Positions 1-20,000 of a stretch of 20,000 nt of DNA are shown here, piece by piece. Origin of the DNA: an uncultured virus (IMG/VR IMGVR_UViG_3300027754_000072) (Duplodnaviria > Heunggongvirae > Uroviricota > Caudoviricetes); the IMG/VR virus record IMGVR_UViG_3300027754_000072. One strand, 5' to 3'. A program made the translations under genes and the position numbers. The notes below the pieces were generated by a model. That model saw only the letters and a list, made by a program, of their open reading frames with translations, did no database searches and was not told the origin of the DNA. How positions within the stretch are numbered: position 1 is the stretch's first letter; the number at the start of each line of letters is the position of its first letter.

Positions 1-307
1 TTATTGTCTGAATTTCATTCTTTAAATTAAATCCTAAATTAAAGGTGGCTCCTTTGAAGAAGTCATCTAAAAACAAAGATAATTTATGAATTCTTTTATT
101 AGAAATGTTTCTTAAATATAAGCATCTATAATCAATTAATCCTTTTTTGTAAAGATCTTGACTTATATTATTAAATATGTTTTCTTCGTTTATATTAATA
201 ATACTATTACTTATTTCGCCACCAATAGATAGCAACGGATCTTGATTGTCAAAGCCCCCAGAGTAATAGTATTTTAAAATTCCTTGTAAATTTTTATATT
301 CTTCCAT
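1..307 (-). CDS. Probable virion structural protein (N-terminal part; runs off the window edge; absent from the ORF track)
   Basis: Manual translation from ATG at 307: MEEYKNLQGILKYYYSGGFDNQDPLLSIGGEISNS...NIFNNISQDLYKKGLIDYRCLYLRN...NEIQTI, open to base 1. The SGGxxNxDPxxSxGG...YRCxYxxN pattern is one I recall from conserved phage structural/tail-region proteins. Confidence 0.7.
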   Translation of the reverse strand, partial: MEEYKNLQGILKYYYSGGFDNQDPLLSIGGEISNSIININEENIFNNISQDLYKKGLIDYRCLYLRNISNKRIHKLSLFLDDFFKGATFNLGFNLKNEIQTI

Positions 308-335
308 ATTTTTATTTATTTATCAAAGTTATTAT

Positions 336-344
336 TGTTATAAT
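336..344 (+). promoter_or_regulatory. Extended -10 sigma70-type promoter element (TGTTATAAT)
   Basis: TG-n-TATAAT about 36 nt upstream of the TTG start at 381, which has a GGGAG Shine-Dalgarno (SD). The AT-rich background weakens the call. Confidence 0.4.
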
Positions 345-380
345 AATATACATATTTTTTACTAAATACGGGAGAAAAAT

Positions 381-1238
381 TTGATAATTGGCACAAATTC
401 TAAGTTTTTTGTGAATCAAAATAATTCCTTTGTTAAAGTTAATGACATATTAGGCCAGATAAACAAGAAAACTAATAATAAAGTATTAGATTTGCCTAAT
501 TTTACATTTGATGAATATTCTTTTAATTTAAAGTTTGAATCTAATAGCGAATACGATTTCATTAAAAAAATATGTGATAATTTTAATTCTATTCAAAACA
601 CTCTTAATATAGTCAACGCAAATTTATCGTTTTCTAAATTTATTGAAATACCAGATTCTAATTTTGTTATCGAATACAAAGAGAATTTGAAGAATTTTTT
701 GAAAGTTAAAAATGTTTATGATATGAATTCTAAGAATTCTATGGATTATTATACTAATATTCTTCCTGCGTTAAATGGAATTACTATAGCAGATAATTTA
801 TTTTTAGATAATAGATTAGTTAAAGTTTTTGTCAAGCTAGTAGACTTGTTTTTAACAGTTCCTTTAACTTTTTTTGAAGATGACATGAATGAGTTTGTAA
901 GAAAAAAATTCTTTTATGCTGGTGATTATTCTAAATATTCTAATGAAATAACATATTACTTTACCAGTAATTTCTGGCTCGCACCAGAATATATTAATAT
1001 TGCTAAGTTTGTACATGGCATTTTAAGTTTTTGTTATGAATTTGTATTAAATGAAGATTATTTAAAATTTTATAATATTAACGGTGATAATGTTGATGTT
1101 TTTGGTTATGACTATTTTGATTTAGTTAATTGTTTGAACAATAATAATAAAAGTTCTTTGAAGAAGTATTTATATTTCACTTATAACTTCTTACCTGAAT
1201 CATTAGTTAATGATATTGAAACATACATTAAACATTAA
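381..1238 (+). CDS. Degenerate phiEco32-like COOH-NH2 ligase type 2 (amidoligase) homolog
   Basis: TTG start with GGGAG SD. N-terminal IGTNSKFFV resembles IGxDPEFF. The C-terminal VKLVDLFLTVP..F.D..VRKKF.YAGDY....ITYY.TSNFWL follows the family's DLFxGxP...RRxxYGxAGxxR...GxEYRxxSNFW pattern, but the catalytic residues are substituted. Confidence 0.55.
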   Translation: MIIGTNSKFFVNQNNSFVKVNDILGQINKKTNNKVLDLPNFTFDEYSFNLKFESNSEYDFIKKICDNFNSIQNTLNIVNANLSFSKFIEIPDSNFVIEYKENLKNFLKVKNVYDMNSKNSMDYYTNILPALNGITIADNLFLDNRLVKVFVKLVDLFLTVPLTFFEDDMNEFVRKKFFYAGDYSKYSNEITYYFTSNFWLAPEYINIAKFVHGILSFCYEFVLNEDYLKFYNINGDNVDVFGYDYFDLVNCLNNNNKSSLKKYLYFTYNFLPESLVNDIETYIKH

Positions 1239-1883
1239 TCAAACATTACAAGATTTACATGACCATTTTTGATTTAATGATTTTAATTTTTTTAATTGTA
1301 AAATTAAAAAATCACCATTTAAGTGGAATTTATTTCTGCAATTGCTGCACCAAATAGCAGACTTGTTTTTACTTTTTGTTAATTGTTTTCTTTTTTTTAC
1401 AAGTGATAAAATATTAAAGTTTTTAATAAAGTCTGTTGGTATCTCAGGTAATTCTTTGACTGGAATTAAATCTTCTATCCAAATATAATCTTCATTTGAA
1501 TCTACATTACTAGGAGGAACTACAGATTGATGATTAAATCCTCTTATTTCAAAGTTTTTAATTTGAATTCTTGATATATTTATGTGAGTGTTTTTAAACA
1601 AATGATGAAAAGATTTTTTACTTTTGTAAATAGGATGATTAATTGCTAAAAAATAATTATTAAGTATCTCATTGGCTTCTTCTGTATCTCCTTCTATATC
1701 AACGATGTTTCCAAGTAAAAATCCAATATTGTATTTTTTATTAGAATTTAATAAGTCGCAATAGTTTTTATGATTGTATTTATTTTGCCATCCATAAAAT
1801 ATTGGCATTTTGGTATTTTGATGTAATAAAATTGGTTGGTAACCAAAATCTAAATATTTTAAAAATGCTTCTTTTGTTTTCAT
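1239..1883 (-). CDS. Bifunctional DNA primase/polymerase (Prim-Pol, AEP) domain protein with C-terminal CxxC...CxxC Zn finger
   Basis: Motifs YLDFGYQPI.L...KMP...WQ, NIGFLLG..VDIEGD (DxE), FHHLF and EIRG...QSVVPPS; C-terminal CSNC...CKSC. Confidence 0.85.
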   Translation of the reverse strand: MKTKEAFLKYLDFGYQPILLHQNTKMPIFYGWQNKYNHKNYCDLLNSNKKYNIGFLLGNIVDIEGDTEEANEILNNYFLAINHPIYKSKKSFHHLFKNTHINISRIQIKNFEIRGFNHQSVVPPSNVDSNEDYIWIEDLIPVKELPEIPTDFIKNFNILSLVKKRKQLTKSKNKSAIWCSNCRNKFHLNGDFLILQLKKLKSLNQKWSCKSCNV

Positions 1884-1927
1884 GAATTTCTTTTAATTTA
1901 TAAAACTAAAAAAAACAATAGTAAAAT

Positions 1928-1957
1928 AAAAAAAGCAGTCTTGTAGGACTGCTTTTT
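1928..1957 (-). terminator. Intrinsic terminator, potentially bidirectional
   Basis: AAAAAGCAGTC-TTGTAG-GACTGCTTTTT hairpin flanked by A/T tracts, just downstream of the minus-strand ORF ending at 1989. Confidence 0.8.
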
Positions 1958-1988
1958 AAAACTTAATGTAATGTTTTAAGCATTACAA

Positions 1989-3011
1989 TTAATTATTGTT
2001 TCGTTGACTATAAAAGCTTTGAACATCTGCTGGGTTCATTTTACCAATAATATCAGCAATAACATGAGATTTTTCAGCTATATCAGACATAGTATCTATA
2101 AGGATTCTTGGTATTTTTTCATCCTTTAATTTACTAAATAACACATCCATTTCTTGTTGTGTTCTTTGCAATTGCTGCATCAACATACCATCTGAATTTT
2201 CATTTACTTTTTTTGAGTAATTTACATTACCTTTTTCAGTAAAATGCTTTTTTGTTTTTTTACCAAAATTCTTTTTTGATTTTTTGATTTTTTTTGATTC
2301 GTTTACCATACCATCAAAATTTTTCTTAGTTACACAAGAATTATCAAGCATATTAGCAACACTTTTTTGCCAATCTTTCATGGTAGGAATATGCTTTGGA
2401 ATAGTATTTTCAGCTGCCATATAAGAACCACATCCAGACGAATACTTTTTCATGTGTTTCATTGAGCCAGATTCGTTGTCAGAAGAATCCTTGTTCATGC
2501 GTTTCATGTGTTTCATGTATTTCATTGAACCAGATTCTTTTGGCATATTTTCAGCTGACATATAAGAACCACATCCAGAAGAATCTTTTTTCATGTATTT
2601 CATTGAACGAGATTCTTTGTCTTTTGGCATATTTTCTACTTCTATGCCCATGTCACCTTCTTCATCATGGTCTTCATCGTCATGGTCTTCATCGTCATGG
2701 TCTTCATCGTCATGGTCTTCATCGTCATCATCGTAATCTTCATCATCTTCATCATCATCATCATCGTCTTCATCGTCATCATCGTAATCTTCATCGTCTT
2801 CATCGTCTTCTTCATCTTCATCATCTTCATCATCTTCGATATCTTCATCATCTTCATCATCTTCATCATCATCTTCGATATCTTCTTCATCTTCCATGTA
2901 AGATTCCATTTTCTTATCCATCATAACTCCCATGTTCTGAGGATTGGAAAGTCCAAGGTTGAAAGATAGCATGTTTTCGTTTAACTTTTTCCATTTATTG
3001 TAATTAAGCAT
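1989..3011 (-). CDS. Low-complexity acidic protein, putative internal head protein
   Basis: AGGAG SD; N-terminus MLNYNKWKKLNE; about 80-residue Asp/Glu tract, Met/Lys repeats, a Lys-rich segment and a helical C-terminus. Confidence 0.75.
   Translation of the reverse strand: MLNYNKWKKLNENMLSFNLGLSNPQNMGVMMDKKMESYMEDEEDIEDDDEDDEDDEDIEDDEDDEDEEDDEDDEDYDDDDEDDDDDDEDDEDYDDDDEDHDDEDHDDEDHDDEDHDEEGDMGIEVENMPKDKESRSMKYMKKDSSGCGSYMSAENMPKESGSMKYMKHMKRMNKDSSDNESGSMKHMKKYSSGCGSYMAAENTIPKHIPTMKDWQKSVANMLDNSCVTKKNFDGMVNESKKIKKSKKNFGKKTKKHFTEKGNVNYSKKVNENSDGMLMQQLQRTQQEMDVLFSKLKDEKIPRILIDTMSDIAEKSHVIADIIGKMNPADVQSFYSQRNNN
2651..2893 (-). repeat. Coding low-complexity (GAT/GAA/GAC)n tract, including tandem 15-nt TCTTCATCGTCATGG units (HDDED)
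   Basis: Directly visible trinucleotide-periodic repeat encoding poly-D/E. Confidence 0.9.
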
Positions 3012-3041
3012 AGTTTCTCCTAAAAAGGTTTACCTTATATA

Positions 3042-3299
3042 TCAAATAAAGAATTTTTTATTATCTTTTTTATTATTATTTTTATTTAAATTTTTTTCCG
3101 ACAATGCTTTTCGTATTATTTCTGCATTTTTACTCAATTTGTTTTGATTTGCTGGCAAAGGAGTTTTTTGATCGGCTTTTTTATGTAACTCACTATAAAT
3201 ATTAGCTCTGCTAATTTTACTAGATATAACTTTATTTTTAGTAGGAGATGTGTTGAAGTTTTTTAATCTTGAGTTATTGTTGTTATTGCATCCACACAT
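3042..3299 (-). CDS. Small basic hypothetical protein with N-terminal MCGC motif
   Basis: 85 aa, K/N-rich, co-oriented with its neighbours. Confidence 0.65.
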   Translation of the reverse strand: MCGCNNNNNSRLKNFNTSPTKNKVISSKISRANIYSELHKKADQKTPLPANQNKLSKNAEIIRKALSEKNLNKNNNKKDNKKFFI

Positions 3300-3319
3300 T
3301 TTTATCTTTCTAAAGTAAT

Positions 3320-3475
3320 TTATTTATTTCTTTTAATTCTTTTATTAACTACTTTTCTAATAATGTTTTTTCTTTGTTCGCTATCGCCTCCACATCCACA
3401 TCCTTGAGGTGAAGGTGGTACAGGTAACGAAGGAGCAATTCTTTTTTTATTTCTTTTTTTATTAAACTTCTGCAT
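3320..3475 (-). CDS. Small highly basic protein with GCGCGG motif (51 aa; absent from the ORF track)
   Basis: Manual translation MQKFNKKRNKKRIAPSLPVPPSPQGCGCGGDSEQRKNIIRKVVNKRIKRNK*. It fills the gap between a terminator and the next ORF; ATAAATA lies 4 nt upstream of the ATG. Confidence 0.65.
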   Translation of the reverse strand: MQKFNKKRNKKRIAPSLPVPPSPQGCGCGGDSEQRKNIIRKVVNKRIKRNK

Positions 3476-3500
3476 GTAGTATTTATTGTCAATCAAATAA

Positions 3501-3533
3501 AAAAGAGCAATTATTTTAAATAATTGCTCTTTT
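3501..3533 (-). terminator. Long inverted repeat / intrinsic terminator
   Basis: AAAAGAGCAATTATTT-T-AAATAATTGCTCTTTT, directly downstream of the minus-strand ORF ending at 3549. Confidence 0.75.
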
Positions 3534-3548
3534 AAATAATTTTAAAAT

Positions 3549-3788
3549 TTATACAGTTGGTTCTTTTGGCAAAACAATGAAGCTTTTACAGCTTAATTTA
3601 TTAGCTCTAGCATTACATGCTGATACAATAGCACTTTTGTTTTCATAAAGAGTACAGTTTGTATCTTTTTTCCTAATTTTCGTTGGCGTTAAACCGCTAA
3701 TTGTGGCAATTGCTTCGTAGTATTCTTTGCCCTTAACAGTTGTTTTGCGAACTTGAAACTTAATCGTATCTTTAACACAAGTCTTCAT
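3549..3788 (-). CDS. Small basic hypothetical protein
   Basis: 79 aa; AGGAG SD and an upstream TATAAT; followed by a terminator. Confidence 0.75.
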   Translation of the reverse strand: MKTCVKDTIKFQVRKTTVKGKEYYEAIATISGLTPTKIRKKDTNCTLYENKSAIVSACNARANKLSCKSFIVLPKEPTV

Positions 3789-3838
3789 AACGATACTCCT
3801 AAAAAAAGGTTATATTCAATTATAGACAATTATTTATT

Positions 3839-4414
3839 TTACACAATAATATTTTTAGAATTTATAACTTCTCTTTTGTTTAAGGATTTAAATATTTTAT
3901 TGTTAAAAAATGGAATTAACACTACTTTTCCCAAAGGTCTTTTGTTTTTTTCTTTAAAAGAACAAATAGCATTTACATAAGTTTTAACAAATAAATCTTT
4001 TTTAAAGTTTAATATTTTTTCAATGTTTAAAAATTGAAACAATTCTTCAAAAAAAAAGTTTAAATAATGCTTAAATAATTTATCATCATTTATATTTTTT
4101 GTATTTATGAAAAACATTAAAGTTTCCCAGTTTACAGTTATAAATTTGTATTTATTTAAAATTATTATAATCGAATTGTAAAAAAAGGCTTTATTAATTT
4201 TAAGTATGGTTAAAAATTGTTTTATAGTAAAAACTATAGTGTTTTTTTTGGAAAAATTATTAAATGTACAAAATTCACATTTATTTTTTTTAGTACAAAA
4301 ATATGTTGGCTTGTAACTTATATCGCAGCAAAAACAAATAAAAAGCTTGTTTTTAATGAAAAATGAATTATTTTCAATTGTTTTAGGCACAAGAATAATT
4401 TGTTCTTTTGACAT
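3839..4414 (-). CDS. Hypothetical protein with N-terminal Cys cluster (possible Zn finger)
   Basis: 191 aa ORF; CFCC...C...CEFC. Confidence 0.6.
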   Translation of the reverse strand: MSKEQIILVPKTIENNSFFIKNKLFICFCCDISYKPTYFCTKKNKCEFCTFNNFSKKNTIVFTIKQFLTILKINKAFFYNSIIIILNKYKFITVNWETLMFFINTKNINDDKLFKHYLNFFFEELFQFLNIEKILNFKKDLFVKTYVNAICSFKEKNKRPLGKVVLIPFFNNKIFKSLNKREVINSKNIIV

Positions 4415-4442
4415 TTTATTTAATAAAAATTTAAAACAAAAC

Positions 4443-4450
4443 TATAAATA
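4443..4450 (+). promoter_or_regulatory. T4-type late promoter consensus TATAAATA
   Basis: Exact match in the intergenic region upstream of ORF 4546. Confidence 0.45.
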
Positions 4451-4545
4451 GATTAGAAACAATAGTTTATTTTATAACTATAATCTTTTAGTATAATTAA
4501 AACCTTATAAAACTAAAAGATAAATTTTTTAAAGAAGAGGTAAAA

Positions 4546-4782
4546 ATGTTAACATTTGAAGAATGGGTTCACAGAAGTAATCCCCTTTTAGCAGAAAAAA
4601 CATCTAGGGCTGGTATTGCTCATTGGGCTTATCCTCAAGGGTATGTAAGAGCACATTATCCTGCTAGTTATTTTACTCCTATAGCATCTGATGCTATACA
4701 AAAAATGGGTTCGACAGTTAAAGATACTGGTATTGATGTTAAGAAATTTAATTATTCTCAATTCAATGACACCGAATCTTAA
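4546..4782 (+). CDS. Small hypothetical protein, putative internal head protein
   Basis: GAGGT SD; N-terminus MLTFEEW...LLAE; internal duplicated aromatic-YPxxY motif (WAYPQGY / HYPASY). Confidence 0.75.
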   Translation: MLTFEEWVHRSNPLLAEKTSRAGIAHWAYPQGYVRAHYPASYFTPIASDAIQKMGSTVKDTGIDVKKFNYSQFNDTES

Positions 4783-4800
4783 CATTGAAATTTTACATTT

Positions 4801-4833
4801 AAAAAACTTGCATGTTAAGTGCAAGTTTTTTTT
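4801..4833. terminator. Bidirectional intrinsic terminator
   Basis: AAAAAACTTGCA-TGTTAAG-TGCAAGTTTTTTTT between convergent genes. Confidence 0.85.
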
Positions 4834-4835
4834 AT

Positions 4836-5219
4836 TTAAAAAATAACATTTGAATATTCATCTTCAAAATCATCTTTATTTTCAACATTAATTACTATAA
4901 AATCTTGTATTCCTTTTAATCTAAGTTTATGATCATGACTTAAAATGGATTCAATTGGCTTATTTATTAAATCTGGTACATTAGTCCAATAAGCCCATTG
5001 AGTATCAGAACTAGGATTTTGAAAAACCATATTAAGCTTGTAATACTTATCAAGAATTTTTTCTACTTCTTCTTCTGAAATTCCAGCTTCTTTTGCTATA
5101 GCAGATACGCTTCTCCATTTCCACTTTTTATTTCTTGCTAAACTTTTAAATAATTTTTCTTCTATATCGCCTTGCATTGTACCTTTTGGGTAAACATCAT
5201 ACCAATTTGAAATATTCAT
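4836..5219 (-). CDS. Winged helix-turn-helix-like DNA-binding protein
   Basis: LFKSLA...WRSVSAIAKEAGISEEEVEKILDKYYKLNMV is a typical wHTH pattern; AAGGA SD. Confidence 0.65.
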   Translation of the reverse strand: MNISNWYDVYPKGTMQGDIEEKLFKSLARNKKWKWRSVSAIAKEAGISEEEVEKILDKYYKLNMVFQNPSSDTQWAYWTNVPDLINKPIESILSHDHKLRLKGIQDFIVINVENKDDFEDEYSNVIF

Positions 5220-5292
5220 ATAATTATCCTTTAAAAAATACTTAATGTTATTATAATAAATTGTTATATAAAAATATTGCTTAAAGGAAAAA

Positions 5293-5697
5293 ATGAAAAA
5301 TAAAAAAAATGATTTTAGTGGAAAAGGAGTTTATATATATGAGAACAATACGAATGCAGATTTAATGTTGCCAAAATTAAATATGGATAACAAAAAATTT
5401 GTTGGTCCTCATAAGATTTTTAAAGGAGATAGTTATTTCCTTAGATTAGTAAAAACAAATGAATTAAAACTAATTCAAGTTATTGATAATGGAGAAGAAA
5501 AACCTATGAATGAAAATAAATTAATTTTAGATCAGCCTGATATTGTTAAATCCGCTGGTAAAATTGAACATGTGCAAACAAGTTCTAATGTTCCAATTAA
5601 TGATTCAAAAAATAATTTAATTGATGATCCAGATGAAAAAAAAGATATATTGTTAAATGAAAATCCTTCTGGAAGCATTGAAATTGTTATTAATTAA
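5293..5697 (+). CDS. Hypothetical protein
   Basis: 134 aa ORF with AAGGA SD and an upstream TATAAT. Confidence 0.7.
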   Translation: MKNKKNDFSGKGVYIYENNTNADLMLPKLNMDNKKFVGPHKIFKGDSYFLRLVKTNELKLIQVIDNGEEKPMNENKLILDQPDIVKSAGKIEHVQTSSNVPINDSKNNLIDDPDEKKDILLNENPSGSIEIVIN

Positions 5698-6097
5698 ATT
5701 TGTGTTTTGAAATTTCAAATTTTGTTAAAATATAATTTTTAAATAAATTTATTTTCTTATATAATCTTTCGTGAAGATTGTAATATTCAACTTCATTGAA
5801 GTTTATCCAATTGTAATCTAAATGCTCTTCGCTTAGAGTACAGTGAAATTTATTTTTAACTAACATTACATATGTAACAAAATACCTGTTTTTGGTAAAA
5901 TCAGGAAACTTTCCAATTTCTATGCCTTTAGGAAGAAATCCAATTTCTTCCTTGGTTTCTCTGCAAGCTGTATCCCAGCTGCTTTCTTTATTTTCTTCTT
6001 TTCCTCCTGGTATGCTCCAAATTTTATTTCTTGAATTTTTCAATAAAATTAAGAAACTTTCTCCATTTGTAAAAAATATACCAGCAGATTTCTTCAA
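5690..6097 (-). CDS. Nudix hydrolase
   Basis: Complete Nudix box G-KEENK-E-SSWDTAC-RETKEEIGF; KSAG N-terminus and LSEEHxxYxW C-terminal motif as in Ap4A-hydrolase-like Nudix enzymes; ATGA-type overlap with the upstream gene. Confidence 0.92.
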   Translation of the reverse strand: MKKSAGIFFTNGESFLILLKNSRNKIWSIPGGKEENKESSWDTACRETKEEIGFLPKGIEIGKFPDFTKNRYFVTYVMLVKNKFHCTLSEEHLDYNWINFNEVEYYNLHERLYKKINLFKNYILTKFEISKHKFN

Positions 6098-6681
6098 TTT
6101 TTTGGCCCTCTTTTTAAATTAATACCTTTTAGTTTTTCTTTATGCATGTCTTTTTTATTTTTTAAATCATCCATTATGCTTTTTAAACTTTTAGTCATAC
6201 TAGAAGCATTTATTTCTCCGCTAATTTTTTCATTGCTAGTTACAGAAACAGTTTTTTTACTTTTATTATAGAAACCTTTGCTTAGTACAAACATATCAAT
6301 TTTATGATTGTAACTTATTAGTCCACACCAGCCTCCATCATCCCAGTTTCTTGCACTTACAATTATTCTATATGGTTCTTCATCAAATATTAATTTAACA
6401 TGATATCCTTCTCTTTTTAAAGCAGCACTTACATATCCAAGTGAAATTTTTGCAAATCCACTTAATGCATCTTCTTTATTTGTACGATAATTTATTTCTA
6501 CAGAATATCTTGTGTGCTCAATTGATTCTGTTATAATATTATTGTTTTCTTTTAAAATATTTGAAAAATATTCTTTGCAAATAGAAGTAAAGCCTTCTAA
6601 ATCTTCTTGATTTATATCTTTAACATTATCAAAAAGATCAGAAAAAACTTCTTGTTTATATTGTTTGTAATTTTTCATCAT
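6094..6681 (-). CDS. Hypothetical protein, putative internal head protein
   Basis: 195 aa; N-terminus MMKNYKQYKQE followed by ILKE and IITE motifs; alpha/beta core with RNWDDGGW. Confidence 0.75.
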   Translation of the reverse strand: MMKNYKQYKQEVFSDLFDNVKDINQEDLEGFTSICKEYFSNILKENNNIITESIEHTRYSVEINYRTNKEDALSGFAKISLGYVSAALKREGYHVKLIFDEEPYRIIVSARNWDDGGWCGLISYNHKIDMFVLSKGFYNKSKKTVSVTSNEKISGEINASSMTKSLKSIMDDLKNKKDMHKEKLKGINLKRGPKN

Positions 6682-6730
6682 AATTTATTTATTGTTAGAA
6701 CTAAAATATAATAGATAAAAAGGAGAAAAT

Positions 6731-7570
6731 TTGAGTAAAAAATTAACAATAGGATTTGCTTGCTACGATGATGTAGAAGGAGCATTTTTTACAATTGGAG
6801 CTTTAAAGCTTTATCACAATAAACATGAAAAAGATATTGAAATATTAGTAATTGATGATTTACCTAATAAAACAGAAGGCCTTCAAGGATTATGTGATAT
6901 ATCAGGAGCAAGATATGTTCATGCTTCTGTAAATAAAGGACCAGCAAGAGCTAAGAATAATGTTTTTCATTATGCAGAAGGTGAATATGTATTATTGCTA
7001 GATAGTCATGTTTTATTATGCGAAAATGCAGTTGATAATATTTTTGATGGTATTTTTTATGATTTAATAAAAAAAGATATGTGGGTAGGCCCTTTGATAA
7101 ATGAAAGAGGTAATATTATAGCTACTCATTTAGATCCAAAATGGCGTGGAGCATTTTATGGAACATGGGGAGTAGATGATGAAATTGCTAAAGGAACAAT
7201 GAAAGAAGTCGTAATGCATGGGGCTGCATTTATGCTAATGAAAAAAGAACATTGGCCAAAATTCTCTTCTAATTTTGAGGGTTTTGCTGGAGAAGAAGGT
7301 TATATTCATGAGAAAGTTAGAATGAATGGCGGTAAAGTAATTTGTAATCCAAGATTAAAATGGATGCATAGATTCGTAAGAGGAAAACCTATTACTTTTA
7401 AACTTGATAATACAGATAGAGTTTATAATTTTTTAATTGCATTTCATGAAATAAAATATGATGTAAATGAAGTAATTTCTTTCTTTAGAAAAGATGAAAT
7501 GGCTGAAGATATTATTCAAAAAGCAATTGAAAGAGCAGTAAAAGTTTATCCAAATATGTTTAATAAATAA
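6731..7570 (+). CDS. GT-A fold glycosyltransferase (GT2/GT27-like, DxH motif)
   Basis: LTIGFACYDD, EILVIDD, NKGPARAKN, GEYVLLLDSH, FAGEE, HRF; TTG start with AGGAG SD. Confidence 0.9.
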   Translation: MSKKLTIGFACYDDVEGAFFTIGALKLYHNKHEKDIEILVIDDLPNKTEGLQGLCDISGARYVHASVNKGPARAKNNVFHYAEGEYVLLLDSHVLLCENAVDNIFDGIFYDLIKKDMWVGPLINERGNIIATHLDPKWRGAFYGTWGVDDEIAKGTMKEVVMHGAAFMLMKKEHWPKFSSNFEGFAGEEGYIHEKVRMNGGKVICNPRLKWMHRFVRGKPITFKLDNTDRVYNFLIAFHEIKYDVNEVISFFRKDEMAEDIIQKAIERAVKVYPNMFNK

Positions 7571-7605
7571 TACATACAATTAAATTATATTAATGGGAGA
7601 ATATT

Positions 7606-8052
7606 ATGGCTGATTTAACTTTGGGTCAAAATAACATTTCTGTGGTAGTTAGTGATACCACTGGAAACATGGCTATAGTTAATACAGGTGGTGATTCTGG
7701 TAATTCTTTGACAACATTTGAAAGTTCCCGAGGTCAAAAATTAGCATCTGACTCTATACCAGTTGTTATATGTAATGAACAAGCAATACAAAGTTATTTT
7801 ATAACAGACCAAATAACAGTTGGATTATCAGTTGTACAACTTTCTTCAAATATAATTGAAAATTCAATTAATATAAAAGCAAGTAATTCAAACAATGGAA
7901 ATATTTACATTGGCAATTCAAATTCATTGACAATATCAAATGGATATGAATTAGTTGCAGGCGAAAGCATTACCTTACCTATAATTAATTCAAATTTAAT
8001 ATATTTAATAGCAAATTTAGATAGTCAAAAAGTTTCTTTTATAGGTTCTTAA
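7606..8052 (+). CDS. Probable virion structural protein (beta-rich; decoration or tail-associated)
   Basis: S/N/T/G-rich; GQKxxSxSIPVV and IKAxxxNxGNIYIG...GYELxAGExI motifs that I recall from phage structural proteins; GGGAG SD. Confidence 0.55.
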   Translation: MADLTLGQNNISVVVSDTTGNMAIVNTGGDSGNSLTTFESSRGQKLASDSIPVVICNEQAIQSYFITDQITVGLSVVQLSSNIIENSINIKASNSNNGNIYIGNSNSLTISNGYELVAGESITLPIINSNLIYLIANLDSQKVSFIGS

Positions 8053-8929
8053 ATTTAAGAACAGCATTAAACTTTCTTATATTAAATAATTTTTTCATTA
8101 AAGCATCAACTTCTTTAATGTCATCTAATATTTTCTTAGTAAGATTATCTATATCTTTTTGCAATTTAGAATTTTCTTTTTTAATTTTATTAATTTTTGT
8201 TTGCAGTTTACCAATGCAAGATTGGTTTCCATTGCATTGTGATAATGCATTATTTAAATTGTTTAAATTAGTAGCGTTAGCTTCAAATTTGGCACCTACA
8301 TTAAACTTATCAATTTTTGTATTTATTATAGATTCTAAAAGCTTAGTTAATTTATTAAGACTTCCTCCTAAATTATTTTGATCGTTACGGTCTAGATTTT
8401 TTATAAAATCATCTATATTTGTTTGTAAACATTTATTGTCATTGCAATCTCTTAATTTTGAAATAACTGCATTAACTTTACTTATGGTTTTAGATTTATT
8501 AACATTTCTAATTTTATTCATACCACCACCCATACCACCCATACCACCCATACCACTCATACCACCACCCATACCACCACCCATGCCACCCATACCACTC
8601 ATACCACCACCCATACCACCGCCCATACCCATGCCCATACCACCGCCCATACCACCGCCCATACCACCGCCCATACCACCGCCCATGCCCATGCCTCCCA
8701 TACCATTCATGCCACCGCCCATACCACCGCCCATGCCCATGCCTCCCATACCATTCATGCCACCGCCCATACCACCACCGCCACCGCCACTACCGCCACT
8801 ACCGCCACTACCGCCTCTGCCAGCTTTACCATTAGAGGCAACGCCCCCATGTTTAATCGTGTAATGAATCATGCCAACATTATTTGTGTTTTTTAAATTT
8901 TTTAATTTTTCAATCTTTTTATTATTCAT
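8039..8929 (-). CDS. Gly/Met-rich low-complexity protein with C-terminal coiled coil
   Basis: About 100-aa (GGM)n tract, two Cys-pair motifs and a heptad-rich C-terminus; AAGGA SD and an upstream TATAAT. Confidence 0.75.
   Translation of the reverse strand: MNNKKIEKLKNLKNTNNVGMIHYTIKHGGVASNGKAGRGGSGGSGGSGGGGGGMGGGMNGMGGMGMGGGMGGGMNGMGGMGMGGGMGGGMGGGMGGGMGMGMGGGMGGGMSGMGGMGGGMGGGMSGMGGMGGMGGGMNKIRNVNKSKTISKVNAVISKLRDCNDNKCLQTNIDDFIKNLDRNDQNNLGGSLNKLTKLLESIINTKIDKFNVGAKFEANATNLNNLNNALSQCNGNQSCIGKLQTKINKIKKENSKLQKDIDNLTKKILDDIKEVDALMKKLFNIRKFNAVLKFKNL
8519..8820 (-). repeat. Coding tandem repeat (GGY GGY GGT ATG)n encoding GGGM/GGM
   Basis: Visible 9-12 nt periodicity, e.g. CATACCACCGCC; a GC-rich island in an AT-rich genome. 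Confidence 0.9.
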
Positions 8930-8971
8930 GATTTTCCTTTTTAAAGTTTATTATACAAAGCAATCAAGAAA

Positions 8972-9874
8972 CTACCCCCAAGTAGGTCCAAGTACATCAC
9001 CAAATCTTGTTAAAAGTCTTTCTTCCCAGTCTTTTTTCTCTTGTAATCCTTCTGCAAGAATTGTGTCTCCATCTAGTGTTATTCCTCCGTTAGGCCCTGG
9101 AGGATTTTTTATTTTACTTCTAATTCTACCTAACATAATTTTTGCAAATGCTATAGCTCCTTCTTGCATAGCTTGAGTGACACGATTCCAATCTTTATTT
9201 TTTTGAATATAATCAACTATAACACTGTTGCTTCTCATTGGAATTGGATAAATTTTAATAGTATCATAACTTCCATACCATTCCCAACCACCTGTATTAC
9301 TTGCTATATTAGAATACATTTGTTCATATTGTTTATAAAGAACCCATTCTCCCATATGCCCCCAAATAGGTTGTAATGGATCAATCATGCCACCTTGAAT
9401 AGAATTGTATGCACCGCCTGGATAAAAATACTCTATTGGTATTGCTCCGCCTAAATCGCTAGCAGAAAAATTAAAACTTGGAACATCTTTATAAGAAACT
9501 TGTCTGATATATCCTACTTCTGGAGGCATTTTATAAATGCTTTTACCAGGAGTAGTATTAAAAACATAGAATTGGAAGTATTCTCTTGGAGCGTAATCTT
9601 CTAAAACTTGCAAAGAAAGATCTACACATGCATCTAATTGTTGTTGATCTAATTCAATTTGAATAACAGGAGCACCTAGCATTAGAAGCACATAATCTTT
9701 TATTTGTTCAATAACTTTGCTTCTATTTTTTCTTGATCCTAATTCATTTTTACATAAAGGATCAGAAACTCCTAAATTTGAATTTGAAGAATCTGTGCAT
9801 TTATAATTAGCATTAGATTGATTTGATCTAGAAAAATACATCATATTATTGTTAATCATATTAATATATATCAT
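8972..9874 (-). CDS. gp13: T4-like neck (head-tail adaptor) protein gp13; true start may be 9859
   Basis: IKDYVLLMLGAPVIQIELDQQQLDACVD and LGRIRSK...PGPNGGITLDGDTILAEG..E...WE match the conserved N- and C-terminal blocks of T4 gp13-like proteins. Confidence 0.85.
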   Translation of the reverse strand: MIYINMINNNMMYFSRSNQSNANYKCTDSSNSNLGVSDPLCKNELGSRKNRSKVIEQIKDYVLLMLGAPVIQIELDQQQLDACVDLSLQVLEDYAPREYFQFYVFNTTPGKSIYKMPPEVGYIRQVSYKDVPSFNFSASDLGGAIPIEYFYPGGAYNSIQGGMIDPLQPIWGHMGEWVLYKQYEQMYSNIASNTGGWEWYGSYDTIKIYPIPMRSNSVIVDYIQKNKDWNRVTQAMQEGAIAFAKIMLGRIRSKIKNPPGPNGGITLDGDTILAEGLQEKKDWEERLLTRFGDVLGPTWG

Positions 9875-9903
9875 GCAATGTTTAAATTATTAAGAGGTTA
9901 ATT

Positions 9904-12900
9904 ATGTTGAAGAAATTTTATGAGTGGAATTTTTTTATAAATGAATACAAAGATTCTAGTTATCTAGAAGAAAAAGATAATTATTATAAGAATTTGTTAA
10001 ATGAAGCTACCCAAGGAAATGTTACTAAAGAAACAATTCCTCATTTATTTTCAGATGATACTATAAAATTCTTGTATCAATTTAACCCTGATTATTGGGA
10101 TCAAGCTGAATATGAAAGATATCAAATTCTTTATGAGGCTATGGTAAAAAGACAGGCTTATTATAATGATTTTTTGCTAGAGTACATCGAAGAAGAAAAA
10201 CAAAAATTAATAAAGATTTTTGATGAACAAAAAGAAATGACTAAAATCTACTTTAGTAATTCTATTACTGAAACTATTATTAATCATTGTGCTCAAAAAG
10301 CTGCTTTTGAAAAAATAAATACAGAAAAGATAAATGATTGGTGGAATGATACTTCAGAAAATGGTGGTAGTCAATATTTAAAATCTGATTTTTCAGTTAA
10401 GGTTGGCCCTAAAAGTACTAAAACAGGAGAAGTTTTTCATGAATATAAAATTAATTTGTTTTTAAAAGAAATGATTAAAAGAATTGAAAAAGATCCTAAT
10501 AGTTCTTCTGGTGCCGACTTAAGTTTTCCACAGGAATGGCATGTGATTAACTCAAGAAGTGGTAAAAACGAAACTATAAAAAGATTTGCTGGCATGTTAT
10601 TACCAACGCTTATAGCAATACAGAACAATATTGTAATTTGGAAAAATTCCGTTGCTAATAATATGTTATCCACAGAAAACCCAGAACACGGTGTAACACA
10701 CCATGTTACTCATTTAAAAGCAAAAAAAAGCGAAAGTCCTTTGAAGGCTGAAATAAAATACACTTCAGAAGGCAAAGAAAATATAGAATTGTATGAAATC
10801 GAAGAGGCTATTCTTACGAAAGAATTAAGAAGACTACTTGATCGTAATAACTGGGTTTTTGAAGAAAAAGAAAATACAAAACTAATTTCAAAATTAGAAA
10901 AAGAATTAACATCATTACCAGAAGGTTCAGAGAAAACAGGAATAAAAGAAAGAATTAAAAGTTTATTAGAAAAAAAGAAAGGTGTTTATAATGCTTTTAT
11001 AATTGATTTTAAAAATACATTTCCATTTGCACAAAAAGTTTTTGAAAATATAGATAGTAGTTTTAAAATTTCTGATGGTGGTAAAATAGTATTAAATAAT
11101 CCTCAAATATTTTTTGATAAAATAGTTAATTTAGATGCAGAAGATAGAAAGGCTTTATCTTATATTGGGTCACATATAGAAGGAATTAAATCAGAAAGTG
11201 ATAAAAAGAAAAAGAAAGATGAAGACCCAAGAATAAAATATAATAAAGTAATAGATGTTGCTAAAAAAGATTTTATTGATATTTTTAAAGATCAAACTTT
11301 AGCTAATAGTTTTAATAATTTAATGGTAACAAAACAACTTTTAGATTGGGTTAGAGATAAGAATATAAAATCTTTTAATCCTATTACTAAAGAAGAAGAA
11401 TATGCTGAGATAGATGAAGATGGAAATGTAAAATTTCCAAAAGTTTACATGCCAACATTTAGCAAACATGTTACATTTACTAACAATAAAAATGGTGAAG
11501 AAGTAACAAAAGAAGTCTCGATGCCATTATTAATAGCAGGTAAAATTTTAAAAGAAAAATCAAGAGAAGAATTATTGCAAGATGATAAAGAAGAAGATAC
11601 TGGTGCTGGTATGTGGAATCCTTACCATGGAAAATATCAAAAAAGATATTTTGATAGATCGAGAGATATCTATGCTGGTATTCAAGGGCAAGAAGATAAG
11701 ATTAAAGGAGGTTTAAGACCAAATCAGAATATTGAATCCTTTGAATTTATGTGTCCTTCTGAAAATGACAAAGAAAAATTAGATAATTTTTGGAGTAGAT
11801 TGAAAAAAATTATTACAGAAAACGGAAATTTATCAACAGTTAAAGTTAAAACAAGTTCTGATTTGAAAACTCTTTTAGATAAAGATGTACCAAAAGAAGA
11901 TAAAAAACATTTATACCCAGAATTAATTTTTAACTCAGGATCTTCTGGTTCTTTAAAAGAAAAGAATACCGTAATTACTGGCATAGCAGAAATAATATGG
12001 AATTATTTAAAAGTTAATATTATTGAAGATCAAAAAGCTTTGACTCCTGAAAGAATTGTTGCAGCGTCAAATTTTATCAATATTTATAATTTAATAATGT
12101 CAAAAATACTTTCTAACATTGGCGATGTTGAAATGATGGATAAGAAATATTTGAAAAAGTTTATCATAGATAAAATGCAGCTTTTTACACAACAAAATTT
12201 AATACCTGAAAGGAAAGGAAGGGCTACTAGAAATGAAGATCCAAAAGAAGGCGATAAATTAAAATCATTTGAAGACCCTGATAAAATTTTACAAAAAGGT
12301 TATGCAACTTACAATATAGAAAAATATGTAAATGCATTGCAACAATATGCCTTGCATTTGTGTAGAAAACCAGCTGGAGAAGATGTTATATCTTGTGGAA
12401 AATGCGTAGATCCAATTGATGGAAAATGCGAAATATTTATGGATGGAGAAGAGTATAAAAATGATTTGCATAAAATTTCAAGCCTTTTAAAAGAACATGA
12501 TAAGGTAGTTAGAAAAGTTTATAAAAAACCTACTTCTACTTCTACTTCTGCTTCTCCTGTTATTTCACGCACTGCTATTGCTGCTCCTTCGCCAACTCTA
12601 GCACCTCCTTCATCAACACTTGCACCTCCTTCATCAACACTTGCACCTCCTTCATCAACACTTGCACCAACGCTAGCACCAACGCTAACTCCTTCTATTT
12701 TACCTGCTGCAAAACCTGTTGCTGATTTAACTCCTGCTTTGCCTCAAGAAAAAGAATATATAATGCATATTGAAAAAGAAGTTATGGAGATATTAGTTAA
12801 AAGAATGTTATCTTCTATGGAAAACGAAAGACTTAAGTTAGCTCAAAAAAGATATCAAAAAATGAAAGACGCTTACGAGGATGATTATATGAGCGATGAA

Positions 12901-13101
12901 AAAAAAGATGAATTAATTGAAGCACATGAAAATGAATATAACGATTTAATAAAAGGTTTAGAATTTGATAAAGAATCTCTAAAATTAAAACTTTCTAAAT
13001 TTAAAAATGAAATTCAGGATTTTCAAACATTTGTAAATTCTATAATTAAAACTTATAATATGAAAGACATTGAAGAAGGAATTTCAAAAGACAAGGTATA
13101 A
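9904..13101 (+). CDS. Large hypothetical protein (1065 aa), putative virion-internal protein
   Basis: GAGGT SD; N-terminus MLKKFYEWNFFINE; 4-Cys cluster, Pro/Thr/Ser linker and C-terminal coiled coil; no catalytic motif recognised. Confidence 0.85.
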   Translation: MLKKFYEWNFFINEYKDSSYLEEKDNYYKNLLNEATQGNVTKETIPHLFSDDTIKFLYQFNPDYWDQAEYERYQILYEAMVKRQAYYNDFLLEYIEEEKQKLIKIFDEQKEMTKIYFSNSITETIINHCAQKAAFEKINTEKINDWWNDTSENGGSQYLKSDFSVKVGPKSTKTGEVFHEYKINLFLKEMIKRIEKDPNSSSGADLSFPQEWHVINSRSGKNETIKRFAGMLLPTLIAIQNNIVIWKNSVANNMLSTENPEHGVTHHVTHLKAKKSESPLKAEIKYTSEGKENIELYEIEEAILTKELRRLLDRNNWVFEEKENTKLISKLEKELTSLPEGSEKTGIKERIKSLLEKKKGVYNAFIIDFKNTFPFAQKVFENIDSSFKISDGGKIVLNNPQIFFDKIVNLDAEDRKALSYIGSHIEGIKSESDKKKKKDEDPRIKYNKVIDVAKKDFIDIFKDQTLANSFNNLMVTKQLLDWVRDKNIKSFNPITKEEEYAEIDEDGNVKFPKVYMPTFSKHVTFTNNKNGEEVTKEVSMPLLIAGKILKEKSREELLQDDKEEDTGAGMWNPYHGKYQKRYFDRSRDIYAGIQGQEDKIKGGLRPNQNIESFEFMCPSENDKEKLDNFWSRLKKIITENGNLSTVKVKTSSDLKTLLDKDVPKEDKKHLYPELIFNSGSSGSLKEKNTVITGIAEIIWNYLKVNIIEDQKALTPERIVAASNFINIYNLIMSKILSNIGDVEMMDKKYLKKFIIDKMQLFTQQNLIPERKGRATRNEDPKEGDKLKSFEDPDKILQKGYATYNIEKYVNALQQYALHLCRKPAGEDVISCGKCVDPIDGKCEIFMDGEEYKNDLHKISSLLKEHDKVVRKVYKKPTSTSTSASPVISRTAIAAPSPTLAPPSSTLAPPSSTLAPPSSTLAPTLAPTLTPSILPAAKPVADLTPALPQEKEYIMHIEKEVMEILVKRMLSSMENERLKLAQKRYQKMKDAYEDDYMSDEKKDELIEAHENEYNDLIKGLEFDKESLKLKLSKFKNEIQDFQTFVNSIIKTYNMKDIEEGISKDKV
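12598..12684 (+). repeat. Three 21-nt repeats (LAPPSST) followed by two 12-nt repeats (LAPT)
   Basis: CTWGCACCTCCTTCATCAACA x3 then CTWGCACCAACG x2. Confidence 0.9.
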
Positions 13102-13106
13102 AATAA

Positions 13107-13382
13107 ATGAAAAACAATTCTTTTAATAATAATTTTGATACTCCTTTGAAAAATAAGATATTAAATGATTTTATTAAAAATTTAATTGGTAACAAAGGAC
13201 TAGATCACAAAGAAATTTTAGCAAGATTGGCTAATTTTTTAGTAATAGATAAAGACATGGAATCTTTTGCATCATTATGTAATGATATTTTTATTACTGG
13301 TTATTCAAAAGCTGTTTATCAATATAAAGAAAAAATTGAAGAAAAAGGATTTAAGTTTAATATTACAAATCCTCAAAACTAG
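13107..13382 (+). CDS. Hypothetical protein
   Basis: 91 aa helical ORF starting 5 nt after the preceding stop codon. Confidence 0.7.
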   Translation: MKNNSFNNNFDTPLKNKILNDFIKNLIGNKGLDHKEILARLANFLVIDKDMESFASLCNDIFITGYSKAVYQYKEKIEEKGFKFNITNPQN

Positions 13383-13935
13383 GTGTTATATTACTAGGAC
13401 TGCAAGATAATAAAAATCCATCAAATTTTTTACTTGTACTATTTACCTTCCACCATCTTTTGTCAAAATTTTGAGGATAAAGTATAGAACCATTTCCAAG
13501 TTCTATAGCGTTAGTCCATACTTCAAAGCTTATATCATTATTGCTTATTAAGATTGCTTCAAATTTAAATTTTTTATCATATTTTATTGTTTTCCTAATT
13601 TCTCCGTAAAGAATATCTTCATGAACTTCAATTATGGCAGGTAGACAGTAAATGGTTATTTTTTTTACTTTTGGAACATCTTCTTCTTTTGGAACATCTT
13701 TTTCTTTTGGAATATCTTCTGGAATATCTTCTGGAATACATTCTGGAATATATTCTGGAATACATTCTGGAATATATTCTTTTTTTGGAATATCTTTTTC
13801 TTTTTTAATTAGATCATTAACTTCTTTGAAGTTCATATTATGTAATTCAAAGTGATCCCATAATAATTGATTTTTCATATGTGGATTAGGCCCAGACAAT
13901 TTATAATTACTTCCATCTTTGTTTTTGATAGCCAT
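13363..13935 (-). CDS. Hypothetical protein, possible divergent gp14-like neck paralog
   Basis: Shares the N-terminal GxxYKxSG and DxxYxExR / GS...W motifs with ORF 15844-16377; contains an IPEx repeat insert. Confidence 0.6.
   Translation of the reverse strand: MAIKNKDGSNYKLSGPNPHMKNQLLWDHFELHNMNFKEVNDLIKKEKDIPKKEYIPECIPEYIPECIPEDIPEDIPKEKDVPKEEDVPKVKKITIYCLPAIIEVHEDILYGEIRKTIKYDKKFKFEAILISNNDISFEVWTNAIELGNGSILYPQNFDKRWWKVNSTSKKFDGFLLSCSPSNITPSFEDL
13717..13776 (-). repeat. Five tandem 12-nt repeats TTCTGGAATA(TC/CA/TA) encoding (Y/C/D)IPE
   Basis: Directly visible; flanked by degenerate D(I/V)PKE units. Confidence 0.9.
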
Positions 13936-14010
13936 AAATTTTAAATGTTTTAATAAGTTAAAAACTATATATATTAAAGTAGTTTTTGTTTTAAAAAAAG
14001 AAAGAATATT

Positions 14011-14412
14011 ATGGCTTTAACTGTACCTGATGTTGGAAAAGTAGAATTATTAAAATATATGCTTAAGAATTCTGTTGTGCAAAATCAAATATTGCATTTG
14101 TATTCAAATGATCCAACTATTTCTGATTTAACTGTTATATCTGATTTTACAGAAGTAATAGGATCTGGATATAATAGCATAAACATAACTGGATCAAACT
14201 GGACAGTTAATCCAACTAATACAACTGCAAGTTACCCAGATCAAACTTTTATTTTTTCAAATGTTATATCAGCATATGGTTATTACATAACTAATACAGA
14301 TGGTGATTTGTTATGGTGTGAAAGATTTACAAACGCACCATTTACTATACCATCTTCTGGTGGACAAATTTCTATATCTTTAAATATTTCTCTAAGCGAT
14401 TATTTGCCTTAA
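14011..14412 (+). CDS. Probable tail/baseplate-associated structural protein
   Basis: LHLYSNDP...FTE..GSGY....I...W......ASYPDQTF.F....AYGYY....G.LL..ERF...P..I...GG.I.I pattern of a widespread small phage structural family (recalled, not searched). Confidence 0.65.
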   Translation: MALTVPDVGKVELLKYMLKNSVVQNQILHLYSNDPTISDLTVISDFTEVIGSGYNSINITGSNWTVNPTNTTASYPDQTFIFSNVISAYGYYITNTDGDLLWCERFTNAPFTIPSSGGQISISLNISLSDYLP

Positions 14413-14458
14413 ATAGTTTAATTGAATATTGAATTATTTTATTTTAAGAAAGCAGGAT

Positions 14459-15811
14459 ATGGTAGATATAACTTTAGAATTTAAAACATGGTTAGAAGCA
14501 CATGATTATAGATGTCCTGATAAAAGAAGGCACTTCAATAGAGTAATGGCTATTTTAAAAAAAAGTAGCTATAGAAACGAATTAAATTCTTCTATTACTC
14601 AAAATTTAAAAAATTATGTATTGGAAAATATAGATAAAAGTTTACATTTAGACTTTTTTAAATTTGCAGAAGGTAATTTTGATTTTCCAGATTTCTGCGA
14701 GATTGTTTTAAATAATATTAGTTATAAGACTACACTTGGAAGAGATTTTTTAGATTTTTGTGCAATGGAACCAGATGAAGTAGTTAATAATATTTATGCA
14801 ATTGTTTCTGATATGCTTAATAACAAATCTGTTTTTAATAAAATGCTTAAATTAACTTTAGAAGATGAAAAAAATAATTTTATTAGCAATAAGAATGATT
14901 CACAAGCTTCATTTCTTGTTCGGAAAAAAACTGATGGTGAAAACCATGCAAAAATGGTTTTTGATAACCAAACAAAATCTTTTTTCAAAAAATTAATTGG
15001 AAGAACTGTTTCTAGATTTATGATAAATCCTAGAGAGATGGTCAAAGGATATGATCCTTTATTTAAACAATTTTTTAAGAAGGAAGTAGAAAGTGATATG
15101 GCAGATTGGGAAAGTATAAAAGATTCATCGGTAGAAAATGAAGCTGAAGATGAAGTACCAAGCGAACAGAGACTGTTTTATTATAGCCTTTTAGAAATTG
15201 AATTAAAAGAAACAACACCAGTATTAAAATCATTAATTAACAATTCTATTTCTAGTAATTGTTTTAAAATAGAAGAAATTATTGCTTTTAAACCATATAT
15301 TGGAATAAAAAGAACACCAGAAGAATTTTCTAATTTAAAAGTTTGTTTTTACACAAGGTTTTTAAAAGATGCATTTGATAAAATTATTGCAAACGATAAT
15401 ATCACTGATTCAGATTTGCAAAATTATTTGAATAATTTTGTTAATGAAATTAAAACCAAGCATTCAGGATTAGAAAAAGATCAAGTAGAAATAATTAAAA
15501 ATGTTGCTAGTTATTTTTACACAAAAACAACAGCACTAGTTTATCCTAAGCTTTTAAAGATTTTACTTGCATGTAAAGCATCAGAAATAGTTAAAAATAA
15601 AAATAGCAAACTAACTAATATTGAACCATCGTGTGGTTTATTTATGGCTTGGATTAAAAAGTATTTTACTAGCACTGGTACAAGATATGTATCAGAAGAT
15701 ATGAGTATTATTAAAAATAATAAATTGTTTAATACTATCTCAAAAGCAATTATTGGCAAAGAATTGACAGGTTTTTGTCAATTCAATAAAAGCGATGATG
15801 AATTTGAATAA
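14459..15811 (+). CDS. Hypothetical helical protein, putative internal head protein (ATG 14459 preferred over TTG 14429)
   Basis: GCAGGA SD-like sequence immediately before ATG 14459; begins MVDITLEFKTWLEA. Confidence 0.75.
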   Translation: MVDITLEFKTWLEAHDYRCPDKRRHFNRVMAILKKSSYRNELNSSITQNLKNYVLENIDKSLHLDFFKFAEGNFDFPDFCEIVLNNISYKTTLGRDFLDFCAMEPDEVVNNIYAIVSDMLNNKSVFNKMLKLTLEDEKNNFISNKNDSQASFLVRKKTDGENHAKMVFDNQTKSFFKKLIGRTVSRFMINPREMVKGYDPLFKQFFKKEVESDMADWESIKDSSVENEAEDEVPSEQRLFYYSLLEIELKETTPVLKSLINNSISSNCFKIEEIIAFKPYIGIKRTPEEFSNLKVCFYTRFLKDAFDKIIANDNITDSDLQNYLNNFVNEIKTKHSGLEKDQVEIIKNVASYFYTKTTALVYPKLLKILLACKASEIVKNKNSKLTNIEPSCGLFMAWIKKYFTSTGTRYVSEDMSIIKNNKLFNTISKAIIGKELTGFCQFNKSDDEFE

Positions 15812-15843
15812 AATGTAGATTTGATTTAGTTACAAGGAGAATT

Positions 15844-16377
15844 TTGATCTACGATAATAACGGATTGCCGTATAAAACTTCAGGAGAATACAAGCTATTT
15901 AACGATAACTTGCCTGAAAGAAGTTTGTTTAATCAATGGGATGCTGAATCTATTAGAATGGGTGGATCTCCCATTCAGTATTACGAAGTTTTTATTGATA
16001 TGAATAGCATAGATCCTATTTATTTAGAAGCAAGAGGCAAGTTATTTAGTCAATCTTTCGTTGAATTGTATTGTTTTTACGAACCAATTCCTAGTCAAAA
16101 TTTTCAATCATCTTATGGACTTGATAGTCCAGACGAAATGATTTTTGAATTTAATTATGCAGATGTTTTGAAAAGATTAGGTTATGCACCAAAAATCGGG
16201 TCTAGATTTCACACACCTTTTTTAAACGAAAACTGGGTTATAGTTGAGAGAAAATTAGGTGAATTTAAAATGTACCAAACTACTAGATTACAATGTGTTT
16301 GTAGTAGATTCCAAGAAAGTCTTACTGATGGCTCTAATGGAACCAAGCAAGAAAATGTCGATTTTAAAATTACATAA
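15844..16377 (+). CDS. gp14: T4-like neck/head-closure protein gp14
   Basis: ESIRMGG..I.YY......DPIY.E....F....EL..FYE.......S.YGLDSPDE..F.......P..GS...P.....W.I......F......L.C.C..F.ES follows the gp14 pattern; TTG start with AAGGAG SD. Confidence 0.75.
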   Translation: MIYDNNGLPYKTSGEYKLFNDNLPERSLFNQWDAESIRMGGSPIQYYEVFIDMNSIDPIYLEARGKLFSQSFVELYCFYEPIPSQNFQSSYGLDSPDEMIFEFNYADVLKRLGYAPKIGSRFHTPFLNENWVIVERKLGEFKMYQTTRLQCVCSRFQESLTDGSNGTKQENVDFKIT

Positions 16378-16386
16378 GGAGAACCA

Positions 16387-16992
16387 ATGAAAAGTTTCTA
16401 TGATTTTTATACTAAACTTAAAACTTTAAAAGAAGAAAATATGCCTGTTGATGCAAAAGTAATGGATAATCCACCACCACCAGACACAGACAGTTCAAAA
16501 GATATGTCTTCTGGGATGGATATGTCAAAACCAAACAGTCCACAAAAGCTTACAGATAAATCTCAAGATAAACCATCTGAAGAAGAATCTAATCTTTCTC
16601 CACCAGAAGGTAAGATTAATTACAAATCTATCAGTAAAAACTTAAAACGCATTTCTAAGTTTTTATCAAAATTTAAAAATATTGATCAAGAAAAAGGAGA
16701 TCAACTTGAGCAACTTTTAAGTCAAGTTTCAAATTTAGTAAATAGTTTTGAAGGAGCACCAGAAGAAGAATCTGAAGAAGGAAGTGAAGATAAATCTTCT
16801 GAAAAAGACTCAGGTGAAGTAGGTTCAATGGCTGGAGATACTAATAAACCATCTGATGCTGGTGGTGGTATGGATATGAGTGGCGGTGGTGGCGGTGGTG
16901 GCGGTGGTGGCGGTGGTGGTGGTGGTGGCGGTATAGATATGAGTGGTGGCGGTGGCGGTGGTATGCAACAAGGAATGAATCCGCCTTCTTAG
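16387..16992 (+). CDS. Low-complexity acidic/Gly-rich protein, putative prohead core or internal protein
   Basis: AAGGAG SD; begins MKSFYDFYTKLKTLKEE; central helical hairpin flanked by disordered P/S/D/E and poly-Gly segments. Confidence 0.8.
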   Translation: MKSFYDFYTKLKTLKEENMPVDAKVMDNPPPPDTDSSKDMSSGMDMSKPNSPQKLTDKSQDKPSEEESNLSPPEGKINYKSISKNLKRISKFLSKFKNIDQEKGDQLEQLLSQVSNLVNSFEGAPEEESEEGSEDKSSEKDSGEVGSMAGDTNKPSDAGGGMDMSGGGGGGGGGGGGGGGGGIDMSGGGGGGMQQGMNPPS

Positions 16993-17001
16993 TATTAAAA
17001 A

Positions 17002-17145
17002 ATGAAAATAGTAAAAACAAAAAAGTCAGATTCACTATTTAAACATAAACCAGATAAAATTATATTTTATACTGATTTAAAACCTAGAATTCCATTGGTT
17101 TTTTTTAATAGAAAAAATAATAATGATAAAAAAAATTCTAATTAA
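17002..17145 (+). CDS. Small basic hypothetical protein (47 aa; absent from the ORF track)
   Basis: MKIVKTKKSDSLFKHKPDKIIFYTDLKPRIPLVFFNRKNNNDKKNSN* fills the gap between two co-oriented genes; no clear SD. Confidence 0.4.
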   Translation: MKIVKTKKSDSLFKHKPDKIIFYTDLKPRIPLVFFNRKNNNDKKNSN

Positions 17146-17902
17146 TTTTGGCTTTATGTATTTGTTTTTATTTGTTTTAAATTTTTTACATGCTATAAAT
17201 ATTGACTTGCAAAATAAATGTTTGTTGCCATCAGTAAAACTACTTTCCTATGCTAAAAAAAGCATAGGAAGTGGTGTTATTATTAAATCATATCTTATGA
17301 AAGATAAAAGTTATTCAAATATTGTAATTTCTTGTAATCATGTTACTAAAAACAATAAAATTATTATAGAACTTACGAATATAAATAACAAAGTTGAATG
17401 TTATTACAGTACAGTTATATATGAAAATCAAATCAATGATATTTCTATAATTCAATTTAGAACAGATGAAAAACAAGCTGTAGCAGAAATTGATTTTAAA
17501 AATGATATTTTTATAGCTGATGATATAATTAGTGTTGGATATGGATTATCTAATTTGCCAAAATTAGGATATGGAAAGATAATTACTCAAAAACAAAACG
17601 ATAAGTTATTCAAAGGTACATTTTTTACTAATATACCTATGGTCATGGGAGACTCTGGTGGCCCAATATACAAAGATAATAAATTAATCGCTATATCTCA
17701 AGCAATTAGAGTTATAGAATGGAACGAAACTATATTACCATTTCCTAACATATCTGTAATAATACCAATTAATAAATTAATAGAGATAAATAAAGAAGAA
17801 TCTGGCAAACTAAGGTTTATTATAGAAGAAAAAAGTAGCCCGCCAATGTTTCCTCATTTATTTTTACAAATGCAAGAATTTGATAAGATTTTAATTAAAT
17901 AA
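17123..17902 (+). CDS. Trypsin-like (S1) serine protease with N-terminal signal/TM segment
   Basis: GSGVII, SCNHV (His), DISII (Asp), GDSGGP (Ser); hydrophobic N-terminus; no PDZ domain. Confidence 0.9.
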   Translation: MIKKILINFGFMYLFLFVLNFLHAINIDLQNKCLLPSVKLLSYAKKSIGSGVIIKSYLMKDKSYSNIVISCNHVTKNNKIIIELTNINNKVECYYSTVIYENQINDISIIQFRTDEKQAVAEIDFKNDIFIADDIISVGYGLSNLPKLGYGKIITQKQNDKLFKGTFFTNIPMVMGDSGGPIYKDNKLIAISQAIRVIEWNETILPFPNISVIIPINKLIEINKEESGKLRFIIEEKSSPPMFPHLFLQMQEFDKILIK

Positions 17903-17935
17903 AACTATAATAATTAATATTATGGAGTTTAAAAT

Positions 17936-18151
17936 TTGATACAAAAAGATTGCTTTTTTTACATAGATACATCTTTAGATAAAGACAAACAAAAAATACA
18001 ATCTATTTGCGTTGAATGTTATAATAAAAATTTCAAGGAAAAAAATTGTTGGTTTTGGAATGGTAAGAATTTAGGATATGGGCCTTGGGATATAAACTGT
18101 GATATTTGCAATTGTTTTATAAATGAAATTTACAGGAGTAAAATTGATTAA
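17936..18151 (+). CDS. Small Zn-ribbon-like protein
   Basis: CVEC...WFW.G...GYGPW...CDIC; TTG start with GGAG SD and an upstream TATAAT. Confidence 0.7.
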   Translation: MIQKDCFFYIDTSLDKDKQKIQSICVECYNKNFKEKNCWFWNGKNLGYGPWDINCDICNCFINEIYRSKID

Positions 18152-18791
18152 AGATTTGTACAATGTAAAATCAAAAGAAATAAAAATACCAAGCGAAGTT
18201 TTAGATAAAATATTTAAATCATTAGAAGCAGATTTTTTTGTTGAAATTAATGTTAAAAAAACTAGCATTATTAAATATTTAAATAAAAAAAACAATAACT
18301 TAATTCATTTTTTAAAACCAGAAGATGCTGAAATATTTAGAGAAATTAGGGATAATTTAAAAGAATTTATCAATGAAGTAAAAAGTTTAAAAATAGACAA
18401 GAAAAAGATTGATGAATTAAGTGATAGAGAAGCTTTGATTTTTAATTTTATAAAAACTAGTCAAGATAACGATAATATATCTATTAAGAAATTTAAAAGT
18501 GATGCTGAAGTCTTGTCTAAAGATTTAAAAGATTTTTTTATATCAAATAAAAAATCATTAGATATTGTAAAAGGCTTTAATGAACCAACCAATGTAATTT
18601 TAATTCACTTGAATTCATTAAGCTATCAATCATTTTTTAAAATTCATGGAAATTTTTTAATGTTTAATAAAGCAAAAATATTATTAATCGGAGATGATAT
18701 TTCTGCTAATATAAATTTCTTTAAAAAATATGAATTTAAACCATTGTATAAAAATCTTACTAAGAATACTATTTGGTCTAAAAATGTTTAA
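18123..18791 (+). CDS. Hypothetical protein
   Basis: 222 aa ORF overlapping the upstream gene. Confidence 0.65.
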   Translation: MKFTGVKLIKDLYNVKSKEIKIPSEVLDKIFKSLEADFFVEINVKKTSIIKYLNKKNNNLIHFLKPEDAEIFREIRDNLKEFINEVKSLKIDKKKIDELSDREALIFNFIKTSQDNDNISIKKFKSDAEVLSKDLKDFFISNKKSLDIVKGFNEPTNVILIHLNSLSYQSFFKIHGNFLMFNKAKILLIGDDISANINFFKKYEFKPLYKNLTKNTIWSKNV

Positions 18792-19099
18792 ATATAACCT
18801 AATTTTTCAGCTGCCATTACTTCTGGTGCTGTAACATATCTGCCAACCATTTCAGATACACATTTTAAAAAATGCTTTGCTATATCTTCTTTAATTTGTT
18901 TCCCAAGGCCCATTCTATGTGCTTCGTAAAAAGCAGACATATCTATGGAATAATCAAGAATTATTCCATCAATCATAATTTGTTTTTCAAAGCTGCCATT
19001 TGGATGATGAATATATCCAACTTTAAAGCTTTTCTTTCCTTCTGGTATGTTCTGATTAACCAGAAGATTTAAATTTCTAATTGGCTCTTCTTTTTCCAT
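18788..19099 (-). CDS. Hypothetical protein
   Basis: 103 aa ORF with globular-like composition; TATAAT a few nt upstream of the ATG and no SD. Confidence 0.7.
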   Translation of the reverse strand: MEKEEPIRNLNLLVNQNIPEGKKSFKVGYIHHPNGSFEKQIMIDGIILDYSIDMSAFYEAHRMGLGKQIKEDIAKHFLKCVSEMVGRYVTAPEVMAAEKLGYI

Positions 19100-19125
19100 G
19101 TATTATTATAATAATGTGTATAAAT

Positions 19126-19755
19126 TTATTTTAATATTTTATATAATTTTACATCTTCAGAATAATAAGACTTGACTCTTTCAATGATATCTTCTGATAG
19201 TTTTGGCTTTTCAAACTTTCCTTCATTGACTTTTTCCATTGGCCAATTTAATTCTGCATCTTTGCATAATTTTTCTAAGTCATCAGGAAACAAATAAAGT
19301 TTAGTAATTGGTTTTATCAAATAAGATTGCGTAAGAAAATGAGTGTTTTTTCTTAAATTTATACTTGTTTTTTCCAATACAACATTTTCATCGTTCTCAA
19401 GTGCTTTAATTGCTTTTTCAGGAGCTATTTCAAGATAAGCTACTGTAGAAGCAAATCTAACTATTGGATCACGAACAGGCAATAAAACAACTGTATCTGG
19501 ATCTTTTGAATAAGGACAAATGTTTTGCCAAAAAGCTATTGAATCTAATTTTTCATTTTTTAACATTTTTTGAAAAGATTCTGGCAAACTATCTTTAAAA
19601 TTTTGTGAAAACCTTGACCAAATTCTTTCGTGATCATCTAAAGCTTTTTTTAATTCTTCAGGATAATACTGTTTTACAATAGCACACGCCAAAGTGGATG
19701 AACCAACTTTGGCGTTAAATGCAATATGACATTTAGGTAATTTAAAATATCTCAT
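19126..19755 (-). CDS. Sulfotransferase family protein (Sulfotransfer_2 / carbohydrate sulfotransferase-like)
   Basis: 5'-PSB-like NAKVGSSTL, 3'-PB VRDPIVRFAS, HFLTQ, and C-terminal YYSEDVKLY. Confidence 0.8.
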   Translation of the reverse strand: MRYFKLPKCHIAFNAKVGSSTLACAIVKQYYPEELKKALDDHERIWSRFSQNFKDSLPESFQKMLKNEKLDSIAFWQNICPYSKDPDTVVLLPVRDPIVRFASTVAYLEIAPEKAIKALENDENVVLEKTSINLRKNTHFLTQSYLIKPITKLYLFPDDLEKLCKDAELNWPMEKVNEGKFEKPKLSEDIIERVKSYYSEDVKLYKILK

Positions 19756-19786
19756 AAAATATATTAGTTAATTTATGAGATATTTT
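19744..19786. promoter_or_regulatory. Perfect 15-bp inverted repeat overlapping the sulfotransferase start codon
   Basis: AAAATATCTCATAAA (19744-19758), 13-nt spacer, TTTATGAGATATTTT (19772-19786). Confidence 0.75.
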
Positions 19787-19791
19787 TAAAA

Positions 19792-20000
19792 TTATACTGC
19801 TGGAGCAGGAGTTGTTGCTTCTGGAACAGGGGTTGTTGCTTCTGGAACAGGAGTTGTTGCTTCTGGAACAGGAGTTGTTGCTTCTGGAACAGGAGTTGTT
19901 GCTTCTGGAACAGGAGTTGTTGCTTCTGGAACAGGAGTTGTTGCTTCTGGAACAGGAGTTGTTGCTTCTGGAACAGGAGTTGTTGCTTCTGGAACAGGAG
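19792..20000 (-). CDS. C-terminal part of a protein ending in (PVPEATT)n-PAPAV*; start lies outside the window
   Basis: Open minus-strand frame ending in TAA at 19792-19794. The single repeat variant (position 19831) is a synonymous ACT/ACC change in this frame. Confidence 0.7.
   Translation of the reverse strand, partial: PVPEATTPVPEATTPVPEATTPVPEATTPVPEATTPVPEATTPVPEATTPVPEATTPVPEATTPAPAV
19807..20000. repeat. At least nine tandem 21-nt repeats AGGAGTTGTTGCTTCTGGAAC
   Basis: Directly visible; contiguous with no spacers; truncated by the window end. Confidence 0.95.

Follow-up and report, generated by a model that had tools for sequence, protein, structure and literature searches.

A phage glycosyltransferase with a GT27-like fold and a possible role in protein O-glycosylation

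The glycosyltransferase gene

The window, by which is meant the whole 20,000-nucleotide stretch of DNA analysed from an uncultured member of the Caudoviricetes (IMG/VR IMGVR_UViG_3300027754_000072), carries on its plus strand, from 6731 to 7570, a single open frame that translates into 279 amino acids followed by a stop. The product, here called GT, is a soluble glycosyltransferase with a GT-A fold of the DxH type. Its start codon is a TTG at 6731, and a Shine-Dalgarno-like AAGGAG can be read directly 5 nt upstream of it (6720-6725, +). In a scan of 6400-8300, promoter and terminator sites were no commoner than in shuffled sequences. No hydrophobic segment is present in GT, the highest Kyte-Doolittle value over 19 residues being 1.14.

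An earlier note on this DNA had described the frame as a glycosyltransferase on the basis of four motifs, and the frame is indeed a real gene, the residues of these motifs coinciding with the invariant columns of its family. LLDSH (residues 89-93), HGAAFMLMKKEHW (residues 163-175; 7217-7255), FAGEE and KVRMNGGKVICNPRLKWMHRFVR (residues 195-217; 7313-7381) are all present in the order in which they were quoted. The conserved D91-S92-H93 (DSH), in which DxH replaces DxD as the metal/nucleotide-sugar motif, falls right behind the strand formed by residues 86-90 and is encoded at 7001-7009 (+), precisely where it had been placed. FAGEE (F185-A-G-E188-E189; residues 185-189; 7283-7297, +) is an xED-type motif ahead of the helix spanning residues 191-198, and its E188/E189 pair is a candidate catalytic base or sugar contact. 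The C-terminal His motif, W211-M-H213-R214-F215 (7361-7375, +), has invariant Trp, His, Arg and Phe residues, and H213 is a candidate third metal ligand by analogy with the GT-A literature, as represented in the accessible part of PMC7185993.

GT matches the Pfam family PF00535 (Glycos_transf_2) over residues 32-96, scoring 36.8 bits where the cut-off is 23.3 (E 4.9e-9), a match shared by 85 of 85 family members. This match, together with the 178 homologues recovered by a word search and the 1475 cluster representatives found at E<=1e-3, indicates that the frame is not a chance one. The family motifs are carried by about 800 viral stretches, and D91-x-H93, E188-E189 and W211-x-H213-R214-F215 are invariant in all 80 viral and all 72 cellular copies compared, F185 being likewise an invariant column. 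GT is a soluble GT-A enzyme of a large family without a characterised member. A tblastn search of 50,697 phage records returned no match for GT, and among cultured phages neither protein nor DNA matches were found to GT or to the entire window. PHROGs holds no family for GT, for its 148-aa neighbour, or for the 1065-aa and 460-aa proteins, and NCBIfam returned for GT only weak matches to polysaccharide enzymes, all far under their cut-offs.

Neighbouring genes and candidate acceptors

Directly 3' of GT and in the same orientation lies a conserved gene of 148 codons (7606-8052, +), with 32 homologues, whose product has a disordered N-terminal part and a C-terminal half that models as a jelly roll. 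The modelled jelly roll fits a structural role, and the protein is probably a structural one. The earlier note had regarded this neighbour as a Ser/Thr-rich, probably structural gene, which agrees with its conservation, its jelly roll and its Ser and Thr content of 22% (33/148), but it has no mucin-like tract, with at most 8 S/T/P in any 20-residue stretch.

The peptides that the note had singled out as possible acceptors are encoded away from this gene, LAPPSST at 12598-12660 (+) and PVPEATT at 19810-19998 (-). The former belongs to a 1065-aa protein (9904-13101, +) for which no family or PDB match and nothing usable in the ESM atlas was found. Its Pro/Ser/Thr-rich linker (12523-12777, +), with three copies of LAPPSST, holds 25 S/T and 17 P in its 85 residues and makes the protein a candidate acceptor. 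The latter lies in the 3' end of a gene running past the window edge (19792-20000, -), the product of which ends in nine copies of PVPEATT followed by a single PAPAV, a candidate acceptor tail whose coding frame was set by its GC3 of 0.01 versus 0.58-0.71 in the other frames. Directly 3' of this gene is a 209-aa Sulfotransfer_2-like protein (19126-19755, -), which aligns with the Sulfotransfer_2 proteins of related loci at a probability of 92% (hhalign; E 6e-7, 110 columns); blastp gave E 0.015, and matches to sulfotransferases in the PDB are weak.

Judged from genes alone, a phage-encoded GT and Ser/Thr-rich proteins of acceptor type thus occur together in one 20-kb window. GT itself is placed among replication-type genes (prim-pol and NUDIX, by Pfam) without an adjoining tract gene, and the LAPPSST and PVPEATT repeats are 2.3 and 12 kb away, respectively. 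Support for a protein acceptor is weaker within the window than across the family.

Fold and relation to GT27 and GT60

The model of GT displays the features of a GT-A fold, namely a Rossmann-like core, a DxD-type motif behind a strand, an xED motif, a G-loop and a C-terminal His. Its best matches among solved structures are the GT27 polypeptide GalNAc-transferases, and in three structure comparisons the polysaccharide and teichoic-acid enzymes fall below every GT27 entry, with TarP at rank 40 in Foldseek. At the level of sequence, the best PDB match is TarP, with a profile E of 5.4e-10 that covers the N-terminal 121 residues only; the best profile match to GalNAc-T2 reaches E 0.006 (18-19 bits), and identity to GT27 enzymes is 11-18%. 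Significant sequence similarity to GT27 is therefore not apparent from these searches. A profile search of the PDB with the C-terminal half by itself returned no glycosyltransferase, so that the GT27 likeness rests on structure, not on sequence. Likeness of fold to GT27 leaves the acceptor unfixed.

According to the accessible part of PMC7185993, GT27 and GT60, two families of polypeptide Ser/Thr O-glycosyltransferases, are the only ones in which DxH replaces DxD, and in GT27 the metal is bound by the C-terminal His. GT shares the DxH motif and has GT27 as its closest solved fold. A search of the 85 family members with the GT60 model PF11397 returned none at E<=1, with the proviso that very faint similarity may be lost to the filters of HMMER, and no GT60 structure was among the PDB search matches for GT. 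The earlier note had proposed a protein O-glycosyltransferase like those of GT27 and GT60. The GT27 fold, which came out ahead of polysaccharide, lipid and DNA enzymes, the invariant His residues of the DxH and HRF motifs, and the comparative context speak for this assignment; membership by sequence in GT27 or in PF11397 does not hold.

Viral and cellular relatives

An open reading frame with a strict S/T/P tract is present in 42 of 80 viral loci, and its position is uneven: 55 of 290 frames at positions -4 to -1 from GT have such a tract, in contrast to 3 of 273 at +1 to +4, with 1 of 194 farther upstream and 0 of 308 farther downstream. The tract genes are phage-encoded, lie directly upstream of GT and are on the same strand. 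The association recurs in 15 of 30 GT groups defined at 70% identity and involves 24 different clusters of tract proteins, although the tract counts across viral loci are not phylogenetically independent. The GT of the window groups with viral sequences in a clade of SH-aLRT 100, and of the 24 distinct viral rows there, 19 show a tract frame within 6 kb. Against a link between the two genes is to be set the absence of any tract frame from the 12 kb covered in 38 of the 80 viral loci. GT may also simply sit at the end of fibre modules, a possibility that likewise weighs against such a link. In one viral lineage GT lies between genes for DnaB, primase, a dNMP kinase and a PD-(D/E)XK nuclease, and relatives of GT are often fused to or beside GT25, GT4, GT10 and sugar O-methyltransferases.

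A comparison of presence and absence within the phage's own lineage gives a mixed picture. A syntenic relative (L163) has a GT 81% identical to that of the window, with a TTPEPT x4 protein encoded approximately 500 bp from it. GT is absent from the same spot in two further relatives, L164 and L165, in which synteny is otherwise conserved. In the 1065-aa protein, the Pro-rich linker tracks the presence of GT (two with, two without), but its Ser/Thr content does not: the homologue in L163, which has GT, carries an Ala/Pro-rich linker poor in Ser/Thr. L164, which lacks GT, encodes a poly-Thr protein 7 kb off within the 20 kb covered of its 116-kb contig. Both points weigh against tract proteins as the acceptors.

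Cellular relatives of GT share 35-40% identity and the same invariant residues. An HprK-related kinase A domain is fused to 52 of 84 such proteins, representing 46 of 72 loci, and other fusion partners include PqqD, TPR, MauE and thioredoxin-like domains. Their neighbours include NTP_transf_5 (35 loci) and stand-alone PqqD (26 loci), as well as 27 Tat-signal proteins, spread over 18 loci, that bear Thr/Pro tracts; a tract is present in 20 of the 533 frames lying up to four genes from the GT versus 2 of 488 farther away. The cell's own Tat-signal, Thr-rich proteins are the apparent substrates of the bacterial family members, and the kinase and PqqD fusions, together with the exported Thr-rich neighbours, point to a peptide or protein acceptor.

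Proposed function and alternatives

We put at roughly even the chance that GT is a soluble, cytoplasmic, metal-dependent nucleotide-sugar:polypeptide O-glycosyltransferase for the phage's own Pro/Thr/Ser-rich proteins. GT would be made during infection, and we infer that D91 and H93 of the DxH motif, together with H213, hold a divalent metal and the diphosphate of the UDP-sugar, with E188/E189 located at the sugar/acceptor site. The donor may be a host UDP-HexNAc or UDP-hexose, which is a guess. The enzyme would then add the first sugar to Ser/Thr hydroxyls of extended Pro/Thr/Ser-rich stretches of phage proteins. In the window, the candidates are the linker with LAPPSST repeats in the 1065-aa protein and the C-terminal tail of PVPEATT x9, and virion-associated proteins would in this way acquire a mucin-like coat of sugars. 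Both the protein acceptor and the choice of these proteins are inferred from the nearest fold and from the association of the family with tract proteins and peptide-handling domains.

An unlikely reading is that the acceptor is a non-protein component of the host envelope (teichoic acid, LPS or O-antigen, capsule or a lipid-linked intermediate), or that GT only elongates a glycan already in place, much as the phage-borne TarP acts on wall teichoic acid. In some phages, host-surface conversion genes adjoin fibre genes. Pfam assigns GT to GT2, TarP is its best match by sequence over the N-terminal region, the weak NCBIfam matches are to polysaccharide enzymes, and the GT25, GT4, GT10 and O-methyltransferase partners of its relatives would build longer glycans. 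This reading is, however, at odds with the precedence of all GT27 entries over polysaccharide and teichoic-acid enzymes in structure, with the lack of a membrane segment in GT, and with the lack in the window, by Pfam, of a GtrA or flippase partner and of a polyprenol-type domain; moreover, the kinase, PqqD and TPR domains fused to relatives bind peptides, not polysaccharides. As the sole glycosyltransferase found in the 20-kb window, GT would not be purely elongating unless an initiating enzyme is encoded outside it.

It is improbable that GT glycosylates hydroxymethylated bases of the phage genome as a means of evading restriction. Phage DNA glycosyltransferases of GT-A fold are known, and in the accessible part of their description (Pyle et al.; bioRxiv 10.1101/2023.12.21.572611) they bear the motifs R...DDD...EDY/F, resemble TarP and the trypanosome JGT, and are partnered by a C5-methyltransferase with 5mYOX or by ThyS-type hydroxymethylases. 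The motif of GT is DSH rather than DDD, and TarP ranks 40th in Foldseek. GT does adjoin prim-pol and NUDIX genes in the window, and the lineage with DnaB, primase, dNMP kinase and nuclease genes around GT also fits a role on DNA. No TET/JBP, C5-methyltransferase, 5mYOX, ThyA-like or ThyS-type gene was found among the 26 window frames and 61 neighbour-cluster representatives (61 of the 79 clusters found in at least four loci), a scan in which many frames have no family and such absence is unproven; what does occur is ThyX, in 6 loci, and dNMP kinase, in 13, and nothing else of this kind. The lack of GT in L164 and L165, despite otherwise conserved synteny, also argues against this role.

A reading in which GT modifies proteins or peptides of the host (for example pili, flagellin or Thr-rich proteins that are exported) instead of the phage's own draws on the evidence from fold and fusions that also favours modification of phage proteins, and on the cell's own Tat-signal proteins as apparent substrates in bacteria. 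It has little probability given that the tract genes directly upstream of GT on the same strand are phage-encoded and that this phage has two Pro/Thr repeat proteins of its own.

Returning to phage proteins as acceptors, a broader scheme can be put forward with some hesitation, and is possible rather than probable: that tailed phages and some bacteria have a mucin-type O-glycosylation of their own, in which a cytoplasmic DxH GT-A lineage, by structure the nearest prokaryotic and viral kin of GT27 and GT60, starts O-glycans on Thr/Pro repeats. In this phage, sulfation by the sulfotransferase-like enzyme encoded beside the PVPEATT-tail gene may then give a sulfated mucin-like virion coat, and the lineage could mark a prokaryotic or viral root of eukaryotic mucin-type glycosylation. 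The nearest fold, that of GT27, and the DxH motif, confined to GT27 and GT60 according to the accessible part of PMC7185993, both bear on that origin. Should the family indeed initiate O-glycans on stretches rich in Thr and Pro, fibres and tails with a sugar coat would be widespread among environmental phages, since about 800 viral stretches carry its motifs. Such coats would have consequences for the recognition of hosts, for the stability and immune recognition of particles, and for their adhesion to mucus or polysaccharide. As a small, soluble enzyme with a confident model, GT lends itself to direct testing in E. coli, and it could serve as a tool for making mucin-like glycopeptides. A search of the full-text literature, with most subscription journals outside its scope, returned neither a GT27-like phage enzyme nor Thr-rich phage fibres as substrates of O-glycosylation.

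Comparison with known systems

The GT27 enzymes, such as human GalNAc-T2 (2ffu/4d0t/6nqt), have a ricin-type lectin domain and an N-terminal signal anchor, both of which are absent from GT, whose 279 residues are fully occupied by the catalytic domain and in which Pfam finds no lectin domain. GT is half the length of GT27 enzymes and cytoplasmic, whereas they are Golgi-lumenal. E189 of GT occupies the position of the Asn in the WGGEN motif of GT27. The polypeptide and hydroxyproline GlcNAc-transferases of GT60 have the DxH motif in common with GT and, in the accessible part of PMC7185993, are soluble cytoplasmic enzymes of prokaryotes and protists that act on polypeptide hydroxyls. In BFVD, proteins of phages that are annotated as 'Glycosyltransferase, GlcNAc' reach a TM-score of just 0.59-0.64 to the GT model.

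TarP (GT2; 6h1j), a prophage-encoded GlcNAc-transferase of wall teichoic acid, and the phage DNA glycosyltransferases are, as is GT, phage-borne enzymes of GT-A fold, and SunS (GT2; 7msp), the S/O-glycosyltransferase of a glycocin, exemplifies a bacterial GT-A enzyme that glycosylates a ribosomal peptide. The HPr-rel-A sets that tailor peptides comprise an HprK-like kinase, a PqqD chaperone, NTP_transf_5 and a sulfotransferase, the same parts that are fused to or beside the cellular relatives of GT. In lasso-peptide clusters, according to the accessible part of PMC8498205, the kinase of these sets phosphorylates a Ser of the peptide and the nucleotidyltransferase adds a hexose. The cellular loci examined have no lasso cyclase or protease, and their apparent substrates are exported proteins of 170-320 aa instead of short peptides. 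Unlike the HPr-rel-A enzymes, the phage GT stands alone, with no kinase, PqqD or NTP_transf_5 found by Pfam in the window.

The accessible parts of PMC11256854 and PMC12619734 name only mycobacteriophages as having experimentally demonstrated glycosylation of particle proteins. Their glycosyltransferases are believed to decorate the phages' own structural proteins, with glycans on the C-termini of capsid and tail-tube subunits (Freeman et al. 2023, as cited in the accessible part of PMC12619734). On gene content, the C-terminal PVPEATT tail encoded in the window is a candidate counterpart of these C-terminal glycan sites.

Glycosyltransferase gene and invariant residues

The predicted glycosyltransferase (GT) is encoded at window positions 6731-7570 (+) by one open frame of 279 codons, with a TTG start at 6731 and AAGGAG 5 nt before it; its GC3 of 0.12 is similar to that of neighbouring ORFs in a window of 27% G+C. 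Translation returned every motif that an earlier note had likened to those of the GT27 polypeptide GalNAc-transferases (ppGalNAc-Ts), namely LLDSH at residues 89-93 (DSH at 7001-7009), HGAAFMLMKKEHW at residues 163-175, FAGEE at residues 185-189 and KVRMNGGKVICNPRLKWMHRFVR at residues 195-217, all on the plus strand. Pfam Glycos_transf_2 scores above cut-off, but over residues 32-96 only. The GT has no PHROG match, and neither it nor the window matches cultured phages. A word search found 178 homologues, and 1475 cluster representatives match at E<=1e-3, 636 of them at E<=1e-30; judged from sequence, the gene is real and conserved.

The invariant columns of an 85-member alignment are D14, G17, D42, D91, H93, G120, G144, W146, G164, F185, E188, W211, H213, R214, F215 and N233. 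D91, H93, E188, E189, H213 and R214 are kept in all 80 viral loci fetched and in all 72 cellular copies, and position 92 is Cys in 45 and Ser in 32 of the viral loci. The invariance of D91, H93 and H213 makes the DxH and HRF histidines, singled out in the earlier note, a signature of this family. According to the accessible part of the GT-A survey PMC7185993, DxH takes the place of DxD in GT27 and GT60 only. These two families have polypeptide Ser/Thr O-glycosylation in common and cluster together with GT7 and the chondroitin-polymerase GT2 domain; the same text gives the C-His as a metal binder in GT27.

Predicted structure

AlphaFold2, run with the 85-sequence alignment, gave a model of the GT with very high confidence (mean pLDDT 95.8, pTM 0.93). 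In the model, DSH follows the strand at residues 86-90, the strand at 211-213 ends at H213 and the EE pair precedes the helix at 191-198, predicted positions that are as expected for a GT-A core. In a Foldseek comparison with the PDB, ppGalNAc-Ts alone fill the ranking down to rank 39 among the matches listed, headed by 6nqt_B (E 9.9e-15, TMq 0.74), and TarP stands at rank 40 (TMq 0.58). BFVD returned one true viral relative (TM 0.95), other viral GTs reaching a TM of at most 0.67, below GalNAc-T2. The closest folds are thus those of GT27, as the earlier note had anticipated, and not those of polysaccharide, lipid or DNA enzymes. The structural alignment begins with model residue 1 on GalNAc-T2 chain residue 134, an offset that would place D91 and H93 on GalNAc-T2 residues 224 and 226, which we take to be Mn ligands.

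Likeness to GT27 at the level of sequence is marginal: the best PDB match of the family profile was TarP (E 5.4e-10, over the N-terminal 121 positions), and GalNAc-T2 reached no better than E 0.006, in an alignment spanning positions 37-225. The C-terminal half alone matched no GT in a profile search of the PDB, Glyco_transf_7C was weakly touched by 19 of the 85 members and the GT60 model PF11397 was matched by none of them. The protein bears no hydrophobic segment and no lectin domain, nor space for one.

Viral relatives and their neighbouring genes

ORFs were called 6 kb to each side of the GT in the 80 viral loci, and a strict tract was defined as a 20-residue stretch with 15 or more S/T/P and 9 or more S/T. 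Such a tract is encoded in 42 of the 80 loci; in terms of gene order around the GT, tract ORFs number 55/290 at -4 to -1, 3/273 at +1 to +4, 1/194 farther upstream and 0/308 farther downstream, counts that cover roughly equal DNA on both sides and are not phylogenetically independent. Part of this pattern could stem from a GT position at the ends of fibre modules. With GTs clustered at 70% identity, a tract ORF occurred in 17 of the 30 groups and a co-oriented upstream one in 15, all ORFs of at least 60 aa, nested ones included, being taken. A maximum-likelihood tree of 139 rows after merging of identical sequences (67 viral, 72 cellular) places the window's GT in a clade (SH-aLRT 100) of 24 viral rows plus a single MAG contig; a tract ORF lies no more than 6 kb from the GT in 19 of those viral rows. 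Inside the viral clade, L081 (a MAG contig labelled Acidimicrobiaceae) encodes at 8001-8840 a GT that shares 53% identity with that of the window, with four Thr-tract ORFs directly downstream, and probably represents phage or prophage DNA sorted into the MAG.

The viral tract proteins form 24 clusters, many being strings of small Cys-rich modules linked by poly-Ser/Thr; a few have Laminin_G_3, Ig-like or Stig1 domains or a virion structural PHROG match, and most had no family match in domain and PHROG searches. Beads-on-a-string proteins with C..C.Y.W.G..W....C..GC.C modules and long poly-Ser/Thr runs lie just upstream of the GT in loci L009-L020, L027, L028 and L037 (e.g. L012:4266-5624). The viral GT is also often accompanied by a second GT2, by sugar-type methyltransferases, by multi-domain GT/methyltransferase/TPR proteins and by a small Cys-rich protein that resembles DUF6171; one viral lineage has it beside DnaB, primase, dNMP kinase and a PD-(D/E)XK nuclease. 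In 16 viral loci (L009-L021, L027, L037, e.g. L012:5621-6007; L042:4789-5178) the GT start is overlapped by a gene for a small Cys-rich protein of about 125 aa; a related cluster matches DUF6171, and the long relative P0190 has this domain fused to its GT.

Cellular relatives

Among pattern matches in species genomes, 323 of 328 encode GT relatives, and 79 loci were retained, chiefly from Alphaproteobacteria, Desulfobulbaceae, Arenicellales, Planctomycetes and Acidobacteria. The usual form is a protein of ~600 aa whose N-terminal half matches HprK-related kinase A (TIGR04352), a fusion present in 52 of 84 proteins and 46 of 72 loci. Neighbour clusters, identified through a Pfam check of representatives, comprise NTP_transf_5 (35 loci), stand-alone PqqD (26), a second GT2 (14) and, smaller, a B12-radical-SAM enzyme (6) and Sulfotransfer_2 (5). 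Fifty long representatives chosen among 150 listed include PqqD (5), TPR (6), GT25 (10), methyltransferase (2), GT10 (1) and GT4 (1), and further members carry MauE, thioredoxin-like or F5/8-type-C domains. The accessible part of PMC8498205 describes HPr-kinase homologues that phosphorylate peptide Ser, and a nucleotidyltransferase that puts a hexose on the phosphate; sulfotransferases belong to these clusters as well. Since the cellular branch lies among peptide-modifying parts, a peptide acceptor is likely for the catalytic domain common to viral and cellular GTs.

Strict-tract ORFs number 20/533 within four genes of the cellular GTs versus 2/488 beyond. In 18 cellular loci (among them L083, L093, L095, L097, L103, L110, L112, L113, L116, L120, L146 and L157-L159), 27 paralogous proteins share a Tat-like RR signal and a conserved W.KPV..SV.LPAHAQT stretch, followed in many by Thr/Pro-rich tracts (TTEAPATT repeats, PMPTTM repeats, AEPTTTAQPTTT). 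These exported paralogues adjoin the kinase-GT fusions, PqqD and NTP_transf_5, an ensemble that looks like an undescribed bacterial protein-modification system.

Action on an envelope glycan, or elongation of a glycan, would accord with the GT2 label, the TarP sequence match and the many partner GTs among relatives; such enzymes, however, rank lower in the structure comparison, the GT is without any membrane part and its relatives' fusions are peptide-binding, so that this role is rather unlikely.

The window and its closest relatives

The window is identical in sequence to a 49-kb uncultured viral contig (L001). The 20-kb region also occurs in a 197.5-kb contig (L162), identical over the genes compared to the 49-kb viral contig (L001/L160); by arithmetic the window overruns the 49-kb contig end by about 46 nt, so it may derive from another record, or the genome may be terminally redundant or circular.

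The gene directly downstream of the GT (148 aa; 7606-8052, +) is common to the window and five more loci, L161-L165. L161 and L162 are identical to the window over the shared genes compared, and L163 has the same synteny and keeps the GT at 81% identity. L164 and L165 have the same synteny without the GT: a mere 66 nt separate the upstream neighbour (195 aa) from the 148-aa gene (window 6682-6730 versus L164 9935-10001 and L165 3644-3710). The GT is thus an accessory insertion, an insertion/deletion difference between relatives.

Two candidate acceptors are encoded: a 1065-aa protein (9904-13101, +) whose 85-residue linker holds 25 S/T and 17 P with three LAPPSST copies, and the product of a gene running off the window end (-), its C-terminus reading PVPEATT x9-PAPAV in a frame set by a GC3 of 0.01 versus 0.58-0.71 in the others. 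Directly after the latter gene lies a 209-aa sulfotransferase-like ORF (19126-19755, -) of a 55-member family. Itself without a Pfam match, it has its likeness from hhalign of the family with Sulfotransfer_2 proteins beside the GT's cellular relatives (probability 92%, E 6e-7, 110 columns, an RDP..RF.S stretch within the alignment) and from weaker further support. The linker is Pro/Ser/Thr-rich in the window; that of L163 is rich in Ala/Pro and poor in Ser/Thr, and L164 has none. L163 encodes a TTPEPT x4 protein (10453-11103, -) ~500 nt from the GT, in the position of the window's Gly/Met-repeat protein, and L164, without a GT, still has a poly-Thr protein 7 kb distant. This natural experiment, small and drawn from few loci of one lineage, is mixed. 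The Gly/Met-repeat protein (296 aa; 8039-8929, -) has a long GGMGGGM-type repeat at 8518-8815 and then a Cys-containing coiled region, and an imperfect 9/15/30-nt repeat at 2653-2894, within the ORF at 1989-3011 (-), encodes an Asp/Glu-rich acidic stretch.

Upstream of the GT, on the opposite strand, are the 195-aa ORF, a NUDIX hydrolase and, farther, a prim-pol (Pfam), and a Pfam scan found no second GT in the window. The evidence is weaker in the window itself, with a solitary GT amid replication genes and candidate acceptors kilobases off. Replication-gene surroundings here and in one viral lineage would suit a DNA glycosyltransferase; phage GT-A enzymes of that kind, as the accessible text of bioRxiv 10.1101/2023.12.21.572611 describes them, have DDD and EDY/F motifs, are TarP/JGT-like and occur with hydroxymethylating enzymes, yet neither those motifs, nor TarP/JGT likeness, nor hydroxymethylating neighbours, among the window ORFs and neighbour-cluster representatives scanned, were seen for the window's GT, and a DNA substrate is improbable. 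Host proteins as targets are likewise given little credence.

Comparison with known systems

Full-text and RiPP-oriented literature searches found no phage or bacterial DxH GT-A lineage that is nearest GT27 by fold and tied to mucin-like tract proteins and kinase/PqqD fusions. Mycobacteriophages are known to encode the glycosylation of their structural proteins (cited in the accessible parts of PMC12619734 and PMC11256854). With protein Ser/Thr as its probable acceptor, the GT described here is predicted to work like the GT27 enzymes, yet stands outside GT27 membership.
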